From NCBI GenBank assembly GCA_041690355.1, contig JAWLHK010000008.1, positions 133,374 to 197,373 on the forward strand: a DNA stretch of 64,000 nucleotides. Direction: 5' to 3'. Below, piece by piece: positions 1 through 64,000 of the stretch (its first letter is position 1; each line of letters opens with the position of its first letter). Position numbers and translations under genes: made by a program. The notes under the pieces are model-generated. The model did no database searches. It saw only the letters and a list, made by a program, of their open reading frames with translations, and was not told the origin of the DNA. This stretch comes from a bacterium (GTDB lineage Bacteria; J088; JAWLBW01).

Positions 1-1
1 G

Positions 2-565
2 TCCCGGTTCTGCCCCGAGTTCCGCGGCGTTTGCGCGCGCCCAGCGGTAGGCGGCGAGGGAATCTTCGACGGCGGCCGGAAACGGGTGCTCGGGAGCCAG
101 CCGGTACTCCACCGAAAGCACGCGGATGCGCGCCTGCTTCGCGATCAGGCGGCAGGGCGCATCATGCGTCTCCACGTCGCCGATGACGAAGCCGCCGCCG
201 TGATAGTAGACCAGCAGGGGACCCTCTTCTGCGCCGGGCGGAACGTACAGGCGCGCCCGCTGGTTCCCCGCCGCCGCGGGATATTCCAGGTCGCGCACCT
301 CGGCCATCGCTTCGGGGATGCCCGAGCCCACGCGGGCTTCGCGGCGGTACTTGCGCCGTGCGGCCGGCGGCGGCAGCTCGTGGAGCTCCTTCTCGGGCAT
401 CCTGGCGCGGATGGCGAGGATCATCTGGAGCTGCGCATCCAGGGTCAACCCGTCGACCACGATCCGCTTCTTACCCGAAAGCAGAATCTGCAGCGGTTCG
501 GGCAAGCGCCCGAGGGCGCGTACGAGGGAATACTGAATCTGTTCCGGCAGCGGCAAGTGGGCCAT
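2..565 (-). CDS. Alpha/beta hydrolase, HSL-family esterase/lipase (runs off the window edge)
   Basis: Not in the ORF track. Manual translation from ATG 565 (RBS-like GGGAGA upstream) gives MAHLPLPEQ...LLVYYHGGGFVIGDVETHD...VLSVEYRLAPEHPFPAAVED, i.e. the HGGG and YRLAPEHPFP motifs. Confidence 0.9.
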   Translation of the reverse strand, partial: MAHLPLPEQIQYSLVRALGRLPEPLQILLSGKKRIVVDGLTLDAQLQMILAIRARMPEKELHELPPPAARRKYRREARVGSGIPEAMAEVRDLEYPAAAGNQRARLYVPPGAEEGPLLVYYHGGGFVIGDVETHDAPCRLIAKQARIRVLSVEYRLAPEHPFPAAVEDSLAAYRWARANAAELGAEPG

Positions 566-577
566 CGCTGTTCTCCC

Positions 578-1456
578 TTACACGAAGCGGACGTCGTCGC
601 CCGACTCCTGCAGGGTTTTCAGCTGGCTGCCGGCCTGCTTTGCGGTCGCTGACATGACGAGCCGCTGGTACACCGACGGGAGCAGGCGCACCATCCAGTC
701 GAGGAATTTGGCATCCGGTCCGATCAGCACGCGGCGGCGGTTCCTGCGCACGCCGGCGAGGATGACCTCCGCGGCTTTTTCCGGCGGGGTGATGAAGAGC
801 TTCTCGAAGTCGCGATTGAGCTTTTCCGCGCCCGGAATGCTCTGAATGTCCTTCGACAGGCGGGCGTCGCGCGCGATGTTCGTCTTGATGCCCCCCGGAT
901 GCACACTCGTGGCGCTCACCGGCGCGCCCGAGAGCTCGAGCTCCTGCCGCAATGCTTCCGTGAATCCGCGTACGGCGAACTTGGACGCATTGTAGGCGCT
1001 CTGCGTGGGGACCGCGAAAAGCCCGAAGACGCTCGACACGTTGATGACGTGTCCGTCGCCCGAGGCGTGCAGGTGCGGCAGAAATGCCTTCGTGCCGTAG
1101 ACGACCCCCCAGAAATTGATCCCCATGATCCACTCGAAGTCGTCGTAGGTGACCCCGGCGACCGTGCCGCCGAGGGCGACGCCGGCGTTGTTGAAGATCA
1201 GGTTGACGCGGCCATGGTCGGCGACGACCTGCTGCGCCCAGGCATACATGGCGGCGCGGTCGGCGACGTCGAGGCGCTGCGCGGTGACCTTCACGCCGAG
1301 GGCCCGCGCGTCGGCGGCGGTCTTCTGCACGCCCACTTCGTTGATGTCGCTCAGCGCGAGATCGCATTTCTGTTTTGCGAGAGTGAGCGCGAGGGCGCGG
1401 CCGATGCCCGATCCGGCTCCGGTGATGGCGGCGACTTTTCCGGCGAATGATTTCAC
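578..1456 (-). CDS. Short-chain dehydrogenase/reductase
   Basis: TGAGSGIG Rossmann motif, NNAG and catalytic YNASK. Confidence 0.92.
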   Translation of the reverse strand: MKSFAGKVAAITGAGSGIGRALALTLAKQKCDLALSDINEVGVQKTAADARALGVKVTAQRLDVADRAAMYAWAQQVVADHGRVNLIFNNAGVALGGTVAGVTYDDFEWIMGINFWGVVYGTKAFLPHLHASGDGHVINVSSVFGLFAVPTQSAYNASKFAVRGFTEALRQELELSGAPVSATSVHPGGIKTNIARDARLSKDIQSIPGAEKLNRDFEKLFITPPEKAAEVILAGVRRNRRRVLIGPDAKFLDWMVRLLPSVYQRLVMSATAKQAGSQLKTLQESGDDVRFV

Positions 1457-1486
1457 GGGGACTCCGATAAAAAGCAGGGATGGAAT

Positions 1487-3127
<1,641 letters not shown>

Positions 3128-3163
3128 GGGCTTCTCCGTGCAGGTGGTTCCCCGATGCGGAAA

Positions 3164-4675
3164 TCAGACCGCGACCGGTTTCCGGGCGGGCGTGGGTCTA
3201 CCGGCAGCGCGTGCGGCGGCCTCGTAATCGTGCAGGCTGAAACGAGCCGTTTCGCGGCGGAACTGCCAGGTGAAGCCCGGCCACAGGGTTACATTCTTAC
3301 CCGTTTTGGGGTCGATGTACCAGCTGGTGCAGCCGCCGGCGCTCCACACGGCCCGGTCGAGCTTTGTCTGCAGCCGTTCATTGAACGCCTGCTGAACGTC
3401 AGGTTGGACGTCGATCCACTGCAGCTGCTTTTCGTCCATGGCGTCGAGCGCCTTCATGACGTAAGCGATCTGGGACTCGATCATGTAGACCATGGAGCTG
3501 TGCCCCAGGCCGGTGTTCGGGCCGACGAGGATGAAGAGATTCGGAAACCCGTGCACCGTGGTCCCCTTGTAGGCCTCGGCCCCCTGCTCCCACGCGGCGG
3601 TGAGGTCCTGGCCGCCGCGGCCGAAGAAGACTCCCTCGGGAACCGGATTGGTGGCCTGGAAGCCGGTGCCGAAGATGATGGCGTCGACCTCGCGTGTCGT
3701 GCCGTCGGTGGTGACGACCCCCTTCGCCGTGATCTCGCGGATGCCGGTGGTGATGACGTCGACGTTCTTCTGCGCGAGCGCCGGATAGTAATCGTCGGAC
3801 ATGAGGATGCGCTTGCACCCCATCATGTAGTTCGGGGTCACCTTGCGGCGCAGCTCGGGATCCTTGATCTGCCGCTCGATGTGGCGGATGCCCATGGTTT
3901 TGGCGGCGTCCATCAGTTTCGGCTGGAGGGTGAAGGCCACGACGCGCGCTTCGAGCTGCGAGTAGATCGCCCCGCGGAAAAGTTTCTGCGCGAGGGGCGC
4001 CTTGCGGAAGAGGAAGCGCTCGGTCTCGAGGATCTTCCGGTCGGGCTTCGAGAGGATCCACGGCGGCGTGCGCTGATAGAGGTCGAGGCGGCCGACCTTC
4101 GGCTGAATCTGCGGAACGAACTGGATGGCGCTGGCCCCCGTGCCGATGACGGCGACCCGCTTGCCTTGGAGATCGTAGTCGTGGTCCCACTGCTGCGAGT
4201 GAAAGGTATGACCCTTGAACGTCTCGAGGCCGGGGATGTCGGGCCAGGCGGCGCGGCTGAGCCCCCCGATGCCCGAGACGAGCACGCGCGCGGTCAGCTT
4301 CTCCTTGCCGTTGACGGTAAGCTCCCACACCCCGGCGGCCTCATCGAAGGCCGCGCCGGTGACCTCGGCGCCGAAGCGGATGCGGGGGAGCAGGTCGTAC
4401 TTGCGCGCGCAGTGGCGCAGGTAGTCGAGGATCTCGCCCTGCGGCGCGAACATGCGCGTCCAGTCGGGGTTCGGCTCGAAGGAGAACGAATAGAGGTGCG
4501 ACTGCACGTCGCAGGCGCAGCCCGGATAGTTGTTGTCGCGCCAGGTGCCGCCGACGTCGTGCGCCTTCTCGAAGAGGACGAAGTCGTTGCGGCCGGCCTT
4601 CTGCAGCTGAATGGCCATCCCCAGGCCGGCAAATCCGGTTCCGACGATGGCGATATCGACGTGCTTCGCTTTCAT
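3164..4675 (-). CDS. Flavin-containing Baeyer-Villiger-type monooxygenase
   Basis: GTGFAG, GGTWRDNNYPGCACD, BVMO fingerprint FKGHTFHSQQWD and GTGASA. Start placed at ATG 4675 after GGGAGAG. Confidence 0.9.
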   Translation of the reverse strand: MKAKHVDIAIVGTGFAGLGMAIQLQKAGRNDFVLFEKAHDVGGTWRDNNYPGCACDVQSHLYSFSFEPNPDWTRMFAPQGEILDYLRHCARKYDLLPRIRFGAEVTGAAFDEAAGVWELTVNGKEKLTARVLVSGIGGLSRAAWPDIPGLETFKGHTFHSQQWDHDYDLQGKRVAVIGTGASAIQFVPQIQPKVGRLDLYQRTPPWILSKPDRKILETERFLFRKAPLAQKLFRGAIYSQLEARVVAFTLQPKLMDAAKTMGIRHIERQIKDPELRRKVTPNYMMGCKRILMSDDYYPALAQKNVDVITTGIREITAKGVVTTDGTTREVDAIIFGTGFQATNPVPEGVFFGRGGQDLTAAWEQGAEAYKGTTVHGFPNLFILVGPNTGLGHSSMVYMIESQIAYVMKALDAMDEKQLQWIDVQPDVQQAFNERLQTKLDRAVWSAGGCTSWYIDPKTGKNVTLWPGFTWQFRRETARFSLHDYEAAARAAGRPTPARKPVAV

Positions 4676-4702
4676 GGCGTTCTCCCTCTCCAAGGGCTCC
4701 GG

Positions 4703-4754
4703 TTGACATGCGGTCTTGTCAGAATGTGGTAATTCTGACATAGCGGCGTGTCAA
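4703..4754. promoter_or_regulatory. Tandem palindromic operators TGACA-N8-TGTCA (x2) upstream of the monooxygenase gene run
   Basis: TGACA 4704-4708/TGTCA 4717-4721 and TGACA 4736-4740/TGTCA 4749-4753. The inner arms also form TGTCAGAAT-N6-ATTCTGACA. Confidence 0.65.
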
Positions 4755-4762
4755 AGTCAACT

Positions 4763-4793
4763 CTGATTCCTGATTCCTGATGCCTGATTCCTG
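4763..4793. repeat. Heptamer tandem repeat (CTGATTC, ~4 units)
   Basis: ctgattcctgattcctgatgcctgattcctg read directly. Confidence 0.8.
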
Positions 4794-5055
4794 AGAAGCA
4801 AGAACCTTCGGGCCGAGCCAATCAACAAGAGTGCGGCAAGCCTTTCTGACGGGATTTTCGTCACTCGTCACTCCAGAAAAGCGCCAAGCACTGAGCGCCA
4901 AGCGCCAATCAGCAAGTACCTTTAAGTCCTGCTGCCTGCGTCGAATGGTTCACCTGCGAAGTGCCCCCTTCGGGGGAACGCAGCCAGCACCAGCCAACCG
5001 TGGAGGAGGGGGCGAACTCGTCACTCGTCAAATGTGGGCTGTCCCACCAGGCGAA

Positions 5056-5110
5056 TCCCTCGCTGTCGCGCTCCACTCTGCTGCGCGCCGTCAGCTCGGG
5101 ACGAACGGAA
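5056..5110. repeat. Dispersed REP-like repeat, copy 1 (copy 2 at ~25915-25969)
   Basis: tccctcgctgtcg...ccgtcagctcgggacgaacggaa is present at both sites. Confidence 0.7.
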
Positions 5111-5200
5111 GCCTGCTGCCGCTTTTGCACCCGAGCTTCCCAGGGTCTAGAATCTAGGTTTCCTTTCCGTACCGCCCGCCGAGGGCCCGCGAGGTTTCCG

Positions 5201-7747
5201 ATGATCCGTGTGCGCGCACTGTTTGCGGCCGTCGCCGTGCCCCTCCTGCTGCAGGGGTGCGCCGTCTGGCACCTGACCGGCTACGCCATCCGCCCCGACT
5301 ATCCGCGGGTGGAACCGGGTGACATTCCGGTCGACGGCTTGAGCGCGCCGGTGGCCGTGACCCTGCTTCCCGACGGACGGCCGCGCATCGAAGCCGCCAA
5401 CGAAATGGACCTCGCCCGTATCACCGGATACATGCAGGCGCGCGACCGCCTCTTCCAGATGGATCTGCTGCGCCATCTCGCCGACGGCCGTCTGGCCGAG
5501 CTGGTGGGCGACGTTCCGTTCGGCAGCGGAACCGCGCTTGATTCCGATCGCTTCTTCCGCTTCGCCGGCCTGCGGCGCGATGCGCAATTCATGTACGCCT
5601 CGGCAACCACCGAAGATCAGGCGCTGGCGCGCGCCTTCGCCGAGGGGGTCAACGCGTGGGTCAACACGGGGCACATCAGCCTCGAGCACCGGCTGCTCGG
5701 CGTGCCGGTCGTGCGTCAGTGGACCGCGGTGGATACCTTCTCGGTCTTCCGCTTCATCATGTTCGGCATGACGCACAACTGGTCACGCGAAATCCGCCGC
5801 CTGGTCATGGCCTGCGACGCGGGCATCGACGGCGCCGAGCGCATCTGGCCAAGCGTCATGGAGTTCGGGCCGACGTTCCTGCCGCCCGAGAGCCTCGATC
5901 CGGCCACCTATCCGGTGGCCCCCGCCATCGTGCCCGAGATGCGCGCGGCGCTCGCCGACCTGTGTCCGAAAGCGCCCGCCGTGCAGACCGCCTACGTCCC
6001 CGACTCCATCTCGCTGCCGCTGCTGCAGCTGCGCAACGGCATCAGCGCCAGCAACAACTGGGCGGTGGCCGGAAGCCGCTCGGCCAGCGGCAAGCCGATT
6101 CTCGAGAACGATCCGCACCTGCCGCACATGAATCCGCCCTTCGTCTGGGGGGTGCACCAGAAGCTTCCCGGACGCGAAATCGTCGGCTTCACGCTCCCCG
6201 GCGTGCCCCTCGTCACCTTCGGACAGAACCTGAAGGTTGCCTGGGCGGCCACGATCAACAGCGTCGACCTGCAGGACCTGTACGTCTACAAACCCGGTAC
6301 GCTCGCCGACGGAAGCGAAGGGTACGTCTACGAAGACGACGTGCGCCCGTTCGAGTACCGTGTCGAAGAGTTCCGCGTGAAGGGCGGCGATCCGGTGACT
6401 TCGACGGCGCGCTTCACGCACCACGGCCTGATCCTGAACGACGTCGATCCGTTCCTGCGCGACCGCATTCCGCTCACGGCCCTGCGCGGGGTGCAGTTGC
6501 AGCCGTTCCGCGACGCCGGGGCCATGCTCGCGGCTTCGCAGACCGCAACCGGTGAAGACTTCGCGCGCGCCATGCAGCCCATGGACACGGCCTGCATCAG
6601 CTGGCTCTACGCCGACGTCGCGGGCAACATCGGGTTCACGAGCCCTTGCCGCGTGCCGGTGCGCCCGCACCACTTCGGCACCTTCGCGGTTCCCGGCTGG
6701 CTCGCGAAATACGAGTGGGACGGCTTCGTTCCCAAAGAGCGCCTCCCGCGCGCCCACAACCCCGAGCGCGGCTGGCTCGCGACCGCGAACAACCAGGCGG
6801 TTCCCTTCGACCGTTTCTACACGGCCTACAACAATGACGCGAATCCGCCGAACCGGTACATGCGCCTTTCTGCGGAACTGGATGCGCGCGCGGACTGGAC
6901 GCCGGCCGACATGGCGAAGCTTGCGCTCGACGTGCGACTTGCCTGGTGGTCCCCATTGCGGGCGAGCCTCGACGGCGCCTGCGCGCGGGGAACCGCGGAG
7001 GGTGATCCGGCCGCGCGCCGGCTCGCGACGGAGATCTGCGGATGGGACGGCGACATGAGCGCCGACGCCACGGCCGCCACGCTCTTCGTGCACTGGACCC
7101 ACGCCGTGCTCGACCTCGCGCTCGCCGACGAGCTTCGCGAGGGGCCCGACGGTGCCGTCTGGCGGTACGTGCAGGAAATTCCCCACTTCGAGGCGAACGT
7201 CGACTGGATGTGGCAGCGCCCGGTTTCGGATGCCGTCTGGGATGACGCGCGCACCGAAGCGAAGGAATCGCGCGATGACATTCTCGTGCGCGCCTTTGCC
7301 CTCGCCGCAACCGAGGTGGCGAAGCGCTATGGCCCCGAAGCCGCCGATCTGCGCTGGGGCAGCGTGCGCCCGTTCTACCTCAAGCACCCCTTCGGCGGCC
7401 TGAACGCCATTCTCGCCGGGCTGCTGAACGGAAAATCGTATCGCGGCGTGGGCGCGCCCGAGACGGTCTTCAAGAACCAGTTTTCCCGATCGGATCGGGA
7501 GAGCATGCATCCCGGGGCGGGCCCCGCCATGCGCACGGTGGTCGACCTCGCCAACCCGGGCGCCGCGGAGTACGCGATCGCCGGCGGTGCGAGCGGCTGG
7601 GCGCGCAGCCCCTCCTACGACGAGGGCACCGAGGCCTGGCTCAACGGCGCCATGCGGCCCATGGTCCCCGAGGTCGACGGCCCCGCGCAGCTGCGGTTCA
7701 TTCCCCCGCCGCCGTCGGCGAGCGAAGGGGTTGCCGTCAAGAATTGA
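5201..7747 (+). CDS. Penicillin acylase / Ntn-hydrolase family protein, probable lipoprotein
   Basis: GYMQARDRLFQMDLLR and beta-chain start SNNWAVAGSRSASGKPILENDPHL. Signal peptide with lipobox-like LQGC from ATG 5201. Confidence 0.88.
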   Translation: MIRVRALFAAVAVPLLLQGCAVWHLTGYAIRPDYPRVEPGDIPVDGLSAPVAVTLLPDGRPRIEAANEMDLARITGYMQARDRLFQMDLLRHLADGRLAELVGDVPFGSGTALDSDRFFRFAGLRRDAQFMYASATTEDQALARAFAEGVNAWVNTGHISLEHRLLGVPVVRQWTAVDTFSVFRFIMFGMTHNWSREIRRLVMACDAGIDGAERIWPSVMEFGPTFLPPESLDPATYPVAPAIVPEMRAALADLCPKAPAVQTAYVPDSISLPLLQLRNGISASNNWAVAGSRSASGKPILENDPHLPHMNPPFVWGVHQKLPGREIVGFTLPGVPLVTFGQNLKVAWAATINSVDLQDLYVYKPGTLADGSEGYVYEDDVRPFEYRVEEFRVKGGDPVTSTARFTHHGLILNDVDPFLRDRIPLTALRGVQLQPFRDAGAMLAASQTATGEDFARAMQPMDTACISWLYADVAGNIGFTSPCRVPVRPHHFGTFAVPGWLAKYEWDGFVPKERLPRAHNPERGWLATANNQAVPFDRFYTAYNNDANPPNRYMRLSAELDARADWTPADMAKLALDVRLAWWSPLRASLDGACARGTAEGDPAARRLATEICGWDGDMSADATAATLFVHWTHAVLDLALADELREGPDGAVWRYVQEIPHFEANVDWMWQRPVSDAVWDDARTEAKESRDDILVRAFALAATEVAKRYGPEAADLRWGSVRPFYLKHPFGGLNAILAGLLNGKSYRGVGAPETVFKNQFSRSDRESMHPGAGPAMRTVVDLANPGAAEYAIAGGASGWARSPSYDEGTEAWLNGAMRPMVPEVDGPAQLRFIPPPPSASEGVAVKN

Positions 7748-7778
7748 AAACGTGAAAGCAAAGCCGCATGATTAACCT

Positions 7779-7985
7779 ATGGCTTTGAAACGCAATACGC
7801 GCCATAACAAGCGGAAACGCGAATCGCTCCATAATCCCCAGCCGGAGTTGACACCTCTATGCGAACTGGGATTCGACGCATGGGCCGGAAGCCTCCCGAC
7901 CGAAGATGCAGAGCCGCTACTGGATCCCCTTGGGGGGCAACCCGTACGCTGGATTCCGCACAAAGGTTGGGTTTACGGCCGCTAA
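7779..7985 (+). CDS. Small hypothetical protein (68 aa), possibly a remnant
   Basis: ATG-started ORF in a locally AT-richer patch with a protein-like C-terminus (FDAWAGSLPTEDAEPLLDP...VRWIPHKGW). No family recognised with confidence. Confidence 0.3.
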   Translation: MALKRNTRHNKRKRESLHNPQPELTPLCELGFDAWAGSLPTEDAEPLLDPLGGQPVRWIPHKGWVYGR

Positions 7986-8100
7986 CAACGCATGGTTCTC
8001 GGTGCCCGAACCGTTCCGCAATTGATTATCGCGTGGCCAGAGAGTACCCTCTAAGAGGGCGGCGGGGCGCACGCGCCGCCGACTCGACCGGGGAGAACGC

Positions 8101-8910
8101 ATGCGATCCGTTGTCCGAATCTTCCTCTTCGCGGCGGCCCTATACGCCGCCCTGAACCCCTCTTCTTCCGCAGCCGAGGAACTTCCCCGCTCGCGCTGGC
8201 CCGAGCTGCTGCAGCCCGCGCGCGTCGATGCATTGCTTACGGCCGCGCTGCAGCAATCGAAGCGCCGGCCCGACGATTTCGATGCGCACCTGCGTGTCGC
8301 CCAGGTCGGCTTCTACGCCTGGCGGCTGGAGAACAAGGACCTCAAGCGGCGCCTGCAGTTCGCGAACGTCGTCCTGCGCGCGGGCGAAGAGGCCGTGCGC
8401 CTCAAGCCCAATCACCCGGGCGGCCACCACTGGCTGGGCGCGGGGGTGGGCATGATCGGGCTGACGCAGGGGGTGCTCAATTCCCTGCAGCTGGTCCCGC
8501 GGCTCAAGGACGCCATGGAGAAGAGCGTCGAGCTCAACCCCGGATGGCTGCACGCGAGCGCCATGGCGCAGCTGGCGCGGCTCTACACGATGGTCCCCGG
8601 ATTTCCCGTCGCCATCGGCGACCTGGACAAGGCCGAGAAATACGCGCGGGAAGCCATCCGCCTCGAGCCCAACTACGCGCTGCAGCGGCTCTATCTTGCC
8701 GACCTGCTCTGGTACCGGGGGAAGAACGACGAAGCCCTCGCCGAGCTGGCCCGCCTCGAGAAGCTCAAGCCCGTTGACGAACTCACCTATTTCGCGCTGG
8801 AAACGAGCCGCGTCAAGGCACGTGAGCTGGCCGCGCTGATCCGCAAGGGCGAGACCCGGGCCCGTTTCTACGACGTGCTGAGCGACATTCAGCCGGGGCT
8901 CGTGCGCTGA
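8101..8910 (+). CDS. Secreted TPR protein, TatT/BstC-like
   Basis: Signal peptide and helical repeats with GVLNSL...LARLYTMVPGFPVAIGDLDKAEKY. GGGAGA RBS. Confidence 0.7.
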   Translation: MRSVVRIFLFAAALYAALNPSSSAAEELPRSRWPELLQPARVDALLTAALQQSKRRPDDFDAHLRVAQVGFYAWRLENKDLKRRLQFANVVLRAGEEAVRLKPNHPGGHHWLGAGVGMIGLTQGVLNSLQLVPRLKDAMEKSVELNPGWLHASAMAQLARLYTMVPGFPVAIGDLDKAEKYAREAIRLEPNYALQRLYLADLLWYRGKNDEALAELARLEKLKPVDELTYFALETSRVKARELAALIRKGETRARFYDVLSDIQPGLVR

Positions 8911-8954
8911 CCCGGAGAACATGGGACTCAAGATTTACCCAAGTCCAGAAAGCG

Positions 8955-8981
8955 AAAAGCCCCGGTGAAACTCACCGAGGC
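8955..8981 (-). terminator. Putative intrinsic terminator between convergent genes
   Basis: Hairpin gccccggtga-aac-tcaccgaggc followed by a short U-tract on the minus strand. Confidence 0.45.
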
Positions 8982-9081
8982 ATAGACGCCGACCGGGAAC
9001 TCCCAGTCCATTTGTAAGGCCAGTATAGTCGGAACCGATGCGTTTCGCAGGGCCTGGAAGTGATGCTGTGTGAGAGAGTGC

Positions 9082-9759
9082 TTAGCGCCGCTCCTGCACC
9101 CGCCGCGCGCGGAAAGCCTCGATGGCTTCGGCATGGCTTGCCGGGATGTCGGCCGTCGCGGCGACGTTCATCGCCAGATCGCGCATGAGGCCGTCGCGCA
9201 GGTCGTAGACCCAGCCGTGGACGGCAATCTCCTGCCCGCGCTCCCACGCCTGCTCGAGAATCGTCGTCTGGCAGACGTTGAGCACCTGCTCGACGACGTT
9301 CAGTTCGCAGAGCGCTTCCCACTGCGCCTGCTCGTCGACGTCCTTCAGTTCAGGCGCGTGCTTGTACATGACGTCCTGCACGTGGCGCAGCCAGTTGTCG
9401 ATGAGGCCGAACTTGCGGTTCTGCAGGGCGGCCTGCACGCCGCCGCAGCCGTAGTGGCCGCAGACGATGATGTGCTTGACCTTGAGCACTTCCACTGCGT
9501 ACTGCATGACCGACAGGCAGTTGAGGTCGCTGTGCACGACCACGTTCGCCACGTTGCGGTGCACGAAGACTTCGCCCGGCGCCAGCCCGGTAATCTGGTT
9601 CGCGGGCACCCGGCTGTCGGAGCAGCCGATCCAGAGATACTCGGGGTTCTGAATGCCGGCCAGCTTCGAGAAGTACGCGGGATCCTGCCGGAGCGACTGC
9701 TCGGCCCAGGCCCGGTTGTTTTCAAAAAGCTTCTGGATGGTTCCGTTGGATTTCGTCAC
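9082..9759 (-). CDS. can: Beta-class carbonic anhydrase
   Basis: WIGCSDSRVP, HRNVAN and HYGCGG zinc-ligand motifs. Confidence 0.95.
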   Translation of the reverse strand: MTKSNGTIQKLFENNRAWAEQSLRQDPAYFSKLAGIQNPEYLWIGCSDSRVPANQITGLAPGEVFVHRNVANVVVHSDLNCLSVMQYAVEVLKVKHIIVCGHYGCGGVQAALQNRKFGLIDNWLRHVQDVMYKHAPELKDVDEQAQWEALCELNVVEQVLNVCQTTILEQAWERGQEIAVHGWVYDLRDGLMRDLAMNVAATADIPASHAEAIEAFRARRVQERR

Positions 9760-9842
9760 GCTCAGAGTGTAGCGACACGGTACGGGAGCGTCAACGCGAT
9801 TCTGCGCCCAAATTCCGCCCCAAAAAGCGATCCTCTTGTTCT

Positions 9843-9864
9843 TGCAGCTACATGTGGCTACAAT
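9843..9864 (+). promoter_or_regulatory. Toxin-antitoxin operator overlapping the -10 box
   Basis: Imperfect palindrome tgcagctacatgtggctaca (16/20 symmetric) overlapping TACAAT at 9859-9864, 6 nt before the ATG. Confidence 0.55.
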
Positions 9865-9870
9865 GGAAGA

Positions 9871-10161
9871 ATGCGAGCTGTAGGTATCCGGGATCTCAAG
9901 AATCGCCTCAGCGAATACGTCCGTATCGCCAGTGCAGGGGAACGCGTTCTTGTCACGGATCGCGACCGCGTCGTCGCCGAGCTGGTTCCGCCCGAGTCCG
10001 GCCGCGCTGAAATGCTTGCCGACGCCGTGCTTGCCGAAGCGGTCCGTCAGGGCTGGCTCTCACCCCCGCTCATCGTCGGGACCCAGCCGCCGGAACGGCT
10101 TCCTGTCGCCGGGTTCAGCGAACTCATGCGAGAACTCGACGCCGATCGCGACGAGCGATGA
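9871..10161 (+). CDS. Phd/YefM-family antitoxin
   Basis: MRAVGIRDLKNRLSEYVRIASAGERVLVTDRDRVVAELVP. ATGA overlap with the downstream PIN gene. Confidence 0.88.
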   Translation: MRAVGIRDLKNRLSEYVRIASAGERVLVTDRDRVVAELVPPESGRAEMLADAVLAEAVRQGWLSPPLIVGTQPPERLPVAGFSELMRELDADRDER

Positions 10162-10544
10162 TCTATCTCGACACCTCGGTCGCTCTGGCTCATCTGCTCT
10201 CGGAAGATCGCGTTCCTCCCGCTGAACTGTGGCGCGAGCCTCTCGTTGCCAGCCGTCTCCTCGAATACGAACTGTGGAACCGGATTCATGCCCGCGCGCT
10301 CGGCGCGTCGCACGGCAACGCGGTGCGCGACCTCTTGCACCGGCTCGCCTTTCTGGAACTCACACAACCGGTACTTCGGCGAGCGCTCGAACCATTTCCC
10401 GTTCCGGTGAGAACGTTGGACGCTCTGCATCTTGCAAGCGCCTGTTATCTTACCGAGCAGGGGGCCAAGGTGCGTATCGCCACCTACGACGATCGAATGA
10501 AGGCCGCGGCTGCCCGCCTCAAGCTGCCGCTGTTCCCCCTGTAG
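10158..10544 (+). CDS. vapC: PIN-domain toxin
   Basis: IYLDTS, conserved E, RTLDALHLASA and TYDDRM acidic PIN motifs. Confidence 0.9.
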   Translation: MIYLDTSVALAHLLSEDRVPPAELWREPLVASRLLEYELWNRIHARALGASHGNAVRDLLHRLAFLELTQPVLRRALEPFPVPVRTLDALHLASACYLTEQGAKVRIATYDDRMKAAAARLKLPLFPL

Positions 10545-10644
10545 CATATTCCCCGGGGACGCTCCGGAGACGCCCCTGCCGATAGAGTGGAAAGCCGGAG
10601 CCCTGACTGGTTGAATGAATGCAACGAGGAACGGCAGGGGGTTT

Positions 10645-11541
10645 ATGCGGAAAGTTCTGATGGCCGTGTGGATGATCGTGCTGGCGGCTGCGGGGGCGAC
10701 CTTGCTCCCGCCGGCGGCGTTGGCCAACGACCGGGACGACCAGGCACTGCTGCGGGAGTTTGCCGCCGCGGACTACCGCGATCTGGATCGGCTGCGCGCG
10801 ATGCTCTCGCGCTTCGAGGCGCACATCCACGATCACAAGGGCGACGTCTCGGGCGACGTGCTCGTCTATGCCGCGAGCATGGCCTCATGTCTGTGGAATG
10901 TGACCGCTTCTGCGGAGGAACAGAAGCGCATCTCGGAGCTCGGCTACCAATGGGCGAAGCTTCTGTACGCGCGGGAGCCGCAGCGCATCGACGCCGGCTA
11001 CTTCATGGCCCTCAATCTCTTCATGTACGCCTCGAGCCGGGGGATTCTGGACACCCTCTTCGCCCTGCGCGACGTGCGCAAGTATGCCGACGAGACGTAC
11101 GCGAAGGATAAGGCGTACTTCCACCACTCGGCCGGCATCCTTCTCGGCGCGCTCTATCACGATGCGCCCGGGTTCCCCATCGCGTTCGGCGACGCGGCCA
11201 AGGGGATCACTTATCTGGAAGAAGCGATCCGCACCGAGCCGAAGCAGACGACGGCCATCATGCTCTACGCCGGGATTCTCGCGGAAAAAGGGGATCGTCA
11301 GGGAACCGAGGCGGCGCTCCGGAAGATCCTCGCCATCCCGGGCTGGAAGAATCCGCGCACGATGATCGAGAAGGACATGGACTTCTGGTGGCACGTCGAC
11401 CGCATCCGGGCGGCGCGCGGCCTCCAGGCCCTGCAGGAAGGGACCGCGCTGGGCGATCTTCGCCCGCTGCTCGAGGCGGCGCCGCGCCGGATCAAGGGGG
11501 CCTCGCTGGTCGCGGCCCTGCAGGAGGCCGGGGGGCGCTGA
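10645..11541 (+). CDS. Secreted TPR protein, TatT/BstC-like (paralog of 8101-8910)
   Basis: Signal peptide. GILDTL...LGALYHDAPGFPIAFGDAAKG aligns by eye with the 8101 protein. Confidence 0.7.
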   Translation: MRKVLMAVWMIVLAAAGATLLPPAALANDRDDQALLREFAAADYRDLDRLRAMLSRFEAHIHDHKGDVSGDVLVYAASMASCLWNVTASAEEQKRISELGYQWAKLLYAREPQRIDAGYFMALNLFMYASSRGILDTLFALRDVRKYADETYAKDKAYFHHSAGILLGALYHDAPGFPIAFGDAAKGITYLEEAIRTEPKQTTAIMLYAGILAEKGDRQGTEAALRKILAIPGWKNPRTMIEKDMDFWWHVDRIRAARGLQALQEGTALGDLRPLLEAAPRRIKGASLVAALQEAGGR

Positions 11542-11578
11542 ACCGCGGCGGGTTCACGCACCGCGCGCAACGTTGGCG

Positions 11579-11728
11579 CTAGACGACCCTGCGCCCCTGG
11601 ACGATCTGCACGATAAGGATGATCGCGGCGACCACGAGCAGGATATGGAGCAAGCCGCCCAGCGAGGTTGACGTCAGCATCCCCAGCGCCCACAGGACGA
11701 CCAGAAGTATAATCAGGGTCCACAGCAT
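11579..11728 (-). CDS. Small membrane protein, lmo0937/DUF5670 family
   Basis: MLWTLIILLVVLWALG...GGLLHILLVVAAIILIVQIVQGRR. GGGAGAG RBS. Confidence 0.85.
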   Translation of the reverse strand: MLWTLIILLVVLWALGMLTSTSLGGLLHILLVVAAIILIVQIVQGRRVV

Positions 11729-12014
11729 GAGTTCTCTCCCGTTTGCCGATGCGCCGCATGGAACCGGACAACCCCTCGATTTCGAAGGCAGTGTCGTGCC
11801 GCCGCGCGGCAGGATCATGCTGGCACGGGACGACATCAATCGCATCCCCAAGGGCTCGCGCGGCGAGCGGTAACATGGGCCGCTTCGGACCGACGGCCGC
11901 GCCGCATGCAGGCTGCTTTGCGAACCTCCCGCGCACATGTGGCCGCCGACACGGCGCCGGTTGTCGTCGCTCCTCGACAACCTCCACAGACTGAGTGGGA
12001 CAAGGAGCACTCCC

Positions 12015-12674
12015 ATGCAGGAAAAATTCAATCTGCCTCTGCTCGGCGACGACTTCCCCAGGATGACCGTTCATACGACCTACGGCACCATGACGCTGCC
12101 CGACGACTATCGCGGCAAGTGGTGGGTGCTGTTCAGCCACCCTGCCGACTTCACCCCCGTCTGCACGACCGAGTTCGTCGGTTTCCAGAATCGCATCGAA
12201 GAATTCCGGAAGCTCGGAGCCGAGCTGATCGGTATGTCGATCGACCAAGTCTTTTCGCACATCAAATGGGTCGAGTGGATTCGCGAGAAGCTCGACGTGA
12301 ACATCGAATTCCCCATCATTTCGGGAAACGATGCGATCGCCCTGCAGCTCGGCATGCTGCACCCGGGTAAGGGGACAAGCACCGTGCGCGCCGTTTTCGT
12401 AATGGATCCGCAGAGCAAGGTGCGACTGATGCTCTACTATCCGCAGGAGATCGGGCGCAACATCGACGAGGTGGTGCGGGTCGTCCAGGCCCTGCAGCTT
12501 TCCGATCGTGAGGGGGCTGTCCCGGCCGACTGGCCGAAGAATGAACTGCTGGGCGATCGTGTGATCGTGCCGCCGCCCCGGGACATCCGCGAGATTGAAG
12601 GCCGGCGCGAAAAGTACGAGTGCTACGACTGGTGGTTCTGCCACAAGCCGTTGGAGCAGCGTCCGGGAGCCTGA
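12015..12674 (+). CDS. Peroxiredoxin (Prx6/TDXH-like with C-terminal cysteines)
   Basis: [19 protein letters not shown] and C-terminal CYDWWFC. AGGAG RBS. Confidence 0.93.
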
Positions 12675-12757
12675 TCGTACGGCGTTAGCGCACAGGAGCC
12701 GGATGTGGTGGACTGTGGAGAGCGGCGTACACGTGCACCCACGCCCATCCGACCCTG

Positions 12758-13498
12758 ATGACGACACTGGCCTGGATTCTTCTCGGCGGATTTCTGATGA
12801 GCGCCATCGCGCTCATCGGCAGCATTACCCTTTTGCTTCCGCGCGCCGTGCTCGGCGCCGTTCTCCTGCCGCTGGTCTCCATCGCCGCCGGGACCCTGCT
12901 CGGCGGCGCATTTTTTCACATGCTCCCCACCGGCATCGAGAGCCTGGGCCCCATCGCGGGGGGTGGGTGGCTTCTCGCCGGTTTCACGGTCTTTCTCGGT
13001 CTCGAGCAGTTTCTCCACTGGCATCACGGCCATGGCCCGGCACAGGAATACCGCAAGCCGATGACCTGGCTCATCCTGATCGGCGACGGCCTCCACAACT
13101 TTCTCGGCGGGCTCGGCATCGCCAGCACCTTTCTCGTGAATCCGCAGGCCGGCATGACCGCCTGGATTGCGGCCGCCGCCCACGAGGTGCCCCAGGAACT
13201 GGGCGATTTCGGAATCCTGCTGCACGGCGGCATGCGGCGCTCGCACGCCCTGCTCCTGAACTTCGCTTCGGGGCTCATGTTCCTTCTCGGCGCCCTGACG
13301 GCCTACGCAATCTCCTTCCAGTTCGAGGTGGCGGGGCTCATCCTCTTCGGGGCCGGAAATTTCATCTACATCGCCGCGTCGGACCTGATCCCGGAATTCA
13401 AATCGCACGCCGGGCTGGGCAAGGGAGTTCTCAATTTTGTCTCCTTTGTAACGGGGGTCGGCCTGATGTGGGTTCTCGCCCTGTGGTCTCCTCATTAA
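12758..13498 (+). CDS. ZIP-family metal transporter
   Basis: Multi-TM, His-rich loop HWHHGH, DGLHNF and HEVPQELGDF. Confidence 0.92.
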   Translation: MTTLAWILLGGFLMSAIALIGSITLLLPRAVLGAVLLPLVSIAAGTLLGGAFFHMLPTGIESLGPIAGGGWLLAGFTVFLGLEQFLHWHHGHGPAQEYRKPMTWLILIGDGLHNFLGGLGIASTFLVNPQAGMTAWIAAAAHEVPQELGDFGILLHGGMRRSHALLLNFASGLMFLLGALTAYAISFQFEVAGLILFGAGNFIYIAASDLIPEFKSHAGLGKGVLNFVSFVTGVGLMWVLALWSPH

Positions 13499-13514
13499 GG
13501 GGAGGGAGGACGCG

Positions 13515-13994
13515 ATGCAAGAGGACCTGACGGCCGAAGAAATCAATGCCCTGCACGAAGCGCTCGACGACGAATACCGGGCGCGCGCGATCTACGGGCA
13601 GGTACTCGCCGACTTCGGCGACGTGCGTCCCTTCAGCAATATCGTGGAAGCCGAGACGCGTCACATCGAAGCCCTGCGGGTCTTGTTCGCGCGATACGGA
13701 CTATCCTTTCCCGAAGACCCGTGGCCGGGCAAAGTCGAACGGTACGCGAGCGTGCGCGAGGCGTGCGCCGCCGGCGTTGAGGCCGAGATCGCCAACGCGG
13801 CGCTCTATGACCGGTTGAAGGCGAGCACCCGCCGCCCGGATATCCTCGCCGTGTTCGGCAACCTGCAGGCCGCGTCGCAGGAGCGTCATCTGCCCGCATT
13901 CCAGCGCTGCGCGCAGCGGTCGGGTCAGGGTGCGGGGCGCGGTACCGGAGGCGGTAGACGAATGCGCCGCCGCCGGGGCCGGGATCTGGATTGA
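13515..13994 (+). CDS. Ferritin-like protein (DUF2202-like)
   Basis: DDEYRA, EAETRH, EAEIAN and SQERHLPAF di-iron-type ExxH pattern. Confidence 0.8.
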   Translation: MQEDLTAEEINALHEALDDEYRARAIYGQVLADFGDVRPFSNIVEAETRHIEALRVLFARYGLSFPEDPWPGKVERYASVREACAAGVEAEIANAALYDRLKASTRRPDILAVFGNLQAASQERHLPAFQRCAQRSGQGAGRGTGGGRRMRRRRGRDLD

Positions 13995-14109
13995 TCATCG
14001 TCAACGGTCCCGATGTTCGGCCCGTTTGTAGAATACGGCGCTCGTCGGTATAGTCATGGTTGCCGGCCTTATGCCGGCGTCTCCGCATCCCCACGCATCC
14101 GGAGTGCCG

Positions 14110-14685
14110 ATGAAGATCGCCACCCTCACGCTCCAAGATCTGCTCGCCATGAGCCACCGCCAGGTCGCCGAGGTCTTTTTCAACGGCCACCCGATTGAAC
14201 CGGGATCGCTCGACGGCATGCAGTACCGCGGAATCGATCTGAGTCTGCCGCCGATCATGAACCGGATCCTGTGGAAGACGTTCCGCAAGACCTTCTACCG
14301 CGATCCGGAGACCGGCGTGCTGCGCGGGTGGAACGTGCGCATGGCGCAGGACGGCTGGGACAGCCCGGGGACGCCGCTGCAGAAGAAGGGAAAGCCGTTC
14401 ACCTTCGGGCACTATCACCTGTTGCCCGCGAAGGGAAAGCCGTTCCCGAAGAACTGGCAGGGGCAGGACTACCTCGATTACAGCGTGGCGGGAAATCCGC
14501 TCTTCGATCCGGCGCGCTTCACGTACAGCCCGCTCGTCGCCGTGAACCCCGGCGACTCCACCCTGCTGCTCGGGTGGGAAGTCTTCCGCGTGGCGGGCAT
14601 TCCGTTCGCCATCCCTGACTTCTGGGCGCTGCGGCACGAAGGCCCGATTGACTACATCGCACCCGTGCCCGGCAAGGCACGGTGA
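14110..14685 (+). CDS. Hypothetical protein
   Basis: Host-like codon usage and GGAG RBS before ATG 14110. Motifs LDGMQYRG, WKTFRKTF and LDY...NP. Confidence 0.7.
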   Translation: MKIATLTLQDLLAMSHRQVAEVFFNGHPIEPGSLDGMQYRGIDLSLPPIMNRILWKTFRKTFYRDPETGVLRGWNVRMAQDGWDSPGTPLQKKGKPFTFGHYHLLPAKGKPFPKNWQGQDYLDYSVAGNPLFDPARFTYSPLVAVNPGDSTLLLGWEVFRVAGIPFAIPDFWALRHEGPIDYIAPVPGKAR

Positions 14686-14712
14686 TCCGCTTTCGCAAGG
14701 GAAGGTACATTC

Positions 14713-16005
14713 ATGAAACGCATGCTTCTTCTCCTTGGCCTTCTGATCTTCGGCGCCGGGCCGGCCAGCGCTGCCGTCCCCTCCATTCGCGATCTGGGGG
14801 TCAACGCCGAGGCCCTCGCGCCGCTCATCGGCGAGAGCCAGCTCATTCTGCTGCATGAGCCACGCCGCTTTACCTGGACCGCCGACGGCGAAACGTACAC
14901 GAAGAAGGCGCAGTTCATCAGCAGCCTGCAGGTGATCGCCGCGCCGCCGGACGCCGTCCGCAAGGTCGTCGCCGCCGTGAGCGACTACCCGAAGTTCATG
15001 GCCGAAATGGAAGAGGTCGTCGAACGCACCGAGGGCGGCCGCCGCCTCGTCGACGTCGAATCCGAACACAACGCCATCGTGCTGTCGGTCGGCGTCGACT
15101 ACACGATCGCGGTCACCGAAGAAACCAGCGGCGACATCACCTGGAACCTGGTCGAAGGAGATCTGGACGGGCTTGCCGCCCGATGGGAATTTTTTCCGCT
15201 GCCCGGCGGGCGCACCCTGCTCGCTTTCACGAGCTGGCAGGACTTCGAATCGATCAGCTTCACCGTGCGCACGATCATGCGCGCGCAGCCCGATTTCCGC
15301 ACCGTCATTCCGGTCGCTTCGGCAGCCGTCATGATGACCTCCGTCGCGCGCCGGGCCTCGGGTCTCCCCTCCGATCCGCGCAAGGCGGTGAAGGAGATGC
15401 AGAAAACGCCGCGCATCCCCCTGCTGTCGACGAGCGGGTCGGCCGAGTCGGTGGCGGCGATGCGCAGACTCGCCGAGGTCGGCACGTTCATGCTGATCCA
15501 CCCGGTGCAGTGGCTCGAGGGAAAGAAGGGGAAGCCGCAGGAGTTTCTCTTCATGAGTGCCGGCGCGATCACCCCGTTCCCGGTCGATCGGCTGAAGACG
15601 CTCACCACGGCCTACGAGCGCATCCCCGAGTACCTCCCGAACCAGGTCGATTCGGTGAAGCGGGTCGCCGGGGAGGGCGGCGAGTACGACTTCAAGCTCA
15701 AGATCGGCATCTCGATTCTCACCGTGGGAGTGCGCTACCGGCTCGCCTTTGAAGAGCAGTCGCCCGTGGCGATCACCTTTCACAACGTCGCGGGCGACAT
15801 GGAGCACATCTACGGAGCCCGTGAGTTCTTCGACCTGGGCGACGGGAAGTCGCTCTTCTTCTACACGACGGGGTCGGTCATGGGCGAGGATGCGCCCGCC
15901 ATTCTCAAGGTCGGCCAGGATGCGCCGAACCGTGACCTCATCATCGGCATCTCGTCGACCGCGCTGTTCATGCAGAAGCTGCTCCCCTGGCTCGAAAAGC
16001 AGTAA
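14713..16005 (+). CDS. Secreted protein with two START/SRPBCC-like domains
   Basis: Signal peptide and two similar halves (DYPKFMAEM...WNLVEGDLDGLAARWEF; YERIPEYLP...FHNVAGDMEHIYGAREF). Confidence 0.7.
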   Translation: MKRMLLLLGLLIFGAGPASAAVPSIRDLGVNAEALAPLIGESQLILLHEPRRFTWTADGETYTKKAQFISSLQVIAAPPDAVRKVVAAVSDYPKFMAEMEEVVERTEGGRRLVDVESEHNAIVLSVGVDYTIAVTEETSGDITWNLVEGDLDGLAARWEFFPLPGGRTLLAFTSWQDFESISFTVRTIMRAQPDFRTVIPVASAAVMMTSVARRASGLPSDPRKAVKEMQKTPRIPLLSTSGSAESVAAMRRLAEVGTFMLIHPVQWLEGKKGKPQEFLFMSAGAITPFPVDRLKTLTTAYERIPEYLPNQVDSVKRVAGEGGEYDFKLKIGISILTVGVRYRLAFEEQSPVAITFHNVAGDMEHIYGAREFFDLGDGKSLFFYTTGSVMGEDAPAILKVGQDAPNRDLIIGISSTALFMQKLLPWLEKQ

Positions 16006-16138
16006 CGGGACGTCGGACGCCGGACGTCGGACGCCGGTGAAACAAGGACGCGGAAACGAATCCGCTGGCGTTCCCACCCTTCTTTTCGGGGAGCAGGGCC
16101 GCCATGCGTGCGCTTCACGGCCTGTGTGCAGGCACGGA

Positions 16139-16750
16139 TTACTGCGTCACCCGCAAGAAGATCTGGTTGGTCTGCGCCCAGTAGACTTCGAGCGTATTGC
16201 AGCCGGGCTCCAGCTCGTTCTCGTAAAAGGCGCCGCCCTGTTCTACGGGCGTATACTCGGCGCCGAAAGCCGTGTCGAGTGAGCCGTAGTTGCGCCCCTT
16301 GATCGTATAAAGCACCGTGGGCGAGCCGCGCCCTTCGACCATCTGGCCCGATACCTGGTAGTGCTGGCTGCAATCGCCTTTGGTGCTGAGCGGCCGGTAG
16401 CTCTGGCCGTTGATGATGATGTCGGTGATGACGGTCGCGTTCCCGTTGAAAACCTCCGGGTCGGCGTAGAACTGCACATAGGCGACGCCCGCGCCGGTCT
16501 CGGTACCCGTGTCGGTGCCGGTCTCGGACGAATAGTCTGTCTCGTCGTACCCCATGCAGTTTTCATAGGTCGTGGAGCAGAACGGGTGTATCGATGTGGC
16601 GTCGTAGCAGCAGCCCGATTCGCACTCGTTGTTCGATCGGCAGTCTTCGCCGCCCCCCTTGAGCCCGTCATCGGGCACAAACAGGGGGCCGCAGCCCGTT
16701 ATCGAGGCAAAGAGGAAGAGGAAAGCAGGAATACGGAGCTGCGCGAACAT
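16139..16750 (-). CDS. Hypothetical lipoprotein with Cys-rich module
   Basis: Lipobox-like ITGC, CRSNNECESGCC module and a Thr/Gly linker. Confidence 0.7.
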   Translation of the reverse strand: MFAQLRIPAFLFLFASITGCGPLFVPDDGLKGGGEDCRSNNECESGCCYDATSIHPFCSTTYENCMGYDETDYSSETGTDTGTETGAGVAYVQFYADPEVFNGNATVITDIIINGQSYRPLSTKGDCSQHYQVSGQMVEGRGSPTVLYTIKGRNYGSLDTAFGAEYTPVEQGGAFYENELEPGCNTLEVYWAQTNQIFLRVTQ

Positions 16751-16866
16751 GAAACCCCCGGTGTATCGCCATGTGCATCGGAAAACGCCCGATACGTGTA
16801 AGCGATACATGATATAGCGGGGCGCAGATTCAGGCAAGCGCTGCGCCAACCGGTGTGGCGCCTCCC

Positions 16867-17250
16867 TCAGATCGGCAGCGCCATCTGGGGGCGGTTGTTC
16901 ACGCTCTCGCGGTAGCTCATCGCGAAAGCATGCGCGGCCACGACCCCTTCGGTCTGGAGATCGGCCGCCCAGGCGAGCAGGAGCTGCTCGCGGTTCTCGC
17001 CCTGCCGGTACCCGAGCCAGTCGGCCACGATCTCGGTGACCTTCTCGAAGGTGTACGGTTCAGAGCCAAGGCGCTTGAACTGGGCGCTCCCCTGTTTGTA
17101 GGCGGCCTTCGTCTGCTTGAAGGAACGCCGGCCGGCGCGCACGCTGAAGAAGAGCGCCGATGAGAGCACGTGCTCCCAGGTTTCGAGAAAGACCTCGAGG
17201 GGGGGAACTTCCCAGGGGGCGACCAGTTGTCGATCGATGCGGTACGGCAT
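16867..17250 (-). CDS. Hypothetical protein (127 aa)
   Basis: ATG-started ORF with host-like codon usage and globular composition. Confidence 0.6.
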   Translation of the reverse strand: MPYRIDRQLVAPWEVPPLEVFLETWEHVLSSALFFSVRAGRRSFKQTKAAYKQGSAQFKRLGSEPYTFEKVTEIVADWLGYRQGENREQLLLAWAADLQTEGVVAAHAFAMSYRESVNNRPQMALPI

Positions 17251-17359
17251 GGGCAGGGAAATGCTTGGTGGCTAGCGGCGCAGTCAGTTTATCAGCGCCG
17301 GGGCGGCCGCTGCAATTCCCCCGCCTTGACAATTCGGCAAGCCCGGAACAGCATGGGGT

Positions 17360-17542
17360 ATGAACGACCGAAATGCAGACCGCAAGCTGATCGAGCTCGA
17401 GGCGCGGCTCGTCGCCGTGCCCGCCAAGGCCGATGACGCGTTGCGCTGCGGACATCCGCGCGGGGCGCTGCAATGCCGCTTTCTGCACGCCTGCGAGGCG
17501 TGCCCGTTCGCCGAGCGGGTCGAGCTTGCGCCCGCGGCCTGA
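17360..17542 (+). CDS. Small Cys-rich hypothetical protein (60 aa)
   Basis: C-x8-C-x5-C-x2-C pattern. TTGACA at 17327 upstream. Converges on the GST stop. Confidence 0.45.
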   Translation: MNDRNADRKLIELEARLVAVPAKADDALRCGHPRGALQCRFLHACEACPFAERVELAPAA

Positions 17543-17554
17543 GCGCGGCGGGTA

Positions 17555-18340
17555 CTAGCGGGCCTCGTCGCCCGGGGCCGAGCCGATCTCCCCTTTGCGC
17601 GTGACGTCGCCGCCCGCCGGCGGCTCGCTGTAGTGCATGTCGCTGTACAGATCCTGAATCCACCGCACCTGCTGCGGCTGGCGCTGGCCCAGATCGATCT
17701 CCTGGTCGCGGTACTGCCCGCTGGTGCGCATCCGCTCGTACCAGGACGCCAGACGCAGGCGATCCTGCGGCACCTCGAAGCCGTGAAACTGGGCCACGGC
17801 ATAGACGGCGCCGTAGAGCGCGAAGTCGGCATAGGTCAGTTCTTCGAGCACATGGTCCTTGCCGGCCAGCAGATCGTCGAGGCGCCGCCATTCGTCTTCG
17901 ACCGCCCGCCAGTACTTGAGGCGATCCCGCACGAGGGTTTTGTACGCGCCGTATTCGGCATGGCGCTCGAGAAACGGCTTTCGCTCGCTCGCCTCGAGCG
18001 TGTCGGCCCAGAGGGGCACCAGGATCGGCATGCTCTTGCGCAGGAGACGCTCGCTCTCGCGCTCCCAGCGGGCGATGTCGGCGCGCCGCTCGTGGGGAAA
18101 CAGGGGGCGATCGGGATGGACCTCTTCGAGATAGCGTGCGATGGCCCCCGAGCCGGCCCGCACCGTGTCGGCGCCATGCTGCAGCACGGGTATCTGGCGG
18201 AACCCGGTCAGCTCGGCCAGCCTGTCGATCTGATCCCAGCGGACGTGGATCCGCTCGTGCGGGAGCGCCTTGTGGCCGAGCACCCGGCGCGCGCGTTCGG
18301 AAAAGGGACACTGCGGAGCCTCAAAGAGACGCAATTCCAC
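17555..18340 (-). CDS. Glutathione S-transferase family protein
   Basis: CPFSERAR, QIPVL, SGAIARYLEE and LTYADFALYG. GTG start after GGAGGT. Confidence 0.85.
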   Translation of the reverse strand: MELRLFEAPQCPFSERARRVLGHKALPHERIHVRWDQIDRLAELTGFRQIPVLQHGADTVRAGSGAIARYLEEVHPDRPLFPHERRADIARWERESERLLRKSMPILVPLWADTLEASERKPFLERHAEYGAYKTLVRDRLKYWRAVEDEWRRLDDLLAGKDHVLEELTYADFALYGAVYAVAQFHGFEVPQDRLRLASWYERMRTSGQYRDQEIDLGQRQPQQVRWIQDLYSDMHYSEPPAGGDVTRKGEIGSAPGDEAR

Positions 18341-18441
18341 GCGAGTACCTCCTGCTTCATTGGGCACCGCCGGCGGCGATCCGCATAGGGCGACCGCTCC
18401 ACGCGTTGCCGCGCGCGCAGCGCGTTGGTACCGTGAAACCG

Positions 18442-18756
18442 ATGCGCAACCGGATGCACGCCCTGCTGAAGCCCGAACGGCTGCTGCTCGCCGCCCTGGC
18501 GGGCACGGCGGCGTCGACGCTGTTCAAGCTGATCAGCGTGCTCAACCCCGGCACGCCCGAGTCGCAGATCATCGCCAGCCGTACGGTACCCTTCTTCGAG
18601 CACATGCTGGCCGCCGCCTACGTTACGGCGCTCGCCTGGATCCTCGGGGGGCGGGCCGCCGGGTGGATCCGGCGCTTCCCGCGTGGGGCGGCGGCGGTGC
18701 TCATCGGTCTCACCCTGGCATCGGGCGCGATGCAGTGGTTTTTCCCGAATTACTAG
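18442..18756 (+). CDS. Hypothetical membrane protein (~3 TM)
   Basis: Three hydrophobic segments. Start uncertain (18433/18442/18454). Confidence 0.55.
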   Translation: MRNRMHALLKPERLLLAALAGTAASTLFKLISVLNPGTPESQIIASRTVPFFEHMLAAAYVTALAWILGGRAAGWIRRFPRGAAAVLIGLTLASGAMQWFFPNY

Positions 18757-18770
18757 CCGCCGGATTCCGC

Positions 18771-19232
18771 ATGCACGCCATCGTCATCCTGCACGGACTC
18801 GCCGCTTCGCTCGCCATCGCCGCCGCCCTCCACGTCTACCTGCTGCTGCGCCGCCGCCCGTTTTTTCCGCGCGGGGCGAGCCTGGGGCTTCTGCTCACGC
18901 TGATCGCCGTCTACGTCCCCGGGTGGATCGCGTACCCACCCTTCCGCGGCGAGGTGCGCTTCGATCTCGTGCGCACGCTGCCGTGGGTCGTGAACCTGTT
19001 CGACGTGAAGGAGTTCCTCAGCTGGGGCGCGCTGCTGGCCGGAGTGGCGATATCGGCCATGGGGCTGCGGAGACGGGAGCGCATCCCCGAAGGGCTGCGG
19101 CCCGCCCTGCGGATCCTGACGGGGTTCGTGATCGCCGTGCTCGTCTTCAACACGGCCGTCGGCGTCTACATCGGAAGCCGTCACCCGCTGCCCGCCGACG
19201 GCGCGCGGCCCTCCGGTTCCGCCCGGCCCTAG
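18771..19232 (+). CDS. Hypothetical membrane protein (~4 TM)
   Basis: Four hydrophobic segments and a YPPFRGEVR...LFDVKEF loop. Confidence 0.65.
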   Translation: MHAIVILHGLAASLAIAAALHVYLLLRRRPFFPRGASLGLLLTLIAVYVPGWIAYPPFRGEVRFDLVRTLPWVVNLFDVKEFLSWGALLAGVAISAMGLRRRERIPEGLRPALRILTGFVIAVLVFNTAVGVYIGSRHPLPADGARPSGSARP

Positions 19233-19241
19233 CGGAACGGA

Positions 19242-20402
19242 TCAGCGGCGCAGGCCGAGCACGCGCGGGCACTCGGGATCGGGTGCGAAACGGTCGCCGG
19301 TGACGTGCTCGCTCACCACATGACATCCGCCGCGGCAGATCGCCAGGTAGCGGCACGACGCGCACGGTTCGGGCGCATTCCGCGTGTAGTTGCGGAAGGC
19401 AACGGCCTGCGGATGCGCATCCCAGTCTTCGGCCATGCGCTCGCCCGGACCCGCCGGTTCGTCGACGAAGCTGCACGCCGACCAGGTTCCCTCGGGCTGC
19501 ACGGCGGCGAGCACGTTGCCGGCTTCGCAGCCATGCACGCCGAAGCGATCGAGCAGTTCCGGATCGGGATCGAGGTCGCAGAGGAAGGGGACGAACGAGC
19601 AATCGATCTTGAGGGGAATGCGGTAGCGCCCCATCCAGACCTGCAGGTTCCGCAGGAAAGCCCGGTGCCGCTCCGGTTCCACCCGCTGCAGGGCGTACTG
19701 CAGCTTGCCCCGGCCGGTCGGCTTATAGCGCAGAAATTCCACTTCGGAGAGGCCGAGCCCTTCCGCATATTCCACCAGCTCCTGCAGATGGTCGACGTTC
19801 TGGCGCGTGACGACGCAGTTGATCCCCGGGTGGATGCCGGCGTCGAGCAGCAGGCGGATGCCGCGGTCGGCGCCCGGGAAGCCGTCGAAGCCGCGCACCT
19901 GGCGGTAGACGTCGCCCAGGCCGTCGACGCTGACGTTGATCTGGCCGAAGACGCGGCAGCGTTCCGCCAGGTCCGCCGTCAGGTTGAGCCCGTTCGTCGT
20001 CAGGTTGGGGACGATCCCCCGGGCGCGCGCATGTTCGGCCAGGTGGAACAGGTCGTCGCGCAGCATGCTCTCGCCGCCCCCCATGGCCATGTGGAAGATT
20101 CCCATGGCGGCGAGGCGATCGATGACGTCGACCCAGTAGGCCGTCGGGCGATCCTGTTCGCCCCGCTTGAGCGAGCTGTCGGTGTAGCATCCCCGGCAGG
20201 CGGCGTCGCACTTGCGCGTGATGGTCAGGTGGACTTCGGTGGGGGCCGAGAGATGGTCCGGTTCGGCCCCTTGCCAGCACGGATCTTCGGGGTGGCCGAG
20301 TTCGCGCATGTATTCGCGGTCGACGTAGAGCAGGGCGGGGGGATCTTCGGTCTGGAGAATGCCGCCGAAATGCTCGGGGCGGCGGCGCACGACGCGGGGC
20401 AT
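19242..20402 (-). CDS. Radical SAM/SPASM-domain protein
   Basis: CDAACRGC (CxxxCxxC), GGGE and TTNG. SPASM cysteines CEAG...ACSF...CASCRYLAICRGGC...PEC. Confidence 0.92.
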   Translation of the reverse strand: MPRVVRRRPEHFGGILQTEDPPALLYVDREYMRELGHPEDPCWQGAEPDHLSAPTEVHLTITRKCDAACRGCYTDSSLKRGEQDRPTAYWVDVIDRLAAMGIFHMAMGGGESMLRDDLFHLAEHARARGIVPNLTTNGLNLTADLAERCRVFGQINVSVDGLGDVYRQVRGFDGFPGADRGIRLLLDAGIHPGINCVVTRQNVDHLQELVEYAEGLGLSEVEFLRYKPTGRGKLQYALQRVEPERHRAFLRNLQVWMGRYRIPLKIDCSFVPFLCDLDPDPELLDRFGVHGCEAGNVLAAVQPEGTWSACSFVDEPAGPGERMAEDWDAHPQAVAFRNYTRNAPEPCASCRYLAICRGGCHVVSEHVTGDRFAPDPECPRVLGLRR

Positions 20403-20587
20403 CAGGTCTCCGCGGGCGGTTCTGCGCCCGCTTCTTGGCGCCCATCCCCCGACGGGCGCAGGTCGGAGAACATCGCCAGGAGAAAGGCGCCGGCCGATCC
20501 GATCCAGAGGAATGCGGAAAAGAGGCTGCCGATGGAGCTGGAATTCGGGTTGTAGCCGAGTTTGACTTTGAGAACCTTGCCGCGCAT
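20402..20587 (-). CDS. Small protein coupled to the rSAM gene (GYNPNSSS motif + one TM helix)
   Basis: TGATG stop/start overlap with the rSAM gene. TAGAAT -10-like box 7 nt upstream of ATG 20587. Confidence 0.75.
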   Translation of the reverse strand: MRGKVLKVKLGYNPNSSSIGSLFSAFLWIGSAGAFLLAMFSDLRPSGDGRQEAGAEPPAET

Positions 20588-20661
20588 CCCCATTATTCTA
20601 GCGGGCGGGCGGGAGGGGAACAATCGAAGGCGGCCCGCATCGCGCGGCGGGCGGGGGGCGG

Positions 20662-21267
20662 CTACTCGGCGTCTTCGAGCGACAGGCTGCCGAGCGCAAT
20701 GGCGGCGAGCCCGCGCACCTTGGGGTGCTTGTGCTTCGTGAGCGCCGTGAGCGGCTCTTCGGCGCGCGGGTCGGCGAGTTCGGCCAGCGTGTGCATGACC
20801 GTCTCGAGGTAGGCGACGTCGGTTTCGCGCAGCTGCTCGAGCAGAAACGGCGTGACCTTGCGGTCTTTGAGCTTGCCGAGGGTTTCGACGATGATGCCGC
20901 GCACCGTATACGAATCGTCGTCGAGCGCCTCGACGAGCTGGCGCAGCGTGCGCGGGTCGGCGACCTCGTTGAGCACGCGCGCCGCCGCCGCCCGGGCGTC
21001 TTCGTCGGGGTGCTGCAGCAGGCCGGTGAGCACCCGCAGGGCGCGGTCGCCGGGCACTTTGCGCAGCGCGTAAATCGCGTTGGCCCGTTCGCCGGCCGTC
21101 CCGGTGCGGATGCGCTGGACGATCCCCTCGAGCGCCTCGGTGGCGTCGAGTCGGTCGAGCCCGATGGCGGCACAGGTGCGAACCCCCGCGTCGGCATCGT
21201 TGAGAAGCTCGTGCAGCAGGTTGCGCCGGGCGTCTTTGACGGAAATTTCGCGAACGGTTCCGCTCAT
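20662..21267 (-). CDS. HEAT-repeat protein
   Basis: Repeated L-x-D-x-D-x-x-VR-x-x-A-x-x-x-L(G) units. Confidence 0.85.
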   Translation of the reverse strand: MSGTVREISVKDARRNLLHELLNDADAGVRTCAAIGLDRLDATEALEGIVQRIRTGTAGERANAIYALRKVPGDRALRVLTGLLQHPDEDARAAAARVLNEVADPRTLRQLVEALDDDSYTVRGIIVETLGKLKDRKVTPFLLEQLRETDVAYLETVMHTLAELADPRAEEPLTALTKHKHPKVRGLAAIALGSLSLEDAE

Positions 21268-21341
21268 ACGAGGTGCAATCCTAACCCATTTACTTTACCC
21301 GTCGCAAACGGAAATGCCAACGATGCGGCGGCCTCCCGGGC

Positions 21342-21482
21342 GAAGACCCCCCTGTGGTCCTGGGGAACCCCCCCTGCCGGTCGGGGGATCACCCCTCCCG
21401 TTCCGGGGAACACCCCCTGTCGTTCTGGGGAACACCCCCCTGTCGTCCCGGGGAACCCCCCTGTCGTCCCCCGAAGGGGGAC
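21342..21482. repeat. Degenerate ~21-22 bp tandem repeat (~6 units)
   Basis: Units of the form ggggaac(a)ccccctgtcgt(t/c)c. Confidence 0.7.
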
Positions 21483-21660
21483 CCAAAGCGGATTCGGCGG
21501 GCGTTCACGGCGTTCACGGTTCGAGCTGCCTTCCGAATCCTCCTGCGAGCTCCCGTAGTCTGCAGTCCCAGAGTCACGGAGGGACGGCTCATGGTAGCCC
21601 GGGACGGAAGTCCCGGGATCACGGCGCGAGCGAGTCGTCCTTCGGGGCCGCCATGTGAAA

Positions 21661-22237
21661 GACCCGCCACCGCCCCCTCCGCATGTGCGCCCGCGGGAAA
21701 AGGTTCTCCCCCGCCTCCTCCGTCCGCACGCGCGGGCGGTTCTTGCAGCGCAAACCATGCCAGCAGTGTCACCGCGCGGGGCGGAGGAGGCGGGGGCGCT
21801 GGACATGCGTTGCAGGTGTTGCAGGCCGAACTCGCTCCCCTTCTCCCGCCAACCTTTGCGCCCAGCGCGCTGCGTATGGCGGGAAGAAGGGGCTGGGGGA
21901 TGAGGGCGGCCCAACTCGATAGCCGGTTCAGACCCGCCACCGCCCCCTCCGCATGTGCACCCGCGGGAAAAGGTTCTCCCCCGCCTCCTCCGTCCGCACG
22001 CGCGGGCGGTTCTTGCAGCGCAAACCATGCCAGCAGTGTCACCGCGCGGGGCGGAGGAGGCGGGGGCGCTGGACATGCGTTGCAGGTGTTGCAGGCCGAA
22101 CTCGCTCCCCTTCTCCCGCCAACCTTTGCGCCCGGCGCGCTGCGTATGGCGGGAAGAAGGGGCTGGGGGATGAGGGCGGCCCAACTCGATGGCCGGTTCA
22201 GACCCGCCACCGCCCCCTCCGCATGTGCACCCGCGGG
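21661..22237. repeat. Near-perfect 270-bp tandem duplication (2 copies + 37 bp) flanked by REP-like elements
   Basis: gacccgccaccgccccctccgcatgtgc starts at 21661, 21931 and 22201. cccagagtc(a/c)cggagggacggctca...cccgggacggaagtcccgggatcac flanks both sides (~21567, ~22264). Confidence 0.9.
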
Positions 22238-22473
22238 GCCTCCAGGGGGTCCGGGTCTGTAACCCCAGAGTCCCGGAGGGACGGCTCAGGGTAGCCCGGG
22301 ACGGAAGTCCCGGGATCACCGAGGCGATGTGGTTTTTCCCCCAAGGCTCGGGAGCGCCGGCACGGCGCGAGCGAGTCGTCTTCAGGGAATCCTCATGCGC
22401 TTGGCGCTGCGCCTCCATGTCCTGGGCCGCCCGGCTGCGGGGTTCCCCGCGGAAGGGACAACTGCGGAATTCC

Positions 22474-22511
22474 TTGCATCCTCCCGGGGAAATGTTATAG
22501 TGGTTCAACCA
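22474..22511 (+). promoter_or_regulatory. Sigma70-type promoter with FadR-type operator
   Basis: TTGCAT-N16-TATAGT with extended TG, immediately followed by the palindrome TGGTTCAACCA (22501-22511). Confidence 0.6.
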
Positions 22512-22518
22512 TTCAACC

Positions 22519-23319
22519 ATGTACGAACCGATTGAACGAACGAGCACGGTCGACGCCGTGGCGCAGCGGCTGCGGGGCGACATCCTGCGGGGGCGCTACG
22601 CCCCGGGGACGCGCCTGCCCCCCGAGCGCGAGCTGGCCCTGGCCCTCGGCGTCAACCGCCTGACCCTGCGCGCCGCCCTGAGCCGCCTGATCGCCGAAGG
22701 GCTCGTCGCCTCGTTCCAGGGAGACGGGAACCGCGTGCTCGACTTTCGCACGCACGCGGGGCTCGAGTGCCTGCCCGACCTGGCCGACGCCATGGTCGCC
22801 GACGGACGGCAGGAAGACCTGCTGCGCCTCATGTCCGATCTGCGGGCGGCCTGGCGGGCGATCCTGCTCGACGCGCTCGTCCTCGCCGCCCGCCACGCAA
22901 CCCCCGAAGACCTCGAGCGGCTGAAGGGACTCGTGGCCGAACAGGAGGGGCGGCGCGGCGATCCCGACGCATTCCTCGAAGGCGATCTGGCGCTCACGCG
23001 CGTCCTGCTGCGCATCGGGGGGAACGTCGCCCACGAGCTCATCTTCAACACCGTGCTGCGGTTCGCGCGCGAGCAGGCCGACCTCTTCCGCCGGTTCTAC
23101 GCGGAACCCCAGGTGACCCTGCGCGCCTACGACGCCCTGCTCGGCCTGCTCGATCAGGGGGACGTCGAGGCCGTGCGCGACGTGGCGCGCCAGGGGCTCG
23201 AGTCGCACGACGAACTCGTGCTCGCGCGCATCGCCGCGGATCTGCGGAACGGCCGGACGAAAACAGCCGCGGCGAAGGGCCGCGCGGGAAAAAAACCAAC
23301 CCGGGTGGCGGGGCGCTGA
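22519..23319 (+). CDS. GntR/FadR-family transcriptional regulator
   Basis: RLPPERELALALGVNRLTLRAALSRL wHTH plus an FCD-like C-terminus. Confidence 0.9.
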   Translation: MYEPIERTSTVDAVAQRLRGDILRGRYAPGTRLPPERELALALGVNRLTLRAALSRLIAEGLVASFQGDGNRVLDFRTHAGLECLPDLADAMVADGRQEDLLRLMSDLRAAWRAILLDALVLAARHATPEDLERLKGLVAEQEGRRGDPDAFLEGDLALTRVLLRIGGNVAHELIFNTVLRFAREQADLFRRFYAEPQVTLRAYDALLGLLDQGDVEAVRDVARQGLESHDELVLARIAADLRNGRTKTAAAKGRAGKKPTRVAGR

Positions 23320-23368
23320 CCCCGAGGGGGAGAATGTTGCCAGCGTTGCGGAACACGAGAGGAAAATC

Positions 23369-23785
23369 ATGCTGAGCCGACGTGAACATGCCGTCCTCGA
23401 TACGCTGCTCCCCAGCGGCGCGTCCGAGGAATTGCCCTGGGGCGTAAAGGATCTCGACTTCGACGCCTTCTACCGCGAGTTCGAGCGCACCGCCCTTTTC
23501 CCCATGCGCGCGGGTTTCCGGCTCGCGCTCTTCTTCGCCATCTGGATCGCGCCGCTGCTCGCGTTGCGCATTCCCCCCATCACGCTCTACCGGCGCGAGA
23601 CGCGGGAAGCGATCCTCATGGGGCTCTACAATTCCCGTTATAACCTGCTGCGCCAGATGATCTTTCTGCTCAAGGCGACGGTCTGCTTTGCCTACGGCGC
23701 CGACCCCCGCGTGCGCAACGCCGTCGGTTATCCGGTGCAGCATGACGCCGGCGAACCCGCGCCCCGTCCGGAGGTGACCGTATGA
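23369..23785 (+). CDS. Small partner protein of the GMC oxidoreductase
   Basis: ATGA overlap with the GMC gene. C-terminal LLKATVCFAYGADPRVRNAVGY resembles gluconate-2-dehydrogenase subunit 3-like accessory proteins. Confidence 0.65.
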   Translation: MLSRREHAVLDTLLPSGASEELPWGVKDLDFDAFYREFERTALFPMRAGFRLALFFAIWIAPLLALRIPPITLYRRETREAILMGLYNSRYNLLRQMIFLLKATVCFAYGADPRVRNAVGYPVQHDAGEPAPRPEVTV

Positions 23786-25287
23786 TCTTCAACGGCGAAA
23801 AAGAACGACGCAGCGTCGACGAAGAATACGATTACGTCATCGTCGGTTCCGGCGCTTCGGGCGGCGTGGCGGCGCGCATGCTGGCCGACAGCGGCGCGAG
23901 CATTGCGATTGTCGAAGAGGGACCGGCGGTCGACACGAAGGAATTCGGGGACACGATCTGGCCGGTCATGTCGAAGATGTTCCGCAACCAGGGGAGCACG
24001 ATCGCGCGCGGCCGCGCCATGATTCCCCTCGTGCAGGGGACCTGTCTGGGCGGAAGCACCGTCATCAACTCGGCCATCACCTGGCGCATCCCCGACGACG
24101 TCTGGGAACCGTGGAAGACGGAGTACGGCCTGGGGGATGCATTGCCCCTCGACGCCCTGCACCGCAACTGGGACGTGCTCGAGCGCGAGCTGAACATCCA
24201 CCCCGTCGAGCCCGACGTCTGGGGCGAGAACAACCGCCTCATGGCCGTGGGGGCCGAGAAGCTGGGCGTGAGCGCGCACCCGATTCGGCGCGGCGACAAG
24301 GGGTGCCGCGGAAGCGCCCGCTGTCTGCAGGGGTGCCCGCACGGCGCCAAGCAGAGCATGCTCGTCAGCTATCTTCCCTATGCCATGGGGCGCGGCGCGG
24401 TCTGCTACACGAGCGCGCGCGTCTCGAAGGTCACGATGGACGGCGATCGTGCCGTCGGAGTCGAAGGCTGGTTCTGCGAGACGCCGTTCAAGAAGAAGAT
24501 CGCGCCGTTCACGTTGCGCGCGCGCAAGGCGGTGCTCATCGCGGCTTCGGCCGTGCAGACTCCCGGCCTGCTGCGCCGCAGCGGCGTCCGTTCTGCCCAT
24601 CTCGGGGAACACTTCCAGGCGCACCCCGGCGCGCCGCTCATGGGGATCTTCGATCAGAAAGTGAACCTCTGGTTCGGCGCCACGCAGGGGTACGACGCCG
24701 ATCACCACCGGCGCCCGCACCGCTTCAAGGTCGAGACGATCTCGCTTCCGCCCGAGATGGCGCTCACGCGCGCGCCGGGCGTGGGCCGCTACTGGATGAA
24801 GACCATGCGCGAGCTCCCGCACGCCGCGATGTGGGCCGTGCAGGTGCGCTCGCACGCAAAGGGGCGCATCCGCGAGCGCTTCTGGGGCCAGGACATCACT
24901 TACGATCTCACCGATCAGGACATGGTGAATCTGCGGAAGGGGCTGCGCTTCACGGCCGAACTGATGTTCGCGGCCGGCGCGCGCGAGATCGTCACCGGCA
25001 TTCCCGGGCTTCCCGAGCGGTTGACTAGCATGGACCAGGTCGGGCTGCTCGAGAACGGACCTTCAAATCCGGCGGCCTATTCGTTCATCGCCTCGCATCT
25101 CTTCGGCACGGCGCGCATGAGCGTCCGTCCGCAGGATGGCGTCGTGGGGCCCGATTTCGCTGTCCACGGCACGCGGAATCTGCACGTGGTCGACAGCTCG
25201 GTCTTCCCCACGAACCTGGGCGTGAACCCGCAGCACGCGATCATGGGGGTCTCCATGCTGGCCGTCGAGAGAATCCTGCGGGCGTAA
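23782..25287 (+). CDS. GMC-family oxidoreductase
   Basis: VGSGASG, LGGSTVIN, CRGSARCLQGCP, HLFGTARM and VDSSVFPTNLGVNP. Confidence 0.92.
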   Translation: MIFNGEKERRSVDEEYDYVIVGSGASGGVAARMLADSGASIAIVEEGPAVDTKEFGDTIWPVMSKMFRNQGSTIARGRAMIPLVQGTCLGGSTVINSAITWRIPDDVWEPWKTEYGLGDALPLDALHRNWDVLERELNIHPVEPDVWGENNRLMAVGAEKLGVSAHPIRRGDKGCRGSARCLQGCPHGAKQSMLVSYLPYAMGRGAVCYTSARVSKVTMDGDRAVGVEGWFCETPFKKKIAPFTLRARKAVLIAASAVQTPGLLRRSGVRSAHLGEHFQAHPGAPLMGIFDQKVNLWFGATQGYDADHHRRPHRFKVETISLPPEMALTRAPGVGRYWMKTMRELPHAAMWAVQVRSHAKGRIRERFWGQDITYDLTDQDMVNLRKGLRFTAELMFAAGAREIVTGIPGLPERLTSMDQVGLLENGPSNPAAYSFIASHLFGTARMSVRPQDGVVGPDFAVHGTRNLHVVDSSVFPTNLGVNPQHAIMGVSMLAVERILRA

Positions 25288-25298
25288 CGGGAGGCCAG

Positions 25299-26031
25299 CA
25301 GCGCCAAGCGCCAAGAGCCAAGCCCCAAGCACTAAGCGCCAAGCGCTGAGGAAGCAAGGGCTTTCCGCTGGCGCGGCCCCCACCTGTCGGACGTCGGACC
25401 CCCCATCCGCTTCGCTACGGGGGGCAATGCGCCGGACTTCGGACCCCCCATCCGCTGCGCTACGGAGGGCAATGCGTCGGTGAAGCAAGGGCGCCGATCC
25501 CGGTATCCAATTCCGCACCGCTGGAAATCCTCAGCGCCCTGCAGGGGCGCCGGCCATTTGCCCAGGGCAGAGCCCTGGGCAGCAGAGGGGCCATATATTT
25601 TTTTGTCCTTCCCGCGAGCGTCGGCGAGCAGCGCCTACTCGGCCCCCACCGTGTGCTTCCCGTGCTGCAGGACTCCCCCGAACGGGGGCGTGGGCAGGAT
25701 GCCCAAGTGGTTCCCGACCCCAGCGGGGTCGCACTCTTGAGCCGGCAGCGCGGTGTAGAATCGTTTCCCCCCGGGCTCGGGAGCGCCGGCACGGCGCGAG
25801 CGAGTCGTCCTTTGCCCCCCACCGTGTGCGACCCGTGTTCCAGGACTCCCCCGAACGGGGGAGTGGGCAGGAACCCGAATTGCTACAACCTCGGCGGGGG
25901 GAGGCGCATGGCGCTCCCTCGCTGTCGACTTCCGCTCCGCTACAGTCCGTCAGCTCGGGACGAACGGAAAATTGGTCCTTGCCGACGCCCTTGCCGGCAA
26001 ATTGTCATTCGTCAATCGTAAATCGTCAATT
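25299..26031. repeat. Intergenic cluster of heptamer, 45-bp tandem, ~60-bp direct and REP-like repeats
   Basis: AGCGCCA-type heptamers at 25299-25349. 45-bp tandem at 25395/25440. Direct repeats at 25643/25816. ccgaccccagcggggtcgca at 25714. Confidence 0.8.
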
Positions 26032-26086
26032 GAGGTGGTAGCATATTGCACGGCCCACCCTATTGCCGATCAAAGTGTTGACTGCC

Positions 26087-26407
26087 GTGGATTCCCGAAC
26101 GCTCCAGTATTACGACGCCCACGCCGAAGCGGTCTTCGCACGCCACACGCGCGCGGGCACGGGCGTCGCGAAATACTTCCGCACGGCCTTCCCGGCGGGG
26201 GCCCGCGTGCTCGACATCGGCAGCGGAAGCGGGCGCGACCTGAACACCCTCGTCGCCGAGCAGTACCAGGCCTACGGCGTGGAACCGAGCGAACCCCTGC
26301 GCGCCCGCGCCGGACAAGGGTTTCCCTTGAAGAGCACCCATCGCTGCACGCACCAAGGGCGACGCATTTGTACTTGGCGCCCAACAGGCGTGCTAACGAA
26401 TTCCTGA
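26087..26407 (+). pseudogene. Truncated class I SAM-dependent methyltransferase
   Basis: TLQYYDAHA...RVLDIGSGSGRD...YGVEPS covers only the N-terminal motifs. Protein-like sequence and high GC end near 26325. Confidence 0.75.
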
Positions 26408-26454
26408 GGGCAGAACCTTGGGTAGCGTTATCTGAGGGTAGAGGAACTATGGTG

Positions 26455-27600
26455 TCATGTGACGAGCTTTCGCACACTAAGTACTGCCTCAGAAATTATC
26501 TGGGCTGCTTCTCGGATTTCTTCCCAAGTATTGAACTTCCCAATTCCAATTCGTAAAGTCCCATCGATATACTCGTCGGGCACCTTGATAGCCCTAAGGA
26601 CGTGCGAAGGCGATTCAACTCCCGAAGAGCATGCTGAACCGCGCGATACGGCTATACGATCCCTAATCCGTGCTATGATGGCGCTCGATGGTGTGCCGCG
26701 AAAACTGACGTTAAGGTTACCGCTTAGTCGCCTATCAAGTCCACCGTTCACGCGCATTTCAGGAATAATTGAAGATAGTTCATTAATGAGCCAATCTCGT
26801 TTCTCTTTGACTGATTCGCTATCAGTAAGCATTTCAGAATGCAGAATTCGACAAGCCTCACCGAAACCCGCAATAATCGGCACATTCTCTGTGCCTGGTC
26901 GAAGCTTACGTTCTTGCCCCCCCCCAAAGAGCAAAGGCTCTATTGAATCCGGGTCCTTTAGTACGAGAGCACCAACCCCTTTGGGACCATACATCTTATG
27001 GGCAGAAAATGCAGCAAAGAAAAAGGCTTCATGCTCAAAGGAGAAAGGCACCTTACCCAAGCTCTGAGAGGCATCGCAAACTAGACGACTGCCGTACTTT
27101 CCACAAAGATCGAGCACCTCAGACAACGGATAAACCACACCGATCTCGTTGTTTGCATGCATGCATATTACTAGGTCGAGACCTGAGCGTAGAGCCGACT
27201 CAAGATCATCAATGTTCAGCTGTCCGTCGGGGGTAATTTCGAGTGGCCTTACAGAGACTAGCTCCCTATGAACGAGGGCATCTACGGTTTCTATGACTGC
27301 TTTGTGTTCCAGTGGCATCACGCCAACGCGTACAGGCCGGTGCTTGCTCCGGGCAACGTATCCCTGTAGGACAAGGTTAATAGCTTCCGTCGCGCCGGAT
27401 GTGAAAACAACTTGCGATCTCTTGGCCCCCGCAAGTTGGGCTATTTCATTCCTCGCGCGGTCAATGGTTCGCCGTGCCTCGTCCCCATATGCATGGTCGG
27501 ATGAGCTAGCGTTTCCAAATGTATTTTCTAGGTGCCACACGACCAACGATCTCACCCGCGGGTCCAGCGGGGTAGACGCATTGTTATCTAGGTAAATCAT
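26455..27600 (-). CDS. sspA: Cysteine desulfurase (IscS/DndA/SspA-like)
   Basis: IYLDNNASTP, PLP lysine in SAHKMYGPKG and catalytic SRGSACSSG. Symbol inferred from context. Confidence 0.88.
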   Translation of the reverse strand: MIYLDNNASTPLDPRVRSLVVWHLENTFGNASSSDHAYGDEARRTIDRARNEIAQLAGAKRSQVVFTSGATEAINLVLQGYVARSKHRPVRVGVMPLEHKAVIETVDALVHRELVSVRPLEITPDGQLNIDDLESALRSGLDLVICMHANNEIGVVYPLSEVLDLCGKYGSRLVCDASQSLGKVPFSFEHEAFFFAAFSAHKMYGPKGVGALVLKDPDSIEPLLFGGGQERKLRPGTENVPIIAGFGEACRILHSEMLTDSESVKEKRDWLINELSSIIPEMRVNGGLDRRLSGNLNVSFRGTPSSAIIARIRDRIAVSRGSACSSGVESPSHVLRAIKVPDEYIDGTLRIGIGKFNTWEEIREAAQIISEAVLSVRKLVT

Positions 27601-27664
27601 GCCCATGGCGTTTTATGCCTTTGCCCATCGGCTGTGTGAGTGCTACGATGCATTTTTATCAACA

Positions 27665-28330
27665 ATGTCTCGGAATATGGACCAAGAGCTACGCTTTGAG
27701 TTTCATCAAGTTCAGCATTGCCCTGACCTGCCCGGAATTTATGCTTGGTACTACCGACCTAGAATACCATCCAAAGACGTCGACGACTGTATCGGCACTG
27801 TACTAAAGGAAGGGGGTAGCACACAAGCCGTGCAGGACTTCCTCTTGACCCACCTTGCCTCGTATTTTCGGGAGCTACCGTATAAGGCGCAGATTTTCGG
27901 ACAGCTGAAGGCCGAATACCGAGGCGAGCTCAACCACGTCGGCAAGTTGAGTTCCTCCCTCGTCGAAAGGTTGGCTGCGGAACCCGAACGCTTGCGCGAG
28001 TTAATACCGCTGCTAAGCAACACCGCTCCAATCTTTTCAGCACCCATTTATATCGGCGTCGCATCAGCCCAAGGACTTAGGACGCGCCTCTCGCAACATG
28101 TGAGGAAAATTAATGAGTTTTTGGAAGCGGAGGCAAGAGGGGAGGCTATGGAACTGATCGAGGCAGACGAACAAGGGTCATTTGCATACGAAGTCATCCG
28201 TCGAAAAATGGATCCAAATAACCTCGTGGTTTTTGCTTCGACTTTGCATCACGTCGGCTCGATTGGTCTCGAAAAGGATCTAGAGAACTTACTGAACCGG
28301 CTTTATTACCCCGTTTGTGGCCGCAACTAG
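27665..28330 (+). CDS. GIY-YIG-like nuclease with large insertion
   Basis: PGIYAWY...PIYIG followed by LRTRLSQH and C-terminal LENLLN. Start 27665 or 27677. Confidence 0.7.
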   Translation: MSRNMDQELRFEFHQVQHCPDLPGIYAWYYRPRIPSKDVDDCIGTVLKEGGSTQAVQDFLLTHLASYFRELPYKAQIFGQLKAEYRGELNHVGKLSSSLVERLAAEPERLRELIPLLSNTAPIFSAPIYIGVASAQGLRTRLSQHVRKINEFLEAEARGEAMELIEADEQGSFAYEVIRRKMDPNNLVVFASTLHHVGSIGLEKDLENLLNRLYYPVCGRN

Positions 28331-28341
28331 GTGGAATAACC

Positions 28342-30603
28342 ATGACATTCATTAAGAATTCCGTCGAATCAGGGCTCGACCTGACTGTCCATGGGTCCGT
28401 TGGTAGCTTCAAGATCCGGAAGAGCAACGGCGGAGGCAATGAAAGCGTTAAGGTCAAATACATACTCTCGCATGTCGCTTTTCGACTGGATGGGAGCCAC
28501 GAAGACAAACTCCTAAAGAACTTGGTTCCATTCAGGGAGACCTTTGAGGTCAACGAATTGGAATTTGACCAGATTCTCCAGAGAGACATCGATGACAGCC
28601 GAGTCGCCACCTCGTTAATACCGTATCTTCTCGGTGAAGACAGCAGCGGGAAAGTGAAGATCTTCCCGCCGATTGTTGTGGCGCTCTTGCCGATGGAGGA
28701 AGGTAAGTTGGCGGATTGGTATCCGGAGGTCAAGGAAACCGTGGAGCCAGAGCCGCAAAACCCGCGAATTCGATGGCATCTCCAGCAGTCCGGAGAGCCA
28801 GGCAAGGAAGTCTTTGCCTTCCGCCAGATGTCCAACGACGGCAAAATCTCAGCGCATGATTATGCAGAGCTTAAGATAAACTCGGCAACAAGCAACCTCG
28901 TCATCGTGGACGGACAGCACCGTGCAATGGCATTGTTGGCACTCCATAGAAACATTAAGTCTTGGCCTGACAAAGCGTCATCGTATAAGTCATATTATGG
29001 CATCTGGTCTCGGAAGAAATTGGAAGGTTATGATTTTTCCGAGATAAGTCTTCCTGTCATGATATGTACATTTCCGGAGCTGGATGGCACAGGTACCGAC
29101 GTTAAGGTGTTTGAAGCCTGTCGCAACATATTCCTTAGCCTAAATAAGAATGCTAAACCGGTATCACGGTCTAGGAATTACCTACTCGACGACAATGATA
29201 TAATATCGCTTTTCTTGCGCGACGTGCTATCAGAGATAAAACAAAATGATGTTGTGGGCGGGGCGCCACTCAGGCTTTGGAATGTTGAGTTAGATGCTGG
29301 ACAAGACAGGCAGTCACTGTCATCTCCGATGGCCCTAACGGGAACGATGCATCTTCATTTCTTAATTGAAAACTGGATGCTTAATCCGCTGGATTTTAGC
29401 GGTTTGAAGTCCAAAAGGCATCATCTTTCTGCCACATATCGTTTGACCCATGCTTTAAGGCGCTTAGGCGCAACTGACAAGCTTGGTAAGCAAGCCGCTG
29501 AAAGTACGACCCGTAACGCATTTTCACGACCCTCTGCGGATGTCCTGCGAAACCAGTTTAAGCAGATATACGGTAGCCGAATCGTTTTTGGCCTAGAGCG
29601 CTTTCGGCCCTACTGGGCTCACTGTAAGGCTAGCTCAGAGGTAGAGAAAGCTGTTAAGCAGAATGTGCCAGAGATTCACGCTGTCCTTTTTCAGGGACAG
29701 GGTATGGCGAGGGTATTCAACGATTACCTCGATAAGTTATCGACTAAGAGCAAGGAGTCCAAATCGGTACCAAAAGAGCTTGACGATACTCTCCGAGTCT
29801 TCCGTGATCAACGAGCCCAGATGGAGAAGTATATTGCAGAGTTCAAGAAAAAGAGAGTTGCGAGGCTGCTTGCGCTTAACGACAACGAGCTTGAAGATAA
29901 GCTAACCAACCGGGCGATAAGTGCACTTACTGAGCAATTCGACTCGACATTTACAACTTCGGCCTTTCAAGCCAGTCTGTTTCTCTCATTCTTTCATATG
30001 CTCGAGCAATTCGCAGGCAAGCAAGGCGTACCTTCTCCGGCAGACGCGACGATCCCTGTGAGTGAACTCTTCGAGGAATATTTAGATGCTGTGAATCGCA
30101 TCTTTCCAACGCCTTCGGATAACGCCAAACAGAAGGCTGCCAAGGCCCAGAAGCTTCTCGAGCTGTTTGTCGGGCGGGTTCAGAAGGATGGTTCGCGTAT
30201 TGACGTAGTTGCAAGCAGCGGGAACCTAAGGCAGCTCTTGGTCCCAGGCGAACTCAAACCGGACCTCTGGACTAGGTTTCGGTACCTATTTCTTGAACTC
30301 TGGAAGACGGAAAGTGCGGAACTAGGTGAGCTCATTGAGCATGAGCGCAAATTAGTTCGTCAATGGCTTCTTAGGGACCTGATCAATCGTAACATCAGAG
30401 TTCACTGTCAAACGGAAGGAATTGATGAAAGTGAACTTACGACGGAAGTGCAAAGGAAAATCCGTGAAGATTCGTGGGAGCAATTTAAGGATGCGCATAC
30501 TCCCTTGGACGTGAAGATACGGGAGAAAGATTTTAGGGACCACCTTCACGGTGAGGGCATGACTACCGACGGAGATGACGACGAAATAGATGGTGAAGAG
30601 TAA
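28342..30603 (+). CDS. Large DGQHR-domain (DndB/ParB-like superfamily) protein, 753 aa
   Basis: ILQRDID, FPPIVV, IVDGQHR and IFLSLNKNAKPV. Long unassigned C-terminus with acidic tail. Confidence 0.8.
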   Translation: MTFIKNSVESGLDLTVHGSVGSFKIRKSNGGGNESVKVKYILSHVAFRLDGSHEDKLLKNLVPFRETFEVNELEFDQILQRDIDDSRVATSLIPYLLGEDSSGKVKIFPPIVVALLPMEEGKLADWYPEVKETVEPEPQNPRIRWHLQQSGEPGKEVFAFRQMSNDGKISAHDYAELKINSATSNLVIVDGQHRAMALLALHRNIKSWPDKASSYKSYYGIWSRKKLEGYDFSEISLPVMICTFPELDGTGTDVKVFEACRNIFLSLNKNAKPVSRSRNYLLDDNDIISLFLRDVLSEIKQNDVVGGAPLRLWNVELDAGQDRQSLSSPMALTGTMHLHFLIENWMLNPLDFSGLKSKRHHLSATYRLTHALRRLGATDKLGKQAAESTTRNAFSRPSADVLRNQFKQIYGSRIVFGLERFRPYWAHCKASSEVEKAVKQNVPEIHAVLFQGQGMARVFNDYLDKLSTKSKESKSVPKELDDTLRVFRDQRAQMEKYIAEFKKKRVARLLALNDNELEDKLTNRAISALTEQFDSTFTTSAFQASLFLSFFHMLEQFAGKQGVPSPADATIPVSELFEEYLDAVNRIFPTPSDNAKQKAAKAQKLLELFVGRVQKDGSRIDVVASSGNLRQLLVPGELKPDLWTRFRYLFLELWKTESAELGELIEHERKLVRQWLLRDLINRNIRVHCQTEGIDESELTTEVQRKIREDSWEQFKDAHTPLDVKIREKDFRDHLHGEGMTTDGDDDEIDGEE

Positions 30604-30606
30604 AAT

Positions 30607-31401
30607 TCACAGGTGACAAGCTAAACAAGGCATCTCCCCTCCGTCCCCATCCAGCACCGTCTCCAAGACCTCTGCCAACGGCCGATTTGGCGCTTGAGCT
30701 TTCTCAAGCGCCATTTTTCTTTCGTGATCGGCGATGATTTGGTCCTTACGAGCCAGGATGTCGAGCAGCGACTCTCCTTCGGTCCAGAAGTATTGGCGGC
30801 CGTCGCTGTGCTCTTGCTCGTAAGCAAGAGCCTTCTGGAACAGATCCGGATGCTCCTCGGCTAGGCGCACCCACTCAATCTTCCTCTGGAAGAAGCAGAA
30901 AAAGCAGCCGGACCGAGTACGCCAACGATAATAATCGGGCGCCCCAACGCCGCTCTCCTCGAGGATGCGGAAGACGTCATCCTTGCGGATGCCCGCTTCT
31001 TTGAACGGGAAGACAGGCTTGATGTTGGGTTTCGTCGAGATATACCCCGACCGGTTCTCGTCTGCACGGATCGCGATGTAGCTGATCGCCTCGTCTTCGC
31101 CCACAAACTTTTCAAGCGGCTCGATCTTGAGCTGCTTGGTACACCAGCGAGCCTTGGCCGAGGGGAGAAAGCCATTGTGAACCTCAAGCCAATGGTCAAA
31201 ACCGCGCTCCGCGCTCAGGACCTGAACCTTGATTCCCAGACGGGCCTTCAGACGTTCGAGAAATTCATAGGTCTCAGGGAGTTCTTTTCCCGTGTCGCAG
31301 AAGAAGTACTCCATGTTCGGGACTTTGTCCCGCATGAATACGGCGAGCGCTGCGCTGTCCTTGCCCCCTGAAAGGCCCAGGATGTGTCGAACCTTGCTCA
31401 T
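30607..31401 (-). CDS. sspD: PAPS-reductase-family protein (SspD-like)
   Basis: PP-loop SGGKDS, RWCT, RSGCFFCFFQ and C-terminal CLAC. ATGA overlap with the ATPase gene. Confidence 0.85.
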   Translation of the reverse strand: MSKVRHILGLSGGKDSAALAVFMRDKVPNMEYFFCDTGKELPETYEFLERLKARLGIKVQVLSAERGFDHWLEVHNGFLPSAKARWCTKQLKIEPLEKFVGEDEAISYIAIRADENRSGYISTKPNIKPVFPFKEAGIRKDDVFRILEESGVGAPDYYRWRTRSGCFFCFFQRKIEWVRLAEEHPDLFQKALAYEQEHSDGRQYFWTEGESLLDILARKDQIIADHERKMALEKAQAPNRPLAEVLETVLDGDGGEMPCLACHL

Positions 31402-34400
31402 GCTTTCTCTACCTTTTCGTCGTCGACCATGAATGAGGCAAAGATGCGCTCGATTAAGGCGACAACCACCGCCTTCTGAAACTCCATCGAGTCGCGACCC
31501 TTTGTTCTCTTCTGAATGTCTTTGAGCAGACTCTCTGCGACGCTCTTCACGTCATCCGAATCCTCTTGGTTAAGCCAAATCACGTTGCTAAGCTCTTGAC
31601 CACCCGGCTGTAGGAGCGTGAGATGCCGAGGTGTGCTCTTGCTGGTGACCGGCAAGGTCGCCTGCGAAGCGAGAGACTCGAGACCAATGAACTGGCGTGC
31701 CAACTTTCGGGCACGTTGCTCAAAGGTTTTCCTGTCATCGTCCGTCCAGGCAGGGGCCGGTTTGTCGCCGATGATCATGAGGACTGCATCGAGCCACTCG
31801 TTCTCATCCGCAACGTCGTTGGCAAGTGCGATGAGAAGTTTCTGAAGCTCTCGGTCCGTACACTGATCCACCAGGGCCGCTGCCCTGGGCTTCAACGCCT
31901 GACGTAGGGACGCTGGCGAAATCCGGAAGCATTTACTGAGCTCTTCCAAACAAGCCGTCCGAAGATTGGGATACAGTCCGCTAAGCTCGCGCAGACATGT
32001 CACCAGCTTGTCACGGTAGCTCTCGATCTGCTGGGGCTTAGGCTTTTTACCCGCAGGGAAGGGCTCTTCGCCGCACGCTTGTGGGAGTGAGAAGAACAGT
32101 AGATGTTCCGGATCATTGCTCTCCAGAATCAATGCCCGAACCTCCTTGGCGACCTTGGAAAGTTGTCGCGTCTGCTTGGAGAAATCCGGTAGGCGAGCTC
32201 CGAAGAGTACCAAGGGGCGCACCAGGCTCATCACGGTGAGAGGCTTGTCCTTGGGTCGCTGGTCCTCGGCGATCAAAATGTCGGCAAGGGCCTGGAACAA
32301 AGCGCTTCTTTCTTTGTCTACACCCAGGAACTTGAACGAAAACTTCGCGGGGTGCTTTACCAGAAGCTCGAAGTGTTCGGCGCCCAAAACGGGGAGTAAG
32401 GTCCCATCTTTAAAGACGGAGACTTCTTCGCCATTTACCAGCAGGTAGACTGCCAGGAGAACGGGGAGCGGCCCTTCTTTTACTCCGTAGGGGGGTCTGG
32501 CCAGCTGGTCATAGAGTTCAGCCACTGTGCGCATGCCACCGGAGGAAGAGCGGCAGAAAGTATCAATCGCACTCCAAACATGGCGTACGCCTTTGGCCGT
32601 CGGAGCCTGTACACGGTGGCCATAATCGGCTTTCACGTGGATGCCGGTCTCGCGGACGGCGGAAGCGTACATGCTGTATTCGGGGCCATACCCCTCAATA
32701 CCGAGCCGCTCCTTCGATCCATCGTCGAGCAAGTGCTCAATCAGAAGTCGGCGTGCTTTCGCCCCTTGGGAAGTAAGTTCCCGGCGATTGAGAAGTTCGT
32801 TCCGAAGCTCGAGACCCTTCGCGTAGGTTTGATCGCACAGTTCTGACACCAGCTTATTCAGCGCACGGCTAGAGTCGATTGTGAGTTGCTGAGCATTAAC
32901 GTAGACAGCACAATCCTCGAGCCGCCGCCCAAACACCTGGGAAACGATGTCGTTCAAAACTGTTCGTGCGTGCAAGAGCCGTTCTCGAACCTCGCGACGG
33001 GCTACGCCATCGGTTTGCAGTTGCGGCGACTCTTTTTGGACGCGACGAAGAGCAGCGTACTCCTGGTAGGCACCATGTAGACGTTCGATATGCTTCGGCA
33101 CAAGCAGGATAAGCGGCTTGTCATCGGCGATAGACTTTGGGAGGACCTTCGGAACGTTGGCTCCAACCCAATGAACGATGAGGCCATCGCTATCTTTGTG
33201 TTCGGTTGATAGGTTGGCGAGCACTTTGGGGTCGTCTACGTATCGACGTTCGAAAAACCGGAGTGTCCCCGTTTCATAGCTATGGCGCTGGGCAACCAGG
33301 GGCCGCAGAGGAACCAGCTCCTGGAGACCTGCCCCAATATCTTCTCGCTCGGCCTCTAGGTTTTGATAGACGGCCGTTTCAATATCAAAATCGCTTCCCT
33401 CCCAAAGGCGAAGTTCGTCCGCCTGTTTTCGGTAGGTGACGACTTTCGCAGAAAGAAGGTCCTCAACCGTACGCGCCGCGGCCTTGAAAGCAGCCTTGTC
33501 GTCAGGGACGTCGAGAAGGGCAAGAACTACGAGGTTCTTCTTCGCGCGAAACGTACCAGTGGAAGCGAGAAGATTCAGAAGGGCGATTGCCTTGACTGCC
33601 CGAAACTGGTCGGCAGGCAAGTTGGATAGTTCCTCGACTTTCCCCTGAATCTCAACCCAGCGCTGTAAGAGAGGCCTTGAGGCCATCCCCACACCCACCG
33701 AGTTGGAAAAGTAGTCGTAGAGGCGATCGAGAGGGTATGGAGGTACCTTGCCGTCATACTCCGAGTCATCTAGGAACCGGCGGAACGAGAAGGGCTCCGG
33801 ACTGGTAAGAAACGTGAAAACCGAGCGATCGTTCTGCGCGAAGCGGCTGCTTAGAACTGGCAAAGCCACCGCTGTAATCGGGTGCAATGGCGCCGTAGAA
33901 GCGATAAGTTCCTTGGTAAGCCCTGAATTTGGGACGTCGCGTTCTAACGCGCTACTCCAACTGATTGCCCACGCATCAATGGTTGCACTGACAGACTGAT
34001 CACCCGAGCACTCAATCGCAGCCCCAATAAGCCGCAATGTCTGCTCTGTCGCCTCGGTGAAGGGGATATCTTCAAATCGCCCCTGCACCTTGCCCCATTC
34101 TGCTCGATGGGCTGCCGCCAAGCTGTGACCATACTCGGCAAAGGCCTGATGAAGAATGCCGATGACCGCAATCGTCGGCGACTTGCCGTCTGTCGGAAGT
34201 TCCGCAAGTTGCTGTAGAAGATAAAGGTCTTCAGACCCGGGATGGGAGACGATGAATTCGAGCGTCTTCCCCATCTCATCGAGGACAAGAATCACTCCCG
34301 TACCAGCCGCTTTGGCGACCTCTTGGACGAGTCTCACGACCTCGCCTTGTGGGATCTCATCCTTGTTCAGGGCAGTCTGCAAGCGTTCGAGTACATGCGG

Positions 34401-34845
34401 CTTTCGACCAATCGTCCAGAACTGCTCGGCACCACGCTCGAGCGCTCTCAGAATGGTGCGGCTCAACGGCTCGCGCTGAGAGGTCACGACCGCGCGAACA
34501 AAGCCTCGCGAGGGCACCCTCTTCGCCAGCGTCACCAGGGGGTGCTTCGCTCCCAGGTGCGACTTGGCGATAGATAACGCCTCGTGTCGGACGGCAGCAT
34601 CCTCGTCGGCCACCAAGGAGATCAGAAAGTGCGCCGCCGAAGATTTTCCGGTCCCGTAAACGCCTGTGAATGTAAATGCGCGGTTGAGGTCTGGCGTCTG
34701 GAGTGCGGTGAGCACGCGCTCAAGGGCTTCTACAGACCGCGACGTAGGGACATAGCCCCGTACCGCCTCGACCGCATTAAGATCTCGCTCTAAGTTAACC
34801 GAGCGAGTATACCTCCGTCGGAGGTCGAATATGCTGCTGAGTGGT

Positions 34846-34856
<11 letters not shown>
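31398..34856 (-). CDS. sspC: Large P-loop ATPase (SspC-like)
   Basis: RSVNLERD, Walker A GVYGTGKS, Walker B VLDEMGK, EWGKVQGRF, QNDRSVFTFL and PPYGVKEG. Confidence 0.85.
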
Positions 34857-35799
<943 letters not shown>

Positions 35800-35801
35800 G
35801 A

Positions 35802-36047
35802 CTATCGCATCACTCCCGAAAGGTGAAGCTGGCGCCGGTCGCTATCTGCAGGCGTCAGCTGGCAGGCGTACTGTTTGATCAGCCGATATTCCGATTCCGT
35901 AAAAAGGACTCGGTTGTCGCGAAAACGATGCCCTTGCGGCACCTTACCCTCGCTTCGCCACCGCCAGAATGTCTGCCGGTGAATGCCAAGGGAATCAAGT
36001 ACATCCGCGACTTCGTAGTAAGTTGTTCCGTCGATGGAGAGGGGCAT
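35802..36047 (-). CDS. Small MerR/AlpA/excisionase-like HTH protein
   Basis: VADVLDSLGIHRQTFWRWRSEGKVP...RVLFTE. Stop lies 2 bp before the sspB start. Confidence 0.8.
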   Translation of the reverse strand: MPLSIDGTTYYEVADVLDSLGIHRQTFWRWRSEGKVPQGHRFRDNRVLFTESEYRLIKQYACQLTPADSDRRQLHLSGVMR

Positions 36048-36080
36048 GGCGGGGGTCCAGCCAAATGACGTCGGGTGACG

Positions 36081-36108
36081 CCATGTTACATGGTGCTACA
36101 GACTACCA
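36081..36108 (-). promoter_or_regulatory. Candidate promoter/operator of the HTH-sspBCD operon
   Basis: Palindrome CCATGT-T-ACATGG (36081-36093) just downstream of minus-strand TGgTAGTCT. Confidence 0.45.
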
Positions 36109-36146
36109 TGCGAGGGGTAGAGCACTCAATGGTGAAGTGCCGTCTT

Positions 36147-37589
36147 TCACGAGCGCCGGAGCTGGTGCCCTCGTAGGGAGTAGCCCCTTGCTTCTAAACG
36201 TTGTTGCCACGCATCTCGGGTCCCGATTCCAAGCACGTCATCCAAAAGGCCGGCCTTTTCTTCTTGCTTGGTCAATCGGGCGAATTTTTCCCTATTCGGA
36301 TAGGAGAGCCCAACGAATTCTTCCTTGCGGTGGAGTATGGGCGGGTTTTCTGAGTCTGCGTAGTTCCGGTACGTCACCCGAAAGGTTTGTAGGTCAACCG
36401 AGAGAGAGCCGGCCAGGGAAGGGTGCGGGTCGGTATCGAATTCCGGGTAGTAAAGGTAGGAGACCTTCGGCTTCTTGCGGGAAAGCTTGATCAGATTCGC
36501 GCCCTCTACGACACCCAGATACGCTCGAGCGCAACCTTCGTAGACTTTTAGCAAGGCAGGAAGGTCGGTAAGTGATGACTCGTGGACGTACAGGGCTTCT
36601 TGGGTACACTTGCCAACGGGGGACTCAGCGCATACACGACTGACCTCATCTAGACGGCCGAGGCTAAAAAGGAGGTCATCCGACAGAGAACAAGCTTTCT
36701 TGTACGTTGAGAAAAACGCTTTTACGTCGCCCTGCATTGCCGGCGAGAGTTCGTGATATGCAGGTCGCCCGTCGAAGCGACTCAGCGCAAGAAAGACTGA
36801 AAGCTCTTGCGAACGCTCCTCACGAACCCGGTCCCAGTCTACGTCTGAAACGCGGCGGATCGTGCCAATGGCCCGTGAATAGCTTCCGAAGGCCTGAAGC
36901 ACTTCTGCTTCTTTGGCAAATTCGCCTTCAATCGGTGGCCGCCCTCGTTCGGCAATGAACTCAACTAGAGCATCGAGTAACCCGCGATGCGCATCGTAAA
37001 GCTCGCTGGACCTCGACGTACGTGCGATGGGCAGGCGGCGCCGATACCGGGCTGCAGCGAACTGGTGGCGTTTCGCTTCGTCACGAAAGATGTAGAAGAC
37101 TCCTGGCGCCGCAGCGAGCGCAGAAAGCCCTAGGTGCTCCTCAATCCAGCCCTTTAGTTCTTGCTGTTCAAAAAACTTCTGAAAGGTGCCCCTTTTGGTT
37201 AGGCAGCCATCGGCAAAAAAGGCGTGGACGTCTTCCCGCGCTTCTAGCGTGAGTCGAGCGGAAACGATGAGGGTGTCCCTGGCTAAGGCCCAAGCACTCC
37301 GGAGAGCCGCCACTCTCTCCTGCGGCGATTCGATTACGTTCACGACGTAACCGAGGTTCACGACGTCGGCCTCTGTCCGTTCCCCGGCAGGGCGATGAAC
37401 GGGATCCCAACCCGAAACGGTGATATCTCGTTGGGCGAGGAGCGCGACGTCTTCGCCATGACCACACCCATAATCGAAGACCGACGTTCCTTGCGTAATG
37501 ATCCCATCGGCTAGCGCGAGTCGAACGGGACGCGAGAAGTCGTGTCGTCGAATAGCTGTCTTGTGACGCGCGATGTGTGATACAGACAT
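36147..37589 (-). CDS. DNA phosphorothioation-associated putative methyltransferase
   Basis: RHKTAIRRHDFSRPVRLAL, VFDYGCGHGED, VVNLGYVVNVIE, TFQKFFEQQEL and NPPILHRKE, as I recall for this family. GGGAG RBS. Confidence 0.82.
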   Translation of the reverse strand: MSVSHIARHKTAIRRHDFSRPVRLALADGIITQGTSVFDYGCGHGEDVALLAQRDITVSGWDPVHRPAGERTEADVVNLGYVVNVIESPQERVAALRSAWALARDTLIVSARLTLEAREDVHAFFADGCLTKRGTFQKFFEQQELKGWIEEHLGLSALAAAPGVFYIFRDEAKRHQFAAARYRRRLPIARTSRSSELYDAHRGLLDALVEFIAERGRPPIEGEFAKEAEVLQAFGSYSRAIGTIRRVSDVDWDRVREERSQELSVFLALSRFDGRPAYHELSPAMQGDVKAFFSTYKKACSLSDDLLFSLGRLDEVSRVCAESPVGKCTQEALYVHESSLTDLPALLKVYEGCARAYLGVVEGANLIKLSRKKPKVSYLYYPEFDTDPHPSLAGSLSVDLQTFRVTYRNYADSENPPILHRKEEFVGLSYPNREKFARLTKQEEKAGLLDDVLGIGTRDAWQQRLEARGYSLRGHQLRRS

Positions 37590-37893
37590 GGGCTCCCTGG
37601 ATCGCTTCACATACTAGCACACTACACACACTAGCCTAATTACCTCACCGCCCGTCCAGATATGCTCCCATTGACGCACCGAGTCTGCGTCATTTTGACC
37701 CCCTGTTTCCCAATCCTTTCAACAACCTGCCGCTGTGCAATTGATTGCACAAACGTGTGGGGGGAATGCCCATCGGACCGACGCAGAGGCCACGGTGGAT
37801 AGGACCCTCGTCATTCCGTTCCGCCGGCTGGGGCACCGCCAAGCTTTACAATCCACCCCATCCCGGCTATGGTATTGCTGTGCGGAGGGAACC

Positions 37894-38724
37894 ATGAAGC
37901 GAGCGCTGATTCTGCTGGCGGGACTCTGGATGACGGGCACCGGGTGCACGCAGCCCGGCGAACACTTTCGAGAAGGACTGTTCAACACGACCTTCTTCGG
38001 CGTCACCACCGTCGAGCAGGATTCAGGATTCTTCTCGGCGCTCTATCATCTCCCCGACGACCAGGCGTGCCACCTGACCCCCTGGTCGATCGTCAAAGGG
38101 ACCCTCACGGCCGAGGGGGATGCCGACCACCTGACCTACACGAAGAAGGGTGAGGAGGTGGTCATCCGGTATGAACATCAGGGAACGCATATCTCCTTCT
38201 CAGCAAACACGGACGGCAAGCAGCCCGATGGCAAGCCGTGGCCGCCCTCTGCGCTCGTGCCGACCCTGAACGTGAAGGCCGACAGCATTCTGATGACCCG
38301 CTTCGCCCTGACCATCACCGACCAGACCTGCAACTCGACCTGGGCGGCGGTCCAGTATGCGACCAGCGAGCCGCTCCCCTGCTGGCAGACGTTCGACGGT
38401 CAGCGCCGCTGCAGCGCAGGCTTCCTGGTGGTGAGTGGCCCCGTGGAGGCGGATCGCTATCAGGCCCGCCATTCTGCACCCTACGGGGACGCCGACCCCT
38501 TTGAAGTCGACCTCGACCTCACCGGCCGCTTCGCCGTCGGCGAGACCCTGACCGGCCAGATTTCGTTCGCGGCCACCTTCACGGCCCCCACGCCGGGGAC
38601 CTGCGCCACCACGGTTCCCGTCGAGGTGCAGGTGCTCGGCCGTCATTTCACGCGCGACATCTGTGAACGCGTCCCCGAGGGGGCGACCGGCTACTCGGCG
38701 TGGGCCGCCTGGAGCACGCGGTAA
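37894..38724 (+). CDS. Hypothetical lipoprotein
   Basis: GGAGG RBS, MKRALILLAGLWMTGTGC signal peptide and a beta-rich body with several Cys. Confidence 0.7.
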   Translation: MKRALILLAGLWMTGTGCTQPGEHFREGLFNTTFFGVTTVEQDSGFFSALYHLPDDQACHLTPWSIVKGTLTAEGDADHLTYTKKGEEVVIRYEHQGTHISFSANTDGKQPDGKPWPPSALVPTLNVKADSILMTRFALTITDQTCNSTWAAVQYATSEPLPCWQTFDGQRRCSAGFLVVSGPVEADRYQARHSAPYGDADPFEVDLDLTGRFAVGETLTGQISFAATFTAPTPGTCATTVPVEVQVLGRHFTRDICERVPEGATGYSAWAAWSTR

Positions 38725-38834
38725 GTTCGCGCGGGTAACGCCCCCCCGACCGCTCACCCCCTCACGCATCGCACTCGTGCCCTTCTTCCCCGTTGGTCCA
38801 CGATGGACGGGAACGCAGAGTGCGGAGGCATGCG

Positions 38835-39590
38835 ATGACGAAATTCACTGGGGGAAAGCGAACCTTGATCACGGCGCTGCTCACGCTGGCCGTGGGCGCC
38901 TGCGCAGGCAGTGAGGCCTCGCGGCAGACGTCGCCGCAGGAGCCGTATCAGGACGACGCCATCGCCCCGCAGGAGAGCGTGCTGCCGCCCGAGCCCTTCC
39001 CCGAGACCGAGGCGCCGCCCGAGGAGCCGGCTGAGGAAGAGGGGCCGGCCTTCATCATCATCCCCCTCGGACCCGAGCCTGGCGAAGAACGTGAGCCCGG
39101 CATGCCCGAAGAAGAGGTGATACCCGGTGTTCCCGCCGAAGAGGAACCCCAGGAGGGAGAACAGGTCGAGCGCTTTCTGATCATCCCCGCGCCGCAGGAA
39201 GAAGACGCCGAGATGTTTCCGCGCGAAGAAGGCGAAGACGCGGCGCCGGACGAGATCATGAAGCCGCAGGATCCGCGGGAGCAGGAATTCGGCGGCCGGG
39301 CCGACGAGGCCGAGAGAGAGGACGCAGACGAGGGATCGCCGCTCACCGACGAGCCCCGCACCCCCTCACCCCTGCAGGATGAAACGCAGGAGCGGGACGA
39401 CGAGCTGCAGCTCGACGTCGTTCCCGAGGGAGACCCCGCCACGGCCGAAACGGAGCCGCAGATCGAGCTGATCATCATCCCCATGCCCGAAGGGGCGCTC
39501 GACGATGCGCCGCTCTCGGAGGAGCCGGAGTTCCAGGACGAGGAGTCGCCCGAGGCACCGGGGGAACCGGCGGAGGAGATGACCCTGTAG
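38835..39590 (+). CDS. Highly acidic Pro/Glu-rich lipoprotein
   Basis: GGAGG RBS, lipobox VGAC and a low-complexity E/P/D body. Confidence 0.75.
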   Translation: MTKFTGGKRTLITALLTLAVGACAGSEASRQTSPQEPYQDDAIAPQESVLPPEPFPETEAPPEEPAEEEGPAFIIIPLGPEPGEEREPGMPEEEVIPGVPAEEEPQEGEQVERFLIIPAPQEEDAEMFPREEGEDAAPDEIMKPQDPREQEFGGRADEAEREDADEGSPLTDEPRTPSPLQDETQERDDELQLDVVPEGDPATAETEPQIELIIIPMPEGALDDAPLSEEPEFQDEESPEAPGEPAEEMTL

Positions 39591-39774
39591 GCGATCGCGG
39601 TGCTCTCCGGGGCTGGGGTGCGCACTGCGGGCCCGGGCCGGAGGGGGGGAGTGGGGGAGGGGGAGAGTGGGGGAGAAGCAAGAACGCAACAAGAACGCAA
39701 CACCCCCGCAGGAACGCCACCCACCTCATTTCGTCCCGGGCCACGAGCGCGCACCTCTCCCCGAGCGCGAAGCA

Positions 39775-39824
39775 CCGACCCCAGCGGGGTCGCAGCGCTG
39801 AGCCGCGGCGGCAGCCCCGGGTAA
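39775..39824. repeat. REP-like repeat (copies at ~25714 and, inverted, ~45023-45070)
   Basis: cgacccc(a/g)gcggggtcgca-N4-tgagccgcggcggcagcc. Confidence 0.75.
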
Positions 39825-39874
39825 GGATGGTGTGGTTCCCAGCGCCCAGCGACCAGCGCCCCGCGACCGCGCCG

Positions 39875-40960
39875 TCAGGCGCGCGCCGCCGCCGTGGGAT
39901 AGAGCACGCCCTCGTTCACTTCGCGGATCGAGTGCGTCGGCCGGAGGCCCGGCGCGATCGGGCTGTGGATCAGCTCGGAGCTCGAGAAGTGCTGCACGAA
40001 GCGCGGATCGGGCGCATACGGATCCGCCAGCAGCTTCTCCTTGACCATCGAGTTGTACTGGTCGAGGGAACCCTCGAGCGTGTTCGCGTTCATGATCACC
40101 TCGTGGCCGGTCGCCTGCGCATAGGCCGCCAGGCCGGGGATGCGGCTCGCCTCGGGGGAATAGGCGTCCATGCAGACGCCGTTTTCACTCACGGTGTAGC
40201 AGCCGCTCTCGGGCGCGCGGAACAGGAGCGACATGTTCCCCCAGGTGTGGCCGGGGGTGAAGATCAGCGCGCAGCCGTCTCCCAGCTGCACGTCGCCGTC
40301 GAGCAGGACGAGATTGTCGGTGCGCACCCCTTTGCCGGCATCGGGAACGAACCACGGCTGCTGCAGCGGATGCTGGTGCAGCGACGATTCGTAATCCGCG
40401 CGCTGCACGAGGAATTTCGCGTTCGGGTAGAGGGGCGGATTTTCATCGGTGCCCAGAAACGGCCGCATGTCCTGCACGTGCTGGTGATCGAAGGCGACGT
40501 AGTCGACGTCTTCGGGGCGCACGCCGATGCGGCGCAGCTGCTCGGGAAGCGGCGGCGATTCGAGCAGCAGGTTGCGGATGGTGTCCGAGAAGGGGAGTTT
40601 TCCGGCCAGGTTCGCGAAGAACGGTGCGGCGGCCGACCGGTCGGGGATCGTCGGATTGAAGAGCAGCAGCTTCGGCACGCCGTTCTGGTAGAACTGCACG
40701 AGCATGGCGCGGTTCTGGAAGAGCAGGAACGGGTAGCGCAGCTTCGACGCCCGGTTGAACGCGAAGGTCACCGGGTAGGGCGCGATGGAGGTGGGGAGCG
40801 TGCGCACGGCGAGCGCCGGCCGCCCCTTCACGAATTCCGCCTTGAACCGGGGAGCGATCTCGCGCACCCGGGCCAGACGCTGGGCGGCGTTGGTCGGGAG
40901 GTGGCACTCCTTCCAGATCTCCAGCGGGGTCAACCCGGCGTCCTGCGGCGATATCGGCAT
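39875..40960 (-). CDS. Metallo-beta-lactamase-fold protein with atypical motif
   Basis: GVRPEDVDYVAFDHQHVQD and TPGHTWGN. GGAG RBS before ATG 40960. Confidence 0.75.
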   Translation of the reverse strand: MPISPQDAGLTPLEIWKECHLPTNAAQRLARVREIAPRFKAEFVKGRPALAVRTLPTSIAPYPVTFAFNRASKLRYPFLLFQNRAMLVQFYQNGVPKLLLFNPTIPDRSAAAPFFANLAGKLPFSDTIRNLLLESPPLPEQLRRIGVRPEDVDYVAFDHQHVQDMRPFLGTDENPPLYPNAKFLVQRADYESSLHQHPLQQPWFVPDAGKGVRTDNLVLLDGDVQLGDGCALIFTPGHTWGNMSLLFRAPESGCYTVSENGVCMDAYSPEASRIPGLAAYAQATGHEVIMNANTLEGSLDQYNSMVKEKLLADPYAPDPRFVQHFSSSELIHSPIAPGLRPTHSIREVNEGVLYPTAAARA

Positions 40961-41112
40961 CCTGCGTCTCCTGCGGATCGGAAACCCACATTGTAACGCG
41001 TTCCGGCAGGGCCCGCAGGCAGCGGCCCGCGGCAATGCCCGATGGTCTAGGGCCCATGACCGCATCCAGGCACGAGCAAGTCGAGGTGGATTCGTCTTCC
41101 GCTCCCCCCGGC

Positions 41113-41150
41113 AAACGAAAGCCCCGCCTTCCGTGCGGAAAGCGGGGCTT
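41113..41150 (-). terminator. Rho-independent terminator
   Basis: Minus-strand hairpin aagccccgctttcc-gcac-ggaaggcggggctt followed by tcgttt, ~20 bp after the stop at 41171. Confidence 0.75.
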
Positions 41151-41170
41151 GATTGGTTCATGGCGATGGT

Positions 41171-44100
41171 TCAGGGCGCGGCGAACACCTCGGCCGAAGG
41201 CACACTCTCCAGGCCCTCACTGTCGACGGTCGTCACCACGAAGTAGTAACGGGTACCGTTGGTCAGGCCGGTGATGTCGCCGCCACTGGTGGCGCCGGCG
41301 ACCTTCGTACCGTTGAGCCGATGGACTTCCGGCGAGGTGGACCAGTAGACGTTGTACGAGACCGCGCCGGTTGAAGCCGTCCAGCTGACTGCCACGGCGC
41401 CGGCCCCGCCGCCGCCCGTCGCGAGCACATCGGTCGGGGCCGCGATGGCCAGCTGGGGAGCCACGCCGATCTGCACGGCGGTCGCCCCGTACCAGCCGAA
41501 GTTATCGGCGTCGCCGTTGGTGCCCGGGGTGTGGGTCAGCTGACCGAAATCATTGTTCCCCCACATCCAGAAGGTGCCGTTCGGCAGGAGGGCGCCCGTC
41601 ACGTGGTCACCGGCAATGATCTCGGCGACATCGCTGACCGCCGCAATCGCCACCGGCGTGGTCTGGTTCGTGGTGGTGCCGTCACCCAGCTGGGCATAGC
41701 CATTTCCACCCCATGCCCAGGCCGTGCCATCACTCCGCATCGCGAAGGCGCTGGTGAAGCCGATGGCGATCTCGTCGATACCGGTCAGGCCGCTGACCTG
41801 CACGGGCGAGGTGGATTCAGCGTCGGTGCCGTTGCCCAGCTGACCGTCGAAGTCGTCACCCCACGCCCAGACCGTGCCGTCACCCTTGAGCGCCAGCGTG
41901 AAGCTGGGCGCGACCTTCACGGCCACGACATCGCTCAGGGCCGTGACCTGGACCGGCGCAGACTTGCTGTCCCAGTTGCCGATCCCCAGCTGGCCGGCCC
42001 CGTTGTCGCCCCAGGCCCAGAGCGTGCCGTCGCTCTTGATGGCAAAGGCGCGCAGATCGCCCGCGGCAATGGCAACGACACCGGTCAGCGTGCTCACCTG
42101 CGCCGGCGCATAGTGCGGCGTGGTCGAACCATCGCCCAGCTGACCGGCGAAGTTCTCGCCCCAACTCCAGACGGTGCCGTCGCTCTTCAGGGCCAGGCTG
42201 AAGTCGGCGCCGGCCGCGATGGCGACCACGTTGCTGATCCCGGCCACCTGCTGCGGCGTGGCGTTGTAGGCTTCAGGTCCCATGAAGCCGCCGTCATAGG
42301 TGGGGTCGCTGCTGCTCGCCCCGTCGTAGCCCAGCGCGCCGTAGTGGCTGCGACCCCACGCCCAGACCGTGCCATCGCTTTTCAGGGCAATGGTGTGGAC
42401 GGGGCCCGTCTCCACGGCCGTCACGGCACTGAGGCCGCTGATGGCGGCCGGGGTGATGTTGTAGCAGCCCGTGAACTCGATACACACGTCTCCGGCCGTC
42501 CCGGAGGCATGCCCCATGGTGCCGTAGGTGTTCTCGCTCCAGGCCGTCACCGTGCCGTCGGCTTTCAGCGCGACGATGTTACGCCCCTCGGCAGACAGCG
42601 CCACCACGGGCGAAGCCAGGGTGTAGGTCTCGGTCTGCACCGCCGAGGGATTGCCCAGGTTGTCGACGGCCAGGAACTTGATGGTCACGGCTGCAGTGAT
42701 GGAGATGGGTTCGGCATAGACGGTCGACCCTGTATCGGGCGTGCTGCCGTTCAGCGTGTAGTAGATAGCCGCGCAGCCCGATCCGCTGTCGCTGCATTCG
42801 AGCGTTACATTGGTGCCGCTGACCACGCTGGAGCCGCCCGGCGTCGCAGAGACCGTGGGCGCGTCCGTATCGATCTGATAGATGACGGTCCGGACCGATT
42901 CCTGATTGCCGGCCACATCCACCGCGAAGAACTTCAAGGTGGTGTCGACCGAGACGTCAATGGCGCCGCCGTAGACGTTGGAGCCGGTGGTCGGGGTGCC
43001 GCCGTCGGTGGTGTAGTAAATCGCTTTGCAGCCTGAGCCGGAGCCGTCGTCACAGCTGAGCGTCACGCTCTGGGCCGAGGTGTATGCGCCGCCGGCCACC
43101 GATGCGCTGGAACTCGGTGCAGCGCTGTCGAACCGGTAGACGGCCGTCTGCACCGACTCTTCGTTGCCGGCTGCGTCCACCGAGAAAAACTTCAGGGTGG
43201 TGTCGGCCGAGACGGCGATGGGTTCGGCGTAGACATCGGAGTCGGTTGTCGGTGTGCTGCCGTCGATGGTGTAGTAGGTCGCGGCGCAGCCCGAACCCTC
43301 TCCATCATCACAGGTGAGCGTCACGCTCTGCACACCGCTGTACCAGCCGCCTGCCACCGAAGCGCTCGTCTGGGGAGCGTCGGTGTCGTCCGCGGCACTC
43401 TCCGACACGCAGGTGACCACGATGTCGGAGACATTGGCGTCAGCGGTGCCGCTGCCGTTTACGACGGAACAGATCTGACCGTCGGGCTGGGTGGCGGCGG
43501 TGACCTCGTAGGGTTTCCCCGCAGCCACGGGCTCGGAAAAGACGAAGACGCCATCCTCGGTGACGGTCTTGTCGTCGCCGCCGTTGTTCTGGAGCACCAC
43601 CGTGCCACTCAAGCCTTGCACCTGGCCACCGATCGCGTGACTCCCGGTCGGTGGACACACGCCTGCAACGTGGACAAGCTTGCGAATCTTATTGTTGTTC
43701 TGGTCCGAAACGTAGAGGACGACGCCATCGGAACCGCCGCCCACCGCGGCGATTCCATAGGGCCCATAGAATTGCGCCTGTGTTGCCGTACCGTCCGCGA
43801 ACCCTTCGCCGCTGCCGGCCAGGGTGGTCACCGTGCCGGTGGCAATCTCGACCTTGCGTATCGAGCCGCCTTGGAAATCGGCCACATACAGGTGCGCGCC
43901 ATCGATTGCGATTCCCGCCGGGCTATTGAAGCTCGTTGCCAGGGTGGTCACTTCTCCCGTGGCGATGACGATTTTGCGGATGCTGTTCAGGTTGGTCACA
44001 TACAGATGGCTCCCGTCGGTGACGATGCCGTCTGGGGCGTGGAACTGTGCCGCCGCACCCACGCCATCGGCATCACCAACCGCGATGGAACCAGCCAGGA

Positions 44101-44680
44101 CGGTGGATTCGCCGGTTGCGATATCCACTTTCGTGATTCTGTTCGCCGCCAGCTCTGCAACATACAGATGCGAGCCGACAACAGCGATGCCACCCAGCTG
44201 GGACCACTCACCCGTATCGTTAACGGCTACGGTGGTGACCTCACCGGTCGCAATCACCACCTTGCGAATTGCACCCGGCTCCGTGACATAAAGATTGTCG
44301 CCATCGACCGTCAGCCCATGCGCCTCATTGAAGGAAGCGTCCCTGCCGAATCCGTCGACTCTGGCGAAAACTCCGGAACCGGCGAGTGTCGTCACCTCGC
44401 CCGTGGCCATGGTGATCTTCCGGACGTAATGGTGATCAATCACATACAAGTGAGCATCATCGCGCCCCATATGGCTCAGATGAGTGAACTGCGCCAGGGT
44501 ACTCGTTCCGTCGGCGTAGCCTGACGTGGAGCCGGCGAGGGTTGTCACCTGCGTGCCGCCACAGGCGTCGTCGTCAACAGGGAGGGGGATTGTAGAGGGG
44601 GGGACACAGTTCATTGCCGTAAGCAGCGGGGAAAGCAGCAAGAGCAGCGCTATTTTCCAAAAGTGGGTTCCTGTGTTCAT
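41171..44680 (-). CDS. Large modular surface protein: NHL repeats, three chitobiase-C/Fn3-associated domains, RCC1 repeats, C-terminal Fn3
   Basis: GAGGAGG RBS and signal peptide with Cys. VTTLAGS...DG...AQF (NHL), three YYTxDG/NGxTP units, ALKSDGTVWAWG...GQLG (RCC1) and TGLTNGTRYYFVVT (Fn3). Confidence 0.88.
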   Translation of the reverse strand: MNTGTHFWKIALLLLLSPLLTAMNCVPPSTIPLPVDDDACGGTQVTTLAGSTSGYADGTSTLAQFTHLSHMGRDDAHLYVIDHHYVRKITMATGEVTTLAGSGVFARVDGFGRDASFNEAHGLTVDGDNLYVTEPGAIRKVVIATGEVTTVAVNDTGEWSQLGGIAVVGSHLYVAELAANRITKVDIATGESTVLAGSIAVGDADGVGAAAQFHAPDGIVTDGSHLYVTNLNSIRKIVIATGEVTTLATSFNSPAGIAIDGAHLYVADFQGGSIRKVEIATGTVTTLAGSGEGFADGTATQAQFYGPYGIAAVGGGSDGVVLYVSDQNNNKIRKLVHVAGVCPPTGSHAIGGQVQGLSGTVVLQNNGGDDKTVTEDGVFVFSEPVAAGKPYEVTAATQPDGQICSVVNGSGTADANVSDIVVTCVSESAADDTDAPQTSASVAGGWYSGVQSVTLTCDDGEGSGCAATYYTIDGSTPTTDSDVYAEPIAVSADTTLKFFSVDAAGNEESVQTAVYRFDSAAPSSSASVAGGAYTSAQSVTLSCDDGSGSGCKAIYYTTDGGTPTTGSNVYGGAIDVSVDTTLKFFAVDVAGNQESVRTVIYQIDTDAPTVSATPGGSSVVSGTNVTLECSDSGSGCAAIYYTLNGSTPDTGSTVYAEPISITAAVTIKFLAVDNLGNPSAVQTETYTLASPVVALSAEGRNIVALKADGTVTAWSENTYGTMGHASGTAGDVCIEFTGCYNITPAAISGLSAVTAVETGPVHTIALKSDGTVWAWGRSHYGALGYDGASSSDPTYDGGFMGPEAYNATPQQVAGISNVVAIAAGADFSLALKSDGTVWSWGENFAGQLGDGSTTPHYAPAQVSTLTGVVAIAAGDLRAFAIKSDGTLWAWGDNGAGQLGIGNWDSKSAPVQVTALSDVVAVKVAPSFTLALKGDGTVWAWGDDFDGQLGNGTDAESTSPVQVSGLTGIDEIAIGFTSAFAMRSDGTAWAWGGNGYAQLGDGTTTNQTTPVAIAAVSDVAEIIAGDHVTGALLPNGTFWMWGNNDFGQLTHTPGTNGDADNFGWYGATAVQIGVAPQLAIAAPTDVLATGGGGAGAVAVSWTASTGAVSYNVYWSTSPEVHRLNGTKVAGATSGGDITGLTNGTRYYFVVTTVDSEGLESVPSAEVFAAP

Positions 44681-45135
44681 TTGGATTGATCCTCCTCGCA
44701 AGCCATGCGTGCGCTTGTTCACAACGGGCTCGTGGTCTGTGGTTTCGTCGGTATGGTTGTTGTTCGCGGCACGGTCACCTGAGCGGACGGCCTGTCCTGC
44801 CGCTACATGGTGGGAGCTTTACAATACAGGAATACGTGCCGGCATGCAGTAAGGATTTCATTACAAGGTGGGTGGGGAATCCGCGGATGGGCAAATCCGC
44901 AAATTTGCAGTTGTGCAGAGGGCTGAACGAGTGGCGATCCTGTCCGAGAGGAATTGCGAAGGTCAGCCCGGGCGCGCCGGTTCCGGCGCCCCCGGGCCTG
45001 GGGAACGCGTGCGCTTCCACCGTTACCGCGGCTGCCGCCGCGGCTCAAAAATGCGACCCCGCCGGGGTCGTGGAGCACGGCGGGGTGGAGGGTCCTTGCT
45101 TAACCGATGTCCGACGTCAGGCGTCCGACGTCCGA

Positions 45136-45918
45136 TCAGGCGTCCCGCTTGCGCTTCCACTGCGCAATGCGGTCAATAACCCGCCCCGTGATCGCCGGGA
45201 AGGCGGCGTTCACCTTGTGCAGCAGGCGTGATTGCGCATCCACCAGGATCAGAAACCGGTCGCGTGCCTCGAGGCTCTCGACCACCTGCGCCACGACCTG
45301 TTCCTTCGGCGCGAAGGGGAAGATATCGTAGAGCACCGGCCGCTGGGGAAGGTTCTGCACCATCGGCGTGTCGATGGCCGGCGGACTTACAATCGAAAGC
45401 GCCACGCCGCGCCGCCGCAGGTCGTGCACGACTGCTTCACAGAAGCCGACGACGGCAAACTTCGAGGCGCAGTAGGCGGCGAATTCCGGAAGTCCCTTGA
45501 GCCCCGCAATGCTCGCCATGCAGACGACGCGCCCGCCCGGGGCCATGCGCCGCGCGCCGTGCAGCACGAGGTGCACCGTGCCGTGGTAGTTCACGTCCAT
45601 GACCTGCCGGCACGATTCCGCCGTCACGTCTTCGAGGTCGCCGCACTGCAGAATGCCCGCGGCGTGGAAGATGAGATCCGGAAAATCCCCTTCCCCTTCC
45701 CAACGGTCGAAGGCCGCGCGCACCGCCGCTTCGGCGGTGATGTCGGCGGCCAACGGTTCTGCCCGCGTCGCGGCACAGGCCTCGGCGGTGGCCGCGAGAC
45801 CCGCCGCATTCCGATCCCACAGGGTGAGGCGCGCGGTTCGCGGCGCGAGCGCTTCGGCCACGGCCTGCCCGATGCCCGAGGCCGCGCCGGTGACGACGAT
45901 GTGGCGATACTGCTTCAC
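45136..45918 (-). CDS. Short-chain dehydrogenase/reductase
   Basis: TGAASGIG and YCASK. GTGA overlap with the YceI gene. Confidence 0.88.
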   Translation of the reverse strand: MKQYRHIVVTGAASGIGQAVAEALAPRTARLTLWDRNAAGLAATAEACAATRAEPLAADITAEAAVRAAFDRWEGEGDFPDLIFHAAGILQCGDLEDVTAESCRQVMDVNYHGTVHLVLHGARRMAPGGRVVCMASIAGLKGLPEFAAYCASKFAVVGFCEAVVHDLRRRGVALSIVSPPAIDTPMVQNLPQRPVLYDIFPFAPKEQVVAQVVESLEARDRFLILVDAQSRLLHKVNAAFPAITGRVIDRIAQWKRKRDA

Positions 45919-46520
45919 GGATTGCCGGCGGGCGCCGGCGTCGATGCTTGGACGGGCTGCGGCGCGCCGGCGGGGGTCATCACGAGCGTGCCGCTGATGT
46001 CGACGTTGTCGTCGATGGTCTTGAAGAAGAGGCTCGGGCGCTCAATCTGGTGCTCCGACAGCAGGACCGTGAACGCGAACGCCCCCTCGATCTGCCGCTC
46101 GCTTACCTTGAGCGTGACCGGGATCTGATAGTTCCGCTTGACCCCCGCGAACGTGAGCTGCGCGTCGAGGGTCGTCGTACAGGTTCCCTCCACGGGAGCG
46201 CAGACGGGCCCCGTCCCCTTCAGTTCCACCAGCGGATGCGCTGCCGCCTTGATCGCGTCGCGCGCGTTGCCGTCGCGATTCTTGTTCCCCGAGTCGAATG
46301 AATCGCTGGCCACGCGCGCTTGAATGGCGATGCGGCCGTCGGCCACGCGCGCGCGCGCCTCGATGCGTTCACTCGTCCCTTTCACGTCGTGCAGCGAGAA
46401 GTGCACGTGATAGCCGACCTTCGATCCGGCCGTCGACTGCCACATCCCGTCGGGCAGGGCGGGTTCGGGGGCGGCGACGGCGAGGGCCGCGAACGCGGTC
46501 AGAACGAGCGAAAGACTCAT
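45915..46520 (-). CDS. YceI-family lipid/polyisoprenoid-binding protein
   Basis: Signal peptide, FDSGNKNRD and LTFAGVKR. Confidence 0.85.
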   Translation of the reverse strand: MSLSLVLTAFAALAVAAPEPALPDGMWQSTAGSKVGYHVHFSLHDVKGTSERIEARARVADGRIAIQARVASDSFDSGNKNRDGNARDAIKAAAHPLVELKGTGPVCAPVEGTCTTTLDAQLTFAGVKRNYQIPVTLKVSERQIEGAFAFTVLLSEHQIERPSLFFKTIDDNVDISGTLVMTPAGAPQPVQASTPAPAGNP

Positions 46521-46524
46521 GACA

Positions 46525-47157
46525 TCACCAGACGTAGACGGTGGCGGCGAAGGCGAGCAGCCCCAGGGTCGACCAGCCGGCGATCTGGTGCGCGTCGCCC
46601 AGCGCCTGCAGGCCGTTGATGTCGCCGCTCTGCACCTTGTTCGCCATCGCGAGGCCGAGGCCTGCCTGGGTCAGCATGCCGATGGTGGCCAGGCTCACGC
46701 CTAGTTTGTGCAGCGAGACGGCGTCGAAGCCGCCGCTGCGCTCGCTCGATTCCGGCGCCGACAGTGCCAGGGCGCCGGTGGCCGTAAAGCCGATGACGCT
46801 GCCGTAGACGAGCGCCTTGTGCGCAAGGCGGTAATCGCCGGTGCCGGGCGCATTCGGCTCGTAGAGGTCGTTGTAGTTGAGCTGCCCGACGATGGTCGTG
46901 CCCGCGAGCAGCCCGAGCGTCGTGAGCCCCAGCCCCTGGTGCCACTTGAACATGGCCTTGCGCGTGTCGGCGCGTCCCTGCAGGGCGGGGTCCGGCGTGG
47001 CGGCGGGAACGGCCGCGGCGCGATCGGCGAAGAAGTCGAAGTCGTCGGTCACCGGCGCGGCCTGCGCGGCTGCGGTGGCCGGCTGCGGAGTTTCTTCGGC
47101 GCCGGCGGCATGGGGTACCAGCACGGCGAGCAGGAAAAGGGGAATCGCGAAACGCAT
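46525..47157 (-). CDS. Signal peptide + four-TM protein with one His per helix (cytochrome b561-like?)
   Basis: WHQGLG, AHKALV, LHKLGV and AHQIAG each open a hydrophobic helix. Confidence 0.65.
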   Translation of the reverse strand: MRFAIPLFLLAVLVPHAAGAEETPQPATAAAQAAPVTDDFDFFADRAAAVPAATPDPALQGRADTRKAMFKWHQGLGLTTLGLLAGTTIVGQLNYNDLYEPNAPGTGDYRLAHKALVYGSVIGFTATGALALSAPESSERSGGFDAVSLHKLGVSLATIGMLTQAGLGLAMANKVQSGDINGLQALGDAHQIAGWSTLGLLAFAATVYVW

Positions 47158-47267
47158 GTCCAGATCGCTCCCGGTTTCAGGTGCAGGGGGAAAATGGAAA
47201 ACTTCCCCGACAGCTTACCCCACGGAGCCGATTCCTTCCACGCTTCCCCCCCCGGCACGCGGCCCGG

Positions 47268-49040
47268 TCAGCGCAGGTAGATTTCTTCGGGAAAATCTTC
47301 GGGAAACAGGTTGACCATCTCGCGGCGCACGAAGCGATCGATGTCGCTGGCCGTGCGCAGGGCGAGAATGGACTGGACCATCCACTCGGCGCGGCTGAAA
47401 TCAATCTTGCGCGTGATGCGCTTCATGCGCGGAATCGAGCGCGCATTCATCGACAGCTCGTCGAACTTGAGTCCGAGCAGGACGAGGATGTAGATCTCTT
47501 CGCCCGCCATCTCGCCGCAGATGCTGACCGGAATGCCGACTTCGTGCGCGATGTCGGTCACGCGCTTGAGCATGCGCAGCAGGGCGGGGTGGAGCGGCTC
47601 GTAGAGATACGCCACGTGCTCGTCAGACCGGTCGACGGCCAGCGTGTACTGGATGAGATCGTTCGTGCCCACCGAGAAGAAATCGGCCTCGCGGGCGAGC
47701 ACGTCGGCCATCATGCAGGCGGCCGGCGTCTCGATCATGACGCCGACGGGCACGTGCATGTCGACGGCATGCCCCTCGCGCTCGAGGTTCTGCTGCTCTT
47801 CCTCGATGATCCGCCGCGCATCGACCAGCTCGGTCACCGAGGTGATGAGCGGAAGCAGAATCTTCAGCTTGCCGTAGGCGCTCGCGCGGAGCATGCCGCG
47901 GATCTGCGTGCGGAAGATGTCGGGATAGCGCTTGTAGAGGCGCACCGCGCGCAGCCCCATGGCGGGATTCGCACCGCGCTCGATGGGCACGCTGAGGGCG
48001 ATCTTGTCGCCGCCGATGTCGCAGGTGCGAATCGTGCACGGCAGCGGGTGCATCGACTCCAGCACGCGCCGGTAGTTTTCGAAGTGTTCGTCTTCGCTCG
48101 GCAGATCGAGCCGGTTCAGATACAGAAATTCCGTCCGGTACAGCCCGGTCCCCTCGGCTCCCATCTCGATGGTCGAGGGAATTTCTTCGGAGAGCTCGAG
48201 GTTCGCGAGCAGGCGCACGCGGTGGCCGTCGCGCGTCTCGGCCGGCAGGTTGCGGTAGACGGCCAGCTGGCGCTCGCTGAACTCGTAGCGCTCGCGGCGT
48301 TCCTGGTAGAGCGCGAACTCGTCGGCGTGCGGGTGGATGATGATCGTGCCCGTCAGCCCGTCGACGATGACCGGATCGCCCGTGCTGACGTGATCGAGCA
48401 GTTCTTCGGCGCCCACGACCGCGGGCAGCCCGAGCGAACGCGCGAGAATGGCCGTGTGGCTCGTGCGCCCGCCGATTTCGGTCGCGAAGGCGGCCACGTG
48501 GTACTTGGGCAGCAGGCTGGTATCGGCCGGGCTCAGATCATGCGCGATGACGACGGCGTTCTCCGGAAGTCCGCTCAGAAACGGCTCGTCCTCTTCGGGC
48601 TTGAAGTTGCGGAAAATGCGGTCGACGACGAAGTCGACGTCGCTCTTGCGCTCGCGGATGTAGGCGTCTTCGATGCGGTTGAAGAGGGCGCGGATCTCTT
48701 CGAGCTTGTGGTGCAGGGCCCACTCGGCGTTGATCAGCTCGCGCTCGATGATCTGCTCGGTCCCCTTGGTGAGCATCTCATCCTGCAGCAGCATGCGGTG
48801 CGTGTCGACGATGAGCACGTGGTCGCCCGTCTCGCCGCCCAGCTTGCGGCGCACGTCTTCGAGCTGCTCGCGGCTGATGGCCACGGCGCGGCGGAAGCGC
48901 TCCCGCTCGGCCTCGATCTCTTCGGGCGCGATGCGGCGCTGGGGGACGGCCAGATCGGTGCGCCGGATGACATAGGCGTTGCCCGCCACCATCCCCGGCG
49001 ACACCGCGATCCCTTTGACCTTGAAGCGGACGTTCGTCAC
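47268..49040 (-). CDS. ptsI: PEP-protein phosphotransferase, Enzyme I
   Basis: GGRTSHTAILAR, GLYRTEF, FSVGTNDLIQY and ICGEMAG. Confidence 0.95.
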   Translation of the reverse strand: MTNVRFKVKGIAVSPGMVAGNAYVIRRTDLAVPQRRIAPEEIEAERERFRRAVAISREQLEDVRRKLGGETGDHVLIVDTHRMLLQDEMLTKGTEQIIERELINAEWALHHKLEEIRALFNRIEDAYIRERKSDVDFVVDRIFRNFKPEEDEPFLSGLPENAVVIAHDLSPADTSLLPKYHVAAFATEIGGRTSHTAILARSLGLPAVVGAEELLDHVSTGDPVIVDGLTGTIIIHPHADEFALYQERRERYEFSERQLAVYRNLPAETRDGHRVRLLANLELSEEIPSTIEMGAEGTGLYRTEFLYLNRLDLPSEDEHFENYRRVLESMHPLPCTIRTCDIGGDKIALSVPIERGANPAMGLRAVRLYKRYPDIFRTQIRGMLRASAYGKLKILLPLITSVTELVDARRIIEEEQQNLEREGHAVDMHVPVGVMIETPAACMMADVLAREADFFSVGTNDLIQYTLAVDRSDEHVAYLYEPLHPALLRMLKRVTDIAHEVGIPVSICGEMAGEEIYILVLLGLKFDELSMNARSIPRMKRITRKIDFSRAEWMVQSILALRTASDIDRFVRREMVNLFPEDFPEEIYLR

Positions 49041-49303
49041 TCTTCACCGAATTTGTTCGCGAACAACTGCTCGAGCGCCTGCATCGCCTGGGCCTCGTCG
49101 GGCCCCTCGACCTTGACGGCCACCTCGGTTCCGCAGGCGGCGGCGAGCGTGAGTACCCCCATGATGCTCTTCGCGTTGGCGCTCACCCCTTCGCGCGAGA
49201 GGGTGGCGTCGCTTTCGAAGCGATTCATGAGCTGCACGAGCTGGGCCGCCGCGCGCGCGTGTAGCCCCAGACGATTCTGAACCAGCAAGACCCGTTCAAT
49301 CAT
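49037..49303 (-). CDS. ptsH: Phosphocarrier HPr
   Basis: GLHARAA and NAKSIMGV. Confidence 0.93.
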   Translation of the reverse strand: MIERVLLVQNRLGLHARAAAQLVQLMNRFESDATLSREGVSANAKSIMGVLTLAAACGTEVAVKVEGPDEAQAMQALEQLFANKFGEE

Positions 49304-50058
49304 TCCGTATGCATGCCTCCCAGCACGTTCCAGATCCACGCCGCCGCGAGCGTGACGGTCAGGTAACCGAAGGCCAGCCTCGTCCCCGGCGTTCCGCGGC
49401 GAACGACGACGAACAGGATGGCGGCCAGCAACACCGCCCCGGCGCGCAGATCGGCCTGGGGCGCAAAATTCCACGTCAACAGCGGCAGGGCCGCGAACGC
49501 GCCCCCGATGGCGAGCGCCTTGAGGCGCTGGGCGAGTTCGGGAAAGTTGACCCGCTTCAGCTGCCCGACGACTTCGATGCCCGCCGCGTATCCCGTCGCC
49601 GCCCCCACGATGCGCACCAGCAGATGCGGCACGTTGTAGACGATCAGGAAAATCGCGACCCCCCAGCCCGGGTGACCGAGCACCGCGGCGATGACCGCCA
49701 GCCAGGCGCTGAACGGGCGCAGGGCCGCCCAGAAAAGCGAATCTCCCACGGCACCCAGCGAGCCCATGAGCCCCAGCTTGAGCGCGTTGATGTTGCGCTC
49801 GGCGTCGGGGCGGCCGTTCTGCAGATCTTCTTCGAGCCGCCCGACCGCGCCCAGAATGACCGGCGCGAAGTACGGGTGGGTGTTGAAGAACTGGCCATGG
49901 CGCCGCGAGGCTTCGAGCATATCGTCTTTCCACACCGTGCGCAGAATCGGCAGAATCGCGTAGAGGAACCCGACGTTCTGCATGCGCTCGAAATTCCAGC
50001 ACGCCTGCACGAGAAACGTCCGCAGGAAACTGCGCCAGAATGTGAGCGTCAGCAGCAT
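49300..50058 (-). CDS. PTS mannose/fructose/sorbose-family EIID
   Basis: WNFERMQNVG, FFNTHP and GAVGDSLFW. Confidence 0.92.
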   Translation of the reverse strand: MLLTLTFWRSFLRTFLVQACWNFERMQNVGFLYAILPILRTVWKDDMLEASRRHGQFFNTHPYFAPVILGAVGRLEEDLQNGRPDAERNINALKLGLMGSLGAVGDSLFWAALRPFSAWLAVIAAVLGHPGWGVAIFLIVYNVPHLLVRIVGAATGYAAGIEVVGQLKRVNFPELAQRLKALAIGGAFAALPLLTWNFAPQADLRAGAVLLAAILFVVVRRGTPGTRLAFGYLTVTLAAAWIWNVLGGMHTE

Positions 50059-50739
50059 TTAGGCGAACACCACGAGTAAACCCATTCCCACCATCAGACC
50101 GAGCACCGCGGCCCGCGGAAACCGCCGCAAGTCCAGCGTCGCGCTCGACTCGGCGAGCCCCAGCAGGGGGAGCCCGGCCAGAAAGAACCCGAACGCCGTC
50201 GCCAGCCAGCCGGACAGCGTCACCCGCGCCAGCAGCGTGCCGGCCACGACGAAGAACAGGGCCAGCACGGCCGCGTAGACCCCGGCGGCGAACAGCAGCG
50301 CCAGCCAGGGGGCCTTTTCGATGTGCGTGAGGTCACCCTCGCGCAGCATGTCGTCGACCCGCCCGGCGATGCGGCCGTTGGCCTTGCGCACGAGAATGTC
50401 GACGTCGCGACCCAGCTCGGCCAGCGGCAGCGCCACGGCCGTCGCGAGCCCCGCGCCGCCGAGCGTGCGCAGTTCGGGCACGGCGACGAGCAGCCCCGCG
50501 GCCCCCACGGCGGCCAGCGTGTCGGACGGCGGCACGTGCGAACCCACCGGCAGCCGGCCGGCGTACAGAAATTCGAGCGCGACCCCGACGGCCGCGCCGA
50601 GCATCGGCTCACCCGCCCAGAACCCGAACAGCGGCCCGATGACCACCGGCCGCGAAACCATGAGCTGCACGGCCTGCGTCCGATCCAGGCAGACGGCCGT
50701 TCCGGCTAGAACCAGCCACAGCAGGGTGAGCGTGAGCAC
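50059..50739 (-). CDS. PTS mannose/fructose/sorbose-family EIIC
   Basis: SRPVVIG, LPVGSHVPP, hydrophobic, and located between EIIB and EIID. Confidence 0.85.
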   Translation of the reverse strand: MLTLTLLWLVLAGTAVCLDRTQAVQLMVSRPVVIGPLFGFWAGEPMLGAAVGVALEFLYAGRLPVGSHVPPSDTLAAVGAAGLLVAVPELRTLGGAGLATAVALPLAELGRDVDILVRKANGRIAGRVDDMLREGDLTHIEKAPWLALLFAAGVYAAVLALFFVVAGTLLARVTLSGWLATAFGFFLAGLPLLGLAESSATLDLRRFPRAAVLGLMVGMGLLVVFA

Positions 50740-50756
50740 GTTGCTTCAGGATGCTC

Positions 50757-51239
50757 CTACGCACCCTCCCAATCCGGGGTGATCGTGCGGCAGGCCTCGC
50801 GCGGCAGCGCGCGCACCTCGACGACGACCCCCTGCCGGGCGAAATTGCGCAGGATGTCGAGCTCTTCTTCGTTGCAGCAGACGCTCTGCGTGACGCGCCG
50901 CTTGCCCTCGGCGTAGTGCAGGTTGCCGACGTTCAGCAGGTCGAAGTGAAACCCGGCCTGGTAGGCAGAGTAGGCGTCGCGCGGTCGCGAGAAGAGGACG
51001 ATGGAGTGCACCTGGTCGAACTCGTGGCGCTTGTAGCTTGCGACCGCGTCGGCGATCGTGAGGATGTCGAGCCGCACGCTGCGCGGGGTCGCAAGTTCGA
51101 GAATCGAGCGCTTGAGCGGATCGGAGGCGACGTCGTCGTCGATGACCACAATCCGTTCCGCATGGCAGTGGGGGACCCAGCTTTCGACGACCTGGCCGTG
51201 GACGAGCCGATTGTCGATGCGGACCAGATCGACGCTCAT
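50757..51239 (-). CDS. PTS mannose/fructose/sorbose-family EIIB
   Basis: RIDNRLVHGQV and LNVGN. Confidence 0.92.
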   Translation of the reverse strand: MSVDLVRIDNRLVHGQVVESWVPHCHAERIVVIDDDVASDPLKRSILELATPRSVRLDILTIADAVASYKRHEFDQVHSIVLFSRPRDAYSAYQAGFHFDLLNVGNLHYAEGKRRVTQSVCCNEEELDILRNFARQGVVVEVRALPREACRTITPDWEGA

Positions 51240-51640
51240 CGTTTCGGCTCCTGGAGCAGGGCGCTGGCGACGGTGATGTTCTTCTGGCCGTACTCGCGGA
51301 TGAAGGCGGCGAGGTCGGGCAGGGTGCGCCCGTCGCGGGCCGAGGCGAGCTTGAGCAGCATGGGCAGGTTCACGCCCGTTACGACCTCGATCCGCTTCTC
51401 GTTGAGAAAGCTGAGGGCGAGGTTCGCCGGGGTGCCGCCGAACATGTCGGTCACCAGCAGAACCCCTTCGCCCTGCTCGGTCTGTTCGATGGCCGCCTGG
51501 ATGCGCCGCCGGATTTCTTCGGGCTCGCCGGTTTCGGTCGAGACCGCCTCCATCGCTTCGATGTCGCCGACGATGCTGCGCGCCGCCGCCAGCATTTCGC
51601 GGGCGATGGCGCCGTGCGTGACAAGTACCACACCAATCAT
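51236..51640 (-). CDS. PTS mannose/fructose-family EIIA
   Basis: VLVTHG, DMFGGTPAN and GVNLPML. Confidence 0.92.
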   Translation of the reverse strand: MIGVVLVTHGAIAREMLAAARSIVGDIEAMEAVSTETGEPEEIRRRIQAAIEQTEQGEGVLLVTDMFGGTPANLALSFLNEKRIEVVTGVNLPMLLKLASARDGRTLPDLAAFIREYGQKNITVASALLQEPKR

Positions 51641-51648
51641 TGAGAACC

Positions 51649-52517
51649 TCAGATGAGACCCCGCGTCAGCTCCCGATGCCGGACCCTGACGCGGAGCCCC
51701 TTGCCGGCGATGCGCTCGCCCAGCCGCTCGGCAAGGTAGATACTGCGATGCTTGCCCCCCGTGCACCCGACGGCGATGGTCAGATACGACTTTCCCTCGC
51801 GCCGGAAGCGGGGGAGCAGATATTCGAGCAGGTCGTGAAGCCGGTGTTCGAACTCCCGGACTTCAGGCTTGCTCTCAAAGAAGTTTACCACGGGGAGGTC
51901 CAATCCCGTGAAGTCCTTGAGCTCCGGCACGAAATGCGGATTGGGCAGAAACCGCGCGTCGAAGACGAGATCGGCCGATATCGGCAGCCCGTAGCGGAAC
52001 CCGAAGCTCGTGATCGTCACCGTGAGCTCGTGCTCGCGCGGACGCACGTCGAAGAGCGTCTTGATCTCGTGCGTGAGCTCGTGCACGGTCATGTCTGATG
52101 TGTCGATGACCAGATCGGCCCGGTCGCGGAAGGGTACCAGGGCGTCGCGCTCCAGATCGATCCCCTCGGTGACTCCGCTCGTCGGCGCCAGCGGGTGCAG
52201 CCGGCGCGTCTCGCTGAAGCGGCGGATGAGGATCTCGTCGCGGCAGTCGAGAAAGACGACGCGCGCGTCGACTTCGGCGCCGTCGAGGTAGCGCAGGGCG
52301 TCGGGCAGTTCGTGCAGAAAGCGCCGTTCGCGGGCGTCCATGACGAGGGCGACGCGGTCGAGCTCGTTGCCCGGGCGCGTGATGAGCTGCACGAAGGCGG
52401 GCAGCAGCGGGGGCGGCAGGTTGTCGACGCAGAAATAGCCGAGATCCTCGAGCGCGTGCACGACCGTCGTCTTGCCCGCGCCCGAAACCCCCGAGATGAG
52501 CAGCAGCTGCACGCGCA

Positions 52518-52521
<4 letters not shown>
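51649..52521 (-). CDS. rapZ: RNase adapter / P-loop NTPase
   Basis: GVSGAGKT, VDNLP, RRFSETRR and GCTGGKHRS. Confidence 0.93.
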
Positions 52522-53492
<971 letters not shown>

Positions 53493-53496
53493 GGGT

Positions 53497-53961
53497 TCAG
53501 CCGATGGCTTCGTCTTCCTTGCGGATGGTTTCGAGCAGCGCCCCCGCATCGGGCGCGGCCAGCAGGCGCTCGCGGAATCCGGCGTCCTTGAGCAGCCGCG
53601 AGATGCGCGCGAGCGCTTTCAGATGGGTGCCCGGGCTGTCTTCGGGCGCGAGCAGGAGAAAGAACAGGTTGACCGGCTTGCCGTCGATGGCGTCGAAGGG
53701 GATGCCCTTGGCGCTGCGGCCGAAGGCGACGACGATCTGTCCGAGGCCGCCGATCTTGCCGTGCGGGATGGCGATGCCGTCGCCGACCCCCGTGCTGCCG
53801 AGTTTTTCGCGGTCGAGCAGGGTCGCGAGCACCTGCTGCTGGCCCAGGTCGGGGTAGGCCCCCGCGACGGCGCGCGCCAGCTCGTCGAGCACTTCGCGCT
53901 TGTTCGTTGCCGCCAGCGACGGCACGACGGCCGCCGGGTGCATGAGTTCTGCGATTTTCAT
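53497..53961 (-). CDS. ptsN: PTS EIIA(Ntr)-like protein
   Basis: REKLGSTGVGDGIAIPH and position in the rpoN operon. Confidence 0.9.
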   Translation of the reverse strand: MKIAELMHPAAVVPSLAATNKREVLDELARAVAGAYPDLGQQQVLATLLDREKLGSTGVGDGIAIPHGKIGGLGQIVVAFGRSAKGIPFDAIDGKPVNLFFLLLAPEDSPGTHLKALARISRLLKDAGFRERLLAAPDAGALLETIRKEDEAIG

Positions 53962-53983
53962 GAAACTTCCCGGAGCAACGACC

Positions 53984-54271
53984 TCAATGGTCCTTGACCT
54001 TTTCCTTGTGCTTCTGGACCTGCCGCTCGAGTTTGTCGATGCACTTGTCGATGGCCGCGTACATGTCGGACGTCACCTCTTCGGCGCTCATGAACACCCC
54101 CTTGGCGGTGACGTTCATTTCGGCCCGGTGCATGAACTTGTCGACCTCGAGAATGACATGCACTTCGATCGGGGGCTGCAGATACTTCTCGACGCGCTTG
54201 GCCTTGTCGGTGGCGTAGGCGCGAACCGAGTCCGAAGCGTCCATGTGGCGGAAAGTAACGTTGACCTGCAT
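53984..54271 (-). CDS. hpf: Ribosome hibernation promoting factor, short form
   Basis: MQVNVTFRH...DMYAAID...KLERQ, downstream of rpoN. Confidence 0.9.
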   Translation of the reverse strand: MQVNVTFRHMDASDSVRAYATDKAKRVEKYLQPPIEVHVILEVDKFMHRAEMNVTAKGVFMSAEEVTSDMYAAIDKCIDKLERQVQKHKEKVKDH

Positions 54272-54294
54272 GACTGATAGTTCCTCTCCTGGCC

Positions 54295-55668
54295 TTAGAC
54301 CAGCTGTTTGCGTTTGTTGGATGGCAGGATGCCCATGAGCTCCCGATACTTCGTGACCGTGCGGCGCGCGATGTTGATTTTGGACTGCTTCAGTAGTTCG
54401 ACGAGCGCCTGATCGGAGAGTGGTTTTCTGGGGTCCTCGCTCTGGACAAGGCGGCGAATCTCGGCTTTGACCGCCTCGCTGGCCATGTCGGCCCCGCCGT
54501 CGTCCCGTTGGATACCGGGGTTGAAAAAGTACTTGAGCTCGAAAATGCCACGCGGCGTGTGCACGTATTTGTTGGTTGTCACACGGCCGACGGTCCCCTC
54601 GTGAAGACCCACGTCCTGCGCGACATCCCTCAATACCAACGGTCGCAGGTATTCGACGCCTTTGTCAAGGAATTCGCGCTGGAACTTGAAGATGCTTTCG
54701 GTGACCCGATAGATGGTGCGCTGACGCTGGTGGATGCTCTTGATGAGGCCGGTGGCGGCCATGAGCTTGTCCTGAATGAACTCCTTGGCGTCGGGCTGGG
54801 CCCCTTTCTGCCGGGCGAGGGTGCGGTAGAGCTGGTTGATCTTGAGGCGCGGCAGCCCCGAGTCGTTGAGCTGAATGACGTAGTCGTCGTTCTGCTTGAA
54901 GACATAGATGTCGGGCGTGATGTAGCGGGCTTCGTCGGCGGCGAACATCCGCCCCGGCTTGGGCTCGAGCACGAGCACCTTGCGCACCGCTGCGGTGACC
55001 TCGTCTTCGGGCAGATTCAGCTTGCGGGCGATGCGGGCGTAGTTCTTGGTTTCGAGCTCGCCCAGAAAGCCGGCGACGATGCGCGTCGGCAGCGCATGTT
55101 CCCCATACTTGCGCCGGGCCTGGATGAGCAGGCACTCGCGCAGGTCGCGGGCCGCCACGCCGGGCGGATCGAACTTCTGCAGGATGCCGATCAGCTTCTC
55201 GATGCGCGCCGCATCGAGGCCGAGCTGACGGGCGACGGTGTCGAGCGACTCGAGCATGAGATAGCCGCGCTCGTCGAGGTTGCCGATGAGGTAGGCGGCG
55301 ATGGCGCGCTCCTGTTCGTCGAGCGGCTCCATGCGCAGCTGCCAGAGCAGGTGATCCTCGAGCGTATCTTCCTGCGTCAGCGTCGACTCGAAAGTCGGCA
55401 GGTCGTCGCGGGGCCGCGAGAAGTTGGTCAGCGAGCGTTCGACGCCGTCGTCGAGATAGCGGGCGAAGGCTTCGGCGTCGATCTCCTCGCGCACCGGCTC
55501 TTCGGGCGTTTCGTCGACCTCGAGCAGCGGATTCTCCTGCAGCTCCGACTCGATGAGCTCGCCGAGCTCGACCGTGTTCATCTGCAGCATCTTGACCGCC
55601 TGCTGCAGCTGGGGGGTCATCACGAGATGCTGACCCTGCTTGAGCTGCTGTTTCATCCCCAGTGACAT
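54295..55668 (-). CDS. rpoN: RNA polymerase sigma-54
   Basis: MTPQLQQAVKMLQ, ELKYFF and RpoN box ARRTVTKYRE. Confidence 0.96.
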   Translation of the reverse strand: MSLGMKQQLKQGQHLVMTPQLQQAVKMLQMNTVELGELIESELQENPLLEVDETPEEPVREEIDAEAFARYLDDGVERSLTNFSRPRDDLPTFESTLTQEDTLEDHLLWQLRMEPLDEQERAIAAYLIGNLDERGYLMLESLDTVARQLGLDAARIEKLIGILQKFDPPGVAARDLRECLLIQARRKYGEHALPTRIVAGFLGELETKNYARIARKLNLPEDEVTAAVRKVLVLEPKPGRMFAADEARYITPDIYVFKQNDDYVIQLNDSGLPRLKINQLYRTLARQKGAQPDAKEFIQDKLMAATGLIKSIHQRQRTIYRVTESIFKFQREFLDKGVEYLRPLVLRDVAQDVGLHEGTVGRVTTNKYVHTPRGIFELKYFFNPGIQRDDGGADMASEAVKAEIRRLVQSEDPRKPLSDQALVELLKQSKINIARRTVTKYRELMGILPSNKRKQLV

Positions 55669-55675
55669 GCGTCTC

Positions 55676-56400
<725 letters not shown>

Positions 56401-56404
<4 letters not shown>

Positions 56405-56976
56405 GGGCGGGCCTCCGCGGCGGCGTCGTCCTTGAGGCGGGCCGGGCTGAAGGTGCCGCGGGCCTGCTGCACGATGACGCGGTCTTCGTCGAGCAGAACC
56501 GTGATGACTTCGCCGTGCAGCTCGTCCTTGCCCTGCCAGAGGTGCGGATCGCCGGTGAGCACGATGCGGCGCGTGATGTTCTCGAAGACGGCTTCGCGGC
56601 TGGTCGCGACCTTCTCGTCCTGCGTGATGCGCACGTTGCCTTCGGCCAGGATGCGCTCGACGTCCTTGCCGTCTTTCTCGTAGAGGGCGGTCAGGCGGTC
56701 GGCGAAGATGAGCGTGTCGCGCTGGCGGGCCACGACGTTGCCCAGAAAGATGACCTTGCGTTCCTTGTTATAAGCCTCGAGGCGATCGCTCTTGATGTCA
56801 ATCGGATCGCGCGAGTTCCGGATGGCCGTGGGGAGGCCGCGCTTCGGGGCCGCCGCGGTGGGAGCGGTCGCGCCGGTCGTCGCCGCCGGACTCTGCGCGC
56901 CCGCGGTCCGGGGGGCGGCAGAAGGGCCGAGCAGGAGCGCGGCCGCGAGAAGAAATGTGCGCAGCATGGCCGTCAC
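56401..56976 (-). CDS. lptA: LPS transport periplasmic protein
   Basis: Signal peptide, OstA-like PIDIKSD...FLGNV...AEGNV...LTGDP, and synteny. Confidence 0.88.
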
Positions 56977-57518
56977 AGGGGGAACCCCGCAAGATGGGCG
57001 TCGACGTCGCGCGCCACGGAAATCTGTTGTGCTTCGAGGGCGTAGCGCAGGCCCGCCCCCTCGATTTCGACCTTCTCGCCCCAGGCCCGGAAGGGGCCCG
57101 GCGCGAAGACCTCTGCGGCGGCGTGGCGGTAGACCGCGCCCGTCGTCGTCAAGGAGTAGCCCTGGTCGCTGGTCAGCTCGAGGCCGCCGTCGAGAAACGC
57201 CTCTTCAGAGATGACGTCGTAGCGCCCGCGCACGGCCCGGATCTCGGTGCGGCGGCCGTCGTCGTGGTAGAGCAGGCCGTCGATGCGCTGCGCCTCGACC
57301 AGGTCGGTCTCTTCGCGGTACTCGACTTCGTCGGCGCGCACCTCGGCGCTCACGCCGCCGGCGCGGATCTCGCGAAGATGCGGGCTGAAAATCGTGAAGG
57401 CCGAGGCCGACGTCACGGCCACCTCGAAGCCCTCCGGAGCGGTCGCCCGGGCGAGCCAGAGGCCGAAGCCGGCGAGCGCGGCCAGCACGGCCAGCCACGA
57501 TAGAAAATAGCGAATCAC
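56973..57518 (-). CDS. lptC: LPS export protein
   Basis: N-terminal TM plus beta-jellyroll-like body between kdsC and lptA, with GTGA overlaps on both sides. Confidence 0.75.
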   Translation of the reverse strand: MIRYFLSWLAVLAALAGFGLWLARATAPEGFEVAVTSASAFTIFSPHLREIRAGGVSAEVRADEVEYREETDLVEAQRIDGLLYHDDGRRTEIRAVRGRYDVISEEAFLDGGLELTSDQGYSLTTTGAVYRHAAAEVFAPGPFRAWGEKVEIEGAGLRYALEAQQISVARDVDAHLAGFPL

Positions 57519-58045
57519 GTTCCCAGCAAGCCTCCCACGACCGCACTCCAGTGTCCTGCGGCGTGCAACCAGTGTTCGCAGACCTCGCGCACGGCGCCGC
57601 GCCCGCCCGGCAGGCCGGTCACCCAGGCGACCTGCTCCCGCACGAGCGGATGGGCGTCTGCCGGCGCCGCCGACCATCCGGCCGCCCGCAGCAGCGGCAG
57701 GTCGACCACGTCGTCGCCCATGTAGCCGACCTGCTGCAGGTCGCAGCCGGCCTCCTGCGCGATGGCGCGCGCGTCGGCAAGTTTGTCGGCGCTCCCCTGC
57801 ACGATCCACTCGAAGCCGAGCTCGCGGCCCCGCCGGTCGACCACCGGACTCGAGCGCCCGGTGATGATCCCCAGGCGCAGCCCAGCCCGGCGCGCGAGCA
57901 CGAGCCCCTGGCCGTCGCGGACGTCGAAAAACTTCAGTTCGTTCCCGGAGTTATCGTAGACGATGCGGCCGTCAGTGAGGACGCCGTCAACGTCGAACAG
58001 CAGGATGCGCAGGCGGGCGAGCCGGCCCGGGTCAGGCTGCGTCAC
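57515..58045 (-). CDS. kdsC: KDO-8-phosphate phosphatase
   Basis: FDVDGVLTDG, DGQG and YMGDDVVD. Confidence 0.92.
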   Translation of the reverse strand: MTQPDPGRLARLRILLFDVDGVLTDGRIVYDNSGNELKFFDVRDGQGLVLARRAGLRLGIITGRSSPVVDRRGRELGFEWIVQGSADKLADARAIAQEAGCDLQQVGYMGDDVVDLPLLRAAGWSAAPADAHPLVREQVAWVTGLPGGRGAVREVCEHWLHAAGHWSAVVGGLLGT

Positions 58046-58176
58046 GGCGCCTCCGGTACGAAAAATGCATGGTTCCCATTCTACCGGTCGCAGCCGTTTC
58101 TTTCAAAAGGGAGCCGGGGGTCGACAAGCGTCCGCTCCGCATTTCGCGAGGGGCGTCGCGGCTGCCGGCCGGGGCG

Positions 58177-59154
58177 TCAGATGACCCCGGCGCGCAGGAG
58201 ATCGTGCATGTGGACGATGCCCTCCGGTTGTCCGGCCCCGTCGACGATGAACAGGCAGGTGATGGCGTGCTCCTGCATGGCGTTGACCGCATCGACCGCC
58301 AGGGCGTCGGCCGCGATGGTCTTCGGCCCGCCGGCCATGATATCGGCCGCCCGCGCCTCGAGCAGCTGGGCACCCTTTTCGAGGGCGCGCCGGATGTCGC
58401 CGTCGGTGATGATGCCGGTCAGCCGGCCGCTCCGGTCGACCACGCCGCAGGCACCCAGGCGTCTGGCGGTGATTTCGAAGAGGGCCTCGCGCATCGGGGC
58501 GTCTTCAGCCACCTGGGGCAGATCGGGCCGGGTGTGCATGACGTCGCGCACCCGGGTGAGCAGCCGTTTGCCGAGTGCGCCGCCGGGATGCACCGCGGCG
58601 AAGTCGTCGGCCGTGAAGCCGCGGTACTCGAGCAGGGCCACGGCGAGCGCGTCGCCCAGGGCCAGCTGCGTCGTCGTGCTGGCCGTGGGGGCGAGGCCCA
58701 GCGGGCAGGCTTCTTCGGCGACGGAGCAGTCGAGCACCAGATCGGCGTGCCGGGCCAGCGAAGATTCCCCATTCCCCGTCAGCGCGATGAGCGGCAGCTG
58801 CAGGCGACGCAGGGCGGGCACCAGGCGGACGATCTCTTCGGTCTCGCCGCTGTTGGAAAGGAGCAGCACGACGTCGCCCCGGCCGACCATGCCGAGGTCG
58901 CCGTGGCTCGCCTCGGCCGGGTGCAGAAAGAACGCCGGCGTGCCGGTGCTGGCGAAGGTGGCCGCCATCTTCTGGCCGATGAGGCCGCTCTTGCCCATGC
59001 CGCACACGATCAGCTTTCCGCGGCACTCGGCCAGCATGCGCACCGCCTGGTCGAAGCGGTCGTCGAGGCGGCCTTCGAGGCGCTCCAGCGCTTCGCGCTC
59101 GATGCGCAGCGTGCGGCGCGCGCTCGCGAGAAAGTCGACGGTCTTCACACTCAT
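58177..59154 (-). CDS. kdsD: Arabinose-5-phosphate isomerase (SIS + CBS)
   Basis: [21 protein letters not shown] and HPGGALG. Confidence 0.93.
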
Positions 59155-59996
59155 GCCAGAACCGGAAAGGCAGATTGTTTGACGAGGGCGTCGAGGGCGA
59201 GCACCGGCGCAATCAGCGACTCGACCTGCGCCAGCGGCACGGCGTTCGGCCCGTCGGATTTGGCGCGGGCAGGGTCGGGGTGCACTTCCAGAAAGAACCC
59301 GGCGACCCCGACGGCCGCGGCGGCGCGCATGAGCGTGGGGATGAACTCCCGCTGCCCGCCCGACGCGCTCCCCTGGCCCCCGGGGAGCTGCACGCTGTGG
59401 GTGCAGTCGAAGACGACCGGCACGCCGAGGTCCTTCATGACGTGCAGGCTGCGCATGTCGACGACCAGGTTGTTGTAGCCGAAGGTGGCCCCGCGTTCGG
59501 TCAGCATCAGCTTCTCGTTGCCCACGCTGCGCACCTTCTCGACCACCGGCTTCATGTCCCACGGAGCGAGAAACTGCCCCTTCTTGACGTTGAGCGGGAG
59601 GCCGGTCTCGGCGGCGGCGACCACGAGATCGGTCTGGCGGCACAGAAAGGCGGGGATCTGGAGGATATCGAGCACTTCGGCGGCGGCCTCGATCTGGCTC
59701 GTTTCGTGGATATCGCTGACCAGCGGCACCCCGAAGCGGCTCTTCACGGTACCCAGAATGCGCAGGCCCGCTTCCAGGCCGGGTCCGCGAAAGCCGTGCA
59801 CCGACGTGCGGTTGGCCTTGTCGAAGCTGGCCTTGAAGACGAACGGCACGCCGAGCCGCGCGAAGATGCGCTGCAGCTCGCCGGCGACCTCGTTCACGAG
59901 CCCTTCGTCTTCGATGACGCAGGGGCCCGCCAGAAAGAAGGGGCGCAGGTGGTTGCCGGCCTCGAAACCGGCCAGGGAAAGCGATGACGGAGTCAT
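59151..59996 (-). CDS. kdsA: KDO-8-phosphate synthase
   Basis: [30 protein letters not shown] and KKGQF. Confidence 0.95.
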
Positions 59997-60094
59997 GCTG
60001 GAGTATACCATCCGCGACCGGGTGCGCGCCCGGCCCCCGGCGGCGAGGAACCGTCGAAAATCACCCCGTCCTGTGGTAGATTAAGGGTTTATCG

Positions 60095-60997
60095 GTGAAG
60101 GCTTCGATTGACGCATTCTGCCGGTATCTCGAACGCGAACGGAACGCCTCGCCCCACACGGTGGCGGGCTACCGGCGTGACCTCGAGATGTTCGCGGCGT
60201 TCCTTCGGGAACGTGGGATGGCCGGCGCCGGTTCCGAAACCGATGCCGCGCCCGATCGCGTCGCCGCGGTGCACGTGCGTTCGTTCGTCGCCGCCAGGTT
60301 CGAGCGTGACAGCAAGACGACCCAGGGTCGCCGGCTGTCGGCGTTGCGGTCCTTTTTTCGTTTTTTGCGGAAAACCGGGGCGGTCGCGGCCAACCCGGCC
60401 GAACTGCTGACGGGTCCGCGGCGCGAGCAGCGGCTCCCGCGCTTTCTCGAGGTCGACCATGTGCGCAGCTTTCTCGAGGGCATCGCGGGCGAAGACTGGC
60501 GCGAGGGGCGCGACCGGGCGGTGTTCGAGCTGATCTACGCCGCGGGGCTGCGGGTGAGCGAGGCGACCGGCCTCGACGTAGAGGATGTGGATTTCGAGCA
60601 GGCGGTCGTGCGCGTGCTCGGCAAGGGGCGCAAGGAGCGCCTCGTGCCGTTCGGCGAGCCGGCGCGCGACGCCCTGCAGCGGTGGCTCGGCGTGCGTGCC
60701 GCGCGACCGGGGGCGGCAGGCACGGCCCTGTTCCTGAACTCGCGCGGCGGGCGTCTCGGCCCCCGGCAGGTGCAGGGGCGGATGCAGACGTACCTGCAGC
60801 GGGCGGGGCTGCGGCTGGGGGTTTCGCCCCACGCGCTGCGCCACTCGTTCGCAACGCACCTGCTGAACGGCGGCGCCGACCTGCGGGCCATTCAGGAGCT
60901 GCTGGGGCACGAAAGCCTGGGAACGACGCAGAAGTATACGCACGTGAATTTGAACCAGTTGATGGCCACCTACGAAAAGGCGCATCCGAAGGCATAG
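60095..60997 (+). CDS. xerC: Tyrosine recombinase
   Basis: [25 protein letters not shown] and LGH...TTQKY. Located upstream of hslVU. Confidence 0.9.
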
Positions 60998-61000
60998 ACG

Positions 61001-61528
61001 ATGTTTCAGGGCACGACGATACTGGCCGTCCGCAGAGACGGCAAGACCGTAGTCGGCGGCGACGGGCAGGTGACGCTCGACAAGGTCGTGCTCAAGCACG
61101 GCGCCCGCAAGGTGCGCCGTCTGCACGACAACCGGGTCGTCGTCGGGTTCGCCGGGTCGACGGCCGACGCCTTCACGCTGTTCGAGCGCTTCGAAGCCAA
61201 GCTCAAGGAGCACAGCGGCCAGCTCCCGCGCGCGGCCGTCGAGCTGGCCAAGGAGTGGCGCACCGATCGCGCCCTGCGCCAGCTGCAGGCGCTGCTCATC
61301 GCCGCCGACAAGGATTCTCTGCTGCTGCTCTCGGGCAGCGGCGACGTCGTCGAGCCCGACGAAGACGCCGTCGCCATCGGCAGCGGCAGCTCCTATGCGC
61401 TCGCGGCCGCCAAGGCCCTGCTGCGCCATTCCTCGCTTTCGGCGGAAGAAATCGTGCGCGAGTCGTTGTTGATCGCGGCGCAGATCGACATCTACACGAA
61501 CGACCAGATCACGGTGGAGACGCTATGA
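61001..61528 (+). CDS. hslV: ATP-dependent protease peptidase subunit
   Basis: [21 protein letters not shown] and IGSG. Confidence 0.95.
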
Positions 61529-62862
61529 GCGCCGAGGTTCTCACTCCGCGGGAGATCGTGACCGAGCTCGATCGTTACATCGTGGGCCAGGCGACGGCCA
61601 AGCGCGCCGTCGCGGTGGCGCTGCGCAACCGGTGGCGGCGGCAGCGCATCGACGGCGCGATCCGCGAAGAGGTCCACCCCAAGAACATTCTGCTCATCGG
61701 CCCGACCGGCGTCGGCAAGACCGAGATCGCCCGCCGCCTCGCACGCCTGGCCGACGCGCCGTTCGTCAAGGTCGAGGCGAGCAAGTTCACCGAGGTCGGC
61801 TACGTCGGCCGCGATGTGGAATCGATGGTGCGCGATCTCGTCGAGCTCTCGATCAACATGGTGCGCGAGCGCGAGCAGAAGGTGGTCGAGAAGCGGGCCC
61901 GCGAGCTGGCCGAAGAGGCCGTGCTCGACGCGCTCCTGCCGCGCCCGTCCTCCGGATTCCAGCCGGGCGCCGGCGAGGGGGCCGACGAGTCGCACACGCG
62001 CGAAAAATTCCGCGACATGCTCCGCAGCGGCAAGCTCGACGACCGCAGCATCGAGGTCGACGTGCAGGAGTCGGCCGTCAACTTCGTGGCCATCCCCGGC
62101 ATGGAGGGGATGGAGGGCAACCTGAAAGACATGCTCGGCGACTTCATGCCCAAGAAGAGCCGGCGCCGCAAGATGAAGGTGCCCGACGCCCTGCAGTTCT
62201 TCACCGGCGTCGAGGCCGAAAAGCTCATCGACATGGATCTTGTCGTGCGTACGGCCGTGCAGAAGGCGCAGGAGAACGGGATTATCTTCATCGACGAGAT
62301 CGACAAGATCGCCCGCAGCGGCGGCGCCCACGGCGGCCCCGACGTCTCGCGCGAAGGGGTGCAGCGCGACATCCTGCCCATCGTCGAGGGGAGCACGGTC
62401 AACACGAAGCACGGGCCGGTCAAGACCGATCACGTGCTCTTCATCGCGGCCGGCGCCTTTCACGTCTCGAAGCCGAGCGATCTGATTCCCGAGCTGCAGG
62501 GGCGCTTTCCCATCCGCGTCGAGCTCGAGTCGCTCACCGAGGCCGACTTCGTGCGCATTCTGACGGAACCGCAGAACGCCCTGCTGCGCCAGCAGCGCGC
62601 GCTGATGGCGACCGAAGGGGTCACGCTCGATTTCACGGACGACGGCGTGCAGGAGATCGCCCGCATCGCCGCCGACGTGAACGCGCGCACCGAGAACATC
62701 GGCGCCCGCCGCCTGCACACCATTCTCGAGAAGCTGCTCGAGGAGATCAGTTTCGACGCGCCGGCCCTGTCGGGGCGCGCGTTCACCATCGATGCCGGCT
62801 ATGTCCGGCGTCAACTCGAAGACATCGTCCGCAACGAGGACCTTTCGCGTTACATCCTATGA
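61525..62862 (+). CDS. hslU: ATP-dependent protease ATPase subunit
   Basis: [24 protein letters not shown] and C-terminal DLSRYIL. Confidence 0.95.
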
Positions 62863-63770
62863 GCCAGGACGCCGACAAGCGGCAGGCCGAGCGGAATCTG
62901 CGCATCGAACGCGCCAAGATTCTGCAGGAAGCCCTGCCTTACATTCAGCAGTTCAGCGGGTCGACCATCGTCATCAAGTACGGCGGGCACGCCATGGAGA
63001 GCGACGAGCTCAAGCGCAGTTTCGCGCGTGACGTCGCCCTGCTCGACGTGGTCAACATGCGCCCGGTCATCGTGCACGGCGGCGGCCCCCAGATCGGCGC
63101 CCTGCTCGAGCGCCTCAACATCCCCAGCCAGTTCATCGCCGGCCAGCGCGTCACCGATCCGCAGACGATGGAGATCGTCGAGATGGTGCTCACGGGGCGC
63201 GTGAACAAGGAGATCGTCAAGGAGCTGCAGAAGGCCGGCGCCTGGGCGGTGGGTATCTCGGGCAAGGACGGCCGCCTGATCGAGGCCGAAAAGCTCGTGC
63301 TGCCGGGCCCCGACGGCCAGCCCGTCGATCTCGGCCTCGTCGGCCGGGTGCGCGAAGTCAACACCGACGTCATCGAGGCGCTCGAGCGCGCCGGCGGGCT
63401 GATCCCCGTCGTGGCGCCGGTGGGGGGCGACGGCGACGGCAACACCTACAACATCAACGCCGACAACTTCGCCGGGGCGCTCGCGGGCGCGCTGCGGGCC
63501 GAGAAGCTGATTCTCATGACCGACGTCGAAGGCGTGCTCGATTCCGGCGGCAAGCTTATTTCGACCCTCGATCGCGCGACGGCCGAGAAGTTCATCGGCG
63601 ACGGCACGATTCGCGGCGGCATGATCCCCAAGGTGCAGTGCGCCCTCGACGCCCTCGGCGACGGCGTGCGCAAGGTGCATATCATCGACGGCCGCGTGCC
63701 CCACGCGCTTCTGCTTGAAATCTTCACCGACAAGGGGATCGGTACGGAAATCGTCGAGGCGGCGGAATGA
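62859..63770 (+). CDS. argB: Acetylglutamate kinase
   Basis: [22 protein letters not shown] and GGMIPKV. Confidence 0.95.
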
Positions 63771-64000
63771 GCAACGCAGAGTGGGTCGACAAGACCGGCG
63801 CCTTCGTCGCCAACACCTACGGCCGCTTCCCGCTCGCCATGGTACGCGGCGAGGGTTGCTACCTGTGGGACGCCGACGACCGGCGTTACCTGGACTTCGT
63901 CTCCGGGCTCGCGGTGTGCAACCTGGGGCATGCGCACCCGGGGGTGACCGAGGCGATTCGTGAGCAGGCCGGAAAACTCCTCCACGTCAGCAATCTTTTC
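63767..64000 (+). CDS. argD: Acetylornithine aminotransferase (5' part only)
   Basis: Manual translation gives MSNAEW...NTYGRFP...RGEGCYLWD...[18 protein letters not shown]...LHVSNLF. ATGA overlap with argB. Confidence 0.9.

Follow-up and report, generated by a model that had tools for sequence, protein, structure and literature searches.

We identified two adjacent genes in the phosphorothioation (PT) island of a bacterial genome that may represent a previously undescribed split, PT-linked effector working like SspE or DndI, a reading to which we assign a probability of about 55%. The genes encode a 221-aa protein with a predicted GIY-YIG fold and a 753-aa protein that belongs by sequence to the DndB clade, and they are surrounded by sspA and sspBCD in the window, which is the whole stretch of 64,000 nucleotides that was analysed. 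The features of the locus are as follows:

26455..27606, minus strand: sspA, cysteine desulfurase (PADLOC SspA, 3.4e-117; Pfam Aminotran_5)
27607..27664, no strand: divergent intergenic region of 58 bp between the starts of sspA and the small gene (coordinates)
27665..28330, plus strand: small gene, 221 aa, predicted GIY-YIG-fold nuclease (ORF and translation, fold)
28342..30603, plus strand: large gene, 753 aa, DndB-clade DGQHR protein (ORF and translation, Pfam DndB)
28444..29241, plus strand: predicted N-terminal ParB/Srx (DndB-type) domain of the large protein, residues ~35-300 (VIA-align, motifs)
29254..30561, plus strand: predicted C-terminal helical domain of the large protein, ~440 residues, ~305-740, conserved (AF2 secondary structure, invariant residues)
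30607..31401, minus strand: sspD, PAPS-reductase-like (PADLOC SspD, 1.6e-115)
31398..34865, minus strand: sspC, BrxC-like ATPase (PADLOC SspC, E = 0, 1191 bits)
34846..35799, minus strand: sspB, DUF4007 (Pfam DUF4007, 3.9e-93; PADLOC SspB, 1.2e-114)
35802..36047, minus strand: small HTH protein upstream of sspB (Pfam HTH_17, 4.7e-5, below cut-off)
36147..37610, minus strand: DNA phosphorothioation-associated putative methyltransferase (NCBIfam TIGR04096, 586 bits versus a cut-off of 150)

The original prediction had described two co-directional genes 11 bp apart, flanked by sspA and sspD on the opposite strand, and this arrangement was confirmed by the open reading frames and by PADLOC. The 11-bp gap contains a Shine-Dalgarno-like stretch, AGGTGGA, and the large gene is convergent with sspD, with the stop codons located 3 bp apart. 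The pair is placed between sspA and sspD within a low-GC island that also contains sspC, sspB, the HTH gene and the TIGR04096 methyltransferase gene, homologs of which occur in 19 of 80 related loci. In the 58-bp region between sspA and the small gene, no consensus promoter was called, and the promoter and terminator scans of the island were at background level. The island borders contain no tRNA, and neither flanking direct repeats nor mobility genes were recognised there. A PADLOC search of the island gave no matches to the DndD and DndE models and only weak secondary matches of the sspD gene to the DndC models (E values of 3e-6 and 1.3e-5), and neither of the two proteins matches the SspF/G/H or DndF/G/H models. 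The SspE model (PDLC02783) was unmatched in the window's genome, which is 100% complete, as was the SspF model (PDLC02793), in a search whose control matched in no genome.

Structure prediction of both proteins, proposed along with the original prediction as a check on it, yielded a GIY-YIG fold for the small protein and a probable ParB/Srx N-terminal domain for the large protein. The AF2 model of the small protein has a pLDDT of 92.4, and its top five VIA-align matches among 48,161 chains are all GIY-YIG enzymes, with Z-scores from 8.1 to 7.1. These are the N-terminal domain of UvrC (1ycz, Z 8.1, 86/89 residues), I-TevI (1ln0, Z 8.0), T4 EndoII (2wsh, Z 7.9), 2lwf (Z 7.7), which we take to be a GIY-YIG domain, and R.Eco29kI (3mx4, Z 7.1). 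The next match is a restriction endonuclease with a Z-score of 4.8 (9u75), and all remaining rows have Z-scores of at most 4.3. R.Eco29kI and UvrC were also ranked at the top by Foldseek, albeit weakly (E 0.09, probability 0.9).

The GIY motif is located at position 24 and the YIG motif at position 129, and residues G24, Y26, Y129, G131, R141, H145 and E207 are invariant in all 75 aligned homologs of the small protein. A HMMER alignment places the active-site residues opposite PGVY19 and Y29-IGKAKRLSN-R39-LRS-Y43 in UvrC, and E207 probably corresponds to the catalytic metal-binding glutamic acid, judging from its position in the aligned range. The spacer between the two motifs in GIY-YIG nucleases is usually about 10-15 residues long. 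The small protein lacks the short spacer that is typical of the superfamily, and contains an insert of approximately 100 residues between the GIY and YIG strands, such that Y26 and Y129 are separated by 102 residues. The insert is shared by all 75 aligned members and is modelled by AF2 as two helical segments and a beta-hairpin (residues ~31-126). The protein encoded in the window scores below the Pfam cut-off for GIY_YIG_2 (15.3 versus 22.4 bits), and weak matches to PF01541 were obtained for 39 of the 75 members (best E 2.2e-4). The public gene call is 161 aa long and starts internally, so that the GIY strand is lost, and the longer frame from position 27665 is supported by the alignments of the homologs. 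The family includes 949 cluster representatives at E<=1e-3. The alignments and the structural model support the earlier view of a GIY-YIG-like protein, in that the small protein has the predicted fold of a GIY-YIG nuclease with an intact catalytic set.

Relatives of the large protein (AF2 model with pLDDT 89.8 and pTM 0.89) number at least 540, with lengths around 750 aa. The large protein matches the Pfam DndB family (PF14072) with 32.7 bits versus a gathering cut-off of 29.1; the match spans residues 81-309 of the 762-aa ORF and positions 33-180 of the 338 positions in the model, and PF14072 is matched by 58 of 58 members of the large protein's family. The score for the DGQHR domain in NCBIfam (TIGR03187) is 40.0 bits and falls below the cut-off of 58.85. 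The comparison by hhalign gave a probability of 96.8% for a 450-aa DndB-like protein versus 1% for the SspE at locus L031. Consistently, the PADLOC model for SspE does not match the large protein, and the true SspE proteins at loci L031 and L073 score E=0. A weak match to Pfam GmrSD_N was obtained for 3 of the 58 members. On these sequence comparisons, the large protein belongs to the DndB clade and falls outside the DUF262 family of SspE. This placement speaks against an effector role, as do the repressor functions of the characterised members of the DndB family.

The motifs that had been noted in the large protein are all present, with QR at position 80, FPPIVV at 108, DGQHR at 190 and FLSLNKNAKPV, of the FxxLNxxAKPV type, at 264-274, and Q80, R81, F108-P110, D190-M196, F264, N268 and A271 are invariant in all 58 sequences. 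The best VIA-align matches of the N-terminal domain include PadC (Z 6.1), KorB (5.2), ParB-N (5.1) and sulfiredoxin (4.9). SspE (6jiv) was matched with a Z-score of 5.8 and an rmsd of 4.6 over 153 aligned residues, and DndI (9jfl) with a Z-score of 4.6 over 134 aligned residues; all these Z-scores are modest for a query of 753 residues.

The C-terminal domain contains the invariant residues A541, F542, Q543, F588 and E652 (58 sequences), and its comparison by fold, sequence, Pfam and the protein atlas gave no convincing match to any family. Foldseek recovered nothing at E<=0.001 when the full-length 753-aa model was compared with the PDB, searching PDB sequences with the profile of the large family gave a chance match only, and all protein atlas scores for residues 305-740 were below 0.9 and serve as leads only. 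No nuclease motif was found in the large protein, in which there is no HNH string and the sole EH belongs to EHERK at position 666, as previously noted, and no histidine is invariant after residue 300 in the 58 sequences. A HEPN domain was proposed for DndB by Makarova et al., and we rejected this assignment for the C-terminal domain because it contains no invariant Arg/His pair in the 58 sequences.

A scan of genomes confirmed 105 stretches that encode relatives, and 80 loci were kept. The loci are distributed across the Proteobacteria, Cyanobacteria, Actinomycetota, Acidobacteriota, Planctomycetota, Verrucomicrobiota, Myxococcota and Poribacteria, and the pair is also located on a conjugative plasmid of the cultured strain Asticcacaulis excentricus CB 48. 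The small gene is placed directly upstream of the large gene on the same strand in 68 of the 80 loci, or 68 of the 74 where there is space to look for it, and in 67 of these 68 loci the two genes meet at a projected junction of -16 to +12 nt. The many relatives and the recurrent pairing indicate that both genes are real and not chance ORFs, and they bear out the co-occurrence expected under the original prediction. The pair is tied to sspBCD: sspD is present in 62 of the 80 loci, and is located directly upstream of the pair and co-directional with it in 43. The pair is flanked by sspD and sspB at loci L058 and L064, and at L073, SspE directly follows sspD, in the position taken by the pair elsewhere. 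Among 47 metagenomic sspD loci with 3 kb or more of downstream sequence, the pair was present in two and SspE in three; the pair is an optional accessory of sspD loci. No ssp gene was found in the fetched stretch of seven loci that contain the pair; of five genomes lacking an ssp gene at the locus, two encode SspB elsewhere. Many other defence genes are located in the neighbourhoods, among them Pbe, Thoeris-like, Lamassu-like, type IV REase and Cas12k. The databases label the large protein "DndB", including its RefSeq relatives, and the small protein is often missed or truncated.

The large gene co-occurs with a true SspE in two of 27 loci scanned. Locus L031 contains the pair as well as SspE, and at L073 the large gene is located beside SspE and the GIY-YIG gene is absent, which suggests that the large protein may act independently of the small one. 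The co-occurrence with true SspE at both loci argues against the large protein being just a stand-in for SspE. No protein in which the small and large parts are fused was found among the best 150 of the 949 small-family representatives (116-334 aa), nor among longer proteins, the latter being weak evidence. The missing fused form, the co-occurrence with SspE and the seven pair-containing loci with no local ssp gene are observations that speak against an effector. The predicted complex of the two proteins scored 0.00, which is neutral on binding. Random sampling recovered the large gene from none of 400 genomes from the class of G002 and from none of four relatives from the window's own phylum, with a design unsuited to so rare a family. 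No description of the pair was found in the literature searched, although supplements such as Table S2 of PMC8092258 or the PMC10853773 datasets could contain one.

Pairwise distances for the small protein correlate with those for the large protein (r=0.94), and those for SspC with those for SspD (0.93), and the correlations across the two modules are 0.47-0.54 (Spearman 0.09-0.24), based on 44 loci and the window; the sequences compared are related to one another, and the values are purely descriptive. The small and large genes evolve together as one unit, independently of sspC/sspD. Among the six loci that have room for the GIY-YIG gene and lack it, an HNH nuclease gene adjoins the large gene in five, consistent with a sensor that relies on a nuclease in trans. 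The HNH gene is co-directional and placed directly upstream of the large gene at L005 and L053, and at L050 and L072 a divergent HNH_2 gene is located beside it; L073 has SspE. The HNH_2 genes also match type IV restriction models and may therefore be independent defence genes. The large gene has no separate nuclease partner at L073 and L026.

These observations are best accommodated by a model in which both genes belong to a single operon, whose products would make up a two-subunit effector module associated with the SspABCD phosphorothioation system. The 753-aa protein would be the sensing and switching subunit, in which the DndB-type ParB/Srx domain would bind and probably hydrolyse NTP at the DGQHR motif, reacting to DNA and to whether this carries PT, with the large helical C-terminal domain as a likely platform for the small partner. 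The 221-aa GIY-YIG protein would be the catalytic subunit that nicks or cuts DNA. The two polypeptides would then perform the task of the single chain in SspE and DndI, namely to link NTP hydrolysis that depends on PT to nuclease damage of phage DNA, and PT may either activate the module, as in SspE, or shield self DNA from it, as in DndI and SspFGH. Complex formation, NTPase activity, PT sensing and an anti-phage function are what we infer for the pair on this model. The original prediction of a split analogue of SspE is partly supported. The GIY-YIG fold with its intact catalytic set, the ParB/Srx-type large protein with no nuclease motif, the conserved linkage of the two genes and the swap to HNH genes agree with it; the placement of the large protein by sequence in the DndB clade rather than in the DUF262/SspE family and the co-occurrence of SspE itself do not. 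A broader proposal, to which we give slightly less than even odds, is that an NTP-driven PT/DNA sensor of the DndB family licenses an interchangeable nuclease in trans, mostly GIY-YIG and in some cases HNH, and would represent a third, split class of Ssp effectors.

The main rival to the split effector, already named as an alternative in the original prediction, is a role of the large protein as a DndB-type repressor that is modulated by nucleotides and controls ssp expression and the density of PT, with the small nuclease being accessory or unrelated. DndB has been proven to repress its own operon, and the only characterised members of the DndB family, as described in PMC4507180, are transcriptional repressors. 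The Pfam and hhalign results and the RefSeq names fit such a role, as do the short divergent region shared with sspA in the window and the absence of a separate nuclease at L073 and L026. We nevertheless consider it unlikely, as it leaves unexplained why the nuclease partner is nearly obligate, translationally coupled and intact in its active site, and why GIY-YIG genes are swapped for HNH genes. The large protein is also twice the size of DndB with a match to only part of the DndB model, and the pair is usually placed at the 3' end of sspBCD and sometimes far from ssp, evolves independently of SspC/SspD, and is found in just two of the 47 sampled sspD loci.

If the pair served modification itself, by making nicks for sulfur insertion or by removing or repairing PT sites with no role in restriction, its operonic placement with sspBCD in 43 loci and inside the operon at L058 and L064 would be expected, and GIY-YIG domains do act in repair, as in UvrC, the best fold match of the small protein. 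However, 45 of the 47 sspD loci lack the pair, which is thus dispensable for modification; the published minimum for PT synthesis is SspABCD alone (PMC8092258; PMC12914056), and the pair shuffles relative to SspC and SspD. This is the least probable of the readings. It is also improbable that the pair acts as a defence or toxin-antitoxin-like module independent of PT, with a GIY-YIG toxin curbed by a ParB-like NTPase and adjacency to ssp through defence clustering. The seven loci with no ssp gene in the fetched stretch, the other defence genes nearby and the movement of the pair as its own module are in favour of this, but the association with sspD is far tighter than in the usual defence-island neighbourhood, at two loci the pair lies inside the interval from sspD to sspB, and SspB is encoded elsewhere in two of the five genomes lacking ssp at the locus.

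In a 2021 survey by Wang et al. (PMC8092258), 2,211 of 2,678 sspBCD clusters, given as about 84%, had no known restriction partner, and the pair is a conserved candidate for this part. If it is indeed an effector, it would represent a new architecture of PT immunity, with the sensor and the GIY-YIG nuclease on separate chains, as well as a second function for the DndB family and an easy experimental system. If the nuclease is interchangeable under a DndB-type sensor, DndB-type proteins in Dnd clusters may also have roles in effector control.

The small protein shares the fold and the Tyr/Tyr/Arg/His-or-Tyr/Glu set with the GIY-YIG nucleases (UvrC N-terminal domain, I-TevI, T4 EndoII and R.Eco29kI), but differs from these by its insert of ~100 residues, the lack of a DNA-binding domain of its own, and scores below the Pfam cut-offs. 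SspFGH and DndFGH are, as proposed for the pair, multi-gene restriction modules associated with PT modification genes, although their proteins, such as the Walker-A SspF and the FtsK-like SspH (PMC8092258), are unrelated to the pair. DndB (PF14072), the repressor of dndBCDE, has the N-terminal sequence family and the DGQHR motif in common with the large protein. However, DndB is about half its size, forming a homodimer of 79 kDa (PMC4507180), and is encoded by the first gene of dndBCDE with no dedicated nuclease partner, whereas the large gene belongs to an ssp cluster and follows sspD in 43 of the 80 loci. The large protein thus differs from DndB proper, which is a protein of about 40 kDa encoded by the first gene of a dndBCDE operon.

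DndI, in the IscS-DndBCDE-DndI system, combines DUF262 and HNH domains with a PT-stimulated ATPase, and the arginine of its DGQQR motif is required for both the PT-stimulated ATPase activity and defence (PMC11662687). It is similar to the pair in the sensor-plus-nuclease logic proposed for the latter and in its occurrence in PT-modified genomes, but it is fused, contains an HNH domain, and is linked to Dnd rather than Ssp, and no sequence similarity was detected. SspE is a single polypeptide in which a DUF262 DGQQR NTPase is joined to a DUF1524/HNH nickase, whereas the predicted nuclease of the pair is separate and of the GIY-YIG superfamily, and the C-terminal DUF1524/HNH region is replaced in the large protein by the helical domain of ~440 residues with no invariant histidine. 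While PADLOC and hhalign indicate no relationship between SspE and the large protein at the sequence level, both have DGQxR, QR and FxxxN-type motifs in an N-terminal domain, which is of the ParB/Srx fold in SspE and predicted to be so in the large protein, for which 6jiv ranks with the top fold matches. Similar to the pair, SspE is encoded beside sspBCD, and it couples a nucleotide-binding sensor to a nuclease, as proposed for the pair.

A low-GC island spans approximately 26.0-38.0 kb of the window, with a GC content of 0.47-0.59 (measured per 1 kb) compared with about 0.67 on either side. It contains the small gene (P0001, 221 aa) and the large gene (P0002, 753 aa), referred to here as the pair, along with genes of the Ssp system for DNA phosphorothioation (PT):

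26455-27606, minus strand: sspA, very strong PADLOC Ssp match
27665-28330, plus strand: small gene, between sspA and sspD
28342-30603, plus strand: large gene, between sspA and sspD
30607-31401, minus strand: sspD, very strong PADLOC Ssp match
31398-34865, minus strand: sspC, very strong PADLOC Ssp match
34846-35799, minus strand: sspB, very strong PADLOC Ssp match
35802-36047, minus strand: HTH gene, 81 aa, heading the sspBCD operon with the methyltransferase gene
36147-37610, minus strand: "DNA phosphorothioation-associated methyltransferase" gene (TIGR04096)

The original prediction described two co-directional genes 11 bp apart between sspA and sspD, and a large protein that has a series of motifs and only one EH, and lacks HNH. 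The observation is confirmed, since both the gene layout and all of the motifs were verified in the sequence. The 11-bp gap contains a Shine-Dalgarno-like AGGTGGA. Within the island (26455-37610), the GC content is mosaic, 0.49-0.51 in sspA and the small and large genes and 0.55-0.57 from sspD through the methyltransferase gene, a homolog of which is present in 19 of 80 related loci. At the island borders, neither a tRNA nor an integrase or flanking repeat was recognized. Intergenic repeats are located just to the left of the island (25300-25900), including AGCGCCAAG-type repeats spaced by 14 nt at 25300-25346, two tandem 45-nt units at 25388-25477, and a 67-nt repeat with copies at 25643 and 25816 that are 87% identical. 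A strong terminator-like hairpin (11 pairs and a T-run) is present on the plus strand at 30688-30713, 85 nt past the stop of the large gene and within the 3'-terminal part of sspD, which is convergent with that gene.

The small protein initially showed no significant match to any Pfam, NCBIfam or PADLOC model. Its AlphaFold2 model, based on an alignment of 75 homologs, is confident (pLDDT 92.4), and in an all-against-all comparison with 48,161 PDB representatives the top five matches were GIY-YIG domains: the UvrC N-domain (Z 8.1, 86/89 residues), I-TevI (8.0), T4 EndoII (7.9), 2lwf (7.7), which we take to be a GIY-YIG domain, and R.Eco29kI (7.1). The next match was another restriction endonuclease (9u75, Z 4.8), followed by scores of at most 4.3, and Foldseek recovered the same families weakly. 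Seven residues (G24, Y26, Y129, G131, R141, H145 and E207) are invariant in 75/75 sequences and align in a profile search with PGVY19 and Y29-IGKAKRLSN-R39-LRS-Y43 of UvrC, and point mutants at the aligned UvrC positions are represented among PDB entries. The proposed likeness to GIY-YIG nucleases is thus borne out by both the fold and the invariant residues. Pfam GIY-YIG was weakly matched by 39 of the 75 family members. The distinguishing oddity is an unusual insert of about 100 residues, helices and a β-hairpin, which separates the GIY and YIG strands throughout the family. At E<=1e-3, 949 representatives belong to the family, and the best 150 of these are all stand-alone proteins of 116-334 aa. 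The public gene call is 161 aa (P0122) and begins at an internal start; since it omits the conserved N-terminal GIY strand, this start is probably wrong, and the 221-aa frame is backed by homologs.

The Pfam DndB model matched the large protein barely above the cut-off and over only the first half of the model, and it matched all 58 aligned relatives; the NCBIfam DGQHR domain match was under the cut-off. In profile-profile comparisons, residues 69-297 matched the 450-aa DndB-like protein of locus L015 (probability 96.8%), while no match was obtained to a true SspE. AlphaFold2 modeled the large protein confidently (pLDDT 89.8, pTM 0.89), and residues ~35-273 match ParB/Srx-fold proteins with modest yet consistent scores: PadC (Z 6.1), SspE (6jiv, 5.8 over 153 residues), KorB (5.2), ParB-N (5.1), sulfiredoxin (4.9) and DndI (4.6). 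Invariant in this domain across the 58 sequences are Q80-R81, F108-P110, D190-M196, F264, N268 and A271. A second, helical domain (residues ~305-740) is also conserved; in the same 58 sequences its invariant residues are A541, F542, Q543, F588 and E652, with no histidine among them, and fold, sequence and language-model searches for this domain gave no match. The family matches, fold and motif content thus assign the large protein to the DndB clade, with a predicted nucleotide-binding ParB/Srx domain and without any nuclease motif.

Scanning one genome per species gave 105 relatives, and the analysis retained 80 loci. In 68 of these, the small gene is the immediate upstream neighbor of the large gene in the same orientation; of the remaining 12, six lack enough upstream sequence for the test, so the two genes are paired in 68/74 testable loci, and the expected co-occurrence in other genomes was found. 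The projected junction is -16 to +12 nt in 67/68 loci. The sspD gene is present in 62/80 loci: in 43 it immediately precedes the pair in the same orientation, in four it is upstream at a greater distance, in 11 it is downstream and convergent, the arrangement seen in the window, and in four it is downstream and co-directional. In two Poribacteria loci, L058 and L064, sspD is on one side of the pair and sspB-sspC on the other; the pair in L064 is followed by a gene for an 817-aa protein that matches HATPase_c_3 weakly. Two pairs are placed back to back on opposite strands in Scytonema sp. (L029, 6514-12361), the second far more divergent. In five genomes without an ssp gene at the locus, SspB was found in two, at a distance of about 5 kb from the locus in G002 and on a separate contig in G001; none was seen in the other three (genome completeness not reported). 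The pair also occurs in a cultured strain, Asticcacaulis excentricus CB 48, on the conjugative plasmid pASTEX02 (L084, NC_014819.1), with the order small gene, "DndB", sspA, sspB, sspC, sspD. Here, the small gene (8316-8975) is intact in the DNA but missing from the distributed gene table, and stops 1 nt ahead of the "DndB" start. Genes for a DUF262 protein and a protein kinase are located just past sspD on this plasmid. In L046 (9944-12273), the large gene consists of two overlapping ORFs of 419 and 389 aa, which may result from a frameshift, pseudogenization or misassembly. Some loci that lack the small nuclease gene have shorter DndB-like ORFs (~440-480 aa) close to sspD or following it (L106 6406-7719; L111 2626-4059; L150 2432-3868; L015 19136-20485), which may constitute a separate Ssp-linked DndB-like group.

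Six loci have no GIY-YIG gene despite sufficient upstream room. The adjoining co-directional upstream gene encodes an HNH endonuclease in L005 and L053 (Pfam HNH and HNH_4 over cut-offs), the large gene of L050 and of L072 adjoins a divergently oriented HNH_2 gene, a true SspE gene is located upstream in L073, and a TIGR04096-like methyltransferase gene takes the place of the GIY-YIG gene in L026, immediately ahead of the large gene. These loci show apparent replacement of the partner nuclease in some cases. Among 129 neighboring proteins from 27 loci, PADLOC identified SspE in two loci, L073 and L031, which has the full pair, and no SspFGH. The genome that contains the window (100% complete) encodes the large protein once. 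Searches of this genome with the SspE model PDLC02783 and the SspF model PDLC02793 were both negative; the SspF result is a weak blank, as its control matched in no genome. The collection has no more than five species genomes from the phylum of this genome, and the large gene was found in none of the other four, consistent with the island having been acquired horizontally.

Pairwise protein distances were compared across 44 loci and the window. The correlations were high within modules (small-large r=0.94, with a partial correlation of 0.93 given SspD; SspC-SspD 0.93) and lower across modules (0.47-0.54; Spearman 0.09-0.24), values that are descriptive only because the sequences are mutually related. 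They indicate that the pair and SspC/SspD are two units reshuffled by recombination. Among the 80 metagenomic loci nearest to the SspD of the window, a biased sample, 47 have at least 3 kb downstream; two of these contain the pair, three an SspE-like gene and 42 neither. The pair is therefore an optional accessory outside the modification core, about as common as SspE in this biased sample.

The main rival takes the database label literally and considers the large protein a DndB-like repressor, a role described for DndB in PMC4507180. The DndB family assignment agrees with such a role, which also accounts for loci without a dedicated nuclease, but it leaves unexplained the near-obligate nuclease partner with intact catalytic residues, the doubled size of the large protein, the usual 3' position of the pair and its independent evolution; we consider it unlikely. 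It is more doubtful still that the pair is a PT-independent defense or toxin-like system merely co-located with ssp, and a role as an accessory of modification or PT repair appears slightly less probable than that. We favor a split PT-linked effector, with a probability of roughly 55%, because the predicted NTPase and nuclease functions reside on two chains, the position is SspE-like, the pair behaves as a putatively exchangeable module and its nuclease appears to be replaced in some loci. It is inferred that the pair forms a complex, hydrolyzes NTP, senses PT and acts against phages, and so is the direction in which PT would control it.

We found no description of the pair in the literature searched. 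The main text of the Dnd/BREX comparative-genomics papers does not include this Ssp-linked pair; these papers do note that nucleases occur close to Dnd genes and describe DndB as a ParB enzyme. We rate the pair among the putative PT-coupled ParB-NTPase and nuclease effectors. According to PMC8092258 and PMC11662687, two characterized PT effectors, SspE and DndI, consist of a ParB-like DGQQR NTPase fused to an HNH nickase, and their NTPase activity is stimulated by PT DNA. The pair would divide these two functions between separate chains. It resembles SspE and DndI in that both functions are predicted, and it takes the slot directly after sspD, as SspE does in L073. It differs from them in the ParB clade, in the nuclease superfamily and in the use of two chains.
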